From Flavobacteriaceae bacterium (GTDB lineage Bacteria > Bacteroidota > Bacteroidia > Flavobacteriales > Flavobacteriaceae), in the NCBI GenBank assembly GCA_014238425.1, contig JABABD010000020.1:145536-209535 (forward strand): a DNA stretch of 64,000 nucleotides, written 5' to 3'. The notes beneath the pieces are model-generated. The model was not told the DNA's origin, did no database searches, and worked only from the letters and a program-made list of their open reading frames with translations. The position numbers were made by a program, and so were the translations under genes. Shown here piece by piece: positions 1 through 64,000 of the stretch. How positions within the stretch are numbered: the first letter of the stretch is position 1; each line of letters begins with the position of its first letter.

Positions 1-39
1 CATTTTCCAAAGGTAATCGAATCTATTTTATCATAGTTC

Positions 40-681
40 ATGTCTAAAAAAAAGAAAAAATACTATACCGTTTGGAAAGGTCATCATACTGGTGTCTTTG
101 AATCTTGGAATGATTGTAAAGCCCAAATCAAAGATTTTCAAGGCGCACAGTACAAATCGTTTGAGACTTTTGATGCTGCCAAAAAAGCCTTGAAAGGCAA
201 TTATACGGATTATGTTGGCAAAAAGAAAAAATTCAATAGCGAGCTATCTGAAGCACAATTGAAAAAAATAGGGCAACCGAACTACAATTCTATTTCTGTC
301 GATGCAGCTTCCAGTGGTAATCCTGGTAAAATGGAATATCGTGGTGTCGATACCAAATCCAAAAAAGAGCTTTTTAAGCAGGGTCCTTTTAAAGAAGGCA
401 CTAATAATATTGGTGAGTTTTTGGCCTTGGTACACGGCTTGGCCTTTTTAAAGAAAAAGAACAGTAACCGCATTTTATACACAGATTCTAGAACCGCTAT
501 GTCTTGGGTTAAAAAAAAGACATGTAACAGCAAACTCATTAAATCAGAAAAGAACAAGGCACTGTTTGAATTGGTAGAACGCGCTGAAGATTGGTTACAA
601 AAAAACAACTTTAGCACGATTATTGTAAAATGGGAAACAAAGGCTTGGGGAGAAATTCCAGCCGATTTTGGAAGAAAGTAA
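40..681 (+). CDS. rnhA: Ribonuclease HI with an N-terminal hybrid-binding (caulimovirus ORF-VI-like) domain
   Basis: N-terminal YTVWKGHHTGVFESWNDCKAQ...FDAAKKAL is the Cauli_VI/HBD fold. The C-terminal DAASSGNPGKMEYRGV...TNNIGEFLALVHGLAFL...ILYTDSRTAMSWV aligns to E. coli RNase HI DGSCLGNPG...TNNRMEL...ILSTDSQYV. Confidence 0.8.
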   Translation: MSKKKKKYYTVWKGHHTGVFESWNDCKAQIKDFQGAQYKSFETFDAAKKALKGNYTDYVGKKKKFNSELSEAQLKKIGQPNYNSISVDAASSGNPGKMEYRGVDTKSKKELFKQGPFKEGTNNIGEFLALVHGLAFLKKKNSNRILYTDSRTAMSWVKKKTCNSKLIKSEKNKALFELVERAEDWLQKNNFSTIIVKWETKAWGEIPADFGRK

Positions 682-693
682 GATTTACTTCTC

Positions 694-1317
694 TTGACAG
701 ACCATTCTATTATGAAACATAAAATGCTTTTTATTATTGCTTTGATCTTAGCGTTGCCTATAACAGCTCAAGATTCTTGGGAGCTCAAAAAAGACCGTAA
801 TGATATAAAGATATATACGCGTAAATATCCAAATTCCAAATTCAAAGAATACAAAGCACAGATGACTGTCAATACCTCAATCGAAATCGTGAAAGGCATT
901 ATTCTTGATGCCGATAAACTAAAAGATTGGAATTACAAAACTTCAAAAAGTAACGTTATCAAGAAAATTGATGACGATAATTATATTTTTTACCTGTTCA
1001 ATGATATGCCTTGGCCCGTTTTAAATAGAGATCACGTTTCAGATGTTGTCGTCACATATCCTACAGACAAAAGCGTACTTATAACTATCACACCTAATAA
1101 TGACGTGCTTTCTGAAAATGACGCCGTTGTTAGAATCACTAATTTTAAAGGGTTTTGGTTATTAGAAGAAACAAATACTGGAATTTTAATTACCAATCAA
1201 TTATTTGGCGACCCTGAAGGCGGTGTGCCTTCTTGGATAGTAAATTCGCAACTTGTCAAATCACCTTACACCTCTTTCAATAACTTAAAAAAACTCTTGT
1301 TAAACAAGCAAGATTAA
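694..1317 (+). CDS. Secreted START/SRPBCC-like lipid-binding domain protein (probable start at MKHKML, 712)
   Basis: Signal peptide MLFIIALILALPITAQD, then a ~180 aa domain with a START-like pattern (KIYTRKYPNSKFKEYKAQM...DMPWPVLNRDHVSDVVV). Confidence 0.45.
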   Translation: MTDHSIMKHKMLFIIALILALPITAQDSWELKKDRNDIKIYTRKYPNSKFKEYKAQMTVNTSIEIVKGIILDADKLKDWNYKTSKSNVIKKIDDDNYIFYLFNDMPWPVLNRDHVSDVVVTYPTDKSVLITITPNNDVLSENDAVVRITNFKGFWLLEETNTGILITNQLFGDPEGGVPSWIVNSQLVKSPYTSFNNLKKLLLNKQD

Positions 1318-1374
1318 TCCTATTTTAATTACTAAAAGAGCACTATATTTGCACCAAAATATAGAACTCCATAA

Positions 1375-2301
1375 ATGAGTAAATTAGTTATAGTAGGCAC
1401 CGTTGCCTTTGACGCTATTGAAACACCCTTTGGCAAGACGGACAAAATTCTTGGAGGTGCTGCTACGTTTATTGGCCTGGCGGCTTCGCAATTCAATGTT
1501 GATGCCTCAGTAGTATCTATAGTAGGCGGTGATTTTCCACAAGAATATCTTGACTTATTGTCTGAAAAAAACATCGATATATCTGGTGTGGAAATTGTAA
1601 AGGAAGGGAAGACCTTTTTTTGGAGCGGTAAATATCACAATGATATGAACTCTCGTGATACACTAGTTACAGAATTGAATGTCTTGGCCGATTTCAATCC
1701 TAAAGTTCCTGAAGCCTATCAAGATGCAAGTATTGTAATGCTTGGTAATTTACATCCTTCTGTACAGATGAGTGTCTTGAACCAGATGACGAACAAGCCA
1801 AAGCTTGCCATTCTAGATACCATGAATTTTTGGATGGACAGTGCATTGCCAGAATTAAAAGAAGTCATCTCAAAGGTAGATGTCATCACCATAAACGATG
1901 AGGAGGCCCGACAACTCACTGGAGAATATTCTTTAGTTGTTGCGGCAAGAAGAATACATGATATGGGACCGAAATATGTGGTCATTAAAAAAGGAGAACA
2001 TGGTGCTTTGTTATTTCATGATGACAATGTGTTTTATGCTCCAGCGTTACCTTTAGAAGAGGTTTTTGACCCAACAGGTGCAGGAGACACCTTTGCAGGA
2101 GGTTTTGCGGGCTATTTAGCAAAAACAAATGACGTCTCTTTCGAGAATATGAAGAGTGCTGTTATATTCGGTTCGACTTTAGCATCATTCTGTGTAGAGA
2201 AATTTGGAACGGAGAGAATGATAGGCCTTAAACACAACGAGGTGCATCGACGCTTAAAACAGTTCAAGGATCTGACACAATTTGAAATAGAATTAACTTA
2301 A
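1375..2301 (+). CDS. PfkB-family sugar/ribokinase-like kinase
   Basis: C-terminal DPTGAGDTFAGGFAGYL is the PfkB signature 2; the N-terminal Gly-rich GGAATF also fits. Confidence 0.75.
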   Translation: MSKLVIVGTVAFDAIETPFGKTDKILGGAATFIGLAASQFNVDASVVSIVGGDFPQEYLDLLSEKNIDISGVEIVKEGKTFFWSGKYHNDMNSRDTLVTELNVLADFNPKVPEAYQDASIVMLGNLHPSVQMSVLNQMTNKPKLAILDTMNFWMDSALPELKEVISKVDVITINDEEARQLTGEYSLVVAARRIHDMGPKYVVIKKGEHGALLFHDDNVFYAPALPLEEVFDPTGAGDTFAGGFAGYLAKTNDVSFENMKSAVIFGSTLASFCVEKFGTERMIGLKHNEVHRRLKQFKDLTQFEIELT

Positions 2302-2359
2302 ACGAGCGCGCTAAATTTTAGCGCGTTTTTTTATTAATATAACTGAATAGGAAACTATA

Positions 2360-4258
2360 ATGAGCGATGCTTTAAAACATGAGTGTGGAATTGCACTTAT
2401 CAGGCTTTTAAAACCATTAGAATATTACAAAGAAAAATACGGAAGTGCATTTTATGGGGTAAATAAAATGTATCTCATGATGGAAAAGCAGCACAATCGT
2501 GGCCAGGATGGAGCTGGCTTTGCCAGTATAAAACTCAACACCGATCCAGGTGAACGATATATAAGTCGCGTAAGGTCTATCGCTCAACAACCAATTCAAG
2601 ATATCTTCGAGCAAATAAATGAACGCATCAATCAAGAAATTTTAGACCATCCTGAGTATAAAAATGATGTTGCTCTTCAAAAAAAGAACATTCCATACAT
2701 AGGCGAAGTACTGTTGGGGCATGTTAGGTATGGCACCTTCGGCAAAAATAGTGTTGAAAGTGTCCACCCTTTCTTAAGACAGAACAATTGGACGCACCGC
2801 AACCTTATATTAGCAGGTAACTTTAATATGACCAACGTTAAAGAGCTTTTTGCCAACTTGGTTGAATTAGGTCAACATCCAAAAGAATATACCGATACCA
2901 TTACAATTATGGAGAAGATAGGTCATTTCTTAGACGATGCAGTAAGTAAAATTTATAAAGACCTTAAGAAAGAAGGTTATAGTAAAATGGAATCTTCACC
3001 ATTGATTGAAGAACGAATAAAAGTTGCTAAGATCCTTAGGCGCTCCTCTAAAAATTGGGATGGCGGATACGCAATGGCAGGTATGCTTGGTCATGGTGAT
3101 TCTTTTGTTTTAAGAGACCCTGCTGGTATTCGGCCAGCATATTACTACAAAGATGATGAGGTCGTTGTTGTGGCGTCAGAACGCCCCGTCATACAAACCG
3201 TATTTAATGTAGACTATGATAAAGTGGAAGAACTTCCACCTGGAAATGCTATCATCATCAAAAAATCTGGTGAGACAAATATCAAGGAGATCTTGAAACC
3301 TCTTGAAAGAAAAGCTTGTTCTTTTGAGCGTATCTATTTCTCCCGTGGTAGTGATGCTGAGATTTATCAAGAACGGAAACATCTTGGTAAGTTATTAATG
3401 CCTAAAGTTCTTGAAGCTATTAATGAGGATACTAAGAATACTGTATTTTCATATATACCAAATACGGCTGAGACATCTTTTTTTGGCATGATAGAATCTG
3501 TTGAAGATTATTTAAACGAAAGGAAGACGCAAGGCATTATAGCTGGGAAAGGAAAATTGACAAAAGAGCAAGTCACCAATATCCTCTCTGAGCGTCCTAG
3601 GATAGAGAAAATCGCTATTAAAGATGTTAAATTAAGAACATTTATTACAGAAGATAGTAGCCGAGATGATCTTGTAGCTCACGTTTATGACGTTACATAT
3701 GGTGTTATCAAACCAACGGATAATTTGGTTATTATTGATGACAGTATCGTGCGTGGCACCACCTTGAAAAAAAGCATCATCAAGATGATGGATCGCCTTA
3801 ATGCTAAAAAAATTGTCGTTGTCTCATCTGCCCCGCAAATACGTTATCCTGATTGTTATGGAATTGATATGGCCCGTTTAGAAGGATTAGTGGCTTTTAG
3901 AGCAGCCTTATCGTTACTGCAAGATCAAGGTAAGTATCATATTGTAGAAGCTGTGTATAAAAAATGTAAAGCTCAGGAGCATCTTCGTGATTCCGAAGTT
4001 CAAAACTTTGTAAAGGAGATTTACGATACATTTACCGACGAACAAGTTTCTGATAAGATATCCGAATTACTAAGTGATGATAGTGTCAATGCTAAAGTGA
4101 AAATTATTTTTCAAACCGTTGAGAATCTTAATAAAGCTTGTCCAAAGAATTTAGGCGATTGGTATTTTACTGGTAACTACCCTACCGTTGGAGGTAACCG
4201 TGTGGTTAACAAGGCATTTATCAATTTTTACGAAGGTAAAAACGAGCGGGCTTACTAA
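2360..4258 (+). CDS. purF: Amidophosphoribosyltransferase-like class II glutamine amidotransferase (long Bacteroidota type)
   Basis: N-terminal MSDALKHECGIALI has the Ntn Cys right after Met. A PRTase-type motif VIIDDSIVRGTT is present. The 632 aa length is typical of the Bacteroidota PurF-like form. Confidence 0.65.
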   Translation: MSDALKHECGIALIRLLKPLEYYKEKYGSAFYGVNKMYLMMEKQHNRGQDGAGFASIKLNTDPGERYISRVRSIAQQPIQDIFEQINERINQEILDHPEYKNDVALQKKNIPYIGEVLLGHVRYGTFGKNSVESVHPFLRQNNWTHRNLILAGNFNMTNVKELFANLVELGQHPKEYTDTITIMEKIGHFLDDAVSKIYKDLKKEGYSKMESSPLIEERIKVAKILRRSSKNWDGGYAMAGMLGHGDSFVLRDPAGIRPAYYYKDDEVVVVASERPVIQTVFNVDYDKVEELPPGNAIIIKKSGETNIKEILKPLERKACSFERIYFSRGSDAEIYQERKHLGKLLMPKVLEAINEDTKNTVFSYIPNTAETSFFGMIESVEDYLNERKTQGIIAGKGKLTKEQVTNILSERPRIEKIAIKDVKLRTFITEDSSRDDLVAHVYDVTYGVIKPTDNLVIIDDSIVRGTTLKKSIIKMMDRLNAKKIVVVSSAPQIRYPDCYGIDMARLEGLVAFRAALSLLQDQGKYHIVEAVYKKCKAQEHLRDSEVQNFVKEIYDTFTDEQVSDKISELLSDDSVNAKVKIIFQTVENLNKACPKNLGDWYFTGNYPTVGGNRVVNKAFINFYEGKNERAY

Positions 4259-4369
4259 TGAAAAATTACGGTAAAACCGTATTTTGTCCAATAAATCAAC
4301 GGTTTATCTAAAAAAAATGCCGTTTATCTAAAACTTTGCCCACCTATGAGAGAAAGGTCTAATTTAGAC

Positions 4370-4444
4370 TCACCATAACATAAGTAGGTTAAGTTCATGG
4401 TAGATTTGGGGCAAAAAAAGGTGAACTCTCGTTCACCTTTTTTT
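4370..4444 (+). ncRNA. Candidate small RNA, copy A of a duplicated ~75-nt element
   Basis: Contains hairpin 1 (ACCATAAC/GTTcATGGT), a spacer GATTTGGGGCAAAAAAA and an intrinsic terminator GGTGAACTCTCGTTCACC plus T7. Upstream there is TTG ...21 nt... TAATTTAG, which matches the Bacteroidota -33/-7 consensus. Confidence 0.35.
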
Positions 4445-4618
4445 ATTTTTATTCCCAAAACATTTAACTTTCTGGCAATTAGCTCATTACTTAGACACTC
4501 TTCTGCAAAGCCTTTAAAAACTAGGTTTTTATCTTTTTGAAAACAACCTCTAAACCTAATTTATAAGTATTTTATCTAATAAATTCAATAAATTGAAAAA
4601 AGCACCGTTATATTTACA

Positions 4619-4691
4619 TCACCATAACATAAGTAGGTTAAGTTCATGGTAGATTTGGGGCAAAAAAGGTGAACTCTTGTTCACCTTTTTT
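4619..4691 (+). ncRNA. Candidate small RNA, copy B (2 differences from copy A)
   Basis: Near-identical to 4370-4444. It has its own upstream TATATTTA -7-like motif and ends in the same hairpin plus T-run terminator. Confidence 0.35.
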
Positions 4692-4778
4692 CATTTTCTG
4701 TCTTCAGTCAATTTCAAAACATCCTATATAAAATAGTTGGTTACAATAATAACTCGCTTGTATTATATATAATAAGCT

Positions 4779-5117
4779 TCACCTTGGGTCTTCCCAAACA
4801 GTTTCAATAAAAATAGCCGCAATCCAATTTTGACAATCATTGTTTGGGCCATCAATGCCACCGATAACACAAATGGTTTGACAATCTACTGTCATTACAG
4901 ATGATTGTCCATCAGGAAAGTTTTGAAAATTAACCAAGAATACTTCTTCATTCTCATATATATATTTTTGAATATTAGCTTTAGGAGATTGAACCGGGTC
5001 TTCTAGCACTGCCTCAATTCTATCTTGGAGGCATTGCGAGTACATAGAATCTTCATCATCAGAATTACAAGAAATACTGCTAGTTATTAAAACGCATATA
5101 AAAATCAATTTTCTCAT
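4779..5117 (-). CDS. Hypothetical small lipoprotein
   Basis: The internal start MRKLIFICVLITSSISC gives a lipoprotein signal with a lipobox Cys. I recognised no conserved domain. Confidence 0.4.
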   Translation of the reverse strand: MRKLIFICVLITSSISCNSDDEDSMYSQCLQDRIEAVLEDPVQSPKANIQKYIYENEEVFLVNFQNFPDGQSSVMTVDCQTICVIGGIDGPNNDCQNWIAAIFIETVWEDPR

Positions 5118-5228
5118 GTTCTCTTTATAATTAGATGCCTCATTTCTTTCTTGGTTGCGTGAATTTGGGGGCAAAATAAAAAAGCCAGCAAAATTGCTGG
5201 CTTCATTTATTTACATAAAGTTAAAAAT

Positions 5229-5837
5229 CTATTTAGCTTCTGCGTAACGTCTTTCTACTTCGTTCCAATTAATCACACTAAAGAATGCCTCAATATAATC
5301 TGGGCGTCTGTTTTGGTAATTTAAATAATACGCATGTTCCCAAACATCCAATCCAAGGATTGGTGTCCCGCCACAAGTTACTCCTGGCATTAATGGATTA
5401 TCCTGATTTGGTGTAGAACACACTTCGACTTTTCCTCCTTTGTGCACACATAACCAAGCCCATCCAGAACCAAATTGTGTTGCAGCAGCTTTACTGAAAA
5501 CATCTTTAAAAGCATCGAAAGATCCGTAAGTATCTTCAATGGCATCTTTTAATTCTCCAGAAAGCCTACCTCTATCCTCTGGATTCATAACTTCCCAGAA
5601 AAGTGAATGATTATAAAAGCCACCGCCATTATTTCTAACGCCTTTATTATTCATATCCAAACCATTTAATATAGTTTCAATAGATTGCCCTTCTAGCTTT
5701 GTTCCTTCAATCGCTGCGTTCAATTTAGTAGTATAACCATTATGATGTTTAGAGTGATGTATTTCCATCGTTCGAGCATCAATATGAGGCTCTAGTGCGT
5801 CGTATGCATATTTTAATTTTGGTAATTCGAAAGCCAT
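5229..5837 (-). CDS. sodA: Fe/Mn superoxide dismutase
   Basis: [32 protein letters not shown] and the C-terminal DVWEHAYY are classic SOD motifs. Confidence 0.9.
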
Positions 5838-5939
5838 AATTCCAGATTTTATATTAATAATTAATTTCTCTCAAATTTACTGATAATACATACCAATTAA
5901 AAATAATTAATAGTTATCAAATCATCGATAGTTTTTATC

Positions 5940-8900
5940 TTGTATCAAAATTATTTAGTGTCAATAACAACCTCATTCAAAGTTTATAATGCCTCTGCAG
6001 GTAGTGGTAAAACGTTTACTTTAGTAAAGGCTTATTTAAAATTATTGCTTCAATCAAAACACTCAGACAGTTTTAGAAATATTTTAGCATTGACATTTAC
6101 CAATAAAGCGGTTGGAGAAATGAAAACGCGAATTATTGAAACCCTTAAACAATTTTCAGACGAAGCTATTTTAACCGAGCCGAATAGCATATTTATTTCT
6201 ATTGTAAATGAACTTGAAGCAAATCCAAAAAACATTCATATTGCCTCTAAGAACATACTTCAGAATATTCTTCATAATTACGCAGCTTTCGATATTTCGA
6301 CCATTGATAGATTTACGCATAAAGTGATAAGAACATTTGCTTTTGATCTCAAAATTCCGCTTAATTTTGAGGTAGAGCTCGACACTGATAGCTTACTCAC
6401 AGAGGCTGTAGATAGTTTAATCAGTAAGGCAGGAACAGATAAAGCTCTGACAAAAGTTCTTGTTGATTTTGCTATTGAAAAAGCTGATGATGACAAGAGT
6501 TGGGATATTTCTTATGATTTCAATAAGATTTCAAAACTATTAGTCAATGAAAATGATGCTCCGTTCTTAGAGTTTTTTAAAAACAAAACGCTTAAAGATT
6601 TCAAACAACTTAAGCTTATATTAAATTCTAAAATGGCTATTTGTGGGAAAACTATTGTTGAAAAAGCTCAGGTTTCGTTAAAATTAATTGAAGAATGTGG
6701 TTTACAATTTGATGATTTTACTAGGAGCTCATTACCCAAGCATTTTGAAAGTCTTGCTAATAACAGACTCGACATAAAGTTTGATAACAATTGGCAAATA
6801 GATATTGAAAACACTCTGTTGTACCCTTCAAGAGTATCTCCAGATATAGCATCGATTATAGAAGACATAAAACCACAACTAATAATTGCATTTCTAGAAA
6901 CCAAACAATTGGCTTTTGAATATAAATTTTACAAAAACTTCTATAGAAACTTAACGCCCTTATCTGTACTAAACGCTATCAATTCTGAATTGATCAAGAT
7001 AAAAGATGATAGCAACGTATTACTCATTTCAGAATTCAATAATATCATTCATAAAGAAATAAAGAATCAACCTACGCCTTTTATATATGAGCGTTTAGGC
7101 GAAAAATTCAAGCATTATTTTATTGATGAGTTTCAAGACACTTCTAAAATGCAATGGGAAAACTTGATTCCATTAATAGATAATCGAATTTCTAGTGAAG
7201 CAGGAAGTGCAATGTTAGTGGGTGATGCTAAACAAGCTATTTATAGGTGGCGAGGTGGTAGAGCTGAAATATTTATGGAATTATTTAATAAAGCAACCAG
7301 GCCATTCATAATTGAACAAGAAGTAATACCGCTTAAATTTAATTATAGAAGCTGTAAATCTATAGTAAAATTCAATAACGCTTTTTTTTCACACCTCTCC
7401 TCTTTCGCTTTTGCAGATGACACCCATAAAGATTTATATTTACTTGCAGCACAAAAAGAACATATAGAAACAGATGGGTATGTAAATATTGAATTCCTGC
7501 AATTTGAAGAAGGTGATGACAGAGATATACTATATCCTGAAGCTGTAAAACAAATCATCAATCAATCAATAGCAAACGGTTTTCAGCTGAGTGATATATG
7601 CGTTTTAGTGCGAAAGAAAAAAGAAGGTGTTGTCATCGCAGATTACTTGAGTCAATATAATATAGATATTATCTCTTCAGAGACATTGTTGATTAATGGT
7701 TCTCCAAAAGTTCGTTTTGTGACTAATCTCCTAAAGCTTTCAACTCAGCCAGAGAACAATGAATTAAAGGCTGATGTCCTCTATTTTATTTCAGATTTAC
7801 TAGGCATTAAAGAGAAGCATACATTCTTGCAAGAAGGATTAGTCAAGACTTTTGATGAGCTAAGAGAATTATTTGCCATTCATGAATTAGATTTTAATTT
7901 TAACACCGTATTGCAATTATCTCTTTATGATGCAGTTGAATATATCGTCAGGGCTTTTGCCTTGGTTAAAACATCAAATGCCTATGTTCAATTTTACCTA
8001 GACACGGTATTAGATTACTCTCAGAAACAATCTTCAAGTATTATAGATTTCTTAGCGTATTGGGAAAAGAAAAAAGATCTCTTAAGCATTACTATTCCAG
8101 ATGGGGGAAATGCAGTACAAATAATGACTATACATAAATCTAAAGGGTTAGAGTTTCCTGTTGTTATTTTTCCATATGCTGATTTGAACATCTATCGAGA
8201 AAAAGAACCAAAAATATGGTTTCCAATAAATGGTGATGAATTCAATGGTTTTTCTCATGCCTTATTGAACTATAATAAAGATTTAGCAGAATTGGGAGAC
8301 GTTGGTAATTACTTGCATAACAAACACCAATCTTCTCTAGAGTTAGATAATATAAATCTATTGTACGTCACACTTACTCGAGCAATTGAACAATTACATA
8401 TTATATCGAAAAAAGATTTAGATTCAAAAGGAAATGAAAAACTCAACGATTATTCAGGGTTATTCATTAATCACTTAAAAACTATTGGTGTGTGGTCGGA
8501 TACTAAGAACGTGTACGCATTTGGCAAGCCTAAAAAGCAAATGATTCATGTAAAACATAAAAGAAGTGTTTTGACACCTAGTCGCTTTATTTCTAATAAT
8601 AATAGCATTAATATTGTCACCACTTCAGGAAATTTGTGGGGCACTGAACAAGAACAAGCTATAGAAAAAGGTAATCTGATTCATTATTTGCTTTCTAAAA
8701 TACAAACAGCTGCAGATATTGATTTTGTATTAAATGATGCCTTAACAGAAGGTTTAATTGATAATGATCAAAAAAATCAATTAAATGCTACAATCCATAC
8801 TATCGTTAATCATTCACAATTACAAATTTATTATACTGATGATGTCCTTATATATAATGAACGCGATATCATATCATCTAACGGAACTATTGTAAGACCT

Positions 8901-9083
8901 GATCGATTAGTGATAAATAAAAGCGAACAGGCCATTCTAATAGATTACAAAACAGGAACTTTCAATAAAAAACACGAACAACAACTTATTACATACGCAG
9001 ATATCATTCATTCTATGAAGATTCCTGTGATTAAAAAAATATTGGTATATATAAATAATGACATTGATATAAAAGAAATATAA
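5940..9083 (+). CDS. UvrD/AddA-like ATP-dependent helicase with a C-terminal PD-(D/E)XK nuclease
   Basis: Walker A YNASAGSGKTFTL, UvrD motifs FIDEFQDTS and MLVGDAKQAIYRWRG, and a C-terminal nuclease motif RPDRLVI...IDYKTG. The start is TTG/GTG and uncertain. Confidence 0.7.
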   Translation: MYQNYLVSITTSFKVYNASAGSGKTFTLVKAYLKLLLQSKHSDSFRNILALTFTNKAVGEMKTRIIETLKQFSDEAILTEPNSIFISIVNELEANPKNIHIASKNILQNILHNYAAFDISTIDRFTHKVIRTFAFDLKIPLNFEVELDTDSLLTEAVDSLISKAGTDKALTKVLVDFAIEKADDDKSWDISYDFNKISKLLVNENDAPFLEFFKNKTLKDFKQLKLILNSKMAICGKTIVEKAQVSLKLIEECGLQFDDFTRSSLPKHFESLANNRLDIKFDNNWQIDIENTLLYPSRVSPDIASIIEDIKPQLIIAFLETKQLAFEYKFYKNFYRNLTPLSVLNAINSELIKIKDDSNVLLISEFNNIIHKEIKNQPTPFIYERLGEKFKHYFIDEFQDTSKMQWENLIPLIDNRISSEAGSAMLVGDAKQAIYRWRGGRAEIFMELFNKATRPFIIEQEVIPLKFNYRSCKSIVKFNNAFFSHLSSFAFADDTHKDLYLLAAQKEHIETDGYVNIEFLQFEEGDDRDILYPEAVKQIINQSIANGFQLSDICVLVRKKKEGVVIADYLSQYNIDIISSETLLINGSPKVRFVTNLLKLSTQPENNELKADVLYFISDLLGIKEKHTFLQEGLVKTFDELRELFAIHELDFNFNTVLQLSLYDAVEYIVRAFALVKTSNAYVQFYLDTVLDYSQKQSSSIIDFLAYWEKKKDLLSITIPDGGNAVQIMTIHKSKGLEFPVVIFPYADLNIYREKEPKIWFPINGDEFNGFSHALLNYNKDLAELGDVGNYLHNKHQSSLELDNINLLYVTLTRAIEQLHIISKKDLDSKGNEKLNDYSGLFINHLKTIGVWSDTKNVYAFGKPKKQMIHVKHKRSVLTPSRFISNNNSINIVTTSGNLWGTEQEQAIEKGNLIHYLLSKIQTAADIDFVLNDALTEGLIDNDQKNQLNATIHTIVNHSQLQIYYTDDVLIYNERDIISSNGTIVRPDRLVINKSEQAILIDYKTGTFNKKHEQQLITYADIIHSMKIPVIKKILVYINNDIDIKEI

Positions 9084-9101
9084 CTTTGTAAAAAAAACGA
9101 G

Positions 9102-10295
9102 ATGTACGGAAAAATACAACAGCATTTACAGACAGAATTACAAGGCATAAAAGAAGATGGGTTATATAAAGAAGAGCGTATTATCACCACACCTCAAGAT
9201 GCCATTATTAAAACTACTCAGGGAAAAGAAGTAATAAACTTCTGTGCTAATAATTATCTCGGGTTGTCATCACATCCAGATGTTATTCAAGCCGCAAAAA
9301 ATGCTATGGACACTCATGGTTTTGGAATGTCTTCTGTGAGGTTTATTTGCGGAACTCAAGATATTCACAAAAATTTGGAACAAAAAATTGCTGATTTCTA
9401 TAAAACAGAAGATACCATATTGTATGCAGCAGCATTTGATGCTAATGGTGGTGTTTTTGAACCCCTATTAGGAAAAGAAGATGCCATTATTTCTGATTCA
9501 TTAAACCATGCTTCTATAATCGATGGTGTAAGGTTATGCAAAGCTGCGCGTTACCGATATGCAAATAATGACATGGCAGATTTAGAAAAACAACTAATAG
9601 ATGCCGATACTAATGGTGCTAGATTTAAGATTATTGTAACTGATGGCGTGTTTTCAATGGATGGTATAGTCGCATCTCTAGATAAAGTCTGCGACCTAGC
9701 CGATAAATACGATGCTTTGATAATGATAGATGAGTGCCATGCTGCTGGTTTTATTGGTGCAACTGGCAGAGGAACACTTGAGGAGAAAAATGTCATGGGA
9801 AGAATAGATATTATAACAGGCACCTTAGGAAAAGCCTTGGGCGGAGCTATGGGCGGTTATACTACTGGTAAAAAAGAAATAATAGATATGCTTAGACAAC
9901 GGTCTCGTCCTTACCTTTTCTCTAACTCATTAGCGCCAGCCATTGTGGGTGCTAGTATAAAAGTATTCGATATGATTTCTAACGATACATCCCTTAGAGA
10001 CAAATTAGAATGGAATACTACGTATTTCAAAAAAGGTATGACCGCAGCAGGTTTTGATATTGTTAAAGGGCAAAGTGCTATTGTGCCTGTAATGCTTTAC
10101 GATGATAAGCTGTCCCAAAAGATGGCAAATCTTCTTTTAGATGAGGGAATATATGTGGTTGGATTCTTTTTTCCTGTTGTGCCGAAGGGAAAAGCAAGGA
10201 TAAGAGTTCAGTTATCTGCCGCCCATGAACAACAACATTTAGATACAGCAATACAAGCTTTTATAAAGGTAGGTAAACAGCTAAATATTATTTAA
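9102..10295 (+). CDS. kbl: Glycine C-acetyltransferase (2-amino-3-ketobutyrate CoA ligase)
   Basis: Near-collinear with E. coli Kbl ([34 protein letters not shown] with PLP-Lys, [13 protein letters not shown]). Confidence 0.9.
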
Positions 10296-10413
10296 AACTG
10301 TTCCAAACACCGCATTTTTAAAGTGAATAATCAATATTTTTATATATTTGTCTTTGTTAATAAAATTTAACAACTTACTTTTGCTCATAATTAACACTTA
10401 AAAATTAAATTAT

Positions 10414-11853
10414 TTGAATATGAAAAATCTTAGCAGATTAATGTTCGCTATGTTGCTTCTAATTGGTTTTAGCAACGCTAATGCGCAAGACCAAAACAAT
10501 CCTTGGGCTATCACTTTTGGAGTAAATGCAGTTGATGTATATCCAGTTGGTGAAGACGCTCCTCGAGGAGATTATTTTGATGAGTTTTTTAACGCAAACG
10601 ATCACTGGAATGTCTTACCTTCTTTATCTACACTTAAAGTAGGTAAATACATAGGAGATAATTTCTCATTCAATGCTACTGGATCGATTAACAGAATCGA
10701 GAAAATTGGTGAGACTACAAACAACCCTAGCGTTCAGTTAAATGATGAATTAGCATACTATGCAGTTGATGCCCTTATCAGCTATAGTCTTGCAAATGTT
10801 TTAAACACAAAGAAATTTGAGCCTTACATTGGTGTCGGTGGCGGTTACACTTGGATAGAAGAAGGTGTTGGCTTAAACGACAATGGTGCTGGAGCAAGAT
10901 CTAAATTAGGTTTCGGTACATTAAACGGGGCTGCTGGATTAAACTACTGGTTCTCAGAAAATGTTGGTTTAAACCTTCAAACTAAATACAAGCATGCTTT
11001 TGATGATCAATCAGGAGTTAAACACTTTCAACATAGTGCTGGTATATCTATAAAATTCGGTGGAAAAGACACTGATGGAGATGGTATCTACGATAAAGAT
11101 GATGCTTGTCCTGAAGTTGCAGGTCTTGCAGCATTTAATGGTTGCCCAGATTCTGATGGAGATGGTATCGAAGACAGTAAAGATTCTTGTCCGAACGAAG
11201 CTGGTTTAGCTGAGTTTAATGGTTGCCCAGATTCTGACGGTGATGGTGTTGCTGACAAAAATGATGACTGTCCTACAGTTGCAGGTCTTAAAGCCTTAAA
11301 TGGTTGTCCAGATGCTGACGGTGACGGTGTTGCTGATGGTAAAGATAATTGTCCTAACGAAGCTGGACCAGCTGCAAACAATGGTTGCCCTTGGTCAGAT
11401 AAAGATAAAGATGGTGTTCTTGACAAAGATGATAAATGTCCAGACGAAGCTGGTACTGTAGCAAACAATGGTTGTCCAGAAGTAAAAGCTCCTGATGCAA
11501 CTGTAATTGCAACTTTAAATAACTATGCTAAAACGATTTTGTTCGATACAGGTAAATCTAGCTTTAAGCAAGAAACATATCCTGTTCTTCAAGCAATCAC
11601 AGCTATCTTAAAAGAGTATCCAGAGTCTAACTTTACTATAGAAGGTCACACTGACAGTGTAGGAAGCAAGTCTCTTAACCAAAGATTATCTGATAGCAGA
11701 GCTAACGCTGTAATGGCTTACTTAATTGAGAATGGAATTGGTGCAGCTAGACTTAACGCTTACGGATTTGGTGAAGACTACCCAATCGATAGCAATGCTA
11801 CTAGAAGTGGTAGACAAAACAATAGACGTGTAGAAGTTAAACTTAAGAACTAA
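10414..11853 (+). CDS. OmpA-family outer-membrane protein with thrombospondin type-3 (Ca-binding) repeats
   Basis: Signal peptide, then an N-terminal beta-barrel-like region, six DxDxDGxxDxxDxCP repeats and a C-terminal OmpA domain (FDTGKSSF...NRRVEV). Confidence 0.8.
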
Positions 11854-11886
11854 TTACTTAGGTAAAAACTTTAATAAATAAGTTAG

Positions 11887-11917
11887 AAAACGCTCCGATA
11901 ATCGGAGCGTTTTTTAT
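11887..11917 (+). terminator. Intrinsic terminator
   Basis: AAAACGCTCCGATAATCGGAGCGTTTTTT, a perfect hairpin followed by a T-run. Confidence 0.7.
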
Positions 11918-11926
11918 TTTTATATA

Positions 11927-14686
11927 ATGATAGGAACTTTCATTGATGACGTATTAGTAGATTTACTAGAAACCAATATCGATGTTTCCAAATTAACCTT
12001 TGTCTTACCTAGTAAGAGAGCTGGTAATTTCTTGAAAAATGCATTGTCTCACCTAACTGAAGACACCTTTTTCTCTCCAGAGATTCTTAGTATAGAAGAA
12101 CTTATACAAAACATTTCTTTATTAAAGAATATCCCTAATACCGAATTACTCTTTGAATTATATAACACATATACAGAAATAACTGTCGAGGAGCAAATTG
12201 ATGATTTTGATAGTTTTTGCAAATGGGCCCAAATCATCATACAAGATTTTAATGAAATAGACAGGTATTTAATTCCGCAAAAAGAAATACTTAACTACTT
12301 AAGCGCAATTAAAGACCTGGATCATTGGTCCCTAAGTAATAATAAAACTGAGCTAGTCTCCAACTATCTATCCTTTTTTGGGAGGCTTCAACTCTATTAT
12401 GAAAAATTTTCAGAAAAACTTATTTCCAAAGGTTACGGATATCAAGGGCTTATGTATCGTGAAGCCGTAGATAAATTAGAATTGTATATACAACACAATC
12501 AAAGTAAACAACACGTGTTCTTGGGTTTTAATGCACTTAACACAGCAGAAAAGAATATAATTCAAGAACTATTACATCAAAACAAAGCCCGTGTTTATTG
12601 GGATATAGACTCTCACTTTCTTGATTTAGAACATCATGACACAAGCTTGTTTATTCGACAGCATAAGCAATGGAAATACTTTCAAAATCATCCTTTTAAA
12701 TGGACCTCTAATTATTATAGCCATAAAAAAAACCTACATGTTATTGGCATTCCAAAAAATGTTGGTCAAGCAAAATATGTTGGCCAATTGTTATCTAAGA
12801 TAAATCATACTAATAATACATTGCTCAAAACTGCTGTGATTTTAGGAGATGAATCTCTATTAACCCCAGTTCTTAACTCAATACCATCAGAAATTAGTCC
12901 AGTTAATGTAACGATGGGTATGCCTTTGCACTTAGCGCCTATGGCTTCTTTATTCGATATGCTTTTTATGTTTCATAAAGGAGAGCAAAAGTCTAAATTA
13001 TATTATAAAGATGTTATTTCCATAACCTCCAATCCTTTTATAGGTTCAATTCTTAATATAAACGATACTGAGAATACGGCATTAGCACATGAGCACATAT
13101 CAAGAAATAATATTACTCGTATTTCTCTAGATAAGTTAAAATCATTGTTCTCTTCTAATAAGTCATTGATAAATGCGCTTTTTTGCAATTGGAATAATAG
13201 TTCAAAATTGGGCCTGGAATACTGCAAAAAAATAATTCATCACATAAAACTAAATCTAGAAAAAGAAAAGCAAGACAACCTTTTATCTTTAGAATATCTT
13301 TTTAAGTTTCATCAGGTCTTTAATCAAATTTCACAACTTCTTACTAGATATAGTTATGCTAAAAGCCTAAAAACCCTTCATTCTCTTTATAAGGAAGTTC
13401 TCTCATCAGAAAGCTTAGATTTTCAAGGTGAACCTTTGCAAGGTCTTCAAATTCTAGGGATGCTAGAATCCCGTGTAATTGATTTTGAAACAGTTATAAT
13501 TACCTCGGTAAACGAAGGCATTCTACCCTCTGGAAAGGGCAATAATTCATTTATTCCTTTTGATGTTAAACTTCAATATGGTTTACCAACATACAAAGAA
13601 AAAGACGCTGTCTATACCTATCATTTCTATCACCTTTTGCAAAGAGCTAAGAACGTATATATTCTCTATAACACTGAAGTTGATGCTCTAAATGGCGGTG
13701 AAAAAAGTCGCTTTATTGCACAATTGGAAACAGAAGGCATCCATAATATCGAGCATTATTATGTGACACCTAAGGCTGAGACACATGAGAAGCAAATGAG
13801 GCATATAAAAAAAAATAACGTCGTTTTAAATAGTCTTAAAGATATCGCATTGAACGGCTTCTCTCCATCGGCTTTAACATCATACATTAGAAATCCAATG
13901 GATTTTTATTATCAAAAAATTCTAGGTATTAACACTTTTGAAAGCGTAGAAGAAAATGTTGCAGCAAATACATTAGGGACTATAATACACAACACACTAG
14001 AGGAATTATATAAGCCTGTTTTAGGTCTTTTCTTAACATTAGATATAATCTCCGAAATGAAGCGCAAAACTGAAGATTTGGTTAACCGTTTCTTTATTAA
14101 CGAGTACAAAGACGGCGATATAAATTCTGGGAAAAATCTCATAAGCTTCGAAATCACTAAACGTTACATTTCAAACTTTCTAAATAAAGAAGTTGAATCT
14201 ATTAAGCAAGGTCGTAGAATTAAAATCATTGCTCTTGAAAAACAACTAAAAGTTCCTATTACAATTCCTGAGCTTGATTTTCCTGTCTATATAAAAGGGA
14301 CTGTTGATAGAGTTGATGAATGTGATGGTGTGACGAGAATTATTGATTACAAAACTGGAAACGTAGTACAAAGCAAAGTAGAGATTGTTGATTGGGAGGA
14401 TATTACAACAGATTACGACAAATACAGTAAGACATTTCAAGTATTAACTTATGCCTACATGATGCATCTTGAAAACCCTAACGAAAACGCTGTTGAAGCT
14501 GGAATTATTTCTTTTAAGAATCTCAAATCCGGATTACTAAAATTCGGTAAAAAAGACACTCTCAGGAGTCGTAAGAAAGATAATTCTATCACCCAAGAAA
14601 CTTTTTCCTTATTCTCAAATGAAATGAAAAAACTCATTATTGAAATTTGTAATAAAGAAGTTGATTTTATTGAGAAAGAGGTTTAA
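11927..14686 (+). CDS. AddB-like PD-(D/E)XK nuclease family protein
   Basis: 919 aa. The C-terminal DRVDECDGVTRIIDYKTGN is a RecB-family nuclease motif. Its size and position partner it with the UvrD-like protein at 5940. Confidence 0.6.
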   Translation: MIGTFIDDVLVDLLETNIDVSKLTFVLPSKRAGNFLKNALSHLTEDTFFSPEILSIEELIQNISLLKNIPNTELLFELYNTYTEITVEEQIDDFDSFCKWAQIIIQDFNEIDRYLIPQKEILNYLSAIKDLDHWSLSNNKTELVSNYLSFFGRLQLYYEKFSEKLISKGYGYQGLMYREAVDKLELYIQHNQSKQHVFLGFNALNTAEKNIIQELLHQNKARVYWDIDSHFLDLEHHDTSLFIRQHKQWKYFQNHPFKWTSNYYSHKKNLHVIGIPKNVGQAKYVGQLLSKINHTNNTLLKTAVILGDESLLTPVLNSIPSEISPVNVTMGMPLHLAPMASLFDMLFMFHKGEQKSKLYYKDVISITSNPFIGSILNINDTENTALAHEHISRNNITRISLDKLKSLFSSNKSLINALFCNWNNSSKLGLEYCKKIIHHIKLNLEKEKQDNLLSLEYLFKFHQVFNQISQLLTRYSYAKSLKTLHSLYKEVLSSESLDFQGEPLQGLQILGMLESRVIDFETVIITSVNEGILPSGKGNNSFIPFDVKLQYGLPTYKEKDAVYTYHFYHLLQRAKNVYILYNTEVDALNGGEKSRFIAQLETEGIHNIEHYYVTPKAETHEKQMRHIKKNNVVLNSLKDIALNGFSPSALTSYIRNPMDFYYQKILGINTFESVEENVAANTLGTIIHNTLEELYKPVLGLFLTLDIISEMKRKTEDLVNRFFINEYKDGDINSGKNLISFEITKRYISNFLNKEVESIKQGRRIKIIALEKQLKVPITIPELDFPVYIKGTVDRVDECDGVTRIIDYKTGNVVQSKVEIVDWEDITTDYDKYSKTFQVLTYAYMMHLENPNENAVEAGIISFKNLKSGLLKFGKKDTLRSRKKDNSITQETFSLFSNEMKKLIIEICNKEVDFIEKEV

Positions 14687-14688
14687 AA

Positions 14689-14730
14689 AAACCCTTCTTC
14701 ACTCAAAAAAATGAGATTTGAAGGGTTATT
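14689..14730. terminator. Bidirectional intrinsic terminator
   Basis: AACCCTTCTTCACTCAAAAAAATGAGATTTGAAGGGTT sits between convergent ends. Confidence 0.55.
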
Positions 14731-14805
<75 letters not shown>

Positions 14806-14815
14806 AAAAAATAAA

Positions 14816-15613
14816 TTATTTTAATCCGCTCAACACCAAGACAGGTATCTTAACATAAAAATCCTTTTTGAGTATCGTATTTTTCTCCCATTTCTTTGTG
14901 AAAAACCCTCGCTTTCTTCTCACTACACAAATCATATCAGGGTTGTTAGGCTTCAAATACTTTAACATCCCTTGAAACGTAGTCCCTCCATCTGTTTTAG
15001 TCGTTTCATCAGCCATAGAAGAAAGTTCTTCATTCACGTCAAAATCATCATCTTTATGATGGGGTGTTTTCACTAATAACAGATTCACTTTAGATCTGAA
15101 CTTGTTTTTAATATTATGCAATGGTGCTAACACATTCTCCTTTTTTATGAGCGCAGACTTAACGGCCATCATAATAGATTTAGGTTCTTTAAAGATGTAT
15201 CCTTCTGGAACAATTAGAGTTGGAACACTCATTTGCTTAATAATCTTTCCTGAAGTTTTTCCTAAGAACACTTCATCTTTAATAGAGTTTGTTCTAGGTT
15301 CTACTAAAATCAAATCAATATCTGCTGACTTACTTGCTAATTCTAAAGTATCAATTAAGTTCCCTTTAAGCACTCTTGTAATTATTTCTAGGCCTTTTGT
15401 ATCTAATTGAGCGACTTTGTCTTGCAAAAACGACATGCTTTCCTTTTCAAGAATATGATCGATTTTAATCATAGTACCTGCTTTGGTGTATACGTTATAC
15501 ACTTGTACTATAAACAATCTTGCATCAAATGCCTTCGCAAAATCAACCGCATATTGTAAGTGACTGACTGCATTTTTGGAGGAGCCTACAGGAACTAAGA
15601 TATTCTTCATTTT
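14816..15613 (-). CDS. Universal stress protein (tandem UspA domains)
   Basis: Start at MKNILVPVGSSKNAVSHLQYAVDFAKAF. There are two Usp-like halves. Confidence 0.65.
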   Translation of the reverse strand, partial: KMKNILVPVGSSKNAVSHLQYAVDFAKAFDARLFIVQVYNVYTKAGTMIKIDHILEKESMSFLQDKVAQLDTKGLEIITRVLKGNLIDTLELASKSADIDLILVEPRTNSIKDEVFLGKTSGKIIKQMSVPTLIVPEGYIFKEPKSIMMAVKSALIKKENVLAPLHNIKNKFRSKVNLLLVKTPHHKDDDFDVNEELSSMADETTKTDGGTTFQGMLKYLKPNNPDMICVVRRKRGFFTKKWEKNTILKKDFYVKIPVLVLSGLK

Positions 15614-15658
15614 ATTGAATATAAAGTCTAATTTTATGTTGCAAAAATACAGAATTAT

Positions 15659-16159
15659 ATGGTTAGATTGGCTAAAGCTCAAGATATTGATCTTTTGATT
15701 AAGATTACTAAAGCTTGTGCTAAGTATATGATTGATAAAGGTATCTTTCAGTGGAATGAATTTTACCCATCAAAGAATGCATTTGTTCATGATTTAGAAA
15801 GAAATGAACTTTATGTGTTAGAAGTAAAAAACAAAGTTATAGGCTGTATTGTAATTTCTATACATATGGATGAAGAATATTTGCCTATTGATTGGCTGAC
15901 GCTAAACGATAAAAATATTTATATACATCGTGTTGCTATTCATCCAGATTATCAAGGAAAAGGTTATGCGCAACAGTTAATGACTTTTTCAGAAAACTAC
16001 GCAATAGAGAACAACTATGTATCTATAAGATTAGATACCTTTTCGCAGAATGAAAGAAACCAAAAGTTTTACGAACTTCGCGGCTATAAACGTTTAGGCG
16101 ATATTTACTTTCCTAAACAAAGTACGCATCCGTTTTATTGTTACGAACTTGTCCTTTGA
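15659..16159 (+). CDS. GNAT family N-acetyltransferase
   Basis: Motif A region RVAIHPDYQGKGYAQQLM. Confidence 0.7.
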   Translation: MVRLAKAQDIDLLIKITKACAKYMIDKGIFQWNEFYPSKNAFVHDLERNELYVLEVKNKVIGCIVISIHMDEEYLPIDWLTLNDKNIYIHRVAIHPDYQGKGYAQQLMTFSENYAIENNYVSIRLDTFSQNERNQKFYELRGYKRLGDIYFPKQSTHPFYCYELVL

Positions 16160-17490
16160 AAACATCTATCAGTTTAAAACATATTAATAAACTCGCTATT
16201 CCTGCATTAATCTCTGGGGTCTCTGAACCGATTTTGTCTTTAACAGATCTAGCTGTTATTGGAAATATAGATCTAAACGCAACTGAGTCTCTAGGTGCCG
16301 TTGGTATCGTAACCACTTTTATGTCTATGTTAATTTGGGTGCTTGGTCAAACACGTAGTTCCATTTCATCAATAATCTCACAATATCTCGGTGCAAATAA
16401 TTTAGAGGCAGTTAAGAATCTGCCAGCACAGGCCATATTTTTAATTACATCATTAAGTCTTTTAATTATTATAGGCACCTTTCCTTTTGCAGAAAGCATT
16501 TTTAAGCTCTATAATGCTTCTGGCTTGATTTTAGATTATTGCATCGAATATTACAGAATACGTGTTTTTGGTTTTCCTTTTACCCTATTCGTGATAGCCG
16601 TGTTTGGCACGTTCAGGGGCTTGCAAAACACTTATTACCCAATGGTCATAGCTATTGTGGGCACACTTGTCAATGTCCTCTTAGATGTTGTTTTAGTATA
16701 TGGTATTGATGGCGTTATTAATCCTATGAATATTAAAGGAGCCGCCTATGCAAGCGTTATTGCCCAGCTTGTCATGGCAGTTCTCGCCGTGTACTTATTA
16801 GTGACAAAAACTCCTATTCCGTTAAAATTAAGTTTCCCGTTCAATAAAGAAATCAACAAATTTATATTGATGATATTGAATTTATTTGTTAGAACCTTAG
16901 CATTGAATGTTACTTTATACTATGCAAGTTCATTCTCTACAAGTTATGGTGCAGAATATATAGCTGCATATACTATTGCAATTAACCTTTGGTTCTTAGG
17001 TGCTTTTATCATTGACGGTTACGCTAGTGCAGGCAATATTCTTTCTGGAAAATTATTAGGTGCAAAAGAGTATGTTACGCTCATTGCCTTGAGCAATAAA
17101 CTCATAAGATACGGCATAGTGGTTGGTATTATTATTGGCGTATTAGGTGCAACTCTTTACTATCCGCTAGGCACACTATTTACTAACGATCAAGTCGTAT
17201 TAAATCGATTCTACGAAGTGTTTTGGATTGTTCTTATAATGCAACCGTTTTGTGCATTGGCCTTTATTTTTGATGGTATCTTTAAAGGCTTAGGCAAAAT
17301 GAGGTACTTAAGAAACGTATTACTCTTCTCTACTTTCATCATATTCGTGCCATTGGTGTTTTGGTTAGATAGTTTAGATTATAAATTGTATGCTATATTC
17401 ATTGCCATGACCTTTTGGATAATAGCTAGAGGCATCCCGTTAATTATAAAATTCCGTCAACTATTTTTACCGCTAGCCCAAAAGGGCTAA
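16138..17490 (+). CDS. MATE family efflux transporter
   Basis: 12 predicted TM helices and an N-terminal ALISGVSEPILSLTD motif typical of MATE. It overlaps the GNAT gene by 22 nt, so the start is uncertain. Confidence 0.7.
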   Translation: MLRTCPLKTSISLKHINKLAIPALISGVSEPILSLTDLAVIGNIDLNATESLGAVGIVTTFMSMLIWVLGQTRSSISSIISQYLGANNLEAVKNLPAQAIFLITSLSLLIIIGTFPFAESIFKLYNASGLILDYCIEYYRIRVFGFPFTLFVIAVFGTFRGLQNTYYPMVIAIVGTLVNVLLDVVLVYGIDGVINPMNIKGAAYASVIAQLVMAVLAVYLLVTKTPIPLKLSFPFNKEINKFILMILNLFVRTLALNVTLYYASSFSTSYGAEYIAAYTIAINLWFLGAFIIDGYASAGNILSGKLLGAKEYVTLIALSNKLIRYGIVVGIIIGVLGATLYYPLGTLFTNDQVVLNRFYEVFWIVLIMQPFCALAFIFDGIFKGLGKMRYLRNVLLFSTFIIFVPLVFWLDSLDYKLYAIFIAMTFWIIARGIPLIIKFRQLFLPLAQKG

Positions 17491-17511
17491 ATTTACCCAA
17501 AAATATACTCT

Positions 17512-17610
17512 ATGGATATTATGTCTTTTTTAAGTGGAAATGGCCTATTCTTATTGTTAGGCGTGGCAATAGTTGTCATCTATTTCATTAATAGAAACAA
17601 GAAACGATGA
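17512..17610 (+). CDS. Unannotated 32-aa single-TM peptide, translationally coupled to queD
   Basis: ATG..MDIMSFLSGNGLFLLLGVAIVVIYFINRNKKR..TGA. The stop overlaps the ATG of the next gene (ATGA). Confidence 0.3.
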   Translation: MDIMSFLSGNGLFLLLGVAIVVIYFINRNKKR

Positions 17611-18059
17611 ACTCTATTCGTATCACAAAACAATTTTCTTTTGAAACAGGTCATGCCCTTTATGGGTATGATGGTAAGTGCAAGAATGTTCACGGCCATA
17701 GCTATAAATTAAACGTTACTGTTATTGGCGAACCTATTTCTGATAACACCAATGTAAAGTTTGGAATGGTGATAGATTTTAGTGATCTCAAAGAAATTGT
17801 AAAAGAAGAAATTGTAAATGTTTTTGATCACGCTACGGTTTTTAATAAAAACACCCCTCATGTTGAACTTGCCAAAGAGTTAAAAGACAGGGGGCATAAT
17901 GTTCTATTGGTTGATTATCAGCCAACTAGCGAAATGATGGTTATTGATTTTGCAAAAAAAATAAAAGGTCGATTACCATCTACTATTACATTGCATTCAT
18001 TAAAACTTCAAGAAACGGCGACTTCTTTTGCTGAGTGGTTTGCCTCTGATAATGACTAA
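17607..18059 (+). CDS. queD: 6-carboxy-5,6,7,8-tetrahydropterin synthase (QueD/PTPS family)
   Basis: FSFETGHALYGYDGKCKNVHGHSY is the PTPS zinc-binding motif. Confidence 0.75.
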   Translation: MNSIRITKQFSFETGHALYGYDGKCKNVHGHSYKLNVTVIGEPISDNTNVKFGMVIDFSDLKEIVKEEIVNVFDHATVFNKNTPHVELAKELKDRGHNVLLVDYQPTSEMMVIDFAKKIKGRLPSTITLHSLKLQETATSFAEWFASDND

Positions 18060-18822
18060 TCAATATCACATATCAATCCCTTCAGGTAAAAAAATATACT
18101 TTGCTTCCGACAATCACTTAGGAGCGCCTACGCATGAAGCTTCTCTTCCTCGAGAAAAAAAATTCGTAGCATGGCTAGATGAGATAAAACAAGATGCCGC
18201 GGCAATCTTCCTTTTAGGAGATTTATTTGACTTTTGGTTTGAGTATAAATCTGTAGTGCCAAAAGGGTTTACAAGAACCTTAGGAAAGTTAGCAGAAATT
18301 ACAGATTCTGGAATTCCTGTTCATTATTTTGTTGGCAATCATGACCTCTGGATGAATGGTTATTTTGAAGAAGAACTCAACATTCCTGTGTTTCACGAAC
18401 CTAAAGAGTACACATTTAATACCACCTCTTTTTTTATAGGTCATGGTGATGGATTGGGGCCTGGCGACAGAGGTTATAAACGGATGAAAAAGGTGTTTAC
18501 TAATCCATTTTCTAAATGGCTTTATAGATGGCTGCACCCAGACTTGGGTGTTAGATTAGCACAATATTTTTCTGTTAAGAATAAGCTTATTTCTGGTGAT
18601 GAAGACATAAAATTCCTTGGCGAAGATAATGAATGGTTAGTGCAATATGCCAAAGCGAAACTCGAGGACAAACATCGTGATTACTTTGTGTTTGGCCATA
18701 GACACCTGCCTCTAGAAATAGATTTAGAAAACAACTCTAAGTACATCAATTTAGGCGATTGGATTTCCTATTATACCTATGGTGTATTTGATGGACAGCA
18801 ATTTGAATTAAAAAAATATTAA
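18052..18822 (+). CDS. lpxH: UDP-2,3-diacylglucosamine diphosphatase-like calcineurin-type phosphoesterase
   Basis: The motifs D..H, GDLFDFW, GNHD and GH/RH fit the LpxH family. I chose the start at MTNQYHISI. Confidence 0.65.
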   Translation: MTNQYHISIPSGKKIYFASDNHLGAPTHEASLPREKKFVAWLDEIKQDAAAIFLLGDLFDFWFEYKSVVPKGFTRTLGKLAEITDSGIPVHYFVGNHDLWMNGYFEEELNIPVFHEPKEYTFNTTSFFIGHGDGLGPGDRGYKRMKKVFTNPFSKWLYRWLHPDLGVRLAQYFSVKNKLISGDEDIKFLGEDNEWLVQYAKAKLEDKHRDYFVFGHRHLPLEIDLENNSKYINLGDWISYYTYGVFDGQQFELKKY

Positions 18823-18826
18823 CTAA

Positions 18827-19759
18827 ATGCGGTCTTTTTGCCTGCTAGTAATAACCATTACTTTAGTATCTTCATGCAGACCTTATAAGTTAATGCGAAT
18901 GAATTCCAATCAAATTATTTATAAAGACTTTCGAGCTACTCAAAAAAAATTTCTTTCTAAAGATGGTGCTATAAAGTATATTGATAAGGGTAAAGGTGAG
19001 GTAATATTGCTATTGCATGGTGTTCCAACTTCGTCTTGGTTATATCGCAAAATGATAGATGAATTGGCGCAAAATTATCGCGTAATTGCTCCAGATATGC
19101 TTGGTTTTGGAAGTAGTGATTCTCCGAAAGGTTACGATATCTATTCAGAAGAAAATCATGCGCAGCGGATTTTAGATTTAATGAATTCTTTACAAATTAA
19201 TTCTTGGATCCATGTAATGCATGATGCTGGTGGGTTATGGACATGGGAACTACTTGAGAGAGAACCAAAACGCGTCAGTAAATTAATTGTTTTAAACAGT
19301 ATCATATATGAAGATGGCTTTAATCCGCCTATTCGATTTAAGGAAGGGCTTTTGGCAAGAACAGCCATGTGGAGTTACCGCAATGGCATTACAACAAACA
19401 TGATGCTAAAAGGCCTTTTTAAAACAGGTTTAACTGACAACCAACTTAACAAAGAAGATGTTCAAGGCTATAAAAAACCATTAAGAGAAGGGAAAACTCG
19501 TGCTATGTATTATTTCTTCACACAGACTTGTAAAGGTTTACCTGATTACACAGAAATGATACGAAAAATCAATCTTCCTACAATAGTCATTTGGGGAAAG
19601 AATGATTCGTTTTTAGAATGGGAGCCTCAGAAAAAACGTGTGATTTCTGATTTGAACATCCATCCTAAAAACATACATCTTATAGATGCCAAGCACTTTA
19701 TTCAAGAAGAAAAACCTAGAGAAATTAATACATTCATATTAAATTTCTTGAAAGATTAG
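18827..19759 (+). CDS. Alpha/beta hydrolase (lipoprotein signal)
   Basis: HGVPTSSWLYR and the nucleophile elbow around HDAGG fit a haloalkane-dehalogenase-like fold. Confidence 0.7.
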   Translation: MRSFCLLVITITLVSSCRPYKLMRMNSNQIIYKDFRATQKKFLSKDGAIKYIDKGKGEVILLLHGVPTSSWLYRKMIDELAQNYRVIAPDMLGFGSSDSPKGYDIYSEENHAQRILDLMNSLQINSWIHVMHDAGGLWTWELLEREPKRVSKLIVLNSIIYEDGFNPPIRFKEGLLARTAMWSYRNGITTNMMLKGLFKTGLTDNQLNKEDVQGYKKPLREGKTRAMYYFFTQTCKGLPDYTEMIRKINLPTIVIWGKNDSFLEWEPQKKRVISDLNIHPKNIHLIDAKHFIQEEKPREINTFILNFLKD

Positions 19760-19765
19760 GGATTT

Positions 19766-20419
19766 TTATTCCAATAATTTATCAAGTGTGAATACATCCA
19801 ACTTCCCATCTGGATAAAGACCTTGTTTGGTTTCAAAGGCCATTAATGCTTCAGTAGTAATATTTCTAAACACACCATCTAACGGAATGTCATGTCCTTT
19901 ATCTATCAAGAGTCTTTGAATTTCGTAAACAAATGCACTTTGATCTCCAAGTTTAATTCCATTCGAAGCAGAATTGAACATTTTTAACAATTTGGCTTTG
20001 TGTTCTTCCCTCAGTTTTTCCTGAACTGTGATACCTTCTTGCTCATATAGTACGAGATCCTGGCTTGTCATACCTTCAGCTCTTAGTTTTGATGCTTTAA
20101 GTAACTGATCTTCATAGAACTTTACATTAGCTAATTTCTTAGTGTAAATCCGCGATGCTTCTTGCGATTCTTTATTATCGTCTTCTGGAGACCTTACATC
20201 AATGTCATTAGCGCTCCATTGCGTTATGACATAATTATTCAGTGCTTCCACGGCTTCATAATAGTCCAATAAAAAAGCTTTATTATGATAGTCTAAGTCA
20301 ATGTTATCATTCACTTTATATTCATAATTTTCAAGTGTAAAGCGCTTGTATTGTTTGTATTGTCCATACCCGATTATAAGGGCAATAATGACTAGTAAAA
20401 AAATAATGATTTGTTTCAT
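19766..20419 (-). CDS. Membrane-anchored protein with a C-terminal peptidoglycan-binding domain
   Basis: N-terminal TM helix. The C-terminal VYEIQRLLIDKGHDIPLDGVFRNITTEALMAFETKQGLYPDGKLD resembles PG_binding_1. Confidence 0.5.
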   Translation of the reverse strand: MKQIIIFLLVIIALIIGYGQYKQYKRFTLENYEYKVNDNIDLDYHNKAFLLDYYEAVEALNNYVITQWSANDIDVRSPEDDNKESQEASRIYTKKLANVKFYEDQLLKASKLRAEGMTSQDLVLYEQEGITVQEKLREEHKAKLLKMFNSASNGIKLGDQSAFVYEIQRLLIDKGHDIPLDGVFRNITTEALMAFETKQGLYPDGKLDVFTLDKLLE

Positions 20420-20486
20420 TGGTGTGCAAGTTGATTAGTATAAAGATACATAAAAGCTAAATGGTGCATTAAAAAAGATTTTGTAT

Positions 20487-21755
20487 TTATTCTTCCCTTT
20501 CATGTTCTTCCAAGTCCTTTGTGAGGTCTAATTTCCTAAATGATGGTGATACTATTCCTGTTGTTAACACCGTAATTAATGTCATAGTGCCTCCAAAAAC
20601 AACAGCTGTTACAGTACCCATTATTTTAGCTGTTAATCCGCTTTCAAATGTACCCAACTCATTAGAAGAGCCAACAAACATAGAATTAACTGAGGATACA
20701 CGTCCTCTCATATGATCTGGAGTTTTTAGTTGAAGTATCGTTTGTCTAATGACCATAGAAATACCATCGGTAACGCCATAAAAAAACAATGCAACTACTG
20801 AAATCCAAAATACAGAAGAGAGCCCAAATACAATGATGCAAATACCAAATCCAAAAATGGCTGCTAATAGTTTCATACCAGCGTTTTTACTAATTGGGAT
20901 ATAAGCAGTAATTAGCATAGTTAAAAATGCGCCAACGGCTGGTGCCGCACGTAATACTCCAAAACCTTCCGCGCCAACTTTTAAAATATCCTGTGCGTAA
21001 ATTGGTAATAGCGCAACTGCTCCTCCAAAAAGCACAGCCACCATATCTAAAGTAATCGCACCAAAAATTGCTTTTGTTTTAAAAACAAATCGAACGCCTT
21101 CCTTTAGGCTTTGTATAATAGGCTCGCCAATTTTAGGATTCAAAATTGGTTTTTTCTTTACCCTAAACAGGATAATAAGTGACAATATTACTAATCCAAA
21201 AATGATGCATAAGGACCAATGGACACCAATCCATCCAATAGAAAAACCTGCAAATGCAGGTCCCAAAACCGAAGCCATTTGCCAAGTAGAGCTACTCCAG
21301 GTAGCAGCATTAGGGTACATTTTTTTGGGAACTATGAGTGCAATCAAAGAAAAAATAGTCGGCCCAAAGAATGACCTTAAGAAACCTCCAAAAAACACTA
21401 AAGCATAAATGCCATACAAAACTGTATTGGTTGACCAATCAGAAACTATTTTCGGCCAGGTAAGGAAAAACAACCCTAAACTTATAATAGAAAACGCAGC
21501 AATACAAAGTGCTAATAAATTTCTTTTTTCTTTTTGATCAACAATATGTCCTGCAAATAATGCCATAAAAAAAGCAGGGAGAAATTCAAAAGCGCCAATT
21601 AACGCTAGGCTCCAAGGATCTTTGGTTATAGTATAGACTTGCCATTCTATAACAATAAACTGCATGGACCATCCAAAAACTAATGCGAAACGAAGCAACA
21701 AGAACGTCCTGAATTCCTTAATCCTTAATGACTCGTATGGGTCTTTTTTCGACAT
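20487..21755 (-). CDS. MFS transporter
   Basis: 12 TM helices and MFS-like loops. Confidence 0.75.
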   Translation of the reverse strand: MSKKDPYESLRIKEFRTFLLLRFALVFGWSMQFIVIEWQVYTITKDPWSLALIGAFEFLPAFFMALFAGHIVDQKEKRNLLALCIAAFSIISLGLFFLTWPKIVSDWSTNTVLYGIYALVFFGGFLRSFFGPTIFSLIALIVPKKMYPNAATWSSSTWQMASVLGPAFAGFSIGWIGVHWSLCIIFGLVILSLIILFRVKKKPILNPKIGEPIIQSLKEGVRFVFKTKAIFGAITLDMVAVLFGGAVALLPIYAQDILKVGAEGFGVLRAAPAVGAFLTMLITAYIPISKNAGMKLLAAIFGFGICIIVFGLSSVFWISVVALFFYGVTDGISMVIRQTILQLKTPDHMRGRVSSVNSMFVGSSNELGTFESGLTAKIMGTVTAVVFGGTMTLITVLTTGIVSPSFRKLDLTKDLEEHEREE

Positions 21756-21760
21756 ATAAT

Positions 21761-23449
21761 CTAAGCTTTAATGTCTTTTAATTTTAGCTGAATTGTGGTC
21801 GTTCCGTTCCAGACATTTTCTTCAATCGAATACACAGCCTTAAAAGGAGTCCTATTTTCAATCAAATTGAACTTATCACCTAATCCAAATCCGATTCCTG
21901 TGATATTGAACCCGTTTTGAGTTGCTGTAACTCTCAAATGCGATTTGTCTTCACCCACACGTTTGCTAAAACCAGAATCCTGCAAGTTATCACTCATAAA
22001 CACTGGTGTCATATTACCCGGCCCAAAGGGTGCAAATTGTTTGACTATTCGCATCAGTTTATCATTAATTTGATGAAGTTGGAGTTTTGTATTTATCTTG
22101 ATTTCTGGTGTCAATAAATTTGAATCTATAGTCGCTGTCACTACGTCCTCAAAGGCTTGCTTAAAGGCTTTATAATTTTCTTCTTTAAGAGTCAATCCTG
22201 CCGCATATTTATGTCCGCCAAATTGTTCTATATGTTCAGCGCATGCTTCTAAGGCATTATACACATCAAAGCCTTTAACCGATCTTGCCGATGCCGCTAA
22301 TTTGTTTCCACTCTTAGTGAATACGAGAGTTGGCCTATAATAGGTTTCTGTCAGTCTAGATGCCACAATTCCGATGACGCCTTTATGCCAGTTTTCATTA
22401 TAAACTACTGTTGTCAACCTATCTTGTTCGTCATTTTCCTCAATTTGTTTTAAGGCTTCTTCGGTTATTCTCTTGTCAGTTTCTTTTCTATCCGTATTAA
22501 ACTGCTCTATATCTACAGCGCAATCTGCGGCAAAATTGATATCTGTTTCCGTAAGAAGCGTCACAGCGTGATTACCATGTTTCATTCGTCCAGCAGCATT
22601 AATGCGAGGTGCAATAATAAATACAACATCTGTAATCGTCAATTTTTCTTTCTTAACTTCTTTCAAAATAGCTTTAAAACCTATTCTTGGTTGTGTATTA
22701 ATAACTTGCAGTCCGAAATAAGCGAGAGCACGATTTTCACCAACAATAGGAACAATATCTGCACCTATGGCAGTAGCTACCAAATCTAAATACTCTATCA
22801 AATCATCAATTGTTTTCCCATCTTTTGAAGCCAATGCTTGAACAAGCTTGAACCCAACTCCACAGCCACATAATTCTTTAAATGGGTAATCGCAATCATC
22901 TCGTTTAGGATCTAGCACTGCCACAGCTGCAGGAAGTTTATCGCCCGGTCTATGATGATCACAGATAATAAAATCAATCCCTTTATCTTTAGCATAAGCC
23001 ACTTTATCTATGGCCTTGATACCACAATCCAATGCAATGATTAATGAAAAGTCATTGTCATGAGCAAAATCAATTCCTTTATATGAAATCCCATAACCTT
23101 CGTCATATCGATCAGGAATATATGTAGCAATGTTGTCTTGCTTGGTCCTTAAATAGGAAGACATCAAGGCGACGCTAGTAGTGCCGTCCACATCATAATC
23201 GCCATACACTAAAATATTTTCACTTTTTGACAATGCCAATTCAATGCGATCGACAGCGACATCCATATCGGCCATTAAAAAAGGATCGTGTAAATCATTT
23301 AAGCTTGGTCGAAAAAATGTTTTAGCCTCATCATAGGTTTCTATGCCACGCTGAAGCAACAAAGTAGCTACGATTTCATCTATTTGTAATGCGTCTTGTA
23401 ACGATGCAATTTTTTCTGGTTCAGGTTTTGCTTTTAGAGTCCAACGCAT
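21761..23449 (-). CDS. recJ: Single-stranded-DNA-specific exonuclease RecJ
   Basis: DHH motifs (GDYDVDGTTS, DHHRPGD) and the DHHA1 region GGHKYAAG. Confidence 0.85.
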   Translation of the reverse strand: MRWTLKAKPEPEKIASLQDALQIDEIVATLLLQRGIETYDEAKTFFRPSLNDLHDPFLMADMDVAVDRIELALSKSENILVYGDYDVDGTTSVALMSSYLRTKQDNIATYIPDRYDEGYGISYKGIDFAHDNDFSLIIALDCGIKAIDKVAYAKDKGIDFIICDHHRPGDKLPAAVAVLDPKRDDCDYPFKELCGCGVGFKLVQALASKDGKTIDDLIEYLDLVATAIGADIVPIVGENRALAYFGLQVINTQPRIGFKAILKEVKKEKLTITDVVFIIAPRINAAGRMKHGNHAVTLLTETDINFAADCAVDIEQFNTDRKETDKRITEEALKQIEENDEQDRLTTVVYNENWHKGVIGIVASRLTETYYRPTLVFTKSGNKLAASARSVKGFDVYNALEACAEHIEQFGGHKYAAGLTLKEENYKAFKQAFEDVVTATIDSNLLTPEIKINTKLQLHQINDKLMRIVKQFAPFGPGNMTPVFMSDNLQDSGFSKRVGEDKSHLRVTATQNGFNITGIGFGLGDKFNLIENRTPFKAVYSIEENVWNGTTTIQLKLKDIKA

Positions 23450-23471
23450 ATACTAATATAGAAAATAATCT

Positions 23472-23897
23472 CTATTTAGAAGAGTGAAAGTGAGTTTCTG
23501 TATTCACTCTGGCAAAACGACGGAACATTTCCATCACACCACAATACTTATCTACAGAAAGATTCACCGCCTTTTGTATTTTTTCTTCATCCAAGTCTTC
23601 ACCGTAAAAATGATATTCAACAGAAACAGTATGATAATATTTAGGGTGCTCATCTGTTAAATCTCCGTAACAATCCATCCTGAAATCGGATATTTTCACC
23701 TTCATCTTATCCAATATTGAAACAACATCTAAACCAGAACAACCAGCCAACGACGATAACATCATCGCTTTTGGTCCTAAGCCTGAGTTATGTCCTCCAT
23801 GTTCTGGAGAGGTGTCAATTAATACTGTTTTGCCATTTGGATTATCAGATTCAAACTGTAAATTTCCCTTCCAATGTGTAGTGACTTTCTGTGCCAT
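23472..23897 (-). CDS. OsmC/Ohr family peroxiredoxin
   Basis: 141 aa with the conserved Cys pair (AGCSG...C) of the OsmC fold. Confidence 0.75.
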   Translation of the reverse strand: MAQKVTTHWKGNLQFESDNPNGKTVLIDTSPEHGGHNSGLGPKAMMLSSLAGCSGLDVVSILDKMKVKISDFRMDCYGDLTDEHPKYYHTVSVEYHFYGEDLDEEKIQKAVNLSVDKYCGVMEMFRRFARVNTETHFHSSK

Positions 23898-24018
23898 GAA
23901 TTCAAATTTATTAGTAGCACAATTTACGAAAATAGCATCGGTTTTAACTTAAGAAGAATAGCGAAAAAGTTTTGTAACTTCGAAGCTGTAAAATCAAATT
24001 AATCATCAAAAAAAATCT

Positions 24019-24621
24019 ATGCCATTAGTTACGCCATTATCTCCAGAGCATGATTCTGAAACAAGAGAATTAGCTGAATTTTTCAATGAAACATTGGGGT
24101 TTTGTCCAAATTCAGTATTAACCATGCAACGTCGTCCTGCCATTAGCAAGGCGTTTATAAATCTTAATAAAGCTGTCATGGCAAATGAAGGTCGCGTAAC
24201 CTCAGCGCTAAAGCGTATGATTGCATGGGTCAGCAGTAACTCTACGGGTTGCCGTTATTGCCAAGCGCATGCCATTCGTGCTGCCGAGCGTTATGGTGCA
24301 GAACAAGAACAATTAGATAATATTTGGGAATATAGAACACATCCCGCATTCTCTGAAGCCGAAAGAGCAGCTTTAGATTTTTCTTTGGTAGCCTCGCAAG
24401 TGCCCAATGGCGTTGACGAGAATATTAAAAAACGATTATACGAACACTGGAATGAAGGAGAGATTGTTGAAATGCTGGGAGTTGTATCCCTTTTCGGATA
24501 TCTTAATCGCTGGAATGATTCCATGGGTACAAGCATTGAAGATGGAGCTGTTGAAAGTGGTGATCAATATCTTGGAAAACACGGTTGGGAAAGTGGTAAG
24601 CATGACGGGACTCAGTATTAA
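24019..24621 (+). CDS. Carboxymuconolactone decarboxylase / AhpD-like peroxidase-related protein
   Basis: CxxxH-type motif GCRYCQAHAI of the CMD family. It is divergent from the OsmC gene. Confidence 0.7.
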   Translation: MPLVTPLSPEHDSETRELAEFFNETLGFCPNSVLTMQRRPAISKAFINLNKAVMANEGRVTSALKRMIAWVSSNSTGCRYCQAHAIRAAERYGAEQEQLDNIWEYRTHPAFSEAERAALDFSLVASQVPNGVDENIKKRLYEHWNEGEIVEMLGVVSLFGYLNRWNDSMGTSIEDGAVESGDQYLGKHGWESGKHDGTQY

Positions 24622-24671
24622 ATTACTTGTTTTTAATACTTTTACTTAAATCACAGGAATTGTAAACATAT

Positions 24672-25769
24672 ATGTTACAAACCCTTTCTATAGTATTAGC
24701 CGTATTATCATTGCTTTTTGCTATTTTCTTGTTTACAGTAAAAACAAAAAACAAATTAGGCAATGTGTTGCTTGGCCTTTATTTCGCGATAATGGCTGTA
24801 GATTTTAGTGCTTATATTAATATAGACATGCCTGTAAGTGTTGCTATGTTTAGGAATGATTTTGTGTCTCTAACATCTCGACCATTAATTTATCTGTATG
24901 TTTTATCTGTAATATATTCTGATTTTAAATTACATAAAAAGCATTTACTACATTTAAGTTGGTTAGCCATAGATCTAATCATTATGCTTCCTTTTTATTT
25001 AGGTGGTGAAAGTAAGCAATTAGAATTTTTCTCTAATTACCTAGATTTCCCTCAAGGTAAGTTCTTAATGCCTTTTAGTATGGTTCATACGCAGTTCTAT
25101 TTAACCTTGATTTTTATCACATTAATACAATACAAAAAAAAGCTTTTACAGAATTTTTCAAGCCCCAATCTGACAAATCACAAGTGGTTGTTGCAAATGA
25201 CTGTAATGCTACAAATTCTGTTCTTGTTTGTATTTACTAAGAATATACTAAGGTTTTTTTCATATGATTTTTCAGTTGTAGAAAACTCAAGAATTGCGAT
25301 GCTACTCTTTATTATTTTCTTTTTGTGCTGGTTATTAATGAAGGCACTACACGCACCTGAAATTTTTAGAGGAATTGATTCAAGATTAAAGTTATTTAAA
25401 GAAATTACTGAAGAAGAAAAGAAAAAGATAGCTCAAGAAGAAAAGGTTGAGAGTTTAAAAAGCTATATGAAAGAAAAAGAACCGTTCTTAAATGCCAACC
25501 TCACAATACAAAATTTAGCTGACCAAATGAGCCTTCCTGTTAGAGAACTCTCAATAATAATTAACTTTCATTTTAATCGTCATTTCTACGATTTTATAAA
25601 TTTCTATCGAATTGAAAAGGCGAAAAAACTATTGAAAGATCGTTCAAAACAAGACTTAATGGTCTTCGAAGTTTTTTATGATGTAGGTTTTAACTCAAAA
25701 TCATCTTTTAATACCGCATTTAAAAAGCATGTAGGTTTAACTCCGACACAATATCGAAAGTCTAGTTAA
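24672..25769 (+). CDS. Membrane-anchored AraC family transcriptional regulator
   Basis: About 6 N-terminal TM helices and a C-terminal AraC HTH (FYDVGFNSKSSFNTAFKKHVGLTPTQYR). Confidence 0.7.
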   Translation: MLQTLSIVLAVLSLLFAIFLFTVKTKNKLGNVLLGLYFAIMAVDFSAYINIDMPVSVAMFRNDFVSLTSRPLIYLYVLSVIYSDFKLHKKHLLHLSWLAIDLIIMLPFYLGGESKQLEFFSNYLDFPQGKFLMPFSMVHTQFYLTLIFITLIQYKKKLLQNFSSPNLTNHKWLLQMTVMLQILFLFVFTKNILRFFSYDFSVVENSRIAMLLFIIFFLCWLLMKALHAPEIFRGIDSRLKLFKEITEEEKKKIAQEEKVESLKSYMKEKEPFLNANLTIQNLADQMSLPVRELSIIINFHFNRHFYDFINFYRIEKAKKLLKDRSKQDLMVFEVFYDVGFNSKSSFNTAFKKHVGLTPTQYRKSS

Positions 25770-25912
25770 GTTAGGGGTTTACAACTATTCGAACCTCTAA
25801 AAAAATTATTCGAACCTTTTTTTGAGGAATAAATAAGTTCGAGTTCATTGATTCGAACTCATAAGCCTTTAATTAGTTTCAATTTTGATTTATCAATTAA
25901 AACATATAAATC

Positions 25913-27988
25913 ATGAAACATTTATTTCAGTACGTATTACTCATATTATTATTAGCTTCTTGTAATTCTTCCTCGCAGAACTATGATTTAGCATTAAAAG
26001 ACGTCACTATTTTTAATAGCAAGACTAAAGCACTAGAGGAAAATAAAACGATTCTGATTAAAGCAGATACCATTGCTTCAATAGTCGATTCTAATCAATC
26101 TTATAAAGCCAATAAAGTAATTGAAGGAAAAAATCGATTGGTAACACCTGGGTTTATTGATACGCATACTCATATAGGTGTTAATTATGGAGCAAATATA
26201 GATTATGCTAATTACGATTTAAAAACAGTGAACCTAGAAATGATTAGACGCTTAATGTCTTATCAATATCTAACTGAAGGTGTGACTACAATTATTGATA
26301 TGGGGCAACCAGAAAACTGGATGGATATCTCTTTGAACTGGCAAAATAATCCAACACCAAATTACCCGAATATGTATATCTGTGGTGGTTCCATTGTTTC
26401 TGATGAAGATCGTTGGCAACCAGCACACCACATTGAAGTGAAAAATCCAGAGGATGGAAGGCAAAAAGTAAGAGATTATGCAGCTAAGGGTTTAAAGCAT
26501 ATGAAACTCTATCGAAAATTAAAGAAACCTGATTATAAAGCTATGGTTGATGAGGCTAAAAAACATGACATCATCATCAATACACATGTAGATAATAATG
26601 TTGTGACAATTTCTGAAGCGATGGATTTTGGGGTTTTAAATTTTGAACATTTCTTCACAACAATCCCAAGCGTTCTTAATTACGACCACCATTGGAAAAA
26701 AATGAATAAAAAGTATGGCATAAAAATGAGTGGTGATATTGATGAATTTACTGCGCATATGGTATATTTCTTTAAATACATTAACGACAACCCAGACATA
26801 GAAGACAAGCTAGAAAAACTGTTTGATAGAATGGCTAAAGAAGGAGCTAACATTAGTACAGCAATTAATGTTTTAGCTTCAGCTCCTCAAAAAACAGACT
26901 TCTTTACCTCTTTTGAATACTTTCCGATACGCAATGCTCCAAATACTTCATACAACGCCAACCAAAAAGAAATATTAAATCAGGCTTTTGAAATGATGAT
27001 GAGTTACGTAAAAATGGCTCATGACAAAGGGGTAAAACTGCGTATAGGCACAGATTGTCGTTTTGGAGGTAAGTCTTTACTCCATGAACTTATTTTATTT
27101 GCCAAAGCAGGAATCTCTATTGAAGACGCTTTGCAAATCGCAACTATTAATGGTTATGAAGCCATGAAGATTGATGATAAATTTGGTTCAATTGAAGCTG
27201 GGAAAAAAGCAGACCTTGTGGTTTTTGACAAAAATCCTTTTGATGATTATAACAACTTTTTATCAGGAAAAACAATTATTAAGGACGGCCAAATATTAAA
27301 CTTAAAAAAATCTGTGTCTCACGATTTAGAAAAAGCAATGGTGTTTGAAGGTGTCGCAGCGGGTAAAAAACTATTCAACAGAGCCATAAATGATAGCAAT
27401 TACGAAAAGGTAGATGATAAGGAGCTTGAAAACGTTTTTTTAGAACTTCTTGCTACAGGAAAAACTGATGAAACCATTGCAACTTATAATCTATTCTTAG
27501 AATTTTTCCCTAATAAAAGCATAAAGATTGAAGACAATACTTTAGTCAATGCTGTTTATGCACTATTGAGAGAGAACGAAGTGGACAAGGCAATTTCATT
27601 TTCTGAATTTGCAGGAGCTCAGTTTCCAGAAGCCTTAAAAACACTGGCTCAAAAAACCTTAATCACCATGTTAAAAACTAATATTAATAATGGAATAGAA
27701 TATTTTAAAGCTCATAACAATGACTCTAAATATAGACTTGATGAAGCAGAAATGAATGGTGTTGGATATCTCCTTATTGAATTGAATAGGTTGGAAGAAA
27801 GCTTGACTATTTTTAAATTAAATGTAGAATCTTTCCCAGAATCTTGGAATGTGTATGATAGTTTAGGAGAAGCTTATACACTACTTAGGGAGAAGAAACT
27901 CGCTATTGAAAATTATGAAAAATCTATAAGTCTTAATCCGAAAAATGAAGTTGGTATAAAAGTCTTGAACAAACTAAAACAATATTAA
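25913..27988 (+). CDS. Lipoprotein amidohydrolase-family enzyme with a C-terminal TPR region
   Basis: Lipobox LLASCNS. Metal-dependent amidohydrolase motifs (GFIDTHTHIG ... HVDN ... DCRFGG ... DLVVFD). A C-terminal TPR-like ~220 aa region. Confidence 0.6.
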   Translation: MKHLFQYVLLILLLASCNSSSQNYDLALKDVTIFNSKTKALEENKTILIKADTIASIVDSNQSYKANKVIEGKNRLVTPGFIDTHTHIGVNYGANIDYANYDLKTVNLEMIRRLMSYQYLTEGVTTIIDMGQPENWMDISLNWQNNPTPNYPNMYICGGSIVSDEDRWQPAHHIEVKNPEDGRQKVRDYAAKGLKHMKLYRKLKKPDYKAMVDEAKKHDIIINTHVDNNVVTISEAMDFGVLNFEHFFTTIPSVLNYDHHWKKMNKKYGIKMSGDIDEFTAHMVYFFKYINDNPDIEDKLEKLFDRMAKEGANISTAINVLASAPQKTDFFTSFEYFPIRNAPNTSYNANQKEILNQAFEMMMSYVKMAHDKGVKLRIGTDCRFGGKSLLHELILFAKAGISIEDALQIATINGYEAMKIDDKFGSIEAGKKADLVVFDKNPFDDYNNFLSGKTIIKDGQILNLKKSVSHDLEKAMVFEGVAAGKKLFNRAINDSNYEKVDDKELENVFLELLATGKTDETIATYNLFLEFFPNKSIKIEDNTLVNAVYALLRENEVDKAISFSEFAGAQFPEALKTLAQKTLITMLKTNINNGIEYFKAHNNDSKYRLDEAEMNGVGYLLIELNRLEESLTIFKLNVESFPESWNVYDSLGEAYTLLREKKLAIENYEKSISLNPKNEVGIKVLNKLKQY

Positions 27989-28583
27989 ATTTGCAAATTA
28001 TATTCTAAAATGCGCATATTTGCAACACAAATGAAAAGAACTATAGTACATATTGCACCGAAATCACTGTGTAGTCAGTGGGATTATCGAGGAATGAATG
28101 AATTATTCTCTCGGTCAAGGACGTTATGTAGCTATTTTTAATCATTTTAGATGTGATTTAAACTCAAAAACTATAAATAGTACTAAGCGTCCAAGAAATT
28201 GGATGCTTTTTTTATGAAATATTTTAAAAAAATTGAATTTGAAATTTAAAATCTAAAATAAAGGCCATTGAAGAGTAAGCGATTGAGAGACAGTCCATTG
28301 CCAAAAACCTCTACTATCTGTTGAAAAACGGACAGGGATTCCTATATCAAATTTTAATCATAACTCATTGATCGTCAGTAAATTAAATTGATTTTTTATT
28401 TGTTTTTCTAAAAATAGTTTTCATCTTTGCATTGCAGTTTTAAAAACATAACTGCCATAAATATTTAATAATAAAAGCAAGAAGTCATGCGAGAGCATAA
28501 AGTAACATTTCAACCCATAAGTATTGACCTTGTGTCATTACAAAGACTTCGGTAGTATCTGTAGATAAATTTTCCAGATAAGA

Positions 28584-28619
28584 ATCCGAAGCAAAAACAA
28601 CTGTTTCGGATTTTTTTAT
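28584..28619 (+). terminator. Intrinsic terminator whose 5' arm can alternatively pair upstream
   Basis: ATCCGAAGC (10-nt loop) GTTTCGGAT plus T8. CCGAAG also pairs with CTTCGG at 28547-28552. Confidence 0.55.
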
Positions 28620-28709
28620 TCCCAACATTCAAGAATAGATTAATCAAAGCAGTTTTAAGAGCACACAAAGTGTGTGCCTTTAAGACAGTAACAACTATTG
28701 GATAGAATC

Positions 28710-29249
28710 ATGGAAAATAATTTACATAACAGCTATTTGCTTCAAGCAATGGATGCATATCCATATAACCTTGAAGAAACTTTGGAGGCTTTAAATTATG
28801 CTTTGTCATATAATGAAAAAGATGTCCACGCCTTATGCCTAATGGGTCGAGTATATGCAGAACAACTGAATGAATATGAAATCGCAAAGCAATATTTCGC
28901 CGAAGCCATGACACATAAGCTGGAAACGCCAAAAATATACTCGCATTATGTACAAACACTATTGTGGAATGATGATTTAGAAGCGGCTCAAAATTTATTG
29001 GATTTTGCAATGACTGTCAAAGGTGTCGACAAGGCTTTAATGCATTTGCTCCATGGTGTTTTGCTAGAAAAGCAAGCTGAGTATAAAGCGGCTAAAAAGG
29101 TTTTAAAAGCGGCAAACAAAATGGCGACAAATAACAATTTCATTTCATACGTGAAATCTGAAATATCAAGGATTGACAACAAAATCAAGCCTAAAAAGAA
29201 GAAGCGTAAGAAGAAAAAGAAGTCTAACAAAAAAAGAAAGGAGAAATAA
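28710..29249 (+). CDS. TPR-like protein with a poly-Lys/Arg tail
   Basis: The ORF track starts at TTG 28698; the first ATG (MENNLHNSYLL) is at 28710. The C-terminus is KPKKKKRKKKKKSNKKRKEK. Confidence 0.4.
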   Translation: MENNLHNSYLLQAMDAYPYNLEETLEALNYALSYNEKDVHALCLMGRVYAEQLNEYEIAKQYFAEAMTHKLETPKIYSHYVQTLLWNDDLEAAQNLLDFAMTVKGVDKALMHLLHGVLLEKQAEYKAAKKVLKAANKMATNNNFISYVKSEISRIDNKIKPKKKKRKKKKKSNKKRKEK

Positions 29250-29283
29250 AAATCGGCGAGTTTCAGCTTGCCGATTTCAAAAT
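29250..29283 (+). terminator. Intrinsic terminator
   Basis: AATCGGCGAGTTTCAGCTTGCCGATTTCAAAA. Confidence 0.6.
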
Positions 29284-29355
29284 GATATTGTAGTTCAATG
29301 GTAGAGCAAGTAGTTGTTAACTACAAGGTTGAAAGTTCGAGTTTTTCCAATATCG
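29284..29355 (+). tRNA. tRNA-Asn (GTT)
   Basis: GATATTG|TA|GTTC AATGGTA GAGC|A|AGTAG TTGTTAA CTACA|AGGTT|GAAAG TTCGAGT TTTTC|CAATATC|G. Confidence 0.8.
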
Positions 29356-29364
29356 CAATTAACT

Positions 29365-29445
29365 GGAAGTGTTGAGCAATTGGTTGGCTCGCCTGACTGT
29401 AAATCAGGTCTTAACGGCATGTAGGTTCGAGCCCTACCTCTTCCA
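29365..29445 (+). tRNA. tRNA-Tyr (GTA), long variable arm
   Basis: GGAAGTG..GAGC..GCTC|CCTGA CTGTAAA TCAGG|12-nt variable|GTAGG TTCGAGC CCTAC|CTCTTCC|A. Confidence 0.75.
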
Positions 29446-29450
29446 CAAAC

Positions 29451-29522
29451 GCGTCTATGGTGTAAAGGATAGCACAAGAGATTTCTAATCTCTAAGTCTA
29501 AGTTCGAATCTTAGTAGATATA
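29451..29522 (+). tRNA. tRNA-Arg (TCT)
   Basis: D arm GTGT AAAGGATA GCAC; anticodon arm AGAGA TTTCTAA TCTCT; T arm CTAAG TTCGAAT CTTAG. The acceptor stem has 1 mismatch and 2 wobbles. Confidence 0.65.
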
Positions 29523-29528
29523 CTTTAT

Positions 29529-29600
29529 GGTTCATTGGGGTAATGGCTATCCTTCCCGACTGTCTCTCGGGAGATACGAGTTCGATTCTCGTATGAACCG
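29529..29600 (+). tRNA. tRNA-Asp (GTC)
   Basis: GGTTCAT...CCCGA CTGTCTC TCGGG...ACGAG TTCGATT CTCGT|ATGAACC|G. Confidence 0.75.
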
Positions 29601-29607
29601 CAAAACA

Positions 29608-29694
29608 GGAAGGGCAATCAGATAGGTGACTGAAGCAATCTTGAAAATTGTCGAGCTTTAAAAGGCCTTGTGGGTTCGATTCCCACTCCTTCCG
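29608..29694 (+). tRNA. tRNA-Ser (TGA), class II (about 87 nt)
   Basis: GGAAGGG...anticodon arm GCAAT CTTGAAA ATTGT...T arm GTGGG TTCGATT CCCAC|TCCTTCC|G. The D-arm and variable-arm geometry are not fully canonical. Confidence 0.6.
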
Positions 29695-29700
29695 CAAAAC

Positions 29701-29786
29701 TGAGAGTAGGCAAATATTGGTTTGTTACGCTCACCTGCTAAGTGAGTTTGCCTTTTGGCAATGAAGGTTCAATTCCTTTGCTCTCC
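29701..29786 (+). tRNA. tRNA-Ser (GCT), class II
   Basis: GAGAGTA...CTCAC CTGCTAA GTGAG|variable hairpin TTGCC TTTT GGCAA|AAGG TTCAATT CCTT|TGCTCTC. Confidence 0.65.
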
Positions 29787-29793
29787 GCATAAT

Positions 29794-29866
29794 GCTCTAT
29801 TAGCATAGTGGTTTAGTGCACCTGACTTTCTATCAGGAGACAAGGGTTCGATTCCCTTATAGAGTT
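29794..29866 (+). tRNA. tRNA-Glu (TTC)
   Basis: GCTCTAT|TA|GCAT AGTGGTTTA GTGC|A|CCTGA CTTTCTA TCAGG|AGAC|AAGGG TTCGATT CCCTT|ATAGAGT|T. Confidence 0.8.
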
Positions 29867-29872
29867 CAAAAT

Positions 29873-29944
29873 TGAGGCATAGCTCAGCGGAAGAGTGTCA
29901 CTCTGATAAGGTGATAAGTTTAGGTTCGATTCCTAATGTCTCAA
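29873..29944 (+). tRNA. tRNA-Ile (GAT)
   Basis: TGAGGCA|TA|GCTC..GAGT|G|TCACT CTGATAA GGTGA|TAAGT|TTAGG TTCGATT CCTAA|TGTCTCA|A. First pair is U1-A72. Confidence 0.7.
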
Positions 29945-29954
29945 CTAAATATAA

Positions 29955-30028
29955 TGAGATGTAGCTTAATCCGGCAGAGCATCGCTCTCATAAAGCGAAA
30001 GGTCTAGGTTCGACTCCTAGCATCTTAA
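29955..30028 (+). tRNA. tRNA-Met (CAT), elongator or Ile2-lysidine type (not an initiator)
   Basis: TGAGATG|TA|GCTT AATCCGGCA GAGC|A|TCGCT CTCATAA AGCGA|AAGGT|CTAGG TTCGACT CCTAG|CATCTTA|A. Confidence 0.7.
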
Positions 30029-30033
30029 CAAAC

Positions 30034-30106
30034 GCAGGAATGGCGAAATGGTAAACGCGCTTGGCTTAGACCCAAGAGACTGAGAGTTCGAATCTCTCTT
30101 CCTGTA
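30034..30106 (+). tRNA. tRNA with Leu anticodon TAG but a class-I (short variable arm, 73 nt) structure
   Basis: GCAGGAA|TG|GCGA..ACGC|G|CTTGG CTTAGAC CCAAG|AGACT|GAGAG TTCGAAT CTCTC|TTCCTGT|A. Confidence 0.55.
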
Positions 30107-30112
30107 CTAAAT

Positions 30113-30186
30113 ACTCCACTAGCCCAAACGGAAGAGGCAATAGTTTTAAACGCTGTAAAGTCCAAGTTCGAATCTTGGGTGGAGTA
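30113..30186 (+). tRNA. tRNA-like gene with perfect acceptor and T arms but an unpaired anticodon arm (isotype undetermined; possible pseudo-tRNA)
   Basis: ACTCCAC...CCAAG TTCGAAT CTTGG|GTGGAGT|A. The anticodon region ATAGTTTTAAACGCTGT cannot form a 5-bp stem. Confidence 0.4.
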
Positions 30187-30192
30187 CAAAAT

Positions 30193-30264
30193 AAGCTTAT
30201 GGTGTAACGGATAGCACACAAGGCTACGAACCTTGGAGTATGAGTTCGAATCTTTTTAGGCTTA
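30193..30264 (+). tRNA. tRNA-Arg (ACG)
   Basis: AAGCTTA|TG|GTGT AACGGATA GCAC|A|CAAGG CTACGAA CCTTG|GAGT|ATGAG TTCGAAT CTTTT|TAGGCTT|A. The T stem is weak. Confidence 0.65.
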
Positions 30265-30270
30265 CGACAA

Positions 30271-30341
30271 TAACCTGTGGTGTAATGGTAGCATTCAAGA
30301 CTTTGAATCTTGAGGTAATGGTTCAAATCCATTCAGGTTAT
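30271..30341 (+). tRNA. tRNA-Gln (TTG)
   Basis: TAACCTG|TG|GTGT AATGGTA GCAT|T|CAAGA CTTTGAA TCTTG|AGGT|AATGG TTCAAAT CCATT|CAGGTTA|T. U1-A72 as in enterobacterial tRNA-Gln. Confidence 0.75.
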
Positions 30342-30343
30342 CT

Positions 30344-30416
30344 GGTGTCTATAGTGTAACTGCTCGCACGAGAGATTGTGGTTCTCTAGGATCAAGTTCG
30401 ACCCTTGATAGACACC
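30344..30416 (+). tRNA. tRNA-His (GTG) with encoded G-1
   Basis: G|GTGTCTA...AGAGA TTGTGGT TCTCT|AGGA|TCAAG TTCGACC CTTGA|TAGACAC|C. The 8-bp acceptor stem has G-1:C73. Confidence 0.8.
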
Positions 30417-30421
30417 CAAAC

Positions 30422-30494
30422 GGAACAGTAGCAAAGTTGGTCAATGCACCAGATTGAAGCTCTGGCGATACAGGTTCAATTCCTGTCTGTTTCA
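30422..30494 (+). tRNA. tRNA-Phe (GAA)
   Basis: GGAACAG|TA|GCA..TGC|A|CCAGA TTGAAGC TCTGG|CGATA|ACAGG TTCAATT CCTGT|CTGTTTC|A. Confidence 0.8.
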
Positions 30495-31439
30495 CTAATA
30501 CCTCTTTAGCTTAAAAGGAAGAGCTGTGGTAAAAGACTTTGGATCGTAGCCATGGAGTGATTGGAAGATGTTGTTAGCAACGCGCTTGCTAATGAATAGA
30601 ATTTGCAGAAGCACTGAAAACTGACAAGAACACGAGTAGGGAAGCGCATTTAGAGCCAATCTGTTCGCATCAGCGAAAGTATCAGTTCGAATCTGATAAG
30701 AGGTGCAAAATATTACAATATCAAGCTGGTCTTGTTGGGTGTTTCGGTATAGCACTATTGTATAAAGCATTGCAGGGATGCATTATGGTTTTATGTACAA
30801 CTAGACTTGAAGGTTTTGATTGTTAACCAAAAAACAATTACCAGTTCTATGGACATGGGTTCGATTCCCATTCTCATTTATTTGAGATAACTCAGTGGCT
30901 AGAGTAATAGATCAATGTTGCCGGTTCGAGTCCGGTCAAGATTTCAGAATCTTGTAACTCAATTGGTAGAGTGCTACACTTTTAACGTAGAGAAGGGATT
31001 TAGGAGATCCACCAAAGCTTATCATCTTGTAAAACTGATAGCTATGCAGTTGGTCACACTGCTCTAAAAAAAATGACAAAACAGTGGATTGCAAATCGGC
31101 TTTAATATCAATTAATTATTAGTGTTCGATATAAAAGCAATCTAGAGCGTACTTGACATATTGGTTTTCATTTGCTAGAGATAGTAACTGTTTTTTGTTC
31201 AGAAGAGAGATAAGCACCATTTAGTTGGTGTAAATCTCAAATCCCAACATTAAACATGAGCTGTTGAAGCTTTTGATACGAATATGTCCGTACAGGAAAG
31301 ATGATTTGTAATCTGCTGTTTTTATTTAAAAAAGAAACTAAAATATACTTCGAGAATCAATGAACTCGTCATTGCGGATTGAAGTCGGTAAGCCTTCCGT
31401 TACAGGAATTGCCACAACGCTCATAATGGGCAACAACAA
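30495..31439 (+). other. Gene-free ~950 bp field of tRNA-like fragments (degraded continuation of the array?)
   Basis: Isolated T-arm-like units TATCAG TTCGAAT CTGATA (30679-30697), CATGGG TTCGATT CCCAT (30855-30872), CCGG TTCGAGT CCGG (30921-30935). A D/anticodon-arm-like TAACTCAATTGGTAGAGTG CTACA CTTTTAA CGTAG (30954-30990, Lys TTT-like). No ORF of 60 aa or more with support. Confidence 0.4.
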
Positions 31440-32561
31440 ATGTTTAATCAAAAATTAGAAACAATGAAACGAGTAAGAATTAATGCAGGAAAAGTAGGTT
31501 TGGTCTTCAAACGTGGTGACTTCGTAAAAGTCATTAATCAAGGGACACACTGGCTATGGTTAAATCAACGCGTGTTGATGTATGACCTAGCAAACACCTT
31601 CGTAGCTCCAATAGCGTTAGAAATCTTGCTACAAGATGAAACGTTGGCGGCAATGCTAGAAGTTGTAGAAGTGAAAGACAGCGAAATCGTTTTGCTTTAC
31701 GAAAAGGGAAACTTTAAAACGGTGCTTTCAGCAGGACGTTATGTGTACTGGAAAGGTTTGATCCAACGAGAATTCGTTCGTGCAGACCTTAGCAAGATTT
31801 ATATTACCGAACAAATTAACAAAGCCTTGTTCAGTAATTACGAATTGAGCAAATACATCAAAGCCTTTGAGGTGGCTTCTTATGAGAAGGCAGTACTTAT
31901 GGTCGACGATGTATATACAAAGACGCTTGACGGCGGTACCTATAGGTTCTGGAGAAATGACACGACAATTAAAATTGCTAAAGCTGATTTGCGTCAACTG
32001 CAATTGGAAATTGCTGGTCAAGAATTGTTGACTAAAGACAAGGCGGCAATTCGTATCAACTTTTATACACAGTATAAAGTAACAGATATCGAAAAAGCCT
32101 TACTAGAAAACAAGGACTACGAAAAGCAATTATACATTGCTATGCAATTGGTGCTTCGTGCTTATGTGGGTACTTATACTTTGGATGAATTGTTAGAACG
32201 TAAAGACAATATTGCGGAAGCTGTATTTGAAGATGTAAAAATAAGCGCAGCCAAGTTAGGTGTTACTATTTTGAACACTGGTATTAGAGATGTTATCTTA
32301 ACTGGAGACATGAAAGATATCATGAACCAAGTATTGGTGGCTCAAAAGAAAGCACAGGCTAACATTATTACGAGACGAGAAGAAACAGCGTCTACACGTA
32401 GCTTGCTAAATACGGCAAAGTTGATGGAAGAGAATGACATGCTGTACAAGCTAAAAGAGATGGAGTACGTTGAAAAAATCGCTGACAAGATTGGCGAAAT
32501 CACGGTCTCTAGTAATGGTGGTGTTGTAACACAATTGAAAGAGATTTTCTCTGGAAAATAA
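31440..32561 (+). CDS. SPFH/band-7 domain protein with a ~170-aa N-terminal extension
   Basis: The C-terminal half (QELLTKDKAAIRINFYTQYKVTD...VLVAQKKAQANIITRREETASTRS) is a stomatin/HflKC-like SPFH fold. I did not recognise the N-terminal part. Confidence 0.65.
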   Translation: MFNQKLETMKRVRINAGKVGLVFKRGDFVKVINQGTHWLWLNQRVLMYDLANTFVAPIALEILLQDETLAAMLEVVEVKDSEIVLLYEKGNFKTVLSAGRYVYWKGLIQREFVRADLSKIYITEQINKALFSNYELSKYIKAFEVASYEKAVLMVDDVYTKTLDGGTYRFWRNDTTIKIAKADLRQLQLEIAGQELLTKDKAAIRINFYTQYKVTDIEKALLENKDYEKQLYIAMQLVLRAYVGTYTLDELLERKDNIAEAVFEDVKISAAKLGVTILNTGIRDVILTGDMKDIMNQVLVAQKKAQANIITRREETASTRSLLNTAKLMEENDMLYKLKEMEYVEKIADKIGEITVSSNGGVVTQLKEIFSGK

Positions 32562-32572
32562 ATAGGTGTTTT

Positions 32573-32610
32573 AAATGCGCTGGTGTAAAAGCTAGCGCAT
32601 TTTTATTTTT
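32573..32610. terminator. Bidirectional intrinsic terminator between convergent genes
   Basis: AATGCGCTGGTGTAAAAGCTAGCGCATTTTTATTTTT. Confidence 0.6.
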
Positions 32611-34333
32611 CTAGCTCTTCAATGATTTCTATTGCGGTTTTCGAAACTAATTCTTGAGTTTTCTCTATACTCATTTTTATAAGCATTTTATCATCGACCA
32701 TATCCTTAGTTGTTTCAATTGCCCTGATATACCAATCTTCCCAAGCCTTTATAATCTGGGTTTGTGTGTCTTTTGATTCGCCTTTTTCAATGGCCAATTT
32801 TCCTTGCCTCAGTTCTTCATTTAATCGTGCTATAGCAGCCTTTTCTATAGATTGAATAACAGATTTAGCAGTAATCTCATTTGAATTAATTAAAATGTAT
32901 GCCGAAGCCAATGCAGCAGTTCCAACATTTCTAAGCGTTGTTTTCGACACCTTATCCAAGCGGTCATTATCTGTATGATAGAACTGGTCTGTAAAATGCC
33001 AAAACAACACGCTTGGTATATTATTTCTTAAAAATGGCACATGATCACTTCCGCCTTCAAATGGATTTACCTCAACAATCCAATTAGCACGCCTGCCTTG
33101 TTCCTTGAATTTACCGAGAAGAAAATCATTTAGGTAGTGCGGTTTCATTTGACTTAACTTCATCACATCACCTCCCCATTCTGTATGCTTATCATTGCCT
33201 CTTGTCCAAACGGCGCTTGGATCTGGCATTTTTTCGATTAAAAATGTGCCTCCAGTAATAGCGGTATTCTCTCCAACCATGTCAAGACTAATGCCCCATT
33301 TAATATCTTTTGCACGAACACTATCCTCTTCGACATATCTTTTAGTGGATATAATTTCGTCGCCCCATAAAAATGTTAATGTTCTGTCATGAGCAATCTT
33401 GTTTTCCTTAATCAGTTTTGCTGTAGTCTTTGCCATTTCTAATGCAACACCCACACCTGTAGCATTATCGTTAGCTCCTGGTTCTTGAATATGTGCACTA
33501 AATACTAATCGCTCTTTAGAAATTTTGGTTCCCTTGATATCCGCAACAATGGTCAATTCTTCAGATGGATATACTTTTGTTTCAACCTTCACATTAAGTA
33601 TTACTTTCCCTTTAGATAGTCTATCTAGCAAGCGTTCTTTTGCCGCATACGATAATGCTATGGCCCAAGGTTTGTTTTTTTCGTCCATTGGGATTGAGCG
33701 AAACTGAATGGAGGTTGTATTCTTTTCAGATTGCAAGTATTTTGGGTTATTGTAGGTAATAACACCTAATGCGCCTTTCTCCAAAACACCATTTCTAATT
33801 AACGTGTAAGGGCTTGCTTCTGCAAAGACTATTTTGTCTTTAACATCAATATCCTTTAGTCTCGTCAGATCCTTTACATGAATAACTTCACCTGTAACAC
33901 CTCCTTTAGGTGTGCTGAAAGAATTCAAAGCGACCATATTTCTATTAGTCCTCTGATTTAATAAAGATTCTCCTTCATCATTAATAGTTACTATCGCATC
34001 CACAGGTTCCCAAGTAGGGCGCTTAAGAGGTCGTTTTTCTATGCGATAGGTAAAAATATCAGATGATGTCGCCTTACTTTCTTCAACATATCCTGTTTTT
34101 TCTAATTCTTCTGCTATTCTGTAGACACTTGCATCAAATCCTTTGTTACCAACAACACGCCAGTATTGCTCAACAAAAGCGGTGGTTTTATAGGCCAAAC
34201 TCCCTGTGAACTCCTTGTCTAGGATTTCAAAATAATCTTCAGAAACAATTGCCTTTATTTGATTAGTATCAGCTGTTTTACAAGAAAAAACAATTGTTAA
34301 AAAGGCTATTAGTGTGACTGTATTTTTAATCAT
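32603..34333 (-). CDS. M28-family peptidase with PA and transferrin-receptor-like dimerisation domains (lipoprotein)
   Basis: Lipobox FSCKT. Zn-ligand regions HIQEPGANDNATG, WGDEIIS and DMVG. The C-terminal helical domain resembles the TFR dimer domain. Confidence 0.6.
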   Translation of the reverse strand: MIKNTVTLIAFLTIVFSCKTADTNQIKAIVSEDYFEILDKEFTGSLAYKTTAFVEQYWRVVGNKGFDASVYRIAEELEKTGYVEESKATSSDIFTYRIEKRPLKRPTWEPVDAIVTINDEGESLLNQRTNRNMVALNSFSTPKGGVTGEVIHVKDLTRLKDIDVKDKIVFAEASPYTLIRNGVLEKGALGVITYNNPKYLQSEKNTTSIQFRSIPMDEKNKPWAIALSYAAKERLLDRLSKGKVILNVKVETKVYPSEELTIVADIKGTKISKERLVFSAHIQEPGANDNATGVGVALEMAKTTAKLIKENKIAHDRTLTFLWGDEIISTKRYVEEDSVRAKDIKWGISLDMVGENTAITGGTFLIEKMPDPSAVWTRGNDKHTEWGGDVMKLSQMKPHYLNDFLLGKFKEQGRRANWIVEVNPFEGGSDHVPFLRNNIPSVLFWHFTDQFYHTDNDRLDKVSKTTLRNVGTAALASAYILINSNEITAKSVIQSIEKAAIARLNEELRQGKLAIEKGESKDTQTQIIKAWEDWYIRAIETTKDMVDDKMLIKMSIEKTQELVSKTAIEIIEELEK

Positions 34334-34344
34334 ATGAATAATCG

Positions 34345-34917
34345 TTATGCTAGTATGTCTTGTATTTTATCTTTTAATATTGGTAATACACCGTCATCAA
34401 ACCAAGGGTTTTTTGTCAACCAAAATCGATTTCTTGGTGATGGATGTGGTAATACGAAGTGCTTAGGCAAGTAGTCCTTAAAATTAGCAACGGTTTCTGT
34501 TAAAGTCCTCTTTGCTTCTTTCTTTAAGTAATAATTCTGAGCGTACATGCCAATCAAAATAATCAGCTCTAAATTCGGCATTTTATTGAATAAAGCTTCA
34601 TGCCATTGAGGCGCACATTCGGTACGTGGCGGTAAATCACCGCTCTTCCCTTTTCCTGGATAACAGAATCCCATTGGTACAATAGCGAACTTTTTTTCGT
34701 CATAAAAGTCTTCATCAGACACATTCAGCCATTTACGCAATTGTCTGCCGCTAGCATCATCCCATGGAATGCCAGAATTATGCACTTTCGTACCGGGTGC
34801 CTGACCAATAATCACGATTTTAGATTCAGGATGCGCGGACACCACGGGGCGCGGACCAAGCTGTAAATATTCAGAGCATATGTTACATTGCCGTATGTCA
34901 TGAAGTAAATTTTCCAT
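34345..34917 (-). CDS. Uracil-DNA glycosylase superfamily protein (family 4/5-like)
   Basis: GQAPG motif (IIGQAPGTKVH) and an N-terminal CxxC cluster (CNICSEY). Confidence 0.65.
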   Translation of the reverse strand: MENLLHDIRQCNICSEYLQLGPRPVVSAHPESKIVIIGQAPGTKVHNSGIPWDDASGRQLRKWLNVSDEDFYDEKKFAIVPMGFCYPGKGKSGDLPPRTECAPQWHEALFNKMPNLELIILIGMYAQNYYLKKEAKRTLTETVANFKDYLPKHFVLPHPSPRNRFWLTKNPWFDDGVLPILKDKIQDILA

Positions 34918-34938
34918 CTCTATTCTTTTCCAGACCTC

Positions 34939-36519
34939 TTATTCATTCCATTTCACCAACGAAGATGGATAGTATTTCACCTTCATTCGCTTTAAGAAAG
35001 GGGCTTGATTTGCTAGACGTTTTTTATAGTCTTCCCAATTACGATTCTCTTTTATACTCCACCCTAATTCTGCATAACCAATAGCGCGAGGAAAAGCGAG
35101 GTATTCTAATTCATCCATATTACTAATCGTTTCTGACCAAAGTGGCGCTTCTATTCCTATTATATTTTTAAGAGGGATTTTCTCATATGCTTCAGGTGTC
35201 CATATATAAGCTGTGTCAACAGGTATATAACCCGACCAACTTAATCCATATTTAGACTCTGTATCATATTTCATATCTAAATAGGCTTTCTTGGCAGGAG
35301 ATAAAATAATCTTCATGTTTTTTTCAATTGCCAAATGCGCATTTTCCTTACTCGCCCAAAATTGCGAAATAGAATTAGAGTCAATGTTCGCTGTAGCGAT
35401 TTCATCCCAACCAATCATTCGCTTACCATGCTTTCGAACAATTTCTTGAACTCTCTCTACAAAATATATATAATCCTCCTTTTTGGTAACATGGCTCTCA
35501 TCACCACCAATATGAAAATACGGGCCAGGAGTAATTGCAGAAATCTCTCGCACAACATCATCTATAAAAGTATAAACCTCATCTTTTCTAGTGTCCAAAG
35601 TACTTTTTCCTACTTCTGTTCCCTCGTACAATTTTGGAGGAATCCCGTTTCCGTTTAATATCGGGTAAGAAACTGAGGCCGCATTAGTATGTCCTGGCAT
35701 ATCAATCTCAGGTACAATCATAATATGACGTCTGGCAGCATAGTTTACAAGGTCGATATACTCTTCTTGGGTATAAAAACCGCCTTGCTCACCACCTACT
35801 TCAGTACTGCCGCCAATTTTGGTGAGCAAAGGCCAAGATTTTATTTCAATCCTCCATCCTTGATCATCAGAAAGGTGCAGATGCAAGATATTGTACTTAT
35901 AATACGCAAGTAAATCGATATATTTTTTAACATCTTCCACACTAAAGAAATGACGTGCAACATCCAGCATGGACCCTCGATATTCAAATTGAGGTTTATC
36001 GTTGATTTCTCCTGTAGGAATGGGCCAGGTTTTATAAGTCGTTATCGTGTCATTACTGTTATCAGGAATAATTTGTCTTATCGTTTGCATCCCGCGAAAT
36101 ATTCCTGAGGCTTGGCTTGAACTTAAAATTAGAGAATCTCGAGTTATGCTTAGTAGATATGCCTCTGCTCCTTTTTGCTTTAAAGCATCCGTTTTTTCAA
36201 TATAGATAACTGTACCTTTTTGAGGTGTCTCGGAATCTGCTAATACAATATCTAAATTAGTCTTGGCTTTTATTTTTTCAGATAAAAACCATATGAGATC
36301 TAGCAAATCATCAGATTTCTCAGAAACAGATATCGCTGTGTATTGATCTAAAGAAAAACCTTCATTTGTTGCTATTGCTTCCAATGGTTTAGGAATCATA
36401 TTTTCTGTAGATAAATCTGTACTGGGGAAATTTAAAGTGGGAATCTTTTTTCCTTTATTACAAGCACTTAAAAATAGTGTTAATAAGATTAGTGTTATTG
36501 CTTTTGAAAATGTGCTCAT
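34939..36519 (-). CDS. Beta-N-acetylhexosaminidase (GH20), lipoprotein
   Basis: Catalytic region HLHLSDDQGWRIE...PEIDMPGH...HIGGDE. Confidence 0.85.
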   Translation of the reverse strand: MSTFSKAITLILLTLFLSACNKGKKIPTLNFPSTDLSTENMIPKPLEAIATNEGFSLDQYTAISVSEKSDDLLDLIWFLSEKIKAKTNLDIVLADSETPQKGTVIYIEKTDALKQKGAEAYLLSITRDSLILSSSQASGIFRGMQTIRQIIPDNSNDTITTYKTWPIPTGEINDKPQFEYRGSMLDVARHFFSVEDVKKYIDLLAYYKYNILHLHLSDDQGWRIEIKSWPLLTKIGGSTEVGGEQGGFYTQEEYIDLVNYAARRHIMIVPEIDMPGHTNAASVSYPILNGNGIPPKLYEGTEVGKSTLDTRKDEVYTFIDDVVREISAITPGPYFHIGGDESHVTKKEDYIYFVERVQEIVRKHGKRMIGWDEIATANIDSNSISQFWASKENAHLAIEKNMKIILSPAKKAYLDMKYDTESKYGLSWSGYIPVDTAYIWTPEAYEKIPLKNIIGIEAPLWSETISNMDELEYLAFPRAIGYAELGWSIKENRNWEDYKKRLANQAPFLKRMKVKYYPSSLVKWNE

Positions 36520-36537
36520 ATTGGAAAGATCTTTTAT

Positions 36538-37209
36538 TTATTTTTTACCAGCAACTACAACGACGATTTCGCCTTTTGGTGGTTTATTAGTATAATATTC
36601 TAGTACTTGTTGCGCTGTACCTCGTGTTGTTTCTTCGTATAATTTGGTTAATTCGCGAGACACAGAAACTGGTCTGTCAGTGCCAAAATATTCCGTGAAA
36701 CTCGTTAGGGTTTTTAGTAATTTATGTGGTGATTCATAAAAAACCATGGTTCTGGTTTCTTCCGCTAGGAGCTTCAATCGTGTTTGGCGTCCTTTTTTAA
36801 CAGGAAGAAATCCTTCGAATACAAATTTATCATTTGGTAATCCAGAATTTACAAGTGCTGGAACAAAAGCTGTAGCACCTGGGAGGCAGTCCACTTCAAT
36901 GTTATTTTCAATACAAGCACGTGTCAATAAAAAACCTGGATCAGAAATGGCAGGAGTTCCTGCGTCGCTAATCAAGGCAATCGATATTCCGCTTTTTAGT
37001 TTCTGAATCAAACCTTCAACCGTTTTATGCTCATTGTGCATATGGTGCGACTGCGCTGGTGTGGCAACATCAAAATGTTTCAATAGTTTCCCTGAAGTTC
37101 GCGTGTCTTCTGCAAGAATTAAATCGACGTCTTTCAACACCTCTATTGCTCTAAAGGTCATGTCCTTTAAATTCCCAATAGGTGTGGGTACAATGTAAAG
37201 TTTACTCAA
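36538..37209 (-). CDS. rsmI: 16S rRNA (cytidine1402-2'-O)-methyltransferase
   Basis: LYIVPTPIGNLKDMTFRAIEVL...ILAEDTR is the tetrapyrrole-methylase fold of RsmI. Confidence 0.85.
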   Translation of the reverse strand: MSKLYIVPTPIGNLKDMTFRAIEVLKDVDLILAEDTRTSGKLLKHFDVATPAQSHHMHNEHKTVEGLIQKLKSGISIALISDAGTPAISDPGFLLTRACIENNIEVDCLPGATAFVPALVNSGLPNDKFVFEGFLPVKKGRQTRLKLLAEETRTMVFYESPHKLLKTLTSFTEYFGTDRPVSVSRELTKLYEETTRGTAQQVLEYYTNKPPKGEIVVVVAGKK

Positions 37210-37234
37210 TATTCAAGGATTATTGAAAACGATA

Positions 37235-37981
37235 TTAATTAAATTTAGCTTCAATTATTTCCATAAAACGATCTGCATACTCGTCTTTGCCAATCCAGAA
37301 ATTATAATCTGGTTTTACCTTGACTTTTATCATATGCTCAGCTTCATCAAAAGTTGATGCTGTATTTAATAATGAAATAACACGGTCTAAATCTGTGGCA
37401 TTATCATCAAACAAATGCTTTATAAAAGCAATCTTATCATTAAGTCCTATTACAAATCCGTTTTTTAGTTTATCATTCAACGATTGCTTTGCGTCTTCCT
37501 TTTTCTTGCCATTTGGCTTTTCTTCAATAGGGTCAAAAACTGGCATTTCTTTAAAATCTGCGGTGATTTCATCGAAGTCATTTTTATGATACTGCGTTTG
37601 AGGAATTGCCTCTTCAAAAATGGCATCAATCTTTTGTGTTTCAGGAGGCATCTGCGCAACGATGTCTTTTATTTTTTCCATAACTGGCTCCATAATATCA
37701 TCGTCTTCAACATCGTCAAGATTGATATAAATTTTATCCTCAACCTCAATATTATCACTTACCTTATTATTAAAGGCCACATCAAGCATATCAAAGAATG
37801 ATGAGTCGTTTCCAATAGTTGGTAAATCGTCTTCAAAATTATCATGCGCAAATTTTAAAACACTCAATCGCTCGTATAGTTCTCTCACTTCGTGATGCAT
37901 TTTCAACACATCTTCTTTTCCTTTAAGTTTTAAGATGCGATGTGCAATGCTCATTAATTCAGATTCCAGCTTCTTTTTCAT
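37235..37981 (-). CDS. Hypothetical acidic protein
   Basis: No recognisable motif. Coding potential is consistent over 248 aa. Confidence 0.4.
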   Translation of the reverse strand: MKKKLESELMSIAHRILKLKGKEDVLKMHHEVRELYERLSVLKFAHDNFEDDLPTIGNDSSFFDMLDVAFNNKVSDNIEVEDKIYINLDDVEDDDIMEPVMEKIKDIVAQMPPETQKIDAIFEEAIPQTQYHKNDFDEITADFKEMPVFDPIEEKPNGKKKEDAKQSLNDKLKNGFVIGLNDKIAFIKHLFDDNATDLDRVISLLNTASTFDEAEHMIKVKVKPDYNFWIGKDEYADRFMEIIEAKFN

Positions 37982-38169
37982 CAGTTACTTTTTTATTTGT
38001 TCTTAAAGCCAGATGTAATTCGCAAACAACATTTCGGTAATTAAAAAAATGTTGAGGCTCATTTCATAACTTTAAAATTTCGCGGTGATTTAGCTTTTGA
38101 TTTTTAATAAATTTACACCACCTTTATACAAAACGAAGAATGCCCTCGTTTTAGTGTTAAAATTACAAA

Positions 38170-38817
38170 ATGTTTCTCGAAAATACCGTAAATCATAAAG
38201 AACAATTTGGCTGGATAGAAGTTATCTGTGGCTCTATGTTTTCTGGTAAAACAGAAGAATTGATAAGACGATTGAAGCGGGCGCAATTTGCACGACAAAA
38301 AGTAGAAATTTTCAAACCGGCTATTGACAGACGCTATGATGAGGAAATGGTAGTTTCACATGACAGCAATGAAATTCGTTCAACGCCAGTTCCTGCAGCT
38401 GCTAACATTCCTATCTTAGCAGATGGCGTAGATGTTGTTGGGATTGACGAAGCTCAATTTTTTGATGATGAAATTGTGAGGGTTTGTAACGATTTAGCCA
38501 ATAAAGGTGTTCGCGTTATTGTTGCAGGACTTGATATGGATTTTAAAGGAAACCCATTTGGTCCAATGCCGAGTTTAATGGCCACTGCTGAATACGTCAC
38601 TAAAGTACACGCTGTTTGCACCAGAACTGGAAATTTAGCACAATACAGTTACAGAAAAGCTAAAAGTGATGACCTTGTTTTACTGGGTGAAGTCGAAGAA
38701 TATGAGCCCTTGAGTAGGGCTGCTTTTTACAAAGCCATGTTGCGTGACAAAGTGCGTAATATGAAAGTGAATGATGCTCAAGAAATTTCTTCAAAACCAA
38801 AAAATAGTAATGTCTAA
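38170..38817 (+). CDS. tdk: Thymidine kinase
   Basis: P-loop [14 protein letters not shown] and a C-terminal Zn ribbon typical of type II TK. Confidence 0.85.
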
Positions 38818-39916
38818 AGCTAGTGAAACAGTTCTTGAAATTGACCTCAAGGCTTTGCAACATAATTTTCAATACCTTAAATCCAAAATTGGCTCTAAAG
38901 TCAAAACCCTAGCAGTTATAAAAGCATTTGCCTATGGTAGTGATTCTGTAGAAATTGCCAAATATCTTGAGGTATTAGATGTAGATTATCTTGCAGTTGC
39001 ATATACTAAGGAAGGCGTCGTTTTAAGAGATGCAGGCATCAAAACACCTATTGTTGTATTGCATCCACAGCCAGTCAATTTCCAGCTTATTATTGAACGC
39101 TGTTTGGAGCCAAGTATTTACAGCCCAAGAATTTTGACATCTTTTATTGAAGTTGCCGAAAAACACCATCAAAAAGATTACCCTATACATGTGAAATTTA
39201 ATACTGGCTTGAATCGTTTGGGCTTTTGGGAAAATGATATTGATTATATAATTGAAAAATTAGCTAAAACAGCATCAATTAAGGTAAGCTCTATATTCTC
39301 TCATTTGGCGGCAAGCGAGGATATTGATGAAAAAGAGTTTACCTTAAATCAGATTGACAGCTTTAAAAACATTTCAATCAATTTAATAGATAATCTTGGG
39401 TATCGGCCTATGCGTCATATGACCAATACATCTGGAATCCTGAATTATCCAGAGGCTCATTTTGATATGGTAAGAGCGGGCATAGGGCTTTATGGATATG
39501 GAAATTCAGCCAAAGAAAGTGAAAACCTTAAGCCAATAGCGACGCTGAAATCTCTTATTTCTCAAATACATATGATTGAAAAAGGGGAGTCTGTAGGCTA
39601 CAACAGAGCATATACGTCTTCTGATTATGGGAAAACAGCAACAATTCCTATTGGTCATGCCGATGGCATTAGTAGAATTTATGGGCATGGCAAAGGACAT
39701 GTTTTCATCAATGGCAAAAAAGCTCCTATTGTTGGTAATGTTTGTATGGATATGCTAATGGTAAATATTTCTGATATTGATTGTAAAGAAGGAGATGAAG
39801 TCATCGTATTTGGAGCTGAAAATACGGCGGAACACCTTACAGAAGATGCAGGAACAATCTCATATGAGTTACTCACGGCTGTGTCTCAACGGATAAAACG
39901 AGTGTTTCGTCGGTAA
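38810..39916 (+). CDS. alr: Alanine racemase
   Basis: PLP-Lys region AVIKAFAYG, and LHPQ...SMDM. I chose the start at [13 protein letters not shown], whose ATGTCTAA overlaps the tdk stop. Confidence 0.8.
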
Positions 39917-40001
39917 CGCGCTTCTTCATTTTAACACAACGACAGCAATGTGTTAAAATTTTAACTAAATTCACGTCAATTAACTAATAAATTAAAACAT
40001 C

Positions 40002-40400
40002 ATGTTAAAAGAATTTAAAGAATTTATCACTGGCGGTAACGTCATTGAGTTTGCTGTAGCAGTTATTATGGCTACTGCCATTGGTCAAGTTGTTACCGGT
40101 TTTGTAAATGACATTGTCATGCCAATAGTTGGTCAATTTACAGGAGGTACAGACTTTAGTCAGTTAAAGTATATCCTTACTGAAGCTTCAGGTTCTGAAG
40201 AAGCAGGCAATCTTGTTACTGAAAATGCTATTCGATGGGGTTCTTGGGTAAACACGATTATTAACTTACTTATCGTCGGTTTGGTTATGTTCATGATTAT
40301 TAAGGCATACAATAAAATGAAGAAACCAGCAGAAGATGCTCCAGCGGGACCTTCTCAAGAAGACTTGTTAGGAGAAATCAGGGATTTACTTAAAAAATAA
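40002..40400 (+). CDS. mscL: Large-conductance mechanosensitive channel
   Basis: MLKEFKEFITGGNVIEFAVAVIMATAIG..DIVMPIVG. Confidence 0.85.
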   Translation: MLKEFKEFITGGNVIEFAVAVIMATAIGQVVTGFVNDIVMPIVGQFTGGTDFSQLKYILTEASGSEEAGNLVTENAIRWGSWVNTIINLLIVGLVMFMIIKAYNKMKKPAEDAPAGPSQEDLLGEIRDLLKK

Positions 40401-40440
40401 GAACGTCTAGCTAACCGCTACACTACATATTTTTAATCTA

Positions 40441-40470
40441 AACCACGCCTTAAAGGCGTGGTTTTATTTT
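40441..40470 (+). terminator. Intrinsic terminator
   Basis: AACCACGCCTTAAAGGCGTGGTTTTATTTT. Confidence 0.7.
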
Positions 40471-40601
40471 ACAAAATGCTCATTTCTCAAATACACTATT
40501 GTACTTTTATTAAAACTTTGATCATAAGTGTTAATTTTTAATAAATGTTGACATCTTTAATACCAGAAATGATCTAAGTTTGCATTTAAATATTTTTAGT
40601 T

Positions 40602-41597
40602 ATGAGAGTAGCAGTTGTAGGTGTTACAGGTATGGTAGGTCAAGTTATGTTAAAAGTGCTTGAAGAAAGAAATCTGCCGATTTCGGAATTAATTCCAGTC
40701 GCTTCAGAAAGAAGTGTTGGAAAAGAGATTACATATAAATCCAAAACATATAAAGTTATCGGATTAAGAGATGCTGTGGCATCAAAACCAGATATCGCTC
40801 TATTCTCTGCTGGCGGAAACACCTCATTAGAATGGGCTCCAAAATTTGCCGATGTTGGCACGACTGTAATTGATAACTCTTCTGCTTGGCGCATGGACCG
40901 TAGTAAAAAACTAGTGGTTCCTGAAATAAATGCTAACGCATTAACCGCTTCTGATAAAATTATTGCTAATCCAAATTGTTCGACCATTCAATTGGTTATG
41001 GCACTAGCACCTTTACATAAAGAATACAAAATAAAAAGGTTAGTTATTTCAACATATCAATCGGTTTCTGGAACAGGTGTTAAAGCTGTTCAACAATTAG
41101 AAAATGAAATTGCTGGCATAAAAGGTGAAATGGCTTATCCTTATCCTATTCATAAAAATGCATTGCCACATTGTGATGTCTTCGAAGAGAATGGATATAC
41201 CAAAGAAGAGATGAAACTCGTAAGAGAAACCCAGAAAATACTAAACGATAAAACTATTGCTGTTACTGCCACCGCAGTTAGAATTCCTACCGCTGGTGGT
41301 CATAGCGAATCGGTTAATATTGAGTTCGAAAATGATTTCAATCTTTCAAATATTCGATCTTTATTAAGCAAAACACCTGGCATTGTTGTTCAAGATAATA
41401 CCGATGTAAACACTTATCCGATGCCAATTTATGCGCATGGAAAAGACGATGTATTTGTAGGAAGAATTCGTAGAGATGGATCTCAACCAAACACGCTTAA
41501 CATGTGGGTTGTTAGTGACAATCTTCGTAAAGGTGCAGCGACTAATGCGGTTCAAATTGCCGAGTACTTACTAGAAAATAAGCTTGTAAAGGCTTGA
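40602..41597 (+). CDS. asd: Aspartate-semialdehyde dehydrogenase
   Basis: MRVAVVGVTGMVGQ Rossmann fold; active-site Cys in NPNCSTIQ; and STYQSVSGTG. Confidence 0.9.
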   Translation: MRVAVVGVTGMVGQVMLKVLEERNLPISELIPVASERSVGKEITYKSKTYKVIGLRDAVASKPDIALFSAGGNTSLEWAPKFADVGTTVIDNSSAWRMDRSKKLVVPEINANALTASDKIIANPNCSTIQLVMALAPLHKEYKIKRLVISTYQSVSGTGVKAVQQLENEIAGIKGEMAYPYPIHKNALPHCDVFEENGYTKEEMKLVRETQKILNDKTIAVTATAVRIPTAGGHSESVNIEFENDFNLSNIRSLLSKTPGIVVQDNTDVNTYPMPIYAHGKDDVFVGRIRRDGSQPNTLNMWVVSDNLRKGAATNAVQIAEYLLENKLVKA

Positions 41598-41673
41598 TAC
41601 TGGGTCTGCCTGATATTTTTTGTTACTTTTATTAACCCTTTTCGTTTCTTGACCTATTTAATAAAATTAGGTC

Positions 41674-43326
41674 ATGAATAGAAGAACTACGTTGATGAGA
41701 TTAAAGGCAATCTTTTTTGTCCTATTTATTACAAGCGCAGTTAGCGCACAAGTTTCATTTACACCTGAATCCTTAAGCGCATTTTCTGGAGGTGAAAGTT
41801 GTATTGTAGATATGGACAATGATCAATTAGACGACATTGTTCGTGTAAGTGGAACTACTGTAAACATACTATTTCAAACCGCTTCTGGATTTAGCGAACA
41901 ATCTTTTGCACCATCTCCACAACAGCAAAACCCACCTAATTGGAGTATTGCGGCAGGCGACTTAGATGGCGATGGCTATAATGATCTTTTTTTGGGGGGA
42001 ACCTCAAGAGGAACATTTCTTTTTAATGATAGTGCCAATGGATTCTCAACTGATAATCAAAGTGATTATATTTTTTGCCAACGATCCACATTTGCCGATA
42101 TCGATGATGACGGAGATCTAGACGCCTTCGTTTGCCATGATGTAGACGAAAGTCATCCTTATAGAAATGACGGCAATCGCAATATAGTGATGGATCAAAC
42201 ACTTATTGAGACAGCAGATCTTCCAGGAAATTATGCCGCCATTTGGGTAGATTATGATAATGATCGGGATATCGATCTGTATATTACTAAATGCAAGGTA
42301 AATTCCTCACCGGGTGATGTGGAAAGAACCAATTTAATGTATCGCAACAATGGTGATGGCACGTATACCGAAGTCGCGGAGAGCTTAGGTATCAATGACA
42401 ATGCGCAGTCTTGGGCAACAGTCTTTGATGATCTTGATAATGATGGCGATATGGATATGTTTATCGTAAATCATGATTTCTCAAATAGGTACTACAAGAA
42501 CAACCTCATCGAAAACAATAATGGCATTGTTACATTTACCGATATCATAGGCACTACAGGAATTGCGGCAGATGATTTAGGGTCTTGGGAAAATGTTGTT
42601 GCCGATTTTGACAATGATGGAGACCTAGATATTCTTTCAGAATTAAGCAAGGAACTTTATGTGAATAATGGTAATAATACATTTACTGGGCAGGATTTAT
42701 CTTTCAATGATGGTGCTATTGGAGATATTGATAACGATGGAGATATAGATGTCGTAAATGGCAATACTTTGTATAGAAATGACAACACAACAAACGACTG
42801 GATTAAAATACATACCATTGGTGTAGAAAGCAATTCTAACGGTATAGGCGCGCGCATTGAACTTACGGGCACATTTGGCAAACAAATGAGAGAAGTTCGT
42901 TCGGGGCAAGGTTTTAGACATATGAGTTCTTTAACTACTCATTTTGGTCTTGGGCCATCAAATACTACACGAGCTTCGGTAAATGCCATCACAATCTATT
43001 GGCCATCTGGCACTATTGACATTATTAATAATCCTTCCATCAACACTACTATAAATGTGACTGAAGGGCAAACATTAGGGCTTGAGGATACTTTAATTAA
43101 TAATTTAATAATATACCCAAATCCAACCAATAATGTTATTAATTTAAATGCCTCAGCAAATATGTTAGGTGCCGTCTATACAATTTTTGATGCAAATGGC
43201 AGACGCGTAATGAATGCAAAATTACAATCATCGCAAATAAATGTTTCAAAGCTAAGTTCAGGCAACTATATTCTACGTTTAATATCTGGTGAGAAAATAA
43301 AGACTCAGAAGTTTATCAAACGCTAG
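41674..43326 (+). CDS. FG-GAP/VCBS-repeat (CRTAC1/ASPIC-UnbV-like) secreted protein with a T9SS C-terminal sorting domain
   Basis: Repeated DxDxDGxxD beta-propeller motifs. A C-terminal ~80 aa Por-secretion-tail-like domain (IYPNPTNNVINLN...YILRLISGEKIKTQKFIK). Confidence 0.7.
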   Translation: MNRRTTLMRLKAIFFVLFITSAVSAQVSFTPESLSAFSGGESCIVDMDNDQLDDIVRVSGTTVNILFQTASGFSEQSFAPSPQQQNPPNWSIAAGDLDGDGYNDLFLGGTSRGTFLFNDSANGFSTDNQSDYIFCQRSTFADIDDDGDLDAFVCHDVDESHPYRNDGNRNIVMDQTLIETADLPGNYAAIWVDYDNDRDIDLYITKCKVNSSPGDVERTNLMYRNNGDGTYTEVAESLGINDNAQSWATVFDDLDNDGDMDMFIVNHDFSNRYYKNNLIENNNGIVTFTDIIGTTGIAADDLGSWENVVADFDNDGDLDILSELSKELYVNNGNNTFTGQDLSFNDGAIGDIDNDGDIDVVNGNTLYRNDNTTNDWIKIHTIGVESNSNGIGARIELTGTFGKQMREVRSGQGFRHMSSLTTHFGLGPSNTTRASVNAITIYWPSGTIDIINNPSINTTINVTEGQTLGLEDTLINNLIIYPNPTNNVINLNASANMLGAVYTIFDANGRRVMNAKLQSSQINVSKLSSGNYILRLISGEKIKTQKFIKR

Positions 43327-43420
43327 CGATTTTTATTAAAAGACTGTTAAAAAGCCCTAATTTATATAAGTCAGGGCTTTTTTTTCGATTACATTTGAAA
43401 GACAACTAAAAAAGCATATA

Positions 43421-45583
43421 ATGAAACATTTAACAATCTGTTTAATTGCATTGACAATTATCACATCATGTAAAACAGACAATTCGCAAACCAAAGAAAG
43501 AAACATCGCCGTGAATTACCCAGAAACTAAATCAGCAGATTCAGTAGACACCTATTTTGGAACAGAAGTAAAAGATCCTTATCGATGGTTAGAAGATGAC
43601 AGAAGCAAGGAAACCGAAGAATGGGTAAAAATCCAGAATGAAGTAACATATGGCTATCTGGATACTATTCCTTTTAGAAAAGAATTGAAGGAACGATTAG
43701 AGAAAATGTGGAATTATGAAAAAATAAGCGCACCTTTTAAAGAAGGTGATTACACCTATTTCTATAAGAATGATGGGTTGCAAAATCAATATGTTGTATA
43801 TCGTTCAAAAGAAGACAGCGAACCAGAAGTGTTCCTTGACCCAAATACCTTTAGTGAAGATGGCACCACATCTCTGGCTGGGCTGAGTTTTTCTAAAAAT
43901 GGAAAATTAGCAGCCTATTCAATATCTGAAGGCGGAAGCGACTGGAGAAAAGTTATCGTTATTGATGTTGAAAAAGTTGAACGCGTTGAAGATACGCTTG
44001 TGGATGTAAAATTCAGCGGTATTTCTTGGAGAGGTAATGAAGGCTTCTATTATTCTAGTTACGACAAGCCCAAAGGAAGTGAATTATCTGCTAAGACAGA
44101 TCAGCACAAAGTATATTATCATAAACTAGGAACCGCCCAAAAACAAGACGCACTTATTTATGGAGGCACTCCTGCGGAAAAGCATCGTTATATAGGCGCA
44201 AGTGTTACCGAGGATGACAAATATCTTGTTATCAGCGCTAGCACGTCAACCTCTGGAAATAAGTTATTTATAAAAGATTTGGCTGCCTCTAACGAAAAAC
44301 TAGTCACTATTCTTAATCATACAGATTCGGATTCGTACATCATAGAAAATGATGAAAGCAAATTATACATCGTGACTAATCTTAATGCACCTAATAAAAA
44401 AATAGTGACCGTAGACGCATCCAATCCTGCACCAGATAATTGGGCTGATTTCATTCCTGAAACAGAAAACGTATTAAGTCCATCAACAGGGTCGGGCTAT
44501 TTCTTTGCTGAATACATGGTTGATGCTATTTCAAAAATAAAACAATACGATTATGATGGTAAATTTATAAGAGATGTAGAACTTCCTGGTGTGGGCAGCG
44601 CTGGTGGCTTTAGTGGTAAAAAAGAAGAAGCCATTCTTTATTATTCATTTACCAATTACATTACGCCTGGAACCACCTATTCTTATAAAGCAAAAGAAGG
44701 GGTCTCATCAGTGTATAGAAAATCAGGAGCCGATTTTAATAGTGACGAATATGAAAGCAATCAGGTATTCTATACCTCTAAGGATGGTACCAAAGTCCCT
44801 ATGATCATTACTCACAAAAAAGATCTTGATATGAATGGAAAGAATCCAACTATTCTTTATGGATATGGAGGGTTTAATATTAGTTTAACGCCTTCGTTTA
44901 GTATTACTAACGCGGTTTGGCTAGAGCAAGGTGGTATTTATGCCGTACCAAATCTTCGAGGTGGTGGTGAATATGGAAAAGAGTGGCATGATGCGGGAAC
45001 GCAAATGAAAAAGCAAAACGTATTTGATGACTTTATTGCAGCAGCAGAATACTTAATAGAAAAAGATTATACATCTCCAGATTTTTTGGCTATTCGTGGT
45101 GGATCTAACGGTGGTTTGTTAGTTGGCGCCACTATGACACAACGTCCAGATTTAATGAAAGTCGCATTACCTGCTGTTGGTGTTTTAGATATGTTAAGAT
45201 ATCATACGTTTACAGCTGGTGCTGGATGGGCATATGACTATGGCACTTCAGAGCAGAGCAAAGAAATGTTCGATTATCTTAAAGGCTATTCTCCTGTTCA
45301 TAATGTAAAAGTAGGTGTAGAGTACCCTGCAACTTTGGTCACAACCGGAGATCATGATGATCGTGTGGTACCAGCTCATAGTTTTAAGTTCGCAGCAGAA
45401 TTACAAGATAAGCAGACTGGTAACAACCCAACCTTGATACGTATTGAAACCGATGCTGGCCATGGCGCCGGAACTCCAGTTAGTAAAACCATTGAACAGT
45501 ATGCTGATATCTTTGGATTTACTTTATACAATATGGGTTTCGATGTGTTGCCAAGTAAGACAAAAGAAAAAATAAAAGGTTAA
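43421..45583 (+). CDS. Prolyl oligopeptidase (S9A), lipoprotein
   Basis: The N-terminal propeller is followed by the catalytic GGSNGGLL nucleophile elbow, with Asp and His downstream. Confidence 0.85.
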
Positions 45584-45717
45584 TCTAAGGCAATCCTCTT
45601 AAATCTAAAAGTTATCTATCACATTGAGCGCACACGTGTCGCTGAAGCTTTAGCGTAAGCACAGTCGAAATGTCTTTTAACTTTTAGATTTTTTTTACCC
45701 TCTTTTTGAAAAAAAAT

Positions 45718-46641
45718 ATGCTTAAAGTAAAAAACCTCACATTTCAATATGACAAGATTCCTGTCCTTCAAAACATTTCTTTTAATGTTGATAAAGGAGA
45801 GAATATTGCTATTATTGGTGAAAGTGGTTCGGGTAAAAGCACCTTATTGAAATTGTTATATGGTGAATATGATTTAAACAAAGGGCAAATCTTCTGGAAC
45901 AGCGAAGAAATATTAGGCCCAAAATACAATCTCGTTGTTGGCTATGACTTCATGAAGCAGGTGACGCAAGAATTTGACCTTATGCCTTTTACTTCCGTAG
46001 AAGAAAATATTGGAAAACATTTGTCCAATTTTTTTCCTGAAGAAAAGAAGGTGCGAACTGCCGAACTCATAGGCGTTGTACAATTAACAGCTTTTGCAAA
46101 AACCAAAGTGAAATTATTAAGTGGTGGCCAAAAACAACGTGTGGCTTTAGCAAGAGCTATTGCCAAACAACCAGAAATCATCTTGTTAGATGAACCTTTC
46201 AGTCATATCGATAACTTCAAGAAACAAAGCCTTCGAAGAAATCTATTCAAGTACTTAAAAAAGCACAAAATCTCATGTGTCGTCGCAACTCACGACAAAG
46301 ATGATGTCTTAGGTTATGCAGACCAAATGATTGTTTTAGATAAAGCTACAATTGCAGCGAAAGACACACCTGAAAAACTTTATAATAATCCGGAAGCGCC
46401 TTTGATTGCTTCCTTTTTCGGAGAATTCAACGTAATCAATGATGAAATTATTTATGCTTATCAACTAAAGGTCGTGCCAGAATCTGATTTAAAAGCTATC
46501 GTAAAACAGTGTTATTTTAAAGGCACTCATTATTTGATTGAATCTGAATTGAACGGAGAGGCATTGTTTTTTGAAAATCCTTCTGAAGTAAAAAACAACA
46601 CCTTAATCAGTCTTGAGATTACAAAATTTGGTCAACAATAA
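45718..46641 (+). CDS. ABC transporter ATP-binding protein
   Basis: Walker A GESGSGKST, signature LSGGQKQR and Walker B ILLDEP. ATG at 45718; the track began at TTG 45706. Confidence 0.75.
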   Translation: MLKVKNLTFQYDKIPVLQNISFNVDKGENIAIIGESGSGKSTLLKLLYGEYDLNKGQIFWNSEEILGPKYNLVVGYDFMKQVTQEFDLMPFTSVEENIGKHLSNFFPEEKKVRTAELIGVVQLTAFAKTKVKLLSGGQKQRVALARAIAKQPEIILLDEPFSHIDNFKKQSLRRNLFKYLKKHKISCVVATHDKDDVLGYADQMIVLDKATIAAKDTPEKLYNNPEAPLIASFFGEFNVINDEIIYAYQLKVVPESDLKAIVKQCYFKGTHYLIESELNGEALFFENPSEVKNNTLISLEITKFGQQ

Positions 46642-47068
46642 AAATCTGTTCCCTAAAAACAACTTGATTTCCAACTCTTTTTCCAATCAATAATTTTCCT
46701 ATTGGCGTATCAGGCGAAATAGCATAAAATAATTCAGACCCATTTGTTAGCTGTCCGGCACTAACAGAAATAAAATAATTAAGTTGTGTTGTAAACACCA
46801 AACTTCCCAAGCCAATAACTTCTGATGATTTCTCTATATCTATTTTAGAAAGTTGTGCCTTTACATTCTGAATCTCGGCTAATTGACGTCCTGCTTTTTC
46901 ACGCTCTAATTGCAACATGGCGCGTCCAGTCTCATGCTTATCACCTGCGCTACTCTTAGTTTCAGAGGTAAGTGATTCTTGAATCCCGTTTATTGTGTTT
47001 TGAATAGTTTTTAATCTTTGCTCCACAAATTCGAAACAAGCATTATATAGTTTTTGTTTGATCTTCAT
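46619..47068 (-). CDS. GreA/GreB C-terminal-domain-like protein
   Basis: A coiled N-terminal half and a C-terminal FKBP-like GreA-type domain (ISPDTPIGKLLIGKRVGNQV). Confidence 0.45.
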   Translation of the reverse strand: MKIKQKLYNACFEFVEQRLKTIQNTINGIQESLTSETKSSAGDKHETGRAMLQLEREKAGRQLAEIQNVKAQLSKIDIEKSSEVIGLGSLVFTTQLNYFISVSAGQLTNGSELFYAISPDTPIGKLLIGKRVGNQVVFREQIFIVDQIL

Positions 47069-48181
47069 TTATAATAAATCTGCCAATTCTTTTCCTACTA
47101 AACTTCCAATAGCCACACCCATACCTCCTAAACGAACTCCACAGTAAACATTATTATTTAACTGTTTTACAATGGCTTTTTTCTTATTGCCAACACCCAT
47201 AATACCACTCCAACGATAATCAATTTCAAACGGGATGTCTGATAAAATAGTTGTCTTCAAAAACTCCTCTAGTTTATTTTGCACTAATTCTGTTTGTCCA
47301 AATTGAAGAGTTTCTTCAGCCTTTAAATCCAAATTTCTGCCTCCTCCAAAAAGGATTCTGTTATCTATATTCCTAAAATAATAGTAGCCATGATCTATAT
47401 GAAATGTGCCTTTAATATGTAAATTATCAATGGGTTTGGTTATTAAGACCTGAGCTCTAGCTGGTTTCACATTTTCACTAAGTAATTGAGACGCGAATCC
47501 ATTCGTGGCAATTAATAATTTGGCGGTTGAAAACTCAAACTGATTGGTTTTTATCTTTATTGAATTTGTGTTTTCTGAAAAATTTTGAACTACAACGTTG
47601 TTCACAATTTTAATTCCTGATGTTTGGACTTTATTAAGCAAGGTTTCCATCATTCTACCAGTATCTATCTGCCCTTCAAACTGATTAAAACTATACTCCC
47701 TGTTAATATTATTAAAATTGAAAATATTGTTTTTAAAGCTAAATACGTCATCATTAAAAACAGGTCTTAGCAATCTGTTTATCATGTCTTGTTTCATCTT
47801 ACACACTTCAAACAAAGCGTCGTGTTCTTTAGCAAACAATTCATAGCCTCCATGATTTTGGTAATCGATCATGTTGTCTCCTAAAGTTTCTCTTAAAAGA
47901 TGGAGTCCATTAACACGTTTCTTTACGAGTTTTATTACTTCTTCCTCAGAATGCGTATTAAGGTCATTTATCAATTCGCTTAAACTGCCAAAGCAAGCAA
48001 AGCCAGCATTTTTAGTACTAGCCCCTTGAGGCAGCATCCCCTTTTCTAATATCAGGATTTTGGCTTTAGGAAAACGACGTTTCAACTGCAAACCACAGCT
48101 TAAGCCTACGATTCCGCTACCAACTATAGTGAAGTCTATATTGGCTAGCCACGATTTTATTTCCCAATAGGAGAGATTCAT
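47069..48181 (-). CDS. FAD-dependent oxidoreductase (DAO family)
   Basis: N-terminal GSGIVGLSCGLQL dinucleotide-binding motif. Confidence 0.7.
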   Translation of the reverse strand: MNLSYWEIKSWLANIDFTIVGSGIVGLSCGLQLKRRFPKAKILILEKGMLPQGASTKNAGFACFGSLSELINDLNTHSEEEVIKLVKKRVNGLHLLRETLGDNMIDYQNHGGYELFAKEHDALFEVCKMKQDMINRLLRPVFNDDVFSFKNNIFNFNNINREYSFNQFEGQIDTGRMMETLLNKVQTSGIKIVNNVVVQNFSENTNSIKIKTNQFEFSTAKLLIATNGFASQLLSENVKPARAQVLITKPIDNLHIKGTFHIDHGYYYFRNIDNRILFGGGRNLDLKAEETLQFGQTELVQNKLEEFLKTTILSDIPFEIDYRWSGIMGVGNKKKAIVKQLNNNVYCGVRLGGMGVAIGSLVGKELADLL

Positions 48182-48249
48182 GTTACTAATTTAATGGTTT
48201 TGCACTAAGTCCATAAAAAAACTCCGAAATTACTTTCGGAGTTTTTTGT

Positions 48250-49602
48250 CTATTCTTCAGCCTGTGATGCCATTTCGAAATCTTCCATGAATTTCGTCGT
48301 ATAATTTCCAGCGATATAATCTGGGTGATCCATGAGTTGTCTATGAAAAGGAATAGTTGTTTTGATGCCTTCAATAACGAACTCATCCAAGGCGCGCCTC
48401 ATCTTATTAATTGCTTCTTCACGAGTCTGAGCAGTAGTAATCAACTTAGCAATCATCGAATCGTAATTCGGTGGGATTGCATACCCCGCATACACGTGGG
48501 TATCTAAACGAACACCATGTCCTCCTGGTGCATGAAGTGTTGTTATTCTTCCTGGTGATGGCCTGAAGTCGTTATATGGGTCTTCTGCGTTTATACGACA
48601 CTCTATCGAATGCAATTTAGGCGTATAGTTTTTACCAGAAATTGGAATTCCCGCTGCTACCAATATCTGCTCACGAATTAAATCAAAATCTATAACTTGT
48701 TCGGTGATTGGATGTTCCACCTGAATTCTAGTATTCATTTCCATGAAGTAGAAATTACGATGTTTATCTACCAGGAATTCAACAGTTCCTGCACCTTCGT
48801 ACTTAATATATTCCGAAGCCTTTACCGCAGCTTTTCCCATTTTGTCACGAAGCGCTTTCGTCATAAATGGTGATGGCACTTCCTCTGTTAGTTTTTGGTG
48901 GCGACGTTGTATGGAGCAATCTCTTTCAGATAAATGACATGCTTTACCCGTAGAATCTCCTACAACTTGAATCTCAATATGTCTTGGCTCTTCAATGAGT
49001 TTCTCCATATACATATCGTCATTCCCGAAAGCTGCTTTGGATTCTTGTCTTGCGGAGTCCCATGCATCTTTCAAGTCTTCTTCTTTCCAAACACCTCGCA
49101 TACCTTTTCCTCCTCCTCCAGCTGATGCCTTTAACATGACTGGATAGCCCGTTTTTTTAGCTATTTTCTTGCATTCTTCAAAGGTCTCGATAACACCATC
49201 GCTACCTGGTACACAAGGTACTCCAGCAGCTTTCATGGTTTCCTTGGCATTGGCCTTATCACCCATGCGGTCAATCATCTCTGGAGAAGCACCAATGAAT
49301 TTAATTCCGTGCTCTTCACATATTTTGGAGAACTTGGCATTCTCAGATAAGAATCCATAGCCTGGGTGAATAGCATCTGCATTTGTGATTTCTGCTGCTG
49401 CAATAATGTTAGACATTTTTAAATAGGATTCGCTACTTGGTGCAGGTCCAATCCTAACAGCTTCATCGGCAAACTTAACATGAAGGCTTTCTTCGTCAGC
49501 AGAAGAATAAACTGCGACCGTTTTTATACCCATTTCTCTACAGGTTCGTATCACACGTAGTGCAATTTCCCCTCTATTAGCTACTAATATTTTTTTGAAC
49601 AT
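48250..49602 (-). CDS. accC: Acetyl-CoA carboxylase biotin carboxylase subunit
   Basis: [33 protein letters not shown] and the ATP-grasp motifs. Confidence 0.9.
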
Positions 49603-49698
49603 AACTTCTGAATTAAAAATTTCAAATTCCAAGCTCCAAATTCCGCGTGATGGATTTTAGGATTTGTGTTTTGGTCCCGAGGCTTCGGAATTAAATAG

Positions 49699-50184
49699 TT
49701 ATGATGGGTCTACTAAAAATAATGGCTGATCAAATTCAACCGGAGAAGCATCGTCCACTAGCACTTTCACAATTTTACCTGAAACTTCAGATTCTATCTC
49801 ATTAAATAGTTTCATGGCTTCAATAACACAAAGCACATCGCCTTCAGCAATTGATTGTCCTACCTCAACAAAAACAGGCTTGTCTGGTGATGACTTTCTA
49901 TAAAACGTCCCAATAATAGGAGATTTTACGGTAATATATTTTGATTCTTCCTCTGCGGCTGGCGCATTTGTGGTCACTGTTTCTTGAACTGCAGGAGCTG
50001 CTTGCTGTTGAGCTTGAACTATTTGCTGCATTGGTGCAGAAACAGGAACTTGCTGAACAAAAGTCGTTTCATTATCGTTCCCAGTTTTGATTGTGATTTT
50101 AACATCGTCTGTTTCAAGCTTAACCTCGCTGGCGCCAGATTTAGCTACAAACTTTATTAAATTCTGAATATCCTTTAAATCCAT
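49699..50184 (-). CDS. accB: Biotin carboxyl carrier protein
   Basis: Biotinyl motif EAMKLFNEIE. Confidence 0.85.
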   Translation of the reverse strand: MDLKDIQNLIKFVAKSGASEVKLETDDVKITIKTGNDNETTFVQQVPVSAPMQQIVQAQQQAAPAVQETVTTNAPAAEEESKYITVKSPIIGTFYRKSSPDKPVFVEVGQSIAEGDVLCVIEAMKLFNEIESEVSGKIVKVLVDDASPVEFDQPLFLVDPS

Positions 50185-50220
50185 AATGATTGGTGTTAAT
50201 TATGATAGTTTTTAGTTAGT

Positions 50221-51219
50221 TTAATTAGAATCGTAAGCCCATTTCAAATAAATAGACCCCCAAGTAAATCCGCCGCCAAAAGCTGCAAATACTATATTAT
50301 CTCCTTTTTTGAGTTGTTTTTCAAAGTCACTCAAAAGTAAAGGCAAGGTGGCTGATGTTGTATTGCCATAACGTTGAATGTTCATAAGAACTTTCGAATC
50401 AATAAGATTCATACGTCTAGCAGTAGCATCAATAATTCGTTTGTTAGCTTGATGAGCAACTAACCAAGAAATATCTTCATTTGTTAAGTTATTCCGTTTC
50501 ATGATACGCTCACTCACATCTGCCATATTTGACACTGCATATTTAAATACCGTTTTACCATCTTGTTGAACAAAATGTTGCTTGTTCTTTACAGTTTCCT
50601 CACTTGAAGGAAGTATAGAACCACCTGCATCTATTTTAAGAAATTCTCTGCCAACGCCATCACTTCTCAATATTTCATCTTGAAAACCAAGACCTTCTGT
50701 ATTTGGCTCGAATAAAACCGCTCCTCCTCCATCTCCAAAAATTATGCAGGTTGTCCTGTCTTCATAATCAATGATCGACGACATTTTATCTGCACCTATT
50801 AATAATACTTTTTTATATCTGCCGGACTCTATATAACTCGAAGCAGTAGACATTCCATAAAGAAAGCTAGAACAGGCTGCTTGCAAATCGTAAGCGAAAG
50901 CATTTACAGCTCCTATTTCGCTAGCAACATAAACTGCAGTAGCGGCAACTGGCATATCTGGTGTTGCGGTAGCAACAATAACCATATCTATTTCTGTCGG
51001 ATTTAAATTTCTCTTTGCTATTAAATCTTCTGCGGCTTGTATTGCTAAATAAGATGTCCCTTTATTTGGTTCTTTTAGCAGTCGACGTTCTTTTATGCCT
51101 GTTCGTGACGTAATCCATTCGTCATTTGTATCAACCATCGTCTCTAAAACTTGGTTGCTTAAAACAAAATCTGGAACATATGCTCCTACAGCTGTAATTG
51201 CTGCTGTGATCTTACTCAT
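50221..51219 (-). CDS. fabH: 3-oxoacyl-ACP synthase III
   Basis: Active-site AACSSFLYG and the C-terminal GFGGGFTWGS. Confidence 0.9.
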   Translation of the reverse strand: MSKITAAITAVGAYVPDFVLSNQVLETMVDTNDEWITSRTGIKERRLLKEPNKGTSYLAIQAAEDLIAKRNLNPTEIDMVIVATATPDMPVAATAVYVASEIGAVNAFAYDLQAACSSFLYGMSTASSYIESGRYKKVLLIGADKMSSIIDYEDRTTCIIFGDGGGAVLFEPNTEGLGFQDEILRSDGVGREFLKIDAGGSILPSSEETVKNKQHFVQQDGKTVFKYAVSNMADVSERIMKRNNLTNEDISWLVAHQANKRIIDATARRMNLIDSKVLMNIQRYGNTTSATLPLLLSDFEKQLKKGDNIVFAAFGGGFTWGSIYLKWAYDSN

Positions 51220-51356
51220 ATTTATGTGATTGTTTTGACCAAAAAAACGTAAAAACTGCCTAAAAATGACGAATTATTAATGAAATTAGTGAATTTTAGC
51301 CAAATATTGCGCAAAATAAGTGGTTTTTGGAAGTTGAAGAAATTAATCATAAAAAA

Positions 51357-51380
51357 AACGCTCAATATTGAGCGTTTTAA
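51357..51380 (-). terminator. Hairpin downstream of rpmF
   Basis: AAAACGCTCAATATTGAGCGTTTT. Confidence 0.5.
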
Positions 51381-51397
51381 CTATGCGTGCATAATTT

Positions 51398-51595
51398 CTA
51401 TGCTAGATTTTCTTCCGAATTGTCAATTAGAACTTGACCTCTGTAGTAAAGTTTCCCTTCATGCCAATGTGCCCTGTGATACAAATGAGCTTCGCCAGTC
51501 GTTGGGCAAGTTGCTATTTGTGCCGCTGTTGCTTTGTAATGGGTTCTTCTTTTATCTCTTCTTGTTTTCGAGATTTTTCTTTTAGGATGTGCCAT
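51398..51595 (-). CDS. rpmF: 50S ribosomal protein L32
   Basis: [17 protein letters not shown]. Confidence 0.9.
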
Positions 51596-51601
51596 TATGT
51601 G

Positions 51602-52165
51602 TTATTTGTCCGTTAATAATTTCTTTAGTGTGTCCCAACGAGGATCTGTTTTATCTTCGGTGGTTATATTTTCTTTTTCTTTTGGGCTTAATTCTTCAAG
51701 CTTGTCGAGTATGTCCGACTGTAATGTTCCATCCTTTACTCCTGGATGGATTCTTTTTGATGGTATCGACAACACAATAAGCTCATATATATATTGTGCT
51801 ATATTGATTTCGTACTCGCCATGAGGTATAATTAATATATCCTCATTTTCACTGTTATAATCGTCACCGAACTTTACCACCAAATCAAAATTTCCTGAAA
51901 TATTTTCAGGATATGGTTCGTTAGTTACATCGCAATTAACATTAACAACTCCGGATATATCAAAATTAAACTCAAGGAATGTATCCTTTTTATTTAATTC
52001 AACTTTAGCCTGGACATTAATGTCATTTACATCATCATACTCAAACTCATCAAAGAACGCCTTCTCAATTTCATAGTTAAAAAGATGTTTTCCGGTTTTT
52101 AATCCAACGAATTGAATTGTAAAATCTTTCAACTTCTTCATAATCCATCTATTTTGAGCCTGCAA
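51602..52165 (-). CDS. YceD/DUF177 family protein (rpmF-associated)
   Basis: Conserved position upstream of rpmF. C-terminal CxxC-like region, acidic. Confidence 0.7.
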   Translation of the reverse strand: MQAQNRWIMKKLKDFTIQFVGLKTGKHLFNYEIEKAFFDEFEYDDVNDINVQAKVELNKKDTFLEFNFDISGVVNVNCDVTNEPYPENISGNFDLVVKFGDDYNSENEDILIIPHGEYEINIAQYIYELIVLSIPSKRIHPGVKDGTLQSDILDKLEELSPKEKENITTEDKTDPRWDTLKKLLTDK

Positions 52166-52196
52166 ATATATGAATTTTTTGTTTATAGCGTTGGGT

Positions 52197-53258
52197 TTAC
52201 CCTCTTTTTTTGTAGTCGGGTTTTCGGGGAGAAAATTTTAAGGGATTTTCCGTCAATTCCTTATGCTGTCTGCGGTTTTTAAATATTTTAATCCCTGCAA
52301 ATAACGCCTCTTTAAAAGAACTTTCATCGGCAACTCCTTTTCCCGCTATTTCGAAGGCTGTACCGTGATCTGGTGATGTCCTAACTCTATTAAGTCCTGC
52401 GGTATAATTTACCCCTTGTCCAAATGACAATGTCTTAAATGGTATAAGTCCCTGATCATGATAAGTCGCGAGAATGGCATCAAAATTCTTATAATTATCA
52501 CTTCCAAAAAAACTATCCGCAGCATAAGGTCCGAAAACTAATTTTCCAGATTCCTTAATATCTTTAATGGTAGGTCTTAATACAGTATCGTCTTCGCTTC
52601 CAATAACGCCATTATCACCAGTATGAGGATTGATACCTAATATGGCAATTTTAGGTTTGCGAATTCCAAAGTCTTGTATTAACGAATTATACATTGCATT
52701 TACCTTCTCTGTTATTAGTTCAGGTGTTATGTGACTAGCCACGTCTTTTACAGGAACATGGTCCGTGATCAATCCTACGCGAAGCGTATCTGTAACCATG
52801 AACATCAAACTATTGCCTTCAAGCTCTTGTGCTAAATAATCTGTATGTCCTGGAAACTTAAAGCTATCAGATTGAATATTTGCTTTATTAATAGGTGCTG
52901 TAAGCAACACATCTATATCTTTATTTTTCAAAGCTTTGGTGGCTGACTCTAAAGACTTAATAGCCAAAACTCCAATATCTTTGTCTTCTTTACCAAATTC
53001 TATTCTTGTTGTTTCTTTCCATGCGTTAAACACATTGATCTTTCCATCGATAATTTGACTGGGGTTATTGATTCCATTGAAATCCATTTTAAACTTAAAA
53101 TGGTTTACTAAAAAGGAAACTGTCTTTGTAGACGCAAAAATTACTGGTGTACAAAAATCAAGAATCCTATTATCTAACAGGGTTTTAAGAGCGACTTCGC
53201 CTCCAATGCCATTTAAATCTCCAATCGATATTCCTACCTTGATGTTTTGTTCACCCAT
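52197..53258 (-). CDS. pdxA: 4-hydroxythreonine-4-phosphate dehydrogenase
   Basis: GDLNGIGGEV, HTDYL and GLNRVRTSPDHGTAF are PdxA motifs. Start at MGEQNIKVGIS. Confidence 0.85.
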   Translation of the reverse strand: MGEQNIKVGISIGDLNGIGGEVALKTLLDNRILDFCTPVIFASTKTVSFLVNHFKFKMDFNGINNPSQIIDGKINVFNAWKETTRIEFGKEDKDIGVLAIKSLESATKALKNKDIDVLLTAPINKANIQSDSFKFPGHTDYLAQELEGNSLMFMVTDTLRVGLITDHVPVKDVASHITPELITEKVNAMYNSLIQDFGIRKPKIAILGINPHTGDNGVIGSEDDTVLRPTIKDIKESGKLVFGPYAADSFFGSDNYKNFDAILATYHDQGLIPFKTLSFGQGVNYTAGLNRVRTSPDHGTAFEIAGKGVADESSFKEALFAGIKIFKNRRQHKELTENPLKFSPRKPDYKKRG

Positions 53259-53320
53259 AAGCTTAAAGTGCCAACTTTTGTTTGTAATTTTAAGCCTCAA
53301 AGTTAATCAAATAAAGAACA

Positions 53321-53917
53321 ATGTTTACAGGAATTATAGAGGATTTAGGGGTTGTAACAGATTTGCTTTCAGAAGACGATAATCTTCATCTCACTGTTAA
53401 AAGTAAAATTACTTCAGAGTTAAAAATAGATCAAAGCGTTTCTCATAATGGTGTTTGCTTGACGGTTGTTAGTATTAATGGAAATACATATACAGTTACT
53501 GCCATAAAAGAGACCTTGGAGAAATCGAATATTGGAACATTAAATATTGGCGATTCTGTAAATCTAGAACGCGCCATGAAAATGAATGCGCGCCTAGACG
53601 GTCATATTGTTCAAGGTCATGTTGACCAAACTGCGATATGCACTAATATTGAAGATAATAACGGAAGTTGGGTGTTCACTTTTGAATACGATATTGTTCA
53701 AAATAACATCACCATAGAAAAAGGCTCTATAACAATAAACGGTGTAAGTTTAACTGTTGTGAACTCTAAAGACCATAGCTTTAGCGTGGCTATTATACCA
53801 TATACGTATAATAACACAAATTTCTACAAATTAAAAAAGGAAGATACCGTGAATCTAGAATTTGACGTTATAGGTAAATACGTCAAAAAACTCTTCAGTT
53901 TATCGCACTCCAATTAA
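53321..53917 (+). CDS. ribE: Riboflavin synthase alpha subunit
   Basis: MFTGIIEDLG and the duplicated lumazine-binding repeat. Confidence 0.9.
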   Translation: MFTGIIEDLGVVTDLLSEDDNLHLTVKSKITSELKIDQSVSHNGVCLTVVSINGNTYTVTAIKETLEKSNIGTLNIGDSVNLERAMKMNARLDGHIVQGHVDQTAICTNIEDNNGSWVFTFEYDIVQNNITIEKGSITINGVSLTVVNSKDHSFSVAIIPYTYNNTNFYKLKKEDTVNLEFDVIGKYVKKLFSLSHSN

Positions 53918-53933
53918 TTGATTTGTAGGTCAA

Positions 53934-54131
53934 TCAATATTTTTTCTGTAATAACCTTTTCGAGCCATAAACCAATCCTAAACTCAGTGCTACCAATACT
54001 CCGCCATCGATAGGTAAACCTGGCGGTGGTGGTGGCGACGGTGGAGGAGGATTAATTCCTTGCGCTTGACATACAAAACTTATTAATACAAATAAGATTG
54101 AGGCTATTATACTCTTGTTTTGTATTCTCAT
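53934..54131 (-). CDS. Mini-protein: signal peptide, poly-Pro spacer and a C-terminal sorting-signal-like TM plus basic tail
   Basis: MRIQNKSIIASILFVLISFVCQAQG|INPPPPSPPPPPGLPIDGG|VLVALSLGLVYGS|KRLLQKKY. Confidence 0.4.
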   Translation of the reverse strand: MRIQNKSIIASILFVLISFVCQAQGINPPPPSPPPPPGLPIDGGVLVALSLGLVYGSKRLLQKKY

Positions 54132-54350
54132 AATGCTGTAAATGTATAAAAAAAAGGCAGTTAGCAAAATTTCAAGGCATCAATACGTAGGTATATTCTT
54201 TGTAATTGCCGAAATAATCGTTCAACGTGTACTTTTCCTTATTTCAATACTTTAGATTTAGTTAATTAACAACGTACTTCCGTGTTGTTAGGCTGACAAA
54301 TATATACGAAAATATGAAAAAACCGCAGCTTTTAGTTACTTTTTTCATTA

Positions 54351-54388
54351 AAAACATCGATTAAAAACAAAAAACATCGATTAAAAAC
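54351..54388 (+). repeat. Tandem direct repeat, 2 x AAAACATCGATTAAAAAC with 20-bp period
   Basis: Exact 18-mers at 54351-54368 and 54371-54388. Confidence 0.6.
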
Positions 54389-54532
54389 GTAAAGCTTTGC
54401 AAAACAAGACTATATAACTCTCTATAAATCAGTAACTATCAATCAATTTATTAAGTTTCAAGCTTATAAACTATTCTCAGCCTAATTCGGTCAAACAAAA
54501 AACCCTTCCATTTTTTGGAAGGGTTTAAAATG

Positions 54533-54547
54533 TGGTCCCACTTGGGG
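54533..54547 (-). repeat. 15-bp duplicate of the tRNA-Met 3' end (GTGGTCCCACTTGGG)
   Basis: Identical to 54638-54652. It lies ~90 bp 3' of the tRNA and is preceded by the terminator hairpin AACCCTTCC/GGAAGGGTT. Confidence 0.5.
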
Positions 54548-54638
54548 GCCCTTCGACTGCGTTCAGGATAAACTTCTCGCCCTTAAAAATCGGGCACAAA
54601 AAAAGACCCTAGCTAATGCTAAAGTCTTTCTTCAAATA

Positions 54639-54712
54639 GTGGTCCCACTTGGGCTCGAACCAAGGACCCTCTGATTATGAGTCAGATGCTCTAACCAACT
54701 GAGCTATGGGAC
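54639..54712 (-). tRNA. tRNA-Met (CAT), elongator-type or Ile2
   Basis: Reverse complement GGTCCCA|TA|GCTC AGTTGGTTA GAGC|A|TCTGA CTCATAA TCAGA|GGGTC|CTTGG TTCGAGC CCAAG|TGGGACC|A. It is not initiator-like. Confidence 0.85.
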
Positions 54713-54759
54713 CAAAAGTGGCTGCAATATTACCACATATTTTAAAACCTTACAAGCAT

Positions 54760-55170
54760 TTAACGGTTATTAGGTTTCTCTTGACAAAGTTCTATTAACA
54801 CCCCATTAGTAGACTTTGGATGTAGAAACGCCACCAACTTATTATCAGCTCCTTCTTTAGGTGCTTTATTGATAAGCTTAAACCCTTCTTTTTCCAATCG
54901 TTTCATCTCCTTTTTAATGTCTTCTACAGCAAATGCTATATGATGTATGCCTTCTCCTTTCTTTTCAATAAACTTGGCGATAGGGCTATCTTTATTGGTG
55001 GCTTCTAACAATTCAATTTTATTAGGCCCCATTTTAAAAAAAGAAGTCTTTACACCTTCGCTTTCAACGTCTTCAATCTTGTAATGCTTTTTTCCGAATA
55101 AGGCTTTAAAAAGCGCATTGGATTCGTTAATGTTTTTAACAGCGATGCCTATATGTTCTATTTTCTTCAT
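54760..55170 (-). CDS. VOC-family enzyme, methylmalonyl-CoA epimerase-like
   Basis: IEHIGIAVKNINES...GIHHIAF are paired glyoxalase-fold modules. Confidence 0.75.
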   Translation of the reverse strand: MKKIEHIGIAVKNINESNALFKALFGKKHYKIEDVESEGVKTSFFKMGPNKIELLEATNKDSPIAKFIEKKGEGIHHIAFAVEDIKKEMKRLEKEGFKLINKAPKEGADNKLVAFLHPKSTNGVLIELCQEKPNNR

Positions 55171-55245
55171 ATTCAGACGATATTTCGGAATGAATTTTGT
55201 TAATCAAAGCAAAGATAATCCTTAAATATCACATACTTTTGCAAT

Positions 55246-55638
55246 ATGGAAAGTAACAGACAGAAAAAAATAGCTTCCGTTTTACAGCAAGACCTTGTCG
55301 ATGTGCTGCAAGGTGCCGCTACACAAGGTGGCATGAAGGGCATCATTATATCAGTAACCAAAGTAAAGGTGACTGTAGATTTGTCTATTGCAAAAGTGTA
55401 CCTGAGTATCTTTCCTAATGATAAAGGAAAAGAACTTGTTGAAGGTATTAAAGACAATAGCGCATTCATCAAACACGAAATATCACAAAGAACTCGACAT
55501 CAACTACGGCGCATGCCTCAGCTAGATTTCTTTTTGGATGATTCTTTGGAATACATTGATAATATTGACAAGTCTTTAAAAGGTTCTGAGGACCCTATTA
55601 AAAACCCTGATCTTTTAGATAAAAGAAAAAAGTCTTAG
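55246..55638 (+). CDS. rbfA: Ribosome-binding factor A
   Basis: RQKKIASVLQQDL..KVTVDLSIAKVYLSIF is the KH-like RbfA fold. Confidence 0.8.
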   Translation: MESNRQKKIASVLQQDLVDVLQGAATQGGMKGIIISVTKVKVTVDLSIAKVYLSIFPNDKGKELVEGIKDNSAFIKHEISQRTRHQLRRMPQLDFFLDDSLEYIDNIDKSLKGSEDPIKNPDLLDKRKKS

Positions 55639-56838
55639 TTGAATGTATCCTTGTACATAGCCAAAAGATACTTGCTTACAAAAAGCAGTAACAATGCTAT
55701 CAACATCATAACTATTTTCGCAGCCGTCGGTGTTATTATAGGAGCAGCCGCTTTATTTATTGTATTATCTGGCTTTGCCGGATTGAAAGATTTTAGTCTT
55801 CAGTTCTCTTCTCTTATTGATCCTGATTTAAAAGCCATCGTTACTGAAGGGAAATCAATCTCTCTTACAAAAGATCAAGAAGGTCAATTAAAACATATTG
55901 ACGGCATTGCTTCCTATTCAAAAATCATAGAAGAACGTATTATCTTAAGTTATGACGATAAGAAAATGCTCGCTACTTTAAAAGGTGTAGATTCTGAATT
56001 TGGAAATGTAAATAATATAGATTCTATTATTGCCGAAGGAAGTTGGCTCAGTGATCAAGGTCATCAAATTGTTGCTGGATGGGGAATTACCAATGACCTC
56101 TCAATGGGTGTGATGGACTACGCTAAATCTGTGACGCTACTAGTTCCAAAGCCTGGCAAGGGGCAAATAACATCTGTAACTAATGCCTTTAATTCTGTAT
56201 ATACAAATAATGTTGGCGTCTTTCAGATCAATGAAGAGTTGGACAATACTTTAGTGTTCACCAATATATACACTGCTAAAAATTTACTGAACTATGAGGA
56301 TAATCAAATTTCGTCTATAGAGTTCAAATTAAACTCTGAAGCAGACGAAACACAAATTCGCAATGTACTGCAACCTATTTTAGGCGACGCATTTACCATA
56401 AAGAATCGTGTGCAATTAAATGATGCGCTTTACAAGATGCTAAACACCGAAAATCTAGCGGTTTATGTCATTTTTACCTTGGTGCTTATCATAGCTCTTT
56501 TTAATGTGATTGGCTCTATTGTTATGATGATATTAGACAAAAAGAAAAACCTGAACACGCTTTTCAATATGGGTGTCACTATTAAACAACTACGTCGTAT
56601 TTTCTTTTTGCAAGGTAGTTTGATGTCAGTTGCGGGTGGTATTGTTGGTTTGTTTTTGGGGTTCTTGATTATCTTGATTCAAAAACTATTTTCTCCATAC
56701 ATGATTACCTCATCGTTGGCATATCCAGTAGCTATAAAACCTATCAATTTTGTATTGGTATTAGTCACTATTTCTGTACTAGGGGTATTGGCTTCGAAAA
56801 TTGCTTCGGTTAGAATTTCGAAACAATTAATCTCGTGA
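55639..56838 (+). CDS. FtsX-like ABC transporter permease (LolC/E-like)
   Basis: TM1, a large periplasmic loop and 3 TM helices. It is conserved downstream of rbfA in Bacteroidota. Confidence 0.7.
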   Translation: MNVSLYIAKRYLLTKSSNNAINIITIFAAVGVIIGAAALFIVLSGFAGLKDFSLQFSSLIDPDLKAIVTEGKSISLTKDQEGQLKHIDGIASYSKIIEERIILSYDDKKMLATLKGVDSEFGNVNNIDSIIAEGSWLSDQGHQIVAGWGITNDLSMGVMDYAKSVTLLVPKPGKGQITSVTNAFNSVYTNNVGVFQINEELDNTLVFTNIYTAKNLLNYEDNQISSIEFKLNSEADETQIRNVLQPILGDAFTIKNRVQLNDALYKMLNTENLAVYVIFTLVLIIALFNVIGSIVMMILDKKKNLNTLFNMGVTIKQLRRIFFLQGSLMSVAGGIVGLFLGFLIILIQKLFSPYMITSSLAYPVAIKPINFVLVLVTISVLGVLASKIASVRISKQLIS

Positions 56839-56839
56839 T

Positions 56840-57838
56840 TTACACAAATTGATAATCGGAAAATTTCTCTAACACTTCATCTAGCGCATCAAATACGTCT
56901 TTAGAATCATCGCTAGTTACCATTTTCATGCGATAGGGTTTAAAATCAGGAATACCTCTAAAATAATTCGTATAATGGCGTCTGGTTTCAAAAACGCCAA
57001 GTCTCTCGCCTTTCCAATCAATGGCCATTTGCAAATGACGCCGTGCAGCATCCACGCGTTCTTCTAATGTGATTGGCGTTAAATGCTCACCTGTATTAAA
57101 AAAATGTTTCACTTGTTTAAAAAACCAAGGATTCCCTATTGTTGCCCTACCGATCATAGCGCCATCAAGCCCATAAGCATCTCGCATTTCCATGGCTCTT
57201 TCGGGTGTGGTAATATCGCCATTACCAAATACAGGAATATGCATTCGTGGATTATTTTTTACCGCTGCAATAGGTTTCCAATCCGCATCACCTTTATACA
57301 TTTGTGCTCTGGTTCGTCCGTGAATGGCAATCGCGGCACAACCAACATCTTGTAATCGTTCTGCCACTTCAACAATCTTAATGGAATCGTGATCCCAGCC
57401 CAAGCGGGTCTTTACAGTAACAGGTAAATTAGTGCGCTTCACCATTTCAGCGGTGAGTTGTTCCATCAGGCACACGTCTTTTAAAATACCAGCGCCAGCG
57501 CCTTTACTCACCACCTTTTTTACAGGGCATCCAAAATTAATGTCGATAATATCTGGCTTCGATTTCTCAACGATATCAATGGTCTGTAACATACTGTCCA
57601 TGTTAGCACCGAAAATTTGAATACCGACAGGGCGTTCTTTTTCGTAAATATCGAGTTTCATAACACTTTTGGCAGCATCACGAATCAAGCCTTCGCTAGA
57701 GATAAATTCAGTATACACTACATCAGCGCCTTGCTCCTTGCATAGTGCACGAAATGGCGGGTCACTCACGTCTTCCATAGGTGCTAATAGCAATGGGAAA
57801 TCTGGAAGCTCTATGTCACCTATTTTTACCAAATTCAA
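56840..57838 (-). CDS. dusB: tRNA-dihydrouridine synthase
   Basis: LAPMEDVSDPPFR, DINFGCP and the C-terminal helical domain. Confidence 0.85.
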   Translation of the reverse strand: MNLVKIGDIELPDFPLLLAPMEDVSDPPFRALCKEQGADVVYTEFISSEGLIRDAAKSVMKLDIYEKERPVGIQIFGANMDSMLQTIDIVEKSKPDIIDINFGCPVKKVVSKGAGAGILKDVCLMEQLTAEMVKRTNLPVTVKTRLGWDHDSIKIVEVAERLQDVGCAAIAIHGRTRAQMYKGDADWKPIAAVKNNPRMHIPVFGNGDITTPERAMEMRDAYGLDGAMIGRATIGNPWFFKQVKHFFNTGEHLTPITLEERVDAARRHLQMAIDWKGERLGVFETRRHYTNYFRGIPDFKPYRMKMVTSDDSKDVFDALDEVLEKFSDYQFV

Positions 57839-57901
57839 TTTATTTTGAGCAAAATTACAGTTTTTTAGGTAGTTCTTGTCGAAAGATATAAATTAGACTG
57901 T

Positions 57902-58441
57902 ATGAAAAGATTGCTTCTTATATTATCTACTCTCTTCTTAGTTAACTGTGGCTCATCAGATTTACCGACTGAAAAAGCTGCTAAAATCAAAACATTTAAG
58001 AATAAAAACATCGAAGCTAAATACCCTAAAACTTGGATTAAATTTGGAGGTCTAGATTATGTGTATTTCATGCCAAAAAAAGTGAGGGATAACAATTTCG
58101 AAAATGAAGTTGAACATGTTTCTATAAATAAAAACAACATTCAAATAAATAGTTTCAATCAAATAGAAAATGTTCTAAATAAACATGGAAATACTTTAAC
58201 AAGAAATCAAATAAAAAAGAGTTTTGAATTAGTTAAATTAAATTCTCAGGCAAAATTTATTTATAAAATTGAATCCTTTATAACATATAATTCTAGCCCA
58301 AATACCTACAAAAGAGTCGAGTATTTTTATCAAAATCAGGGCATGTTAAAATATTTCATTTATCAAATGAGAGAAGAATTGTTTGATTTATATCATGAAG
58401 ATGCTTTGTTTATTATAAACTCAGTTCATAATAAAAAGTAG
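57902..58441 (+). CDS. Hypothetical lipoprotein
   Basis: Signal peptide and LVNCGSS. No recognisable domain. Its stop is 3 nt before the lgt start. Confidence 0.4.
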   Translation: MKRLLLILSTLFLVNCGSSDLPTEKAAKIKTFKNKNIEAKYPKTWIKFGGLDYVYFMPKKVRDNNFENEVEHVSINKNNIQINSFNQIENVLNKHGNTLTRNQIKKSFELVKLNSQAKFIYKIESFITYNSSPNTYKRVEYFYQNQGMLKYFIYQMREELFDLYHEDALFIINSVHNKK

Positions 58442-58444
58442 GCT

Positions 58445-59188
58445 TTGCAAATCCCCTTTGAACCTCAAATCTTCGGATACCAAATAAACATTCACCTCAT
58501 TCTAGAATATGCTGCTTTTTTTACAGCGTTTCGCTACTACGTGTATTTAAGACGACATCAAACCGATACTATTTCGACTTTAAACAGATTGTCCATTATC
58601 CTTGGCGCCGCTTTGGGCGCGTTAATTGGATCACGATTGGTTGGGTTTCTGGAGAATCCGTTGGTAGAAATCTCCCAAGGAGATATCATTCAACTACTCA
58701 ATACCAAAACCATTATGGGAGGTTTATTTGGCGGGTTGTTAGGTGTAGAAATTTCTAAAAAAGTGATTGGCGAAAACACCTCGTCTGGCGATTTGTTTAC
58801 GCTACCCATTATCCTAGGAATCTTTATTGGTCGCATTGGTTGTTTTCTTTCTGGAATTAATGAATTTACTTACGGAAAAGAAACCGCATTCTTCACAGGA
58901 ATGAACCTAGGTGATGGCCTAAACAGACACCCTGTGTCGCTCTACGAATTAGTGTTTTTAGTCATATTGTTTTTTGGTCTTCAGCATCTTTATAAACATC
59001 GCGACTTACCAAACGGGCGACTCTTCAAATACTTTATGATTACCTATTTTTTCTTTCGTTTCTTTCTTGAATTTCTCAAACCCAATGTATTTTATGTCTT
59101 GAGCCTAAGCACAATTCAGATATTATGCATAATTTGTTTACTCTATTACCATAAAACCATCATTAAGCTATTTACCAATGCCCGTTAG
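58445..59188 (+). CDS. lgt: Prolipoprotein diacylglyceryl transferase homolog
   Basis: GRIGCFLSGINEF (Lgt signature G-R-x-G-N/C-F-x-N-x-E) and RHPVSLYE (E. coli RHPSQLYE). 7 TM helices. TTG start. Confidence 0.65.
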   Translation: MQIPFEPQIFGYQINIHLILEYAAFFTAFRYYVYLRRHQTDTISTLNRLSIILGAALGALIGSRLVGFLENPLVEISQGDIIQLLNTKTIMGGLFGGLLGVEISKKVIGENTSSGDLFTLPIILGIFIGRIGCFLSGINEFTYGKETAFFTGMNLGDGLNRHPVSLYELVFLVILFFGLQHLYKHRDLPNGRLFKYFMITYFFFRFFLEFLKPNVFYVLSLSTIQILCIICLLYYHKTIIKLFTNAR

Positions 59189-60569
59189 AAAATACACGTA
59201 TTACGATTTTACTTTGAGTCTCTGTCCAGAATGCCTCAAACGTGTCGATGCGAAAATTGTCTTCGAAAATGATAAGGTATATATGCTAAAACGTTGCAAC
59301 GAACACGGCAATTCTAAGGTGTTAATTGCTGATGATATTGAATACTATAAAAACATTCGCAACTATAACAAACCCTCTGAAACGCCTTATAAATTTAACA
59401 CCAAGACACACTATGGCTGTCCATACGATTGTGGCTTATGTCCTGATCACGAGCAGCATTCTTGTTTGACGATTGTAGAAATCACCGATCGTTGTAACCT
59501 AACCTGTCCGACTTGTTATGCTGGCTCATCGCCTACTTACGGAAGACATCGCACTCTCGATGAAATCAAGACCATGCTAGATACTATTGTTACAAACGAA
59601 AAGGAACCTGATGTCGTACAAATAAGCGGTGGTGAACCAACTATTCATCCGGATTTTTTTGCCATTATGGACTATGCGAAATCCTTACCCATTAGGCATT
59701 TAATGCTCAACACCAATGGAATCAAAATTGCTAAAGACAAAGATTTTACAAAACGTTTAAAAAGTTACGCGCCCGATTTCGAGATCTATTTACAATTCGA
59801 TTCTTTTCAAAAAGATGCTTTGGTGGAAATGCGAGGTGCAGATTTACGTTCTATACGAAAAGAAGCGCTTCACAACCTCAACGAATTCAATTTGTCGACA
59901 ACACTGGTCGTTACGCTTCAAAAAGGACTAAACGATCATGAAATAGGAGACATTATCGATTATGCATTACAACAAAAATGTGTAAGGGGAGTCACGTTAC
60001 AGCCAACTCAAATTGCTGGTCGGCTTGATAATTTTAATCCAGGAACAGATCGTATGACCCTAACCGAAGTGAGGAGAAATATCATGGAACAAACCACAAT
60101 TTTTAATTCAGATGATTTGCTTCCTGTGCCCTGTAATCCCGATGCCTTAGTCATGGGGTATGCTCTTAAATTAGGTGGTGAAGTGTTTCCGTTGACGCGA
60201 TATATTAATCCTAATGATTTACTTGACAATAGTAAAAACACCATTGTATATGAACAGGACGAGGCTTTACACGGTAAAATGATCGAGCTCTTTAGCGCTG
60301 GGAATTCTGTAGAAGTTGCCGAGGAGAACTTGAAGTCCATTATGTGTTGTTTGCCGAATATTGATGCACCAGAATTAGGCTATGATAATTTGTTCAGGGT
60401 GATTATCATGCAGTTTATTGATGCCTATAATTTTGATGTTCGAGCGATTAAAAAATCCTGTGTACATATCGTTGATAAAGACAACAAGATTATTCCGTTT
60501 GAAACGATGAACCTCTTTTATCGCGATAATAAAAAGGCGTATTTAGAAGAACTTAAAAACGAGATGTAA
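59178..60569 (+). CDS. Radical SAM enzyme with an N-terminal zinc ribbon (COG1964-like)
   Basis: CPECLKR...CNEHG zinc ribbon; CNLTCPTCY cluster motif; GGEP SAM-binding; C-terminal Cys (CNPD, MCCLP, SCVH). It overlaps lgt by 11 nt. Confidence 0.7.
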   Translation: MPVRKYTYYDFTLSLCPECLKRVDAKIVFENDKVYMLKRCNEHGNSKVLIADDIEYYKNIRNYNKPSETPYKFNTKTHYGCPYDCGLCPDHEQHSCLTIVEITDRCNLTCPTCYAGSSPTYGRHRTLDEIKTMLDTIVTNEKEPDVVQISGGEPTIHPDFFAIMDYAKSLPIRHLMLNTNGIKIAKDKDFTKRLKSYAPDFEIYLQFDSFQKDALVEMRGADLRSIRKEALHNLNEFNLSTTLVVTLQKGLNDHEIGDIIDYALQQKCVRGVTLQPTQIAGRLDNFNPGTDRMTLTEVRRNIMEQTTIFNSDDLLPVPCNPDALVMGYALKLGGEVFPLTRYINPNDLLDNSKNTIVYEQDEALHGKMIELFSAGNSVEVAEENLKSIMCCLPNIDAPELGYDNLFRVIIMQFIDAYNFDVRAIKKSCVHIVDKDNKIIPFETMNLFYRDNKKAYLEELKNEM

Positions 60570-60570
60570 T

Positions 60571-60750
60571 ATGATTTTTGTATTGATACTTTGTGTTATG
60601 TTTGCGCCACCTATAATTTTTTTAGTTCTAGGAAGAAAAGCAAGGCCTGACAAGAAAAAAGCAAAGATGTTTTATATTATCGCCGCAGTCTATTTATTGG
60701 TCGGATTAGGCACTTGCGCCACTATTTTAACGAACTTAAGTATTCATTAA
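60571..60750 (+). CDS. 59-aa hairpin membrane peptide (not in the ORF track), paralog of the next gene
   Basis: MIFVLILCVMFAPPIIFLVLGRKARPDKKKAKMFYIIAAVYLLVGLGTCATILTNLSIH. Its ATG lies 1 nt after the radical-SAM stop. Confidence 0.35.
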   Translation: MIFVLILCVMFAPPIIFLVLGRKARPDKKKAKMFYIIAAVYLLVGLGTCATILTNLSIH

Positions 60751-60960
60751 ATGATTGCATCGATTCTTGAAATAGGAAATCTTGACGGGCTATTTATCCT
60801 TATTGGTCTCATTATGTTTGGGCCAGCCATTTTACTGGTGATTATCGGCCTTATCATCAGACGAAAAAACAAGAAAGCGGCCAAGGTTCTATTCATACTA
60901 GCCACGGTTTATGTAATTATTAGTTTAGGCATCTGCGGAACGCTTTTAGTTGGTGGTTAA
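60751..60960 (+). CDS. 69-aa hairpin membrane peptide, paralog of the preceding gene
   Basis: ...IIRRKNKKAAKVLFILATVYVIISLGICGTLLVGG. Its ATG directly abuts the previous stop. Confidence 0.4.
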   Translation: MIASILEIGNLDGLFILIGLIMFGPAILLVIIGLIIRRKNKKAAKVLFILATVYVIISLGICGTLLVGG

Positions 60961-61338
60961 TTACAATCGCTTCAACACCCAAAGCCCATAAAAGCCTAAA
61001 AAGAGCTCGGCAAAAGTTCCGAATTGATATCCAAAAGTTGGTTCTCCATCCAATAATAGGCTTAGCAATCTTCCAAATCCAAGACCTAGCATAAAGACCA
61101 TATTAGTGATTAGCGCCATTCTTAAATACGCTGACTTGAAAACCCCTAGAATCCACACTATTGAAAACCCTAAGTACAAACCCATAATGGCTTTAAAAAA
61201 ATTGTGCTCGTCAATCGTATTTAAATGGATGTCAAATTGAGCATCGGGTTGAAACCCATACACTAAAGACACAGGAATTACTATCAATACAGAGATGATT
61301 AAATGAATCTTAGTAATGATATGTTTGGCTATACTCAT
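60961..61338 (-). CDS. Small integral membrane protein (DUF4345-like)
   Basis: 4 TM helices. No catalytic motif. Confidence 0.5.
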   Translation of the reverse strand: MSIAKHIITKIHLIISVLIVIPVSLVYGFQPDAQFDIHLNTIDEHNFFKAIMGLYLGFSIVWILGVFKSAYLRMALITNMVFMLGLGFGRLLSLLLDGEPTFGYQFGTFAELFLGFYGLWVLKRL

Positions 61339-61344
61339 CGGATA

Positions 61345-62571
61345 TTAAAACGTGACGTCAGCTTCAATGGTTTCACCATTCCTACTTACCACAATCTTTG
61401 TGGTGTTACCTATATCAAAAGACGATAAAGCCAACATATAGGCCGTCATGTCGGTCACCTCAAAATCCCCAAGCTTAATGACAACATCTCCTTTTTGTAA
61501 TCCTGCTCTTATTGCTGGCGTATCTTCGCGAGTACCATCTATGCGCATACCTTTACCGTCAAATAAATAATCTGGCACAACGCCTAGACCAACTTTAAAT
61601 TTCGGCACATCATCTCTTTCATTTTTAGTTTTTCTGAACACTAGCTTATCCGTCTCGTTCAAATCTGAAATAATAGAAAAAATATAGTCAGAAATAGCAT
61701 ACATGCCTTCGTAGTTCAGTTTTTCAGAATCATCAGAAGGTTTGTGGTAATCTTCATGTTGGCCAGTAAAAAAATGTAATACAGGAATATCGTTCAAATA
61801 AAATGATGTGTGGTCAGATGGGCCAATCCCAGATTCTCTTTCAACCAATTTAAAGTCTCCTTTCATACTATTCAAGGTTTGAGAAAAACGAGGGGAAGTT
61901 CCTGTGCCATATACTGCCAGCGTTTTGTCCGTTTTTAATCTACCTACCATATCCATATTGATCATATAATTAATAGTTTGAGTGCTAATAGTTGGGTTTT
62001 TCACAAAAAAATTAGATCCTAACAACCCTATTTCTTCTCCCGAAAAAGCGATGAACAGATAGTTGTTGTTTGTGTTTTTACTATATAATCTACTCGCTAA
62101 ATTTATCATTACAGACGTACCACTTGCGTTGTCATCGGCGCCATTATGTATTTCTGCACCTCCTCTGTGTAGAGACCCATCTCCACCCAAACCTAAATGG
62201 TCATAGTGCGCTCCAATGACAATCGTTTTGTTAGCGTTATTATCCATAAAACCGATGACATTTGTACCAGTAATTGTGCTATCGGAATTCATGGAAACAT
62301 ATTTTGTGTCTTCATGTGGGTTCGTCTTTGGAAGAAAATTGAATTTTTGCAAATAACCTTCAGTTCCTTTGGCTTCTAGCCCCAACTCTTTAAATCGATT
62401 CGCAATATAGTTAGCTGCTTTTATTTCACCCTCTGTCCCAGTAGCTCGTCCATTTAATTCATCACTAGCTAGATAGGAAATATCTTCCTTGATCAATTTT
62501 TCAGGAATGTGCTTTTTTTTACATGACACTAACACTATAAAAAATACAAGCACAAATAGTTGTTTCATCAC
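61345..62571 (-). CDS. M28-family peptidase with a C-terminal PDZ domain, lipoprotein
   Basis: Lipobox LVSCKK. HYDHLG...DDNASG...EEIGLLGS...DMVG Zn ligands. C-terminal PDZ (GLQKGDVVIKLGDFEV). Confidence 0.7.
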   Translation of the reverse strand: MMKQLFVLVFFIVLVSCKKKHIPEKLIKEDISYLASDELNGRATGTEGEIKAANYIANRFKELGLEAKGTEGYLQKFNFLPKTNPHEDTKYVSMNSDSTITGTNVIGFMDNNANKTIVIGAHYDHLGLGGDGSLHRGGAEIHNGADDNASGTSVMINLASRLYSKNTNNNYLFIAFSGEEIGLLGSNFFVKNPTISTQTINYMINMDMVGRLKTDKTLAVYGTGTSPRFSQTLNSMKGDFKLVERESGIGPSDHTSFYLNDIPVLHFFTGQHEDYHKPSDDSEKLNYEGMYAISDYIFSIISDLNETDKLVFRKTKNERDDVPKFKVGLGVVPDYLFDGKGMRIDGTREDTPAIRAGLQKGDVVIKLGDFEVTDMTAYMLALSSFDIGNTTKIVVSRNGETIEADVTF

Positions 62572-62608
62572 AAATACAGATTAATTTTGTATAAAATTAT
62601 GCAATTAA

Positions 62609-63715
62609 ATGCTCATGAAATCGATTTTCGTATTATTACTTTTCATCACTTTATTTAGCTGTAAAGAGAAAAGCTCTGGTTACGCTACGACAAAGGCCCA
62701 GGAACTTGTTAAGGTAAATAGTGATCTCATCTACCCAGAAGAAACACATTTTAAATCCATACGTCAAGTCACTTTTGGTGGCGATAACGCAGAAGCTTAT
62801 TGGAGTTTTGACGACAAACAGATTATTTTTCAATCTAATAATAAGAAATGGGGTGTTAATTGTGACCAGATGTTTTTGATGAATCGTGCTGATACTTTTG
62901 ATAGTGTTCCGCCTCCAATGATAAGTACTGGAAAAGGCCGAACCACTTGTGCATATTTTTTACCCGACAATAAGAGTTTTGTATACGGCTCTACTCATCT
63001 AGTAGATGATGAGTGCCCAGAAGTTCCTCTTCGAAAAAACGGAAAATATGTATGGCCTGTTTATAATAGTTTCGACATTTTTGTTGCAGATTTAGAAGGT
63101 AATATTACAGCTCAACTTACCAACGAGCCAGGTTACGATGCCGAAGCAACAGTGTCTCCAAAGGGAGATAAAATAGTATTCACCTCTATGCGAAGCGGTG
63201 ATTTAGAATTGTACACCATGAATATTGATGGTTCTAATGTAACTCAAATTACGGATGAATTGGGTTATGACGGTGGCGCCTTCTTCTCACCTGACGGAAC
63301 AAAACTTATTTTCAGGTCATCTCGCCCCAAAACCGAGCAAGACATAAAAGATTATAAAGATTTATTGGCTCAGGGATTGGTAATGCCAACTGATATGGAG
63401 CTGTTTGTTTGCAATGCAGATGGAACAGATTTAAAGCAGTTAACCTTTTTAGGAAATGCCAATTGGAGTCCTTTCTTTCACCCTTCAGGTGATAAAATAT
63501 TATTCTCATCAAATTTTGAAGCTGACAAAGGGTTCCCCTTCAATTTGTATATGATAGATATTGACGGTAAGAATCTTAAACGTATTACTCACGGAGAAAC
63601 ATTTGATGCTTTTCCAGTGTTTTCTAATGACGGGAAATATTTAGCGTTTTCGTCCAACAGAAATAACGGCGGAACGAGAGATACCAATCTCTTTATTGCT
63701 GAGTGGCAAGATTAA
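62609..63715 (+). CDS. TolB-like PD40 beta-propeller repeat lipoprotein
   Basis: Repeated SP(D/K)G..I.F.S.R motifs. Lipobox LFSCKEK. Confidence 0.7.
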   Translation: MLMKSIFVLLLFITLFSCKEKSSGYATTKAQELVKVNSDLIYPEETHFKSIRQVTFGGDNAEAYWSFDDKQIIFQSNNKKWGVNCDQMFLMNRADTFDSVPPPMISTGKGRTTCAYFLPDNKSFVYGSTHLVDDECPEVPLRKNGKYVWPVYNSFDIFVADLEGNITAQLTNEPGYDAEATVSPKGDKIVFTSMRSGDLELYTMNIDGSNVTQITDELGYDGGAFFSPDGTKLIFRSSRPKTEQDIKDYKDLLAQGLVMPTDMELFVCNADGTDLKQLTFLGNANWSPFFHPSGDKILFSSNFEADKGFPFNLYMIDIDGKNLKRITHGETFDAFPVFSNDGKYLAFSSNRNNGGTRDTNLFIAEWQD

Positions 63716-64000
63716 TTTGATTTGTTTAGTCGATTACGCTCGTCTAATTCTTTAATGTTTTCATTAGTCGAAAGTCTTGTGTTTCCAAAATTGAACCGCA
63801 ATCCTAATCTCACCCAGCGGTTGTCAAATCTTGCATAGTATTGGTTATCCTGATTAAGATATTTGTTTGTAACAGTGTAATCGCTTCCTAAAAGTATATC
63901 GTTAGCAGATAGTGATAAAATCCACTTACCCTTGTTAAATGATTTTTTAAGTCCAATATCAATTTGAGTCCTGGTAGAAACCTCAGAAGAACCATCAAAT
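63716..64000 (-). CDS. 3' end of an outer-membrane beta-barrel family protein (partial; continues past the window)
   Basis: The minus-strand frame reads ...YYARFDNRWVRLGLRFNFGNTRLSTNENIKELDERNRLNKSN*, an alternating amphipathic beta-strand C-terminus. Confidence 0.4.

Follow-up and report, generated by a model that had tools for sequence, protein, structure and literature searches.

What is a short element doing twice in one intergenic region? The 64,000 nt stretch of Flavobacteriaceae DNA analysed here (the window) carries two near-identical units of about 72 nt between purF and a lipoprotein gene, which the original prediction took to be a pair of independently transcribed small RNAs (sRNAs). 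Both lie on the + strand, copy 1 at 4372-4444 and copy 2 at 4621-4691, and are matched by a covariance model of the element at 92.8 and 97.7 bits, respectively. Their predicted folds agree with this and, for copy 1, so does an alignment to a known sRNA (below). The duplication is real: a block of 49 nt is 100% identical between the copies (4370-4418 and 4619-4667), and similarity starts abruptly at TCACCATAAC, directly 3' of a -7-like promoter box, and extends to about 4449 and 4697. The A indel and the loop substitution noticed earlier were both seen (seven versus six A in the A-run, and TCTC versus TCTT in the terminator loop), and the only further difference is one base past the T-run. The 42 nt core occurs twice in the window, versus not once in 100 dinucleotide shuffles. 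With filters off, the covariance model found only these two copies in all 64 kb, the next match (22.9 bits) covering a terminator only. A possible third copy at 5165-5179 (TTGGGGGCAAAATAA with the sodA terminator) was rejected, as its similarity is at chance level (3 matches to a 14-mer when up to 2 mismatches are allowed, versus 0.96 expected) and the site requires an indel.

Each unit is predicted to fold into the hairpin, linker and terminator first proposed for it. Hairpin 1 (4372-4401 in copy 1, 4621-4650 in copy 2) is followed by a linker (AGAUUUGGGGCAAAAAAA at 4402-4419; 4651-4667 in copy 2), a terminator stem-loop (4420-4437; 4668-4685) and a U-run (4438-4444; 4686-4691). The minimum free energies (MFE) of the two units are -23.2 and -22.8 kcal/mol, with z-scores of -4.6 and -4.4, and a terminator scan called both terminators on the + strand. 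The segment between the hairpins had been described as single-stranded, which holds for the G-rich linker but not for its A-run, since the latter is predicted to pair with the U-tail.

Pfam matches on both flanks bear out the position of the units between purF and the lipoprotein gene. Upstream is a purF-like amidophosphoribosyltransferase gene (2360-4258, + strand; Pfam GATase_6/7, with homologs so named), which is the conserved upstream neighbour. Downstream and convergent with the sRNAs is a DUF6970 lipoprotein gene (4779-5117, - strand; Pfam DUF6970), with its start at the ATG at 5117 and a signal-peptide-like N-terminus (MRKLIFICVLITSSISC). It is followed by sodA, encoding an Fe/Mn superoxide dismutase (5229-5837, - strand; Pfam Sod_Fe_N and Sod_Fe_C, and synteny), the conserved convergent downstream neighbour. 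Copy 1 starts 114 nt past purF, and sodA is two genes away from the array.

Homologs were collected by an exact 21-mer scan of species-representative genomes, giving at least 120 genome stretches, and the matches listed are practically all from Flavobacteriaceae. The covariance model found at least 225 copies at 47.9 bits or more, with noise at 33.8 bits or less, and for genome annotation it separates true copies from noise at these scores. The 124 loci collected, window included, hold one to five tandem copies each, all on the same strand and with a median spacing of 204 nt. In most of them the distance from purF to the first copy is 82-135 nt, the array is usually followed by a convergent sodA, and in 88 of 123 loci purF and sodA are both found no more than 1.5 kb away from it. 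In some relatives the end of sodA is only 22-28 nt from the last copy. The element is conserved at the same purF-sodA spot across the Flavobacteriaceae. The DUF6970 gene was found by tblastn beside the array in no other locus examined, and on this comparison its place between the array and sodA is due to a lineage-specific insertion.

This distribution bears on a scenario that the original prediction had itself set against an sRNA pair, a REP- or MITE-like multi-copy intergenic repeat of which two copies lie here by chance. The unit does contain a palindromic stem, and short-read assemblies from the same organism break inside the repeat, which accounts for a recurrent assembly break point at purF. 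However, there are just the two copies in 64 kb by the filter-free search, and among the more than 120 species listed the matches fall in essentially one stretch per genome, including two complete chromosomes, in each of which there is just one locus. Orientation and syntenic position are fixed, terminal inverted repeats and target-site duplications are absent, and the plasmid and phage collections gave no matches to the element. A single IMG/VR match was a chance match inside unrelated sequence. A dispersed repeat is an extremely improbable explanation of the two copies.

The units are very probably tandem sRNA genes of the Rfp13 family, judging by their alignment with a published transcript. 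Rfp13 and Rfp15 are sRNAs of the fish pathogen Flavobacterium psychrophilum OSU THCO2-90 (Guérin et al. 2021, ISME Commun 1:33; PMC9723704), and the family is already known from transcriptomics. Rfp13 is a 73 nt independent transcript with a mapped transcription start site (TSS) at the A before CCAT, seen with 7237 reads (PMC9723704 Tables S2, S3 and S8); its promoter is of class SM2/SigA and its sequence ends in ...TTACTTTTACATAACCAT (Table S2). Taking the Rfp13 sequence from Table S8, 45 of 47 positions in the 5' part of the window units match it, as do the whole linker and A-run. The architecture is the same (5' hairpin, AGAUUUGGGGCAAAAAA linker, terminator), and the MFE folds agree with the dot-bracket structure of Rfp13 (PMC9723704 Table S8). 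Promoter type and start, at the A before CCAU, also appear to correspond, the start being mapped in F. psychrophilum and predicted from the sequence in the window. The terminator stem sequence differs.

Rfp15, a diverged paralog of Rfp13, is a 66 nt independent transcript lying 89 nt past purF (PMC9723704). The neighbours in F. psychrophilum are the same, with Rfp13 adjoining sodA and Rfp15 following purF, but the array there is split about 43 kb apart, whereas in the window and most of the family the copies are adjacent in one purF-[sRNA]n-sodA array. The purF-proximal Rfp15 has also lost the GGGG linker, whereas the window copies keep a G-rich linker. Homologs of Rfp13 had already been listed by the authors in Flavobacterium species, Cellulophaga and Zobellia (PMC9723704). 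Orthology to Rfp13, together with a TAnnTTTG box across 189 copies, supports the view that the units are independently transcribed sRNAs of about 75 nt with their own promoters and terminators.

Rfp13 is annotated as 'induced under iron depletion', with limma logFC values of 5.68 at transition, 7.09 in stationary phase and 2.38 with dipyridyl, equivalent to a 50- to 130-fold induction at transition or stationary phase and a 5-fold induction by iron chelation (PMC9723704). Its stationary-phase signal (log2 ~17) is at the top of the microarray range and places it among the most abundant stationary-phase transcripts of this species, the only one examined; Rfp13 varies about 300-fold, with no matching change in sodA, which is flat at log2 12.6-14.2 (PMC9723704). 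For Rfp13 and iron-responsive Flavobacterium sRNAs, the supplementary tables of Guérin et al. 2021 were the only source that a literature search turned up, and Rfam lists neither Rfp13 nor Rfp15. When the window was searched against Rfam 15 at gathering thresholds it yielded tRNAs only, with no family reaching its threshold on the element. Sub-threshold matches there are terminator-driven (BTnc231, 31.8 versus 80.4 bits, on the minus strand; FopS, 21.3 versus 56), and FopS (RF04319), BTnc231, GibS, RyhB and Flavo-1 were ruled out, all falling below the gathering threshold.

Across the family, the 5' part of about 45 nt is near-invariant, including the 13 nt loop, while the terminator stems vary freely. 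The share of this conservation at positions 26-47 is imposed by the pattern used for collecting homologs, and loop positions outside that pattern are at least 90% conserved. In the homolog alignment, 7 of 7 pairs of the terminator helix (helix 2) covary, and this helix is 99% paired. Hairpin 1, for which a covariation analysis had been suggested, is 96% paired, with rare compensatory changes (e.g., CG>UA and AU>GC) that have very few sequences behind them; the innermost 3 bp helix of its MFE fold is not kept across homologs.

The conserved 5' part includes an ATG (in ...UUCAUGGUAGAUUUGGGGCAAAAAA) that could start a small protein. In copy 1 it opens a listed ORF of 47 aa (4397-4540), and the ATG and its next six codons (MVDLGQK) are conserved. 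In copy 2, however, the shorter A-run gives MVDLGQKR and then a stop codon. Among homologs the A-run ranges from 4 to 7, and several species have a 1 nt insertion (AUGGUAAGAUUU), both of which shift the frame. Synonymous positions are invariant, the ATG sits within the hairpin stem, and a Pfam search was without a match. Because the frame is not conserved, the small-ORF reading was rejected as very improbable, and the lack of any conserved reading frame fits the earlier view that selection acts on the RNA and not on a protein.

Both copies are preceded on the + strand by a -7 box, TAATTTAG (4360-4367) in copy 1 and TATATTTA (4609-4616) in copy 2. In the 189 homologous copies the consensus TA.aTTtG occupies -13 to -6, counted from the CCAT start, and TAnnTTTG is the SigA motif described in PMC9723704. 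The two boxes, which had been predicted together with an upstream TTG, are at the consensus position. A TTTG lies 21 nt 5' of the box in copy 1 (4335-4338). In copy 2 no more than 13 nt separate the upstream TTG from the box, a spacing that is not canonical.

Further upstream of copy 1 are two direct repeats, CGGTTTATCTAAAA (4300-4313) and CCGTTTATCTAAAA (4320-4333). They lie on the + strand at about -70 and -50, with a spacing of exactly 20 nt, and form a candidate regulator-binding site. Copy 2 has the repeat at about -50 (GTATTTTATCTAATAA, 4567-4582, + strand), its -70 repeat being degenerate. Two direct repeats with the same spacing and positions precede most family copies. In the 189 upstream regions, positions -71 to -63 and -51 to -42 are conserved, within direct repeats that span -74 to -63 and -54 to -40, the 7-mers TTTCATC, TCATCTA and TCTAAAA are enriched at fixed positions, and no conserved positions were seen between the -33 and -7 regions. 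The repeats sit at positions where activators bind. A Fur box overlapping the core promoter was considered and rejected: because the upstream repeats resemble the Fur box predicted for Riemerella (ATTTAGAATTATTCTAAAT) in no more than its TCTAAA half-site, direct Fur control is unsupported. A PWM scan of the whole window with the upstream repeat carried too little information for defining a regulon. In Flavobacterium there is a second paralog class with a different upstream box, which suggests that different copies integrate different signals.

Because copy 1 is so close behind purF, it probably also terminates purF transcription. The only terminator-like element of purF itself, found by a terminator-like scan just past the stop codon, is a weak 6 bp hairpin (TACGGTAAAACCGTA) with TTTTG (4267-4281, + strand), which may be a leaky terminator. 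In layout, copy 1 would then be a 3'UTR-type sRNA that has an internal promoter. DapZ and MicL are reportedly type I 3'UTR-embedded sRNAs with internal promoters, and copy 1 resembles them in lying directly behind a same-strand coding gene, with its own promoter and a terminator probably shared with the mRNA. It differs in that its promoter is past the purF stop codon and not within the coding sequence, and in that more tandem copies follow; the canonical copy of F. psychrophilum, moreover, functions away from purF.

Proximity to the flanking genes also allows the units to be read as cis elements, that is, duplicated and possibly bidirectional terminators or 3'UTR modules for purF, the lipoprotein gene and sodA, with the short RNA as a by-product. 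The hairpin could terminate transcription from both directions, since A-run, GC stem and T-run form a symmetric whole. The short distance from purF to copy 1, given the weak hairpin of purF, and the closeness of sodA to the last copy in some relatives are consistent with such a role, as is read-through in F. psychrophilum, seen as an 'intra' transcribed segment that joins purF to Rfp15 (PMC9723704). Left unexplained are the invariant 45 nt 5' part, the promoter box before the copies and the arrays of up to five copies, and it is the terminator stems that vary freely while the 5' part does not. Rfp13 itself lies apart from purF, with its own strong TSS and an approximately 300-fold variation that is independent of sodA (PMC9723704). 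Cis elements are, on balance, an improbable account of these units, and tandem genes of the Rfp13 family remain the preferred reading.

The mode of action was approached through target searches. Seed complements of 9-10 nt showed no enrichment in the 64 kb window, and full-length duplex energies with local genes were noisy and unremarkable; the duplex with the DUF6970 5' region (-22.0 kcal/mol) is only about 1.3 sd below the mean. Across about 90 species, the start regions of purF, pfkB and uvrD were near shuffled controls, with no conserved pairing. Codons 5-10 of sodA pair with GGUAGAUUUGG in Flavobacterium species and not in marine genera, which ruled out sodA pairing as a family-wide feature. 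In the CopraRNA list published for Rfp13, neither a clear functional theme nor an iron theme emerges (PMC9723704). We would give base pairing roughly even chances of being the mode of action.

An RNA that works mainly by binding and titrating a protein, like the CsrB or 6S type of decoy, and not by pairing with mRNAs, would use the invariant loop and the G-rich linker as recognition sites, and the tandem copies would provide stoichiometry. The near-total invariance of about 45 nt over a whole bacterial family, 13 nt loop included, exceeds what pairing through a seed alone would need, and could point to protein binding. Copy numbers of up to five, the Rfp13 level of log2 ~17 in stationary phase (PMC9723704) and the unconvincing predicted mRNA targets are in keeping with this. 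On the other hand, a single RNA holds no repeated protein-binding motifs, unlike CsrB and RsmZ, and at about 72 nt, with a 5' hairpin, an unpaired stretch and a terminator, it is laid out as base-pairing sRNAs typically are. We consider a protein decoy unlikely.

As a whole, the observations are likely to be best explained by tandem genes of the Rfp13/Rfp15 family that encode a regulated, trans-acting RNA of about 72 nt. By homology, each copy would have a sigma-A-type promoter of its own, with transcription running from the A before CCAUAAC to an intrinsic terminator that likewise belongs to that copy. A candidate DNA-binding regulator at the two direct repeats (about -50 and -70) probably boosts transcription, and the RNA would accumulate at growth stop and iron scarcity, by analogy with Rfp13 in F. 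psychrophilum. It would act in trans, most likely by base pairing, and the pairing would involve the hairpin loop AAGUAGGUUAAG and the linker AGAUUUGGGGC, which are both unpaired and invariant; the one- to five-fold tandem amplification would serve dosage. The RNA would then be a trans-acting, dosage-amplified riboregulator of starvation and iron limitation.

PrrF1 and PrrF2 of Pseudomonas aeruginosa and RyhB of enterobacteria are iron-sparing sRNAs, and superoxide dismutase mRNAs are classic RyhB/PrrF targets. The PrrF pair likewise consists of two near-identical sRNA genes that sit close together in tandem and have separate promoters and terminators. Further points of likeness are that Rfp13 is induced by iron chelation and that the array neighbours a superoxide dismutase gene. 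In contrast to RyhB and PrrF, no Fur box lies over the promoter of the family, the conserved sites being direct repeats at -50 and -70, and the induction of Rfp13 at growth arrest (logFC 5.7-7.1) is far above that by dipyridyl (logFC 2.4). The element is related to these sRNAs neither in sequence nor in Rfam (RyhB scores 19.8 bits on another site versus a gathering score of 55), and Bacteroidota are not known to have Hfq.

Within the same phylum, FopS and GibS are multicopy sRNAs of Bacteroides thetaiotaomicron (RF04319; PMC11697453). They too are paralogous sRNAs of about 65-70 nt, transcribed from sigma-A-type promoters, in which the 5' region is conserved and the terminator varies, and their multiple gene copies were proposed to serve dosage (PMC11697453). 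They are not homologous to the element (21.3 and 18.2 bits versus a gathering score of 56). FopS has 12-15 copies dispersed in the genome, and occurs also in a phage, whereas the Rfp13 family forms one tandem array at a syntenic position. The seed of FopS occupies the very 5' end of the RNA (PMC11697453), a region that in the Rfp13 family lies inside a hairpin.

Post-transcriptional control in Bacteroidota is poorly understood, with almost nothing described outside gut Bacteroides, and the Flavobacteriaceae are major degraders of organic matter in marine and freshwater habitats and include fish pathogens. A wider role is possible, though doubtful: the family may act as the principal riboregulator of starvation and iron limitation in the Flavobacteriaceae, a functional counterpart of RyhB/PrrF in a phylum not known to have Hfq, kept for hundreds of millions of years in a dosage-amplified purF-[sRNA]n-sodA cassette, with an activator on repeats 20 nt apart and two invariant unpaired motifs acting on a conserved regulon or a protein partner. 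Some 45 nt are practically invariant, the transcript is abundant in stationary phase in F. psychrophilum, the copies are amplified up to five-fold in tandem and the array is locked in between purF and sodA. These features make the RNA a strong candidate core regulator of the passage from growth into starvation, and one that merits an Rfam entry.

Two direct copies of one element of about 72 nt (copy 1, 4372–4444; copy 2, 4621–4691; both + strand) lie between the stop codon of the purF-like gene (2360–4258, +), the 5′ neighbour of the array, and that of a convergent DUF6970 lipoprotein gene (4779–5117, −). A 49 nt block (4370–4418 and 4619–4667) is 100% alike, with an abrupt onset of similarity at TCACCATAAC and an extension past the terminators to about 4449 and 4697. 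Only three small differences were found, bearing out the near-identity noted in the original prediction: the A-run is one A shorter in copy 2, one base is substituted in the terminator loop, and one base differs 3′ of the T-run. The 42 nt core occurs twice in the window and in none of 100 shuffles. The proposed architecture of hairpin, linker and terminator was recovered when both units were folded (z-scores about −4.5), and a terminator scan called both terminators on the + strand. A covariance model of the family (R1), run without filters over the whole 64 kb window, found the two copies only (97.7 and 92.8 bits), the next-best match being one of 22.9 bits to the terminator part alone. At 5165–5204, beside the sodA terminator, TTGGGGGCAAAATAAAAAAGCCAGCAAAATTGCTGG looks like an sRNA linker and terminator, a similarity that is statistically at chance level; on the minus strand it falls within what would be the 5′ region of the lipoprotein mRNA, and it shows partial complementarity to the linker of the sRNA.

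The recommended Rfam search was run against Rfam 15 and returned no family for the element. A match was present in the supplementary tables of Guérin et al. 2021, which hold 85 new RNAs of Flavobacterium psychrophilum (PMC9723704). Rfp13 (THC0290_N_0129; minus strand, 208062–208134) is a 73 nt RNA convergent with sodA, with the sequence CCAUUACAUAAGUAGGUUAAGUUAUGGUAGAUUUGGGGCAAAAAAGGCGGAAC...UUUUUU (PMC9723704), and the window copies are identical to it at 45 of 47 aligned positions of the 5′ part. Its TSS is at 208135 (7237 reads), with a promoter of SigA motif class SM2, and the A preceding CCAU is the first base of the transcript (PMC9723704). In Table S8 it carries the annotation 'induced under iron depletion'; limma logFC values are 5.68 (transition vs exponential), 7.09 (stationary vs exponential), 2.38 (dipyridyl) and −1.27 (plasma), and its array signal spans log2 8.9–17.1, against 12.6–14.2 for sodA (PMC9723704). 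Rfp15, an independent transcript of 66 nt starting 89 nt after purF (PMC9723704), is a diverged paralog by alignment, in which CCAUUACA..GUAGGUUAAGUU is kept and the GGGG linker lost. An ancestral purF-[sRNA]n-sodA array seems to have been broken up in F. psychrophilum, with the break falling between two copies. According to the main text, Rfp11, Rfp13, Rfp15 and Rfp18 show strong structure and conservation beyond F. psychrophilum, and only Rfp18 was studied; Table S9 gives Rfp13 homologs in several Flavobacterium species, Cellulophaga and Zobellia, and a CopraRNA ranking with no obvious theme (PMC9723704). In the literature searched, Rfp13 is mentioned in this study only (PMC9723704). By alignment, the window units are a new member of the Rfp13/Rfp15 family, in an uncultured marine-type flavobacterium.

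The window purF protein is ~85% identical to its counterparts in Lacinutrix, Confluentibacter and Wocania, which places its organism among the uncultured Flavobacteriaceae. In all five relatives fetched via purF proteins (identity 85–93%), between one and three tandem copies of the element lie directly 3′ of purF, with the first 46 nt the same or almost the same as in the window and compensatory changes between the terminator stems. An exact-pattern scan for YATGGTAGATTTGGGRCARAA in one genome per species (GTDB representatives) gave at least 120 stretches, and the matches listed are all from Flavobacteriaceae (Flavobacterium, Aquimarina, Kordia, Winogradskyella, Gillisia, Salegentibacter, Leeuwenhoekiella, Aequorivita and others) bar two otherwise-labelled contigs. 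These two, in MAGs labelled Pseudanabaena (L090) and Porticoccaceae (L110), have the sRNA behind a purF of flavobacterial type (72–74% identical to that of the window), and were probably mis-binned into these public MAGs from Flavobacterium. Each genome among the matches listed has one stretch, the sole exception being a MAG with its array split across two contig ends, and the two complete chromosomes among them have a single locus each. Searches by tblastn with the window proteins placed the first copy 82–135 nt 3′ of purF on the same strand in most loci, and sodA usually 3′ of the last copy and convergent. The DUF6970 gene between the array and sodA is confined to the window's lineage; no homolog was found by tblastn in the other loci examined, where sodA is usually ~20–300 nt past the array.

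True copies found with the covariance model number at least 225 (47.9 bits or more; noise, 33.8 bits or less). Among the matches listed plus the window (124 loci), 47 loci have one copy, 59 two, 11 three, six four and one five, with a single strand for all copies of a locus and a median start-to-start spacing of 204 nt. A dispersed REP/MITE-like repeat had been named as the case against an sRNA pair; since genome scan, synteny and strand show, among the matches listed, a single syntenic stretch per genome (bar the one split array) with all copies on the same strand, and just two copies in the 64 kb window, this alternative was rejected. Terminators are more similar within than between genomes (mean 0.79 vs 0.68; identical pairs 13% vs 0.8%), a likeness that indicates recent duplication or gene conversion. 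The element was not found in plasmid and phage collections, and a single IMG/VR match was dismissed as a chance hit. The third copy in Flavobacterium aquidurense (L025, 3839–3906) has an intact 5′ 47 nt, with no terminator hairpin recognisable beyond its A-run, and may be a decaying or a read-through copy. Two independent short-read assemblies of the window's organism stop inside copy 1 (ends of L001/L002 and of L003), scaffold_4 ending at window position 4423 and scaffold_5 beginning at about 4373. Such ends are expected for a local repeat, and assembly breaks recur at the tandem sRNA repeat.

For 189 copies, the sequence upstream was aligned with the CCAU start as anchor. The −7-like box predicted before each copy corresponds to a family-wide TA.aTTtG at −13 to −6, the Bacteroidota sigma-A −7 box, at a position that fits a TSS at the A preceding CCAU; the −33 region is weak and T-rich. 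Further upstream are two conserved blocks, at −51 to −42 and −71 to −63 (spacing 20 nt), with the consensus (T)GC(A/C)TTT(C/A)ATC(T/G)AAAA. Both are present before copy 1 (CGGTTTATCTAAAA, 4300–4313; CCGTTTATCTAAAA, 4320–4333; +), and copy 2 retains the −50 block (4567–4582, +). Direct repeats at such a distance look like an activator site rather than a repressor operator, and their only match to the predicted Riemerella Fur box is TCTAAA. A second paralog class, marked by a CAAACAGG...CCUGUUUAUUUUUU terminator, is also present in Flavobacterium species (L053, 7811–7884; L122, 3290–3363; L092, 565–638; L095, 290–363; L035, 5591–5664; L083, 1256–1326; L087, 536–608). In this class a conserved box, CAT(C/T)CCAATATATTT, at about −60 takes the place of the TTTATCTAA-type repeats, which suggests differential regulation of the copies of one array.

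Base pairs were counted in two alignments, one made with MAFFT (121 distinct sequences) and one based on the model (121 matches). In the terminator helix, all seven pairs covary (91–99% paired). Hairpin 1 is 94–96% paired and largely invariant, with many A-U to G-U changes at one position; the covariation sought there is confined to a handful of truly compensatory changes (CG>UA, AU>GC). The inner 3 bp helix predicted by the MFE fold has not been conserved, AUAAG and AUUAG alternating against an invariant partner; the loop of hairpin 1 is therefore ~13 nt, with GUAGGUUA invariant inside it. Positions 26–47 belonged to the search pattern, and the way the homologs were gathered accounts for part of their invariance; outside the pattern, the loop and 5′ stem are still at least 90% conserved.

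Elsewhere in the window, 29284–30495 (+) holds an array of 15 tRNA genes with gaps of only 2–10 nt, in the order Asn, Tyr, Arg-tct, Asp, Ser-tga, Ser-gct, Glu, Ile, Met, Leu-tag, Leu-taa, Arg-acg, Gln, His, Phe. Both tRNA-Leu calls are just 74–75 nt and so lack the long variable arm that is normal in bacterial tRNA-Leu.

These comparisons show the window units as predicted independent sRNA genes, each with its own promoter and terminator; the independent transcription first proposed is consistent with the Rfp13 match. Rfp13 reaches high expression when growth stops and shows moderate induction under iron chelation, data from F. psychrophilum only (PMC9723704). The window organism would share this pattern, with induction driven by a regulator binding the upstream repeats, and the tandem copies may serve dosage. 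Copy 1 may also be the effective purF terminator, as the sole other candidate found by the terminator scan is one 6 bp hairpin, and in F. psychrophilum an 'intra' segment connects purF and Rfp15 (PMC9723704). The RNA would act in trans via its two invariant unpaired motifs. Target searches identified no candidate: in the 64 kb window, sRNA seed complements were not enriched and sRNA–gene duplex energies were unremarkable. Among conserved neighbours, pairing was seen in sodA only, in Flavobacterium species only, where codons 5–10 pair with GGUAGAUUUGG. The site, GAATTACCAAA(A/T)TTACC, occurs in L098, L018, L058, L126 and other Flavobacterium loci, the longest complementarity being 11 contiguous pairs (L098); sodA codons of marine genera read ...AAATTAAAA, the second half of the site being missing. 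The main rival to action in trans by pairing is that the RNA titrates a protein, which its extreme conservation and abundance would favour.

Like PrrF1/PrrF2, the window sRNA genes are tandem and near-identical and belong to a family whose F. psychrophilum member Rfp13 responds to iron limitation, and they resemble FopS, the multicopy Bacteroides sRNAs, in having several gene copies. They fall below all of the respective Rfam thresholds, and they lack a Fur box. The sRNA interpretation is supported, and transcripts of this conserved, abundant RNA family had been catalogued before; new beyond the published tables are the synteny of purF-[sRNA]1-5-sodA across the family, its amplification in tandem, the phased repeats upstream and a working covariance model.

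What the first reader, a model, noticed from the sequence alone, without database searches (positions are those of the whole stretch)
29284..30494. Ultra-compact 15-gene tRNA array
Fifteen tRNA-like genes (Asn, Tyr, Arg-TCT, Asp, Ser-TGA, Ser-GCT, Glu, Ile, Met, Leu-TAG, one undetermined, Arg-ACG, Gln, His, Phe) sit head-to-tail in 1.2 kb with 2-10-nt spacers. The only terminator lies upstream of the first gene. Flavobacterial tRNA genes are normally solitary or in small groups. Arrays this dense resemble phage (T4-like) tRNA clusters or the horizontally acquired tRNA array units reported in a minority of bacteria. The flanks are unusual too: ~700 bp of gene-free DNA and a K-rich TPR protein upstream, and ~950 bp of tRNA debris downstream. 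The array carries an incomplete, non-redundant isoacceptor set. Its paired anticodons (Ser TGA/GCT, Arg TCT/ACG) suggest it supplements decoding rather than duplicating core genes.
Basis: partly seen in the sequence, partly recalled or inferred. Interest (0 to 1): 0.75.

Follow-up and report, generated by a model that had tools for sequence, protein, structure and literature searches.

The report
tRNA array inside an RNA-repair locus
Fifteen real, tightly packed tRNA genes sit in a locus shared by a whole family of marine bacteria, next to tRNA-like RNAs and a protein that elsewhere accompanies RNA-repair enzymes, so they look like a spare tRNA set for times when normal tRNAs are damaged.

Summary
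ARAGORN and Rfam confirm 15 same-strand tRNA genes at 29284-30495 with 2-9-nt spacers. The 'undetermined' one is tRNA-Leu(UAA).

The array is not a private or recent acquisition. In 80 related genomes the same ordered array (0-19 genes) sits at the same place, between a small lysine-tailed TPR gene and a 365-aa SPFH/Band-7 ('slipin') gene.

The ~950 bp of 'debris' downstream is conserved, covarying tRNA-like RNA in four modules. Its core lies upstream of this slipin across Bacteroidota.

In 32 of the 80 loci the slipin gene lies near RtcB ligase, RlaP nucleotidyltransferases or a WYL regulator. The same holds, with RtcR in Citrobacter, in Clostridia-like, Myroides and E. coli records. This matches the Band-7/'b7a-tRNA' RNA-repair module predicted by Burroughs and Aravind (2016). 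In Anabaena, long tRNA arrays are already tied to rtcB and to a slipin operon.

The array tRNAs are diverged but keep their cloverleaves through many compensatory changes. They carry odd features: class-I tRNA-Leu, and U37 in every tRNA-Asp and tRNA-Glu.

Most likely this is a stress-induced spare tRNA set within an RNA-repair locus. It is a new variant of known kinds, and its function is untested.

The parts
28015..28697 (+). Conserved ORF-free region upstream of the TPR gene. It is preceded by a Bacteroidetes-type promoter match (TTG-N19-TAAATTTG, 27965-27993). It holds two intrinsic-terminator-like hairpins with T-runs, at 28185-28215 and about 28582-28618. It probably encodes one or two small RNAs or a regulatory leader.
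   Evidence: blastn finds it next to the TPR gene in about 50 of 80 loci at 70-80% identity over up to 700 nt. No ORF exceeds 52 aa. The promoter match is and the first terminator. The stretch 28495-28612 folds with 11 compensatory pairs among 20 sequences. There is no Rfam family match.
28698..29249 (+). Small TPR protein with a lysine-rich C-terminal tail. The ORF runs from TTG at 28698; the likely start is ATG at 28710. It is the conserved upstream partner of the array.
   Evidence: Weak Pfam TPR hits. tblastn finds it immediately upstream of the array or the tRNA-like RNA in about 65 of 80 loci, while the wider flanks are not conserved. There is no PADLOC hit.
29250..29277 (+). An 11-bp hairpin (AAATCGGCGAG / CTTGCCGATTT, loop TTTCAG) between the TPR stop codon and the first tRNA. 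There is no T-tract on the + strand, and only 6 nt separate it from tRNA-Asn.
   Evidence: Read directly from the sequence. The terminator scan does not list it. There is no room for a separate promoter, so co-transcription with the TPR gene is inferred.
29284..29356 (+). tRNA-Asn(GUU)
   Evidence: ARAGORN; Rfam tRNA 58.9 bits
29365..29446 (+). tRNA-Tyr(GUA), class II (long variable arm)
   Evidence: ARAGORN; Rfam 52.8 bits
29451..29523 (+). tRNA-Arg(UCU)
   Evidence: ARAGORN; Rfam 57.2 bits
29529..29601 (+). tRNA-Asp(GUC) with U at position 37 (loop CUGUCUC)
   Evidence: ARAGORN; Rfam 54.3 bits. All 43 array tRNA-Asp have U37.
29608..29695 (+). tRNA-Ser(UGA), class II
   Evidence: ARAGORN; the long-arm tRNA-Sec model scores 47 bits
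29702..29786 (+). tRNA-Ser(GCU), class II
   Evidence: ARAGORN; the long-arm model scores 30.7 bits. The family of 23 orthologues keeps its cloverleaf.
29794..29867 (+). tRNA-Glu(UUC) with U at position 37 (loop CUUUCUA)
   Evidence: ARAGORN; Rfam 65.7 bits. All 36 array tRNA-Glu have U37.
29873..29945 (+). tRNA-Ile(GAU), U1-A72
   Evidence: ARAGORN; Rfam 63.1 bits
29955..30029 (+). tRNA with anticodon CAU (elongator Met or Ile2), U1-A72. It is only about 0.6 identical to the window's other CAT tRNA at 54639.
   Evidence: ARAGORN; Rfam 65.4 bits; identities
30034..30107 (+). tRNA-Leu(UAG), class I (74 nt, no long variable arm), A73
   Evidence: ARAGORN; Rfam 71.7 bits. Conserved in 39 loci. 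84% identical to a tRNA of a T5-like Vibrio phage.
30113..30187 (+). tRNA-Leu(UAA), class I (75 nt), A73.
   Evidence: ARAGORN; Rfam 50.3 bits. Conserved in 34 loci.
30193..30265 (+). tRNA-Arg(ACG), A1-U72
   Evidence: ARAGORN; Rfam 53.8 bits
30271..30342 (+). tRNA-Gln(UUG), U1-A72
   Evidence: ARAGORN; Rfam 67 bits
30345..30417 (+). tRNA-His(GUG) with encoded G-1 and C73
   Evidence: ARAGORN; Rfam 48.1 bits; sequence read
30422..30495 (+). tRNA-Phe(GAA) with G37
   Evidence: ARAGORN; Rfam 68.4 bits; loop
30500..30706 (+). tRNA-like RNA 'module A', 207 nt. It has an acceptor stem ACCUCUU/AAGAGGU, a D-arm, a T-arm AUCAGUUCGAAUCUGAU, and a conserved insertion of about 120-130 nt where the anticodon arm would be.
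   Evidence: ARAGORN -i. Found in 20 loci, including a Cytophagales genome, at 70-87% identity with visible compensatory changes. Its single-sequence folding energy is not unusual.
30712..30885 (+). tRNA-like RNA 'core' (module B). It has a closing helix, a D-arm-like hairpin GUGUUUCGGUAUAGCAC, a long hairpin, an H-type pseudoknot, a T-arm GGGUUCGAUUCCC and a terminal hairpin.
   Evidence: Present in all 73 Flavobacteriaceae loci that have enough upstream sequence. In alignment A1, 95.6% of cells are paired, against 38-45% in the slid controls, and 26 of 45 pairs have compensatory changes. Covariance model R1 also finds it in Cytophagales and Myroides. There is no Rfam family match.
30886..31045 (+). 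tRNA-like modules C and D. They comprise a D-arm-like hairpin, a T-arm GCCGGUUCGAGUCCGGU and a closing hairpin, then a degenerate tRNA-Lys-like cloverleaf and a conserved hairpin UAUCA...UGAUA.
   Evidence: Sub-threshold Rfam hits: YrlA 36.7 bits at 30916-30972 and tRNA 27.2 bits at 30948-31021. Conserved in 27 loci, with 17 of 28 predicted pairs compensatory.
31046..31463 (+). Less conserved leader between the tRNA-like RNAs and the slipin start. It contains a conserved block at about 31283-31323.
   Evidence: Conservation profile over 74 sequences. The distance from the core to the slipin start is constrained to 563-992 nt, median about 720.
31464..32561 (+). SPFH/Band-7 'slipin family' protein of 365 aa. 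It has an N-terminal beta-rich domain of about 140 aa, an SPFH domain and C-terminal helices, and no evident membrane segment when the sequence is read by eye. The ORF as listed starts at 31440.

Best explanation
The 15 genes form a genuine polycistronic operon of functional but diverged tRNAs. The operon is one component of a conserved four-part module: a small K-tailed TPR protein, the tRNA array, several tRNA-like RNAs, and a soluble SPFH/Band-7 (slipin) protein. The slipin and its upstream tRNA-like RNA correspond to the Band-7/'b7a-tRNA' pair that comparative genomics places in RtcB-type RNA-repair systems. In Flavobacteriaceae a long tRNA array has been built into that module and then differentially lost or reshuffled, leaving 0-19 genes per genus.

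Shown: the genes, their conservation, their order, their covariation, and the gene neighbourhoods.

Inferred:
- The array is transcribed together with, or just after, the TPR gene and is cut into tRNAs by RNase P and RNase Z, with CCA added afterwards.
- It is supernumerary to a housekeeping set elsewhere in the genome.
- It is induced when tRNAs are damaged or translation is impaired.
- It supplies replacement tRNAs whose altered sequences (U37 in Asp and Glu, class-I Leu, non-G1 ends) may escape or soak up anticodon nucleases, while RtcB elsewhere religates broken RNA, with the slipin and tRNA-like RNAs acting as scaffold or cofactor.
For: The tRNAs are real. The same ordered array sits between the same TPR and slipin genes in 41 of 80 loci with 5 or more tRNAs, while the wider flanks differ. 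tRNA identity tracks slipin identity, rho 0.81.

The orthologous tRNA families are only 0.74-0.93 identical on average, yet they keep their cloverleaves. For example, 16 of 20 pairs in Phe and 18 of 21 in Gln show compensatory changes.

The array tRNAs diverge from housekeeping tRNAs. They are dispensable in sister genera that keep the TPR-RNA-slipin module without any array, such as L021, L034, L035 and L049.

The downstream RNAs are conserved and covary.

Same-side neighbours of the slipin gene are RtcB in 27 of the 80 loci, a WYL regulator in 20 and RlaP in 3. Ten of the 41 loci with large arrays carry RtcB. Distant homologues show the same company: Band-7 followed by RtcB in a Clostridia-like contig, WYL with Band-7 and two RlaP genes in Myroides, and RtcR with slipin and a nucleotidyltransferase in Citrobacter, with a sigma-54-like promoter (by eye) and a T-arm in the leader. 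A T-arm followed by a hairpin lies upstream of the slipin gene in every phylum sampled.

Literature. The Band-7 plus b7a-tRNA pair is predicted next to RtcB (10.1101/312249). L-array neighbourhoods include rtcB, and the Anabaena array is induced with rtcB under translational stress and aids survival (PMC8421152). The TrcR regulon holds the trn array, rtcB and the operon alr0739-alr0740 (hypothetical protein plus slipin) (PMC10272220).
Against: No RtcB, RlaP, WYL or RtcR homologue lies anywhere in this 64-kb window, so the link to repair rests on relatives.

No expression data exist for any of these loci.

The whole genome is not available, so redundancy with housekeeping tRNAs is inferred, not shown. 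One tRNA-Asp lineage, to which the window's copy belongs, is 95% conserved across genera and could be a sole copy.

U37 and the missing long arm in tRNA-Leu could mean that some members decode poorly or are not charged.

Orthology between this slipin and Anabaena alr0740 could not be tested. The original b7a-tRNA description could not be read.
Confidence: 0.55

Rival explanations
1. The tRNAs are not spare decoders. They act as decoys or sponges for tRNA-cleaving toxins, as substrates or cofactors held by a slipin assembly together with the tRNA-like RNAs, or as donors for non-ribosomal reactions.
For: Every tRNA-Asp and tRNA-Glu has U37, a position that is a purine in nearly all decoding tRNAs (the general rule is from established tRNA knowledge). 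Both tRNA-Leu lack the long variable arm. Neighbouring modules are tRNA mimics that cannot decode. The Anabaena authors themselves raise a sponge role and non-canonical roles. SPFH proteins are known to form large cage-like oligomers; the structural hits here are to stomatin, HflK/C and QmcA complexes.
Against: Anticodons and identity elements are kept across genera: G-1/C73 in His, A73 in Leu, long arms in Ser and Tyr, and U33 in nearly all. The anticodon set is the minimal one-per-box decoding set. That pattern is what selection for decoding would keep. In Anabaena the array tRNAs are reported as functional.
Confidence: 0.2
2. This is an ordinary housekeeping tRNA operon. The array, or part of it, holds the only genomic copies of these tRNAs, and its position next to the slipin gene is historical accident.
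For: The locus is conserved and appears vertically inherited. One tRNA-Asp lineage is 95% conserved. Single Tyr or Pro tRNAs persist at the site in genera that lost the rest.
Against: Many sister genera lack the array, or most of it, at this site and must encode Phe, Asp, Gln, Glu, Tyr, His and Asn tRNAs elsewhere. Sequence turnover is far faster than for the canonical CAT tRNA, which is 0.91-1.0 identical between genera against about 0.6 to the array copies. GC content is low, many members have non-G1 ends, and U37 and class-I Leu are atypical of housekeeping tRNAs. The slipin and tRNA-like RNA linkage extends across phyla.
Confidence: 0.1
3. The array is a recent horizontal acquisition from a phage or mobile element.
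For: Dense, non-redundant arrays are typical of phages and of laterally spread L-arrays. Class-I Leu-UAG is 84% identical to a tRNA of Vibrio phage VspSw_1, where a class-I Leu-UAA also follows it. The GC content of the array region (about 0.41) is above its surroundings only because tRNAs are GC-richer than this genome.
Against: The same site, order and flanking genes recur across more than 20 genera, and identity follows the host-gene tree. No integrase or phage genes lie in the flanks. No slipin relative was found in IMG/VR by a two-pattern scan. No phage record matches more than one tRNA. Other members are only 0.58-0.69 identical to the tRNAs in the five IMG/VR viral loci that were fetched through a Leu-UAG pattern.
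Confidence: 0.07
4. The array is a decaying relic with no present function.
For: Content varies from 0 to 19 genes. Gaps inside arrays of other loci suggest eroded members. Odd anticodons appear in other loci, namely AUA, UUA and AAA.
Against: All 15 members in this window score as good tRNAs. Stems are maintained by compensatory substitutions over long divergence, which requires selection. Spacing and order are preserved.
Confidence: 0.05

Closest known systems
[quoted passage not shown] PCC 7120 (Santamaria-Gomez et al. 2021, PMC8421152; Wang et al. 2023, PMC10272220)
   Same: It is a long, non-periodic array on one strand with very short spacers. It carries a minimal one-per-codon-box anticodon set. 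Its members are diverged from housekeeping tRNAs. Its neighbourhood or regulon includes rtcB and a slipin gene. Such arrays are reported to occur in Bacteroidetes.
   Different: Here the array sits at one conserved chromosomal site across a bacterial family and tracks a host gene, rather than being patchily distributed by lateral transfer. It has 15 genes. It is physically fused to a TPR gene, tRNA-like RNAs and a slipin gene. No HNH endonuclease lies beside it. Its regulation is unknown.
[quoted passage not shown]
   Same: An SPFH/Band-7 protein is preceded by a tRNA-like non-coding RNA. The same protein family sits next to RtcB, RlaP, WYL or RtcR genes in relatives and in other phyla.
   Different: In this window no ligase or regulator is adjacent. 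There are at least four tRNA-like modules rather than one. A full array of authentic tRNAs and a TPR gene are inserted upstream. Whether the published b7a-tRNA equals module A, the core, or neither could not be checked.
Rsr (Ro60) with the YrlA Y RNA and the rtcBA operon of Salmonella
   Same: A tRNA-mimicking RNA is paired with a scaffold protein in an RNA-repair context. Modules here give partial YrlA-model hits of 28-41 bits.
   Different: The Rfam YrlA threshold of 69 bits is not reached. No Ro60/TROVE gene is present. The partner protein is SPFH, not Ro60.
Phage tRNA clusters (T4-like and T5-like)
   Same: The cluster is dense, the tRNAs have non-canonical features, and a pair of class-I Leu-UAG and Leu-UAA genes is also seen in a T5-like Vibrio phage.
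   Different: The array is not in a phage or prophage. It shows no collinear similarity to any phage cluster. CCA is not encoded here, whereas it is in the phage copies. The array is anciently resident in the host chromosome.

Membership tests
L-array (Santamaria-Gomez et al. 2021) | Many tRNA genes in the same orientation, close enough to be one operon | tested here: met
   15 genes on the + strand with spacers of 2-9 nt
L-array (Santamaria-Gomez et al. 2021) | Long and non-periodic, unlike accretive arrays | tested here: met
   15 different anticodons with no repeated unit
L-array (Santamaria-Gomez et al. 2021) | Supernumerary to a complete housekeeping set | not testable with these tools
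   The whole genome is not available. Indirect support comes from sister genera that lack the array and from the array CAT tRNA being about 0.6 identical to the window's other CAT tRNA.
L-array (Santamaria-Gomez et al. 2021) | Sprinkled phylogenetic distribution indicating lateral transfer | tested here: not met
   The site, order and flanks are the same in most genera sampled, and tRNA identity follows slipin identity, rho 0.81. Only the content is patchy.
L-array (Santamaria-Gomez et al. 2021) | Neighbourhood enriched in RNA-processing genes such as rtcB | tested here: inconclusive
   Absent from this window. RtcB is present in 10 of the 41 related loci with large arrays.
tRNA array unit (Tran et al. 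2016) | At least 20 tRNA genes | tested here: not met
   15 genes. The definition is quoted.
tRNA array unit (Tran et al. 2016) | At least 2 tRNA genes per kb | tested here: met
   12.4 per kb
Band-7/b7a-tRNA RNA-repair module (Burroughs and Aravind 2016) | SPFH/Band-7 domain protein | tested here: met
Band-7/b7a-tRNA RNA-repair module (Burroughs and Aravind 2016) | Adjacent tRNA-like non-coding RNA | tested here: met
   Four conserved, covarying tRNA-like modules lie upstream. A T-arm followed by a hairpin lies upstream of homologues in five phyla.
Band-7/b7a-tRNA RNA-repair module (Burroughs and Aravind 2016) | Encoded next to an RNA ligase (RtcB) or other repair genes | tested here: not met
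   None in the 64-kb window. The feature is met in 32 of 80 related loci and in Clostridia-like, Myroides and Citrobacter homologues.
Band-7/b7a-tRNA RNA-repair module (Burroughs and Aravind 2016) | The RNA is the same family as the published b7a-tRNA | not testable with these tools
   The paper is not held. No Rfam family exists for it.
Phage tRNA cluster | Lies in a phage or prophage genome | tested here: not met
   The flanks are RecJ, an amidohydrolase, an M28 peptidase, UDG and GH20. No slipin relative was found in IMG/VR by a two-pattern scan.
Phage tRNA cluster | Collinear similarity to a phage cluster | tested here: not met
   At most one tRNA matches per phage record.
Y RNA (YrlA) with Rsr | Match to the Rfam YrlA model at its gathering score | tested here: not met
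   36.7 bits against 69
Y RNA (YrlA) with Rsr | Adjacent Ro60/TROVE gene | tested here: not met
   None among the ten flanking genes scanned

The most novel reading that the evidence does not exclude
The TPR protein, the array, the tRNA-like RNAs and the slipin form one ribonucleoprotein system. In this reading a soluble SPFH assembly, guided by tRNA-mimic RNAs, handles damaged or spare tRNAs. The array tRNAs have been selected (U37 in Asp and Glu, class-I Leu, altered loops and ends) to resist or titrate anticodon nucleases used in bacterial and phage conflicts. That would make it a chromosomal, family-wide counterpart of the nuclease-evading tRNAs of phages, coupled to RNA repair.
Probability: 0.2. 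Interest if true: 0.8.

Novelty: new variant of a known kind. Interest (0 to 1): 0.55.

Why it matters
What long bacterial tRNA arrays are for is still open, and experimental data come mainly from the Anabaena array. Here an array is physically built into an RNA-repair-type module (Band-7 protein plus tRNA-like RNA, with RtcB, RlaP and WYL genes in many relatives) across a whole bacterial family. Natural variants range from 0 to 19 tRNAs. That gives independent genomic support for the idea that such arrays belong to the response to tRNA damage. It also offers a ready comparative series for experiments. In addition, the work turns a stretch read as 'debris' into at least four conserved structured RNAs that Rfam does not hold. 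It flags tRNA features that would interest tRNA biochemists: U37 in all tRNA-Asp and tRNA-Glu, and class-I tRNA-Leu.

Tried and rejected
- **Phage or mobile origin.** blastn against 50,697 phage records gave only single-tRNA hits. The slipin profile found no relative in IMG/VR, though the scan used only two peptide patterns. The core-RNA motif gave four chance hits there, without tRNAs or a slipin gene.
- **Known RNA family for the 'debris'.** Rfam gave nothing at gathering scores, and only sub-threshold YrlA, tRNA and tmRNA T-arm hits.
- **Small protein genes in the two non-coding flanks.** No ORF exceeds 52 aa upstream, and only short ORFs without conservation support lie downstream.
- **Anti-phage defence system.** PADLOC gave no hit for the slipin or the TPR protein.
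- **Identifying the source genome.** The TPR protein is not on record. The best slipin match is 91% identical.
- **Reading Burroughs and Aravind 2016.** The paper is not held.
- **Testing orthology with Anabaena alr0740.** No way was found to obtain that sequence. The best 150 representatives that could be named were mostly Bacteroidota, plus Clostridia and Planctomycetota.
- **Module A as a tRNA with an intron.** A 117-nt insert is too short for a group I intron, the only kind known in bacterial tRNA genes, and the insert itself is conserved. I read it as a tRNA-like RNA instead.

Full report
**1. The observation**

ARAGORN reports 15 tRNA genes on the + strand from 29284 to 30495. The only other tRNAs in the 64-kb window are Ala-GGC at 14731 and Met-CAT at 54639. 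The 'undetermined' member is tRNA-Leu(UAA) at 30113-30187.

Thirteen members pass the Rfam tRNA gathering score at 48-72 bits. The two long-arm tRNA-Ser match the long-arm tRNA-Sec model instead. Spacers are 2-9 nt.

None of the genes encodes a full CCA. Each discriminator base is followed by C and then an A-rich spacer. tRNA-His keeps G-1 and C73, both tRNA-Leu keep A73, and Ser and Tyr keep long variable arms.

**2. Unusual features of the tRNAs**

- Both tRNA-Leu are class I, at 74 and 75 nt without the long variable arm.
- Array tRNAs average 45% GC, against 53-59% for the two other tRNAs in the window. Across all arrays, 39% do not start with G.
- The array's CAT tRNA is about 0.6 identical to the window's other CAT tRNA. 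That other tRNA is 0.91-1.0 identical between genera. The two may be different kinds of CAT tRNA, so this comparison is only indicative.
- All 43 array tRNA-Asp and all 36 array tRNA-Glu, across all loci, have U at position 37. Twenty-eight of 44 tRNA-Phe have G37. Position 37 is a purine in nearly all known tRNAs; this rests on established tRNA knowledge, not on a test done here.

**3. Related genomes**

Using the downstream SPFH protein as a probe, I fetched 80 loci from GTDB species genomes. They cover many Flavobacteriaceae genera plus four Cytophagales. The best match is 89% identical, or 91% in the protein collection, so the source species itself is not represented.

Most loci carry a same-strand tRNA array just upstream of the SPFH gene. 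Forty-one have 5 or more tRNAs, and the range is 0-19. Gene order is conserved... Tyr, Asp, Glu..., Leu-UAG, Leu-UAA, Arg-ACG, Gln, His, Phe. Content varies.

The small K-tailed TPR gene lies immediately upstream in about 65 loci. RecJ, CMD, UDG and the other window flanks are shared only by five close relatives. The unit that travels together is therefore TPR, array, non-coding stretch, SPFH gene. It persists without any tRNA in several genera, for example L021, L034, L035 and L049.

Mean identity of shared tRNAs to the window's copies follows SPFH identity (Spearman 0.81). Several tRNAs (Asp, Tyr, Glu, His, Gln, Lys) exist as two paralogous lineages with patchy distribution, and L050 holds both Asp lineages. 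The simplest reading is a larger ancestral array followed by differential loss, not recent import.

Within each orthologous family, mean identity is only 0.74-0.93. The cloverleaf is nevertheless kept by many compensatory changes, for example 16 of 20 pairs in Phe and 18 of 21 in Gln. The tRNAs are therefore under selection for structure.

**4. The 'debris'**

The 945 nt between tRNA-Phe and the SPFH ORF are conserved at the DNA level.

- **Core.** A stretch of about 165 nt (30712-30885) occurs in all 73 Flavobacteriaceae loci that have upstream sequence, 563-992 nt before the SPFH start. A 62-sequence alignment supports a closing helix, a D-arm-like hairpin, a long hairpin, an H-type pseudoknot and a T-arm. 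Of the cells, 95.6% are paired, against 38-45% when partners are slid. Twenty-six of 45 pairs have changes on both sides, and no shuffle out of 500 reaches the observed values.
- **Module A.** This 207-nt tRNA-like RNA (30500-30706) has acceptor, D and T arms and a conserved insertion. It occurs in 20 loci, including one Cytophagales genome.
- **Modules C and D.** The stretch 30886-31045 contains another T-arm and a degenerate tRNA-Lys-like cloverleaf. It is conserved in 27 loci, with 17 of 28 predicted pairs compensatory.

Rfam has no family for any of these. There are only sub-threshold YrlA, tRNA and tmRNA hits on the T-arm regions. A covariance model of the core finds it upstream of the SPFH gene in all four Cytophagales loci (29-53 bits) and in Myroides (43.5 bits).

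**5. What the SPFH protein is**

The protein is a 365-aa 'slipin family protein'. It has an N-terminal beta-rich domain, an SPFH domain and C-terminal helices. A full-length family exists, with 490 representatives at E below 1e-30. Those that could be named are mostly Bacteroidota, with some Clostridia and Planctomycetota.

Gene contexts of homologues:

| Source | Context |
|---|---|
| Myroides | divergent WYL regulator, 700-nt gap, slipin, 742-aa protein, two RlaP nucleotidyltransferases |
| Clostridia-like contig | WYL, gap, slipin, RtcB |
| Phaeocystidibacter | divergent WYL, gap, slipin |
| Citrobacter freundii | rtcR (divergent), about 450-nt gap, slipin, nucleotidyltransferase |
| E. coli record | slipin, nucleotidyltransferase |

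Each of the four gaps checked, and the Citrobacter leader, holds a canonical T-arm followed by a hairpin 130-390 nt before the slipin start. The Citrobacter gap also holds what looks by eye like a sigma-54 promoter.

Among the 80 loci themselves, tblastn finds RtcB in 27, the WYL regulator in 20 and RlaP in 3, always on the expected side. Ten of the 41 loci with large arrays have RtcB. The fullest layout is WYL(-), RtcB, TPR, array, tRNA-like RNAs, slipin, then RtcB or RlaP. The window itself holds none of these repair genes.

**6. Comparison with what is known**

A bioRxiv paper from the Wolin and Xiong laboratories summarises Burroughs and Aravind (2016). In some bacteria RtcB lies next to a Band-7 protein and a predicted 'band 7-associated tRNA', thought to play the part that YrlA plays for Ro60. 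I could not read the original paper. My recollection of its abstract agrees: SPFH/Band-7 modules with 'a novel tRNA-like molecule' as scaffolding cofactors of RNA repair.

Santamaria-Gomez et al. (2021) define L-arrays and report them in Bacteroidetes among seven phyla. They find rtcB in L-array neighbourhoods. They also show that the Anabaena array is induced together with rtcB under translational stress and aids survival.

Wang et al. (2023) show that the repressor TrcR controls that array, rtcB, and the operon alr0739-alr0740, which encodes a hypothetical protein and a slipin family protein.

The present locus joins these two known things physically, and does so across a bacterial family. 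I found no paper describing tRNA arrays inside the Band-7 module, the TPR partner, the multi-module RNA, the class-I Leu pair or U37. The searchable library is incomplete, however.

**7. Phage link**

No phage record shares more than one tRNA with the array. No slipin relative was found in IMG/VR, although that scan used only two peptide patterns. A scan for the 3' half of class-I Leu-UAG did find it in a T5-like Vibrio phage, at 84% identity and followed by a class-I Leu-UAA. Other members are only 0.58-0.69 identical to the tRNAs in the five viral loci fetched through that pattern. An old phage contribution to part of the array is possible. A recent acquisition is not supported.

**8. Mechanism**

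Shown: real tRNAs, conserved order and structure, conserved tRNA-like RNAs, and repair-gene neighbourhoods in relatives.

Inferred:
- Only 34 nt, filled by a hairpin without a T-tract, separate the TPR stop codon from tRNA-Asn, and no terminator follows within the array. Hence the array is probably co-transcribed with TPR and processed by RNase P, RNase Z and the CCA-adding enzyme.
- Sister genera do without the array, so it is probably supernumerary.
- By analogy with Anabaena and with RtcR-controlled homologues, it is probably induced on tRNA damage or translational stress. It would then supply replacement tRNAs, possibly nuclease-resistant, or decoys.

I put about 0.55 on this overall reading. 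I put about 0.9 on the array being functional and belonging to the Band-7/tRNA-like RNA module.

**9. Verdict**

The finding is real and more interesting in its context than in itself. It is a new variant of known kinds (an L-array within a Band-7/b7a-tRNA module), not a new kind. Function is untested, and redundancy with the housekeeping set is unproven.

Noticed in passing
window 28015-28697: The roughly 700-bp ORF-free stretch upstream of the TPR gene is conserved at 70-80% identity in about 50 related loci. It holds two terminator-like hairpins with T-runs (28185-28215 and about 28582-28618) after a Bacteroidetes-type promoter match at 27965-27993. It probably encodes one or two small RNAs belonging to the module. 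The stretch 28495-28612 shows 11 compensatory pairs.
   Followed up: partly
window 29529-29601 and 29794-29867; all array loci: Every array tRNA-Asp (43 of 43) and tRNA-Glu (36 of 36) has U at position 37, next to the anticodon, where tRNAs almost always have a purine. Many tRNA-Phe have G37.
   Followed up: partly
window 30034-30187; L093 7791-7979: The pair of class-I (short) tRNA-Leu genes, UAG then UAA, is conserved in more than 30 arrays. It also occurs, with encoded CCA, in T5-like Vibrio phage VspSw_1. The Leu-UAG copies are 84% identical.
   Followed up: partly
L013 9013-9084; 11 loci such as L012 8953-9023: In one Winogradskyella array the Gln-UUG slot holds a tRNA with anticodon UUA, a potential ochre suppressor. 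Eleven arrays have a 71-72-nt tRNA-like gene with loop GUAUAUC ('Tyr-AUA') between His and Phe.
   Followed up: no
window 31440-31464: The slipin ORF as listed starts at ATG 31440. All homologues are 365-366 aa, so the true start is probably the second ATG at 31464.
   Followed up: yes
window 24672-27988 versus L004 6506-7826: In Gaetbulibacter sp. S0825 the CMD-family gene directly abuts the conserved upstream non-coding region. The AraC-family gene and the amidohydrolase-TPR gene of this window are therefore an insertion here, or a deletion there.
   Followed up: no
L096 6660-6850 (Citrobacter freundii NZ_CP151862.1); L095 (E. coli CP061233.1): Enterobacterial homologues of the slipin lie in an rtcR-slipin-nucleotidyltransferase arrangement. 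The leader shows what looks by eye like a sigma-54 promoter (TGGCACGCTTCTGGCA), then a T-arm (GGGTTCGATTCCC) and a hairpin. ARAGORN and Rfam report nothing there.
   Followed up: partly
L034, L040, L041, L049, L030: Several Tenacibaculum and Polaribacter-type loci carry two RtcB paralogues upstream of the TPR gene and have no tRNA array at all. This suggests that the array and extra ligase copies may be alternative elaborations of the same module.
   Followed up: no
window 14731-14805 and 54639-54713: Two ordinary stand-alone tRNAs on the - strand, Ala-GGC and a CAT-anticodon tRNA, serve as the only housekeeping comparators available in the window.
   Followed up: yes

Follow-up and report, generated by a model that had tools for sequence, protein, structure and literature searches.

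Lgt is seen as an essential enzyme with one function and as a target for antibiotics, and Tes as an archaeal tetraether synthase whose bacterial homologues are used to infer the producers of brGDGT biomarkers. In E. coli Lgt (PDB 5AZB/5AZC; TIGR00544), six residues are absolutely required, namely Y26, H103, R143, N146, G154 and R239 (PMC13251419). An extra Lgt-family copy occurs in Mycobacterium smegmatis, where the second homologue MSMEG_5408 has Y26 replaced (Y26H) and Cys for N146, and is presumed to have low activity (PMC13251419). The Tes enzyme GDGT-MAS (MJ0619, PDB 7TOL; NCBIfam NF045702) was isolated with E. coli phospholipids in its pocket, and carries both a C9X2C12X20C33X2H36 site and a site formed by C73/C77/C80 and a His (PMC9433317). 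Among bacteria, Mss of Thermotoga is a radical SAM enzyme (rSAM) shown to couple bacterial acyl tails, and in Acidobacteria Tes homologues showed no correspondence with iso-diabolic acid production (PMC13159169). For the Skillet-1 Lipocone operons with 'GS' lipobox-like proteins, a lipidating membrane enzyme of a non-canonical kind has been predicted, dedicated to a substrate encoded in its own operon (PMC12419801).

Here we describe a locus in which an Lgt-like gene is paired with a Tes-like rSAM gene and followed by two genes for small membrane proteins (mini-proteins). Mss is a functional analogue of an activity that this module may have, although it belongs to another rSAM lineage, occurs in anaerobes in which no Tes homologues were found and has no described Lgt-like or mini-protein partner (PMC13159169). 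Skillet-1 offers a parallel in the coupling of enzyme and putative substrate, but its fold is unrelated, its acceptor is Ser, its substrates have large extracellular domains and it has no radical SAM partner (PMC12419801). In the 64-kb window, the whole stretch of Flavobacteriaceae DNA that was analysed, four co-directional ORFs span positions 58445-60960 of the + strand with spacings of -11, +1 and 0 nt; recomputing the ORF coordinates returned the arrangement of the original prediction. The Lgt paralog and rSAM genes are translationally coupled. The features of the locus are as follows.

57902-58441, lipoprotein-like ORF, ending with a 3-nt gap before the Lgt-like ORF
58445..59188, + strand, Lgt paralog (247 aa), TTG start, seven-TM Lgt fold with truncated periplasmic head
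58829..58846, + strand, GRIGCF (residues 129-134), counterpart of the Lgt signature G142-R143-L-G-N146-F, Cys133 standing in place of Asn146
59045..59083, + strand, YFFFRFFLEFLKP (residues 201-213), equivalents of Lgt Y235, R239, E243 and R246 (here K)
59178..60569, + strand, rSAM (463 aa) of the Tes/TrsS family, start overlapping the Lgt-paralog stop by 11 nt
59223..59306, + strand, CX2CX20CX2H (C16, C19, C40, H43), rubredoxin-like iron site, at least 99% conserved across 83 sequences
59418..59450, + strand, CX3CX2C..H (C81, C85, C88, H91), predicted N-terminal auxiliary [4Fe-4S] site, 99-100% conserved
59493..59516, + strand, CNLTCPTC, radical SAM CX3CX2C motif (C106, C110, C113), invariant in 83 sequences
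60126..60467, + strand, C-terminal domain with C319, C390, C391, C428 and H430, predicted third cluster site, 100% conserved in 83 sequences
60571..60750, + strand, mini-protein 1 (59 aa), 1-nt gap after the rSAM gene, two-helix hairpin with basic loop, Cys49 in LGTC (nt 60706-60717)
60751..60960, + strand, mini-protein 2 (69 aa), 0-nt gap after mini-protein 1, N-terminal LEIGNLDGL, two-helix hairpin with basic loop RRKNKKAAK, Cys62 in LGIC (nt 60925-60936)

The TTG start of the Lgt-like ORF agrees with its homologues, which likewise open with MQIPFEP. The upstream lipoprotein-like gene, originally counted as part of the operon, has to be dropped: a homologue is absent from all of the more than 80 related loci, and the gene is therefore a mere neighbour rather than a member of the module.

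To place the locus in a wider context, we surveyed 82 related loci from about ten phyla. An Lgt-like gene lies on the same strand as the rSAM gene at 77 of them, and in 56 of these cases the two genes overlap or are at most 60 nt apart, so that the adjacency proposed from a single sequence is conserved in relatives; elsewhere the two genes are fused. Natural fusions (LGT, Zn-ribbon and rSAM domains) make up at least 57 protein clusters in Planctomycetota and Verrucomicrobiota, with the domain order Lgt, linker, rSAM, and the pairwise identities of the two enzymes co-vary (r=0.89). Three fusion loci were examined for small genes, with a mini-protein adjoining the fusion at two (L086 and L087) and none seen at the third (L088). 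AlphaFold2 (AF2) modelling of a fusion protein (pTM 0.65, linker disordered) gives no defined interface between the Lgt and rSAM parts. The JGI label '7,8-dihydro-6-hydroxymethylpterin dimethyltransferase' carried by fusions looks like a legacy error.

Only the Lgt-like, rSAM and mini-protein families recur across taxa at these loci; no protease, exporter or immunity gene and no archaeal-lipid gene was found to recur among the neighbours. In a control set of 80 loci around TrsS-like rSAMs, no Lgt-family ORF lies within 5 kb. Module hosts include essentially all sampled Flavobacteriia, Sphingobacteriia and Chitinophagia, together with members of Bacillota, Acidobacteriota, Cyanobacteria, the PVC group and Proteobacteria. 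To our knowledge, canonical lgt is universal in Bacillota and Proteobacteria, which makes the module Lgt clade an extra copy there. The Lgt paralog, the Tes/TrsS-family rSAM and at least one small membrane protein are thus inherited together across phyla, as a self-contained, widely distributed, three-component membrane module, and a literature search found no published description or function for it.

By sequence and predicted fold, the 247-aa protein is a distinct and divergent Lgt paralog. It matches Pfam LGT (PF01790) at 1.1e-24, and the only significant PDB match of its AF2 model (pLDDT 84; Foldseek) is E. coli Lgt 5AZB (E=5.5e-6, TMq 0.60). The scores of this Lgt homologue fall below the cut-offs both of the equivalog TIGR00544 (43.9 bits vs 118.9) and of NF000778 (43.4 bits vs 334). 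Identity between Flavobacteriaceae genera is 72-82%. Among 74 unfused family members (E. coli numbering), R143, R239, Y235, G104, G145 and G154 are invariant and E243 is kept as E or D; H196 is a further point of likeness to the E. coli enzyme. N146 is replaced by C, Y26 by E and R246 by K in all 74, the H103 position is occupied by V, M, L, I or A, all hydrophobic, and the head region between G154 and H196 (TM4-TM5) has shrunk from 42 residues in E. coli to 18 in every member. The window protein has E21, M91 (F95 in a pairwise HMMER alignment) and C133 at the Y26, H103 and N146 positions. Among 57 fusion proteins, position 146 is Cys in 47 and A, G or Q in 10. Three of the six residues required in E. 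coli (R143, G154, R239) are therefore kept and three (Y26, H103, N146) changed, and such changes at required positions mean that the paralog may bind lipid without transferring it. Bacteroides thetaiotaomicron Lgt retains Y26, H103 and N146. The 'diacylglyceryl-transferase signature' that had been read from the sequence is present only in part: its Arg143/Arg239/Tyr235 core is kept, but GRIGCF stands for GRLGNF and MGGL for HGGL, position 146 being Cys and position 26 Glu.

The rSAM carries the Pfam domains Zn_ribbon_HMPTM and Radical_SAM (3.1e-24 for the latter). Profile comparison places it in the Tes/TrsS family, below the cut-offs of both named families. The best-scoring of these is TrsS (NF045646), a radical SAM (seleno)protein family to which it aligns over its full length (residues 12-455 to profile 3-440) with 331 bits against a cut-off of 490, followed by Tes (NF045702) with 301 bits against 450. 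Nine further module rSAMs score 258-329 bits against TrsS, so that the module rSAMs from seven phyla and two fusions span 258-331 bits, all below 490; against Tes, those of other phyla score 187-297 bits. Conservation within the module is high, with 86-91% identity between Flavobacteriaceae genera and 55-62% to other phyla.

Among PDB entries, the rSAM matches GDGT-MAS (7TOL) at E=1e-69, the alignment being strong only to about residue 320. This bears out the suggested kinship with a group that includes lipid-modifying enzymes, and the placement falls in the Tes/GDGT-MAS family and not with SPASM/twitch proteins. Four Tes-type metal sites can be recognised, three of which match published motifs: the CX2CX20CX2H spacing is identical to that of GDGT-MAS, C81/C85/C88/H91 match its C73/C77/C80 and His site, and the radical SAM CX3CX2C is shared (PMC9433317). 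The fourth, C-terminal site is a prediction whose ligands are unmatched residue by residue. Both proteins have a Cys-rich C-terminal domain with (M/I)DAYNFD, and the flank MQFIDAYNFD...KKSC aligns with 7TOL, but the module domain has its own invariant C319, C390, C391, C428 and H430. M412 in MQFIDAYNFD aligns to MHFMDAYNFD of 7TOL, near the labile Met ligand of Tes, and is unconserved in module rSAMs (outside the set conserved in at least 90% of sequences). The module enzyme further differs from Tes in having an obligatory Lgt-like partner and bacterial hosts; these are mostly aerobic, and we know of no biphytanyl lipids in them. An identity as a SPASM/twitch maturase was considered and rejected: the rSAM has no Pfam match to a SPASM or twitch domain and no RRE domain, and its matches to NCBIfam maturases cover only the rSAM core (residues ~93-268; 33-52 bits vs cut-offs of 170-850).

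The two small ORFs are paralogs with 43% identity; both encode a pair of hydrophobic helices and a basic loop, and LGTC or LGIC lies near the C-terminus, in keeping with the paralogous TM hairpins first proposed. Both are under purifying selection (pS 0.65-0.90, pN 0.21-0.39) and are therefore real genes; mini-protein 1 gives pN 0.35-0.39 and pS 0.65-0.72 against its orthologues, and mini-protein 2 gives pN 0.21-0.24 with pS saturated. In relatives the small ORFs are conserved and unframeshifted, apart from isolated MAG cases. Orthologues of mini-protein 2 adjoin the enzyme pair throughout Flavobacteriia, while shorter orthologous first copies correspond to mini-protein 1 in the Psychroserpens, Winogradskyella and Olleya loci. 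Small ORFs with at least two TM helices, chosen regardless of Cys, occur at the module in 67 of 82 loci, and a Cys falls within the last 25 residues in 89 of 94 module small ORFs vs 64 of 116 control ORFs. About 70 loci have a small membrane protein whose Cys sits in a lipobox-like setting, in 1-5 copies and variable gene order, the small gene lying between the two enzyme genes in Chryseobacterium and Sphingobacterium; at ~10 loci an adjacent mini-protein is missing.

As in Lgt substrates, a basic segment and then a hydrophobic helix lead up to the putative acceptor Cys. Among 80 mini-proteins, the 12 residues ahead of the uncharged stretch of the Cys helix have a positive net charge in 74, and median lengths are 16 residues for the uncharged stretch before Cys and 7 for the tail after it (range 3-14). 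The mini-proteins thus show the lipoprotein n-region and an uncharged h-region (7-22 residues) ending at Cys, which in the window reads RRKNKKAAK, 17 residues and C, or RKARPDKKKAK, 16 residues and C. At position -1, 33 of the 80 have A, S or G and 47 have I, V or T; the two window mini-proteins, with T and I there, lack the canonical N-terminal lipobox [LVI][ASTVI][GAS]C with its small -1 residue. Unlike E. coli Lgt, the paralog is always paired with an rSAM or fused to one, and its putative substrates are dedicated mini-proteins, often with I, V or T at -1 and usually with the Cys helix last. Rather than forming an N-terminal signal peptide, the Cys-motif helix of the window mini-proteins comes last; it is the first helix, giving an N-terminal version, in some Acidobacteriota and Betaproteobacteria. 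Sequence conservation is largely limited to the Cys motif. A signal-peptide-like Cys, permuted gene and helix order, 1-5 copies and conservation largely limited to the Cys motif are what one typically sees in a substrate rather than in a structural subunit. The mini-proteins do not reach the 37-bit cut-off of NCBIfam NF058595 ('lipo-invert'), which 11 of 80 match weakly (best E-value 0.0076; the single per-protein score displayed is 12.0 bits), and a literature search for the term 'lipo-invert' found no paper.

We tentatively favour, at somewhat less than an even chance, a reading in which the mini-protein Cys receives a lipid from the Lgt paralog on the outer face of the inner membrane, and the rSAM, on the cytoplasmic side, afterwards modifies the tails of that lipid. 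The Cys helix would imitate a lipoprotein signal peptide (basic segment, ~16 uncharged residues, small-small-Cys, 3-14-residue tail) and would bring the Cys to the outside of the cytoplasmic membrane, where the Lgt active site is found. The Lgt paralog, with Arg143 and Arg239 (lipid-phosphate-binding) and Tyr235 but with its head domain lost, would take a diacylglyceryl (or related) group from a phospholipid donor and attach it to this Cys. While the Lgt paralog and the mini-protein hold this lipid, its tails would extend from the outer leaflet in the direction of the cytoplasmic face, and the rSAM, with all four tetraether-synthase metal sites retained, would carry out Tes-type radical chemistry on them. 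Coupling of tail termini by C-C bonds could occur within one lipid or to an inner-leaflet lipid, and the product would be a mini-protein with a tail-modified, possibly macrocyclic or membrane-spanning, lipid. The fusion order Lgt-linker-rSAM, together with the cytoplasmic C-terminus of E. coli Lgt, would put the rSAM on the cytoplasmic face; with the Cys predicted at the outer face, geometry suggests that the two enzymes can meet only via the lipid tails. Against this reading stand the Y26/H103/N146 changes, the non-canonical lipobox, the ~10 loci that have no adjacent mini-protein and the AF2 fusion model with its disordered linker. We know of no reports of tail-coupled lipids from Flavobacteriia. 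In its fullest form, which we consider unlikely, the module would perform a new protein-lipid modification: the Lgt paralog would link a glycerolipid to the mini-protein by a thioether, and the rSAM would weld its tails to one another or to a lipid of the opposite leaflet. Ordinary aerobic bacteria of many phyla would then contain a macrocyclic or membrane-spanning lipid tethered to protein. The functions first suggested for the locus, a lipidated mini-protein or an rSAM-modified lipid or lipoprotein, are the best-supported candidates.

It is also possible, if unlikely, that the rSAM couples or modifies the tails of ordinary phospholipids (e.g. iso-branched), making diabolic-acid-type or macrocyclic lipids, while the Lgt paralog, with its transferase activity lost, is a membrane anchor and lipid-presenting subunit and the mini-protein a small accessory or regulatory one. 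Many host groups (Bacteroidota, Bacillota, Acidobacteriota, Myxococcota and Xanthomonadales-like Gammaproteobacteria) are rich in iso-C15 fatty acids with termini that resemble phytanyl termini, but we know of no reports of membrane-spanning or macrocyclic diacyl lipids from Flavobacteriia, Bacilli or cyanobacteria. The Tes family acts on lipid tails, and GDGT-MAS holds phospholipids in its pocket (PMC9433317), yet Tes homologues fail to track iso-diabolic acid in Acidobacteria (PMC13159169). Replacement of all three of Y26, H103 and N146 (PMC13251419), a Cys at position 146 that is dispensable in 10 of the 57 fusions, and the loci that have no adjacent mini-protein would all suit this reading. 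Against it, a conserved, signal-peptide-like Cys with permuted helix order in 1-5 tandem copies would be hard to account for in a mere subunit, and the lipid-phosphate-binding Arg pair and Tyr235 of the Lgt paralog are strictly retained.

Several tandem, fast-diverging small ORFs next to a radical SAM enzyme would also suggest a RiPP-like lipopeptide system, in which the mini-proteins are precursors, the rSAM cross-links the peptide through a thioether or C-C bond, the Lgt paralog adds lipid to the Cys and signal peptidase II frees Cys and 3-14 residues as a signal, antimicrobial or envelope component. The short tail after Cys would then be the 'mature' part, if the helix is cleaved like a lipoprotein signal peptide. 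We find this quite improbable: the rSAM resembles maturases only in its core and has a lipid-tail-binding enzyme as its nearest structural relative, genes for a protease, exporter or immunity protein do not recur, the module is near-universal, single-copy and highly conserved in whole classes, unlike patchy RiPP clusters, and the predicted topology parts the cytoplasmic rSAM from a periplasm-facing Cys and tail. That the gene is an ordinary prolipoprotein diacylglyceryl transferase lgt with chance neighbours, as its name in public records, its Pfam match and the lack of any other Lgt-family ORF in the window or in 85 loci (L001-L085) might suggest, is very improbable indeed and already disfavoured by its sub-equivalog score, its substitutions at required positions that B. 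thetaiotaomicron Lgt keeps, its shortened head, the same clade beside the rSAM in Bacillota and Proteobacteria, and the conserved adjacency and fusions.

The module reveals a large and highly conserved clade of bacterial 'Tes homologues' that consistently works with an Lgt paralog and a cysteine mini-protein, and in environmental surveys members of this clade should be tested before they are scored as tetraether or membrane-spanning-lipid synthases. If the favoured reading of a lipidated mini-protein extends to a protein-tethered macrocyclic or membrane-spanning lipid, such a lipid would be missed by standard lipid extraction. The Lgt paralog may represent a second, substrate-dedicated branch of Lgt-type protein lipidation, and the module offers a concrete, genetically tractable system for the role of bacterial Tes-family enzymes.

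The locus comprises five co-directional ORFs that ORF calling on the window places, almost spacer-free, between 57902 and 60960:

57902-58441, + strand: lipoprotein-like ORF of 179 aa with a lipoprotein-type N-terminus (MKRLLLILSTLFLVNC), its stop 3 nt ahead of the Lgt-like gene
58445-59188, + strand: Lgt-like ORF of 247 aa with a TTG start
59178-60569, + strand: radical SAM (rSAM) ORF of 463 aa, overlapping the Lgt-like ORF by 11 nt
60571-60750, + strand: mini-protein ORF 1, 59 aa, with a Cys in LGTC near the C-terminus
60751-60960, + strand: mini-protein ORF 2, 69 aa, with a Cys in LGIC near the C-terminus

The tight spacings described in the original prediction proved correct on re-checking the window ORFs, which confirms that observation. 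Identical DNA occurs on a 484-kb scaffold (ENA ERZ23487945) of a metagenome-assembled genome of marine origin, where all five ORFs are gene-called as well; among named organisms, Psychroserpens, Tenacibaculum, Lacinutrix and further Flavobacteriaceae are the nearest. The upstream lipoprotein gene, which the original prediction placed 3 nt before lgt, has a homologue in none of more than 80 related loci; we therefore rejected it as a module member, and the comparison marks the 179-aa ORF as an insertion specific to this lineage. On the other side, a DUF4345 membrane-protein gene (60961-61338, - strand) converges on mini-protein gene 2, the two stop codons lying without a spacer and no terminator-like hairpin being found between the genes; it does not recur beside the module in other taxa. 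Promoter and terminator scans returned counts at chance level with a consensus unsuited to Bacteroidota.

Scanning one genome per species with the rSAM alignment as query recovered 80 loci (55-90% identity), to which two from exact look-up were added, giving 82. The scanned loci span all major aerobic Bacteroidota classes and also include Bacillota (Paenibacillus, Bacillus, Heyndrickxia, Fictibacillus, Gottfriedia), Acidobacteriota, Gemmatimonadota, Planctomycetota, Gamma- and Betaproteobacteria, Cyanobacteria, Myxococcota and Eisenbacteria. A same-strand Lgt-like ORF accompanies the rSAM gene in 77 of the 82 loci, so that the neighbourhood conservation proposed for examination across Bacteroidota extends beyond that phylum; of the five that lack it, three have no upstream sequence. 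The Lgt-like ORF overlaps the rSAM gene or lies at most 60 nt away in 56 cases, at 60-400 nt in 14 and farther upstream in 6. Pairwise identity of the Lgt-like protein tracks that of the rSAM (r=0.89), and in the Tenacibaculum and Flavobacterium loci the module is intact while the flanking genes differ. As a control, no Lgt-family ORF was found within 5 kb of a TrsS-like rSAM in 80 metagenomic loci. All-against-all clustering of neighbouring ORFs returned no other family recurring across taxa, and a further conserved partner gene was rejected on this basis, a PVC-specific upstream membrane protein being the only recurrence. At the level of sequence comparison, the linkage of the module is ancient and specific, and the three genes are shown to be a co-inherited unit.

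In two loci from metagenome-assembled genomes a module gene looks broken: one has the Lgt-like gene split into two ORFs (L011:934-1671) and the other a mini-protein ORF shortened to 40 aa (L025:2444-2566), which may reflect assembly errors or pseudogenes. On a Lewinella cohaerens DSM 23179 scaffold (L014), the rSAM shares 83% identity with its Flavobacteriaceae counterpart, compared with 68-74% in other Saprospiria loci, and the Lgt-like gene is non-adjacent, 3.9 kb upstream. The unusually close rSAM and the distant Lgt-like gene point to an insertion combined with either transfer or contamination.

The 247-aa protein matches Pfam LGT (1.1e-24), and its AlphaFold model (pLDDT 84, pTM 0.82) has E. 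coli Lgt 5AZB as its sole significant PDB match (E=5.5e-6, TMq 0.60). It falls short of the Lgt equivalog TIGR00544, scoring 43.9 bits where 118.9 are needed. When 74 Lgt-like family members from related loci were aligned with E. coli Lgt (E. coli numbering throughout), R143, G104, G145, G154, Y235 and R239 were invariant, and H196 and E243 (E or D) were retained. The diacylglyceryl-transferase signature assigned to this protein thus stands for R143, Y235 and R239 and fails at two positions, N146 being Cys and Y26 being Glu in 74/74 sequences; H103 is replaced by a hydrophobic residue and R246 by Lys. The periplasmic head segment has 18 residues, as opposed to 42 in E. coli Lgt. A 2026 study found Y26, H103, R143, N146, G154 and R239 to be absolutely required in E. 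coli Lgt, reported N146C in distant Lgt homologues and in a second, presumably weak, M. smegmatis copy, and noted that Bacteroides thetaiotaomicron Lgt retains the required residues (PMC13251419). Since required E. coli residues are replaced here and kept in B. thetaiotaomicron Lgt, the window protein belongs to a separate paralogous clade, which retains the lipid-phosphate-binding Arg pair but has a remodelled active site and no head domain. A phmmer search of the window and related loci L001-L085 with E. coli Lgt, using a query sequence of which two segments agreed with the 5AZB alignment, recovered only the Lgt-like genes.

The partner enzyme combines an N-terminal zinc-ribbon/rubredoxin-like domain with a radical SAM core. 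Its placement, for which the original prediction had weighed Tes-like enzymes against SPASM/twitch maturases, came out clearly: it is a homologue of the archaeal tetraether synthase GDGT-MAS (7TOL, E=1e-69), and, as it carries no SPASM/twitch domain, assignment as a RiPP maturase of that type was rejected. Among 83 rSAM sequences, the CX2CX20CX2H motif, the N-terminal CX3CX2C+His site, the radical SAM CX3CX2C motif and the C-terminal cysteines C319, C390, C391 and C428 (window numbering) are each 99-100% conserved, and the first three have counterparts in the published metal sites of GDGT-MAS (PMC9433317). The window protein scores under both the Tes cut-off (301 vs 450 bits) and the TrsS cut-off (331 vs 490 bits), as do module rSAMs of seven other phyla and two fusion proteins. 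Tes or TrsS membership was rejected, the cut-offs being missed uniformly across phyla and TrsS-like loci having no Lgt neighbours; by profile score, the module rSAM is a third, unnamed clade of the Tes/TrsS family.

At least 57 protein clusters join the two enzymes in a single polypeptide (LGT, zinc ribbon and rSAM, 656-825 aa), and the sources that carry a name belong to Tepidisphaerales (Planctomycetota) and Verrucomicrobiota; position 146 is other than Cys in 10 of 57. One such fusion, modelled with AF2, gave a pTM of 0.65 and a disordered linker, with no defined domain interface. A mini-protein gene lies directly downstream in two of three fusion loci looked up (...AFGLC-ITILKNLH and ...AAGLC-FAMAR); inspection of the third, L088, revealed none. 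Translational coupling and these natural fusions show that the two enzymes act together physically. Two fusion loci, from Planctomycetota and Verrucomicrobiota, also encode an upstream multi-pass membrane protein of 432-474 aa that overlaps the start of the fusion gene (L086:2580-4004 and L087:2703-4001; 52% identical), with a Cys-rich segment and an N-terminus that weakly matches rhodanese-like sequences, below cut-off (E=0.0019). This protein, a possible fourth component confined to that lineage, hints at sulfur chemistry. Many fusions (P0394-P0436) bear the JGI name '7,8-dihydro-6-hydroxymethylpterin dimethyltransferase', which stems from an earlier MJ0619 assignment uncorroborated by the GDGT-MAS study and is likely a propagated misannotation.

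The two window mini-proteins, predicted earlier to be paralogous transmembrane hairpins, bear out that description: they are 43% identical, and each has two hydrophobic helices, a basic loop between them and a Cys near the C-terminus. Against orthologues, pS is saturated (0.65-0.90) while pN is only 0.21-0.39, a substitution pattern that marks both small ORFs as translated genes. With a Cys-blind choice (by size, by position and by the presence of two or more hydrophobic segments), a small membrane ORF was found at the module in 67/82 loci, and a Cys falls within the last 25 residues in 89/94 module small ORFs compared with 64/116 control ORFs elsewhere in the loci. The motif is LGIC in Flavobacteriia, G(F/A)GAC in Pedobacter, GFTAC or GVSVC in Chitinophagia, LN(A/G)(A/S)C in Bacillota, Planctomycetota and Acidobacteriota, and NG(G/A/S)C in Cyanobacteria. 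In a set of 80 the Cys was selected by motif, which leaves its context as the informative part: a basic segment (net positive in 74/80) precedes an uncharged stretch (median 16 residues), small-small-Cys and a tail of 3-14 residues. Copy number ranges from one to five per locus, with no mini-protein in about ten loci; the small gene sits between the two enzyme genes in Chryseobacterium and Sphingobacterium, and the Cys helix comes first, not last, in several Acidobacteriota and Betaproteobacteria. Motif comparison shows the only strongly conserved feature to be a Cys ending a helix that resembles a lipoprotein signal peptide.

Membership of the mini-proteins in a known family was rejected, Pfam and NCBIfam giving no above-cut-off match. 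Weak matches to NF058595 (the 'lipo-invert' putative C-terminal anchoring domain of 2026 NCBIfam) occur in 11/80 mini-proteins (best E 0.0076, far under the 37-bit cut-off; the one identified per protein is a Flavobacterium-type sequence, L005) and were treated as compositional and sub-threshold. The entry may describe a related idea, lipid anchoring via a C-terminal helix; a literature search found no publication on it. Mini-proteins of Flavobacteriia, Chryseobacterium and Sphingobacterium carry a conserved acidic motif at the N-terminus, LE(V/I)GNLDGL or LLEGSFGS, ahead of the first helix (e.g. window 60751-60795; L047:5756-5989). Neither the 59-aa window copy nor the long-type proteins found in other phyla have it. 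These long-type proteins (85-125 aa; Bacillota, Planctomycetota, Cyanobacteria and some Acidobacteriota, e.g. L062:7435-7716, L066:7401-7721, L072:7441-7767) have additional conserved intramembrane polar residues, a His in helix 1 and Q-L-x-Y-x-x-P in the helix preceding the basic loop, of which MFGP seems to be the Flavobacterial counterpart.

Beyond gene linkage and motif conservation, the steps of a mechanism are ones that we infer. By the positive-inside rule the basic segment of the mini-protein would be cytoplasmic, which would put its Cys on the outer side of the inner membrane, where the Lgt active site lies. E. coli Lgt has its C-terminus in the cytoplasm. Together with the fusion order (Lgt domain, linker, rSAM), this would make the rSAM cytoplasmic, in keeping with its requirement for SAM and a reductant. 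The Lgt paralog would then move a diacylglyceryl-type group onto the mini-protein Cys, and its Tes-like partner would perform radical chemistry on the tails of the held lipid, which point to the cytoplasmic face; by analogy with Tes, this could be C-C coupling of tail termini. We favour this two-step scheme tentatively. The main competitor, itself somewhat unlikely, is that the Lgt paralog has lost transferase activity and only presents ordinary phospholipids to the rSAM, the mini-protein being an accessory; it would account for the change of three required Lgt residues and for a Cys at position 146 that is dispensable in 10/57 fusions. Lipidation followed by tail chemistry is preferred over a pure subunit role because the mini-protein looks substrate-like in its variable copy number, permuted architecture and motif-confined conservation. 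A RiPP-like lipopeptide pathway is quite improbable, given that SPASM/RRE domains are missing, that export and protease genes are lacking and that the distribution is near-universal and highly conserved. A housekeeping lgt with chance neighbours is essentially excluded by the sub-cut-off equivalog score, active-site changes, conserved adjacency and fusions.

Bacterial Tes homologues have been noted before as hypothesised makers of brGDGTs or other membrane-spanning lipids, in papers that are silent on an Lgt partner and on the mini-proteins (PMC8941075, PMC9433317, PMC11868695, PMC13459092). The original prediction knew of no characterised system of this composition, and a full-text literature search likewise turned up no account of the module. 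In concept, the closest precedent is the Skillet-1 Lipocone, predicted by computation alone to be a dedicated lipidating enzyme that is coupled to substrates with a 'GS' lipobox-like motif (PMC12419801). The module is built from two known kinds of enzyme, and it is unlikely that it embodies a categorically new protein-lipid modification.
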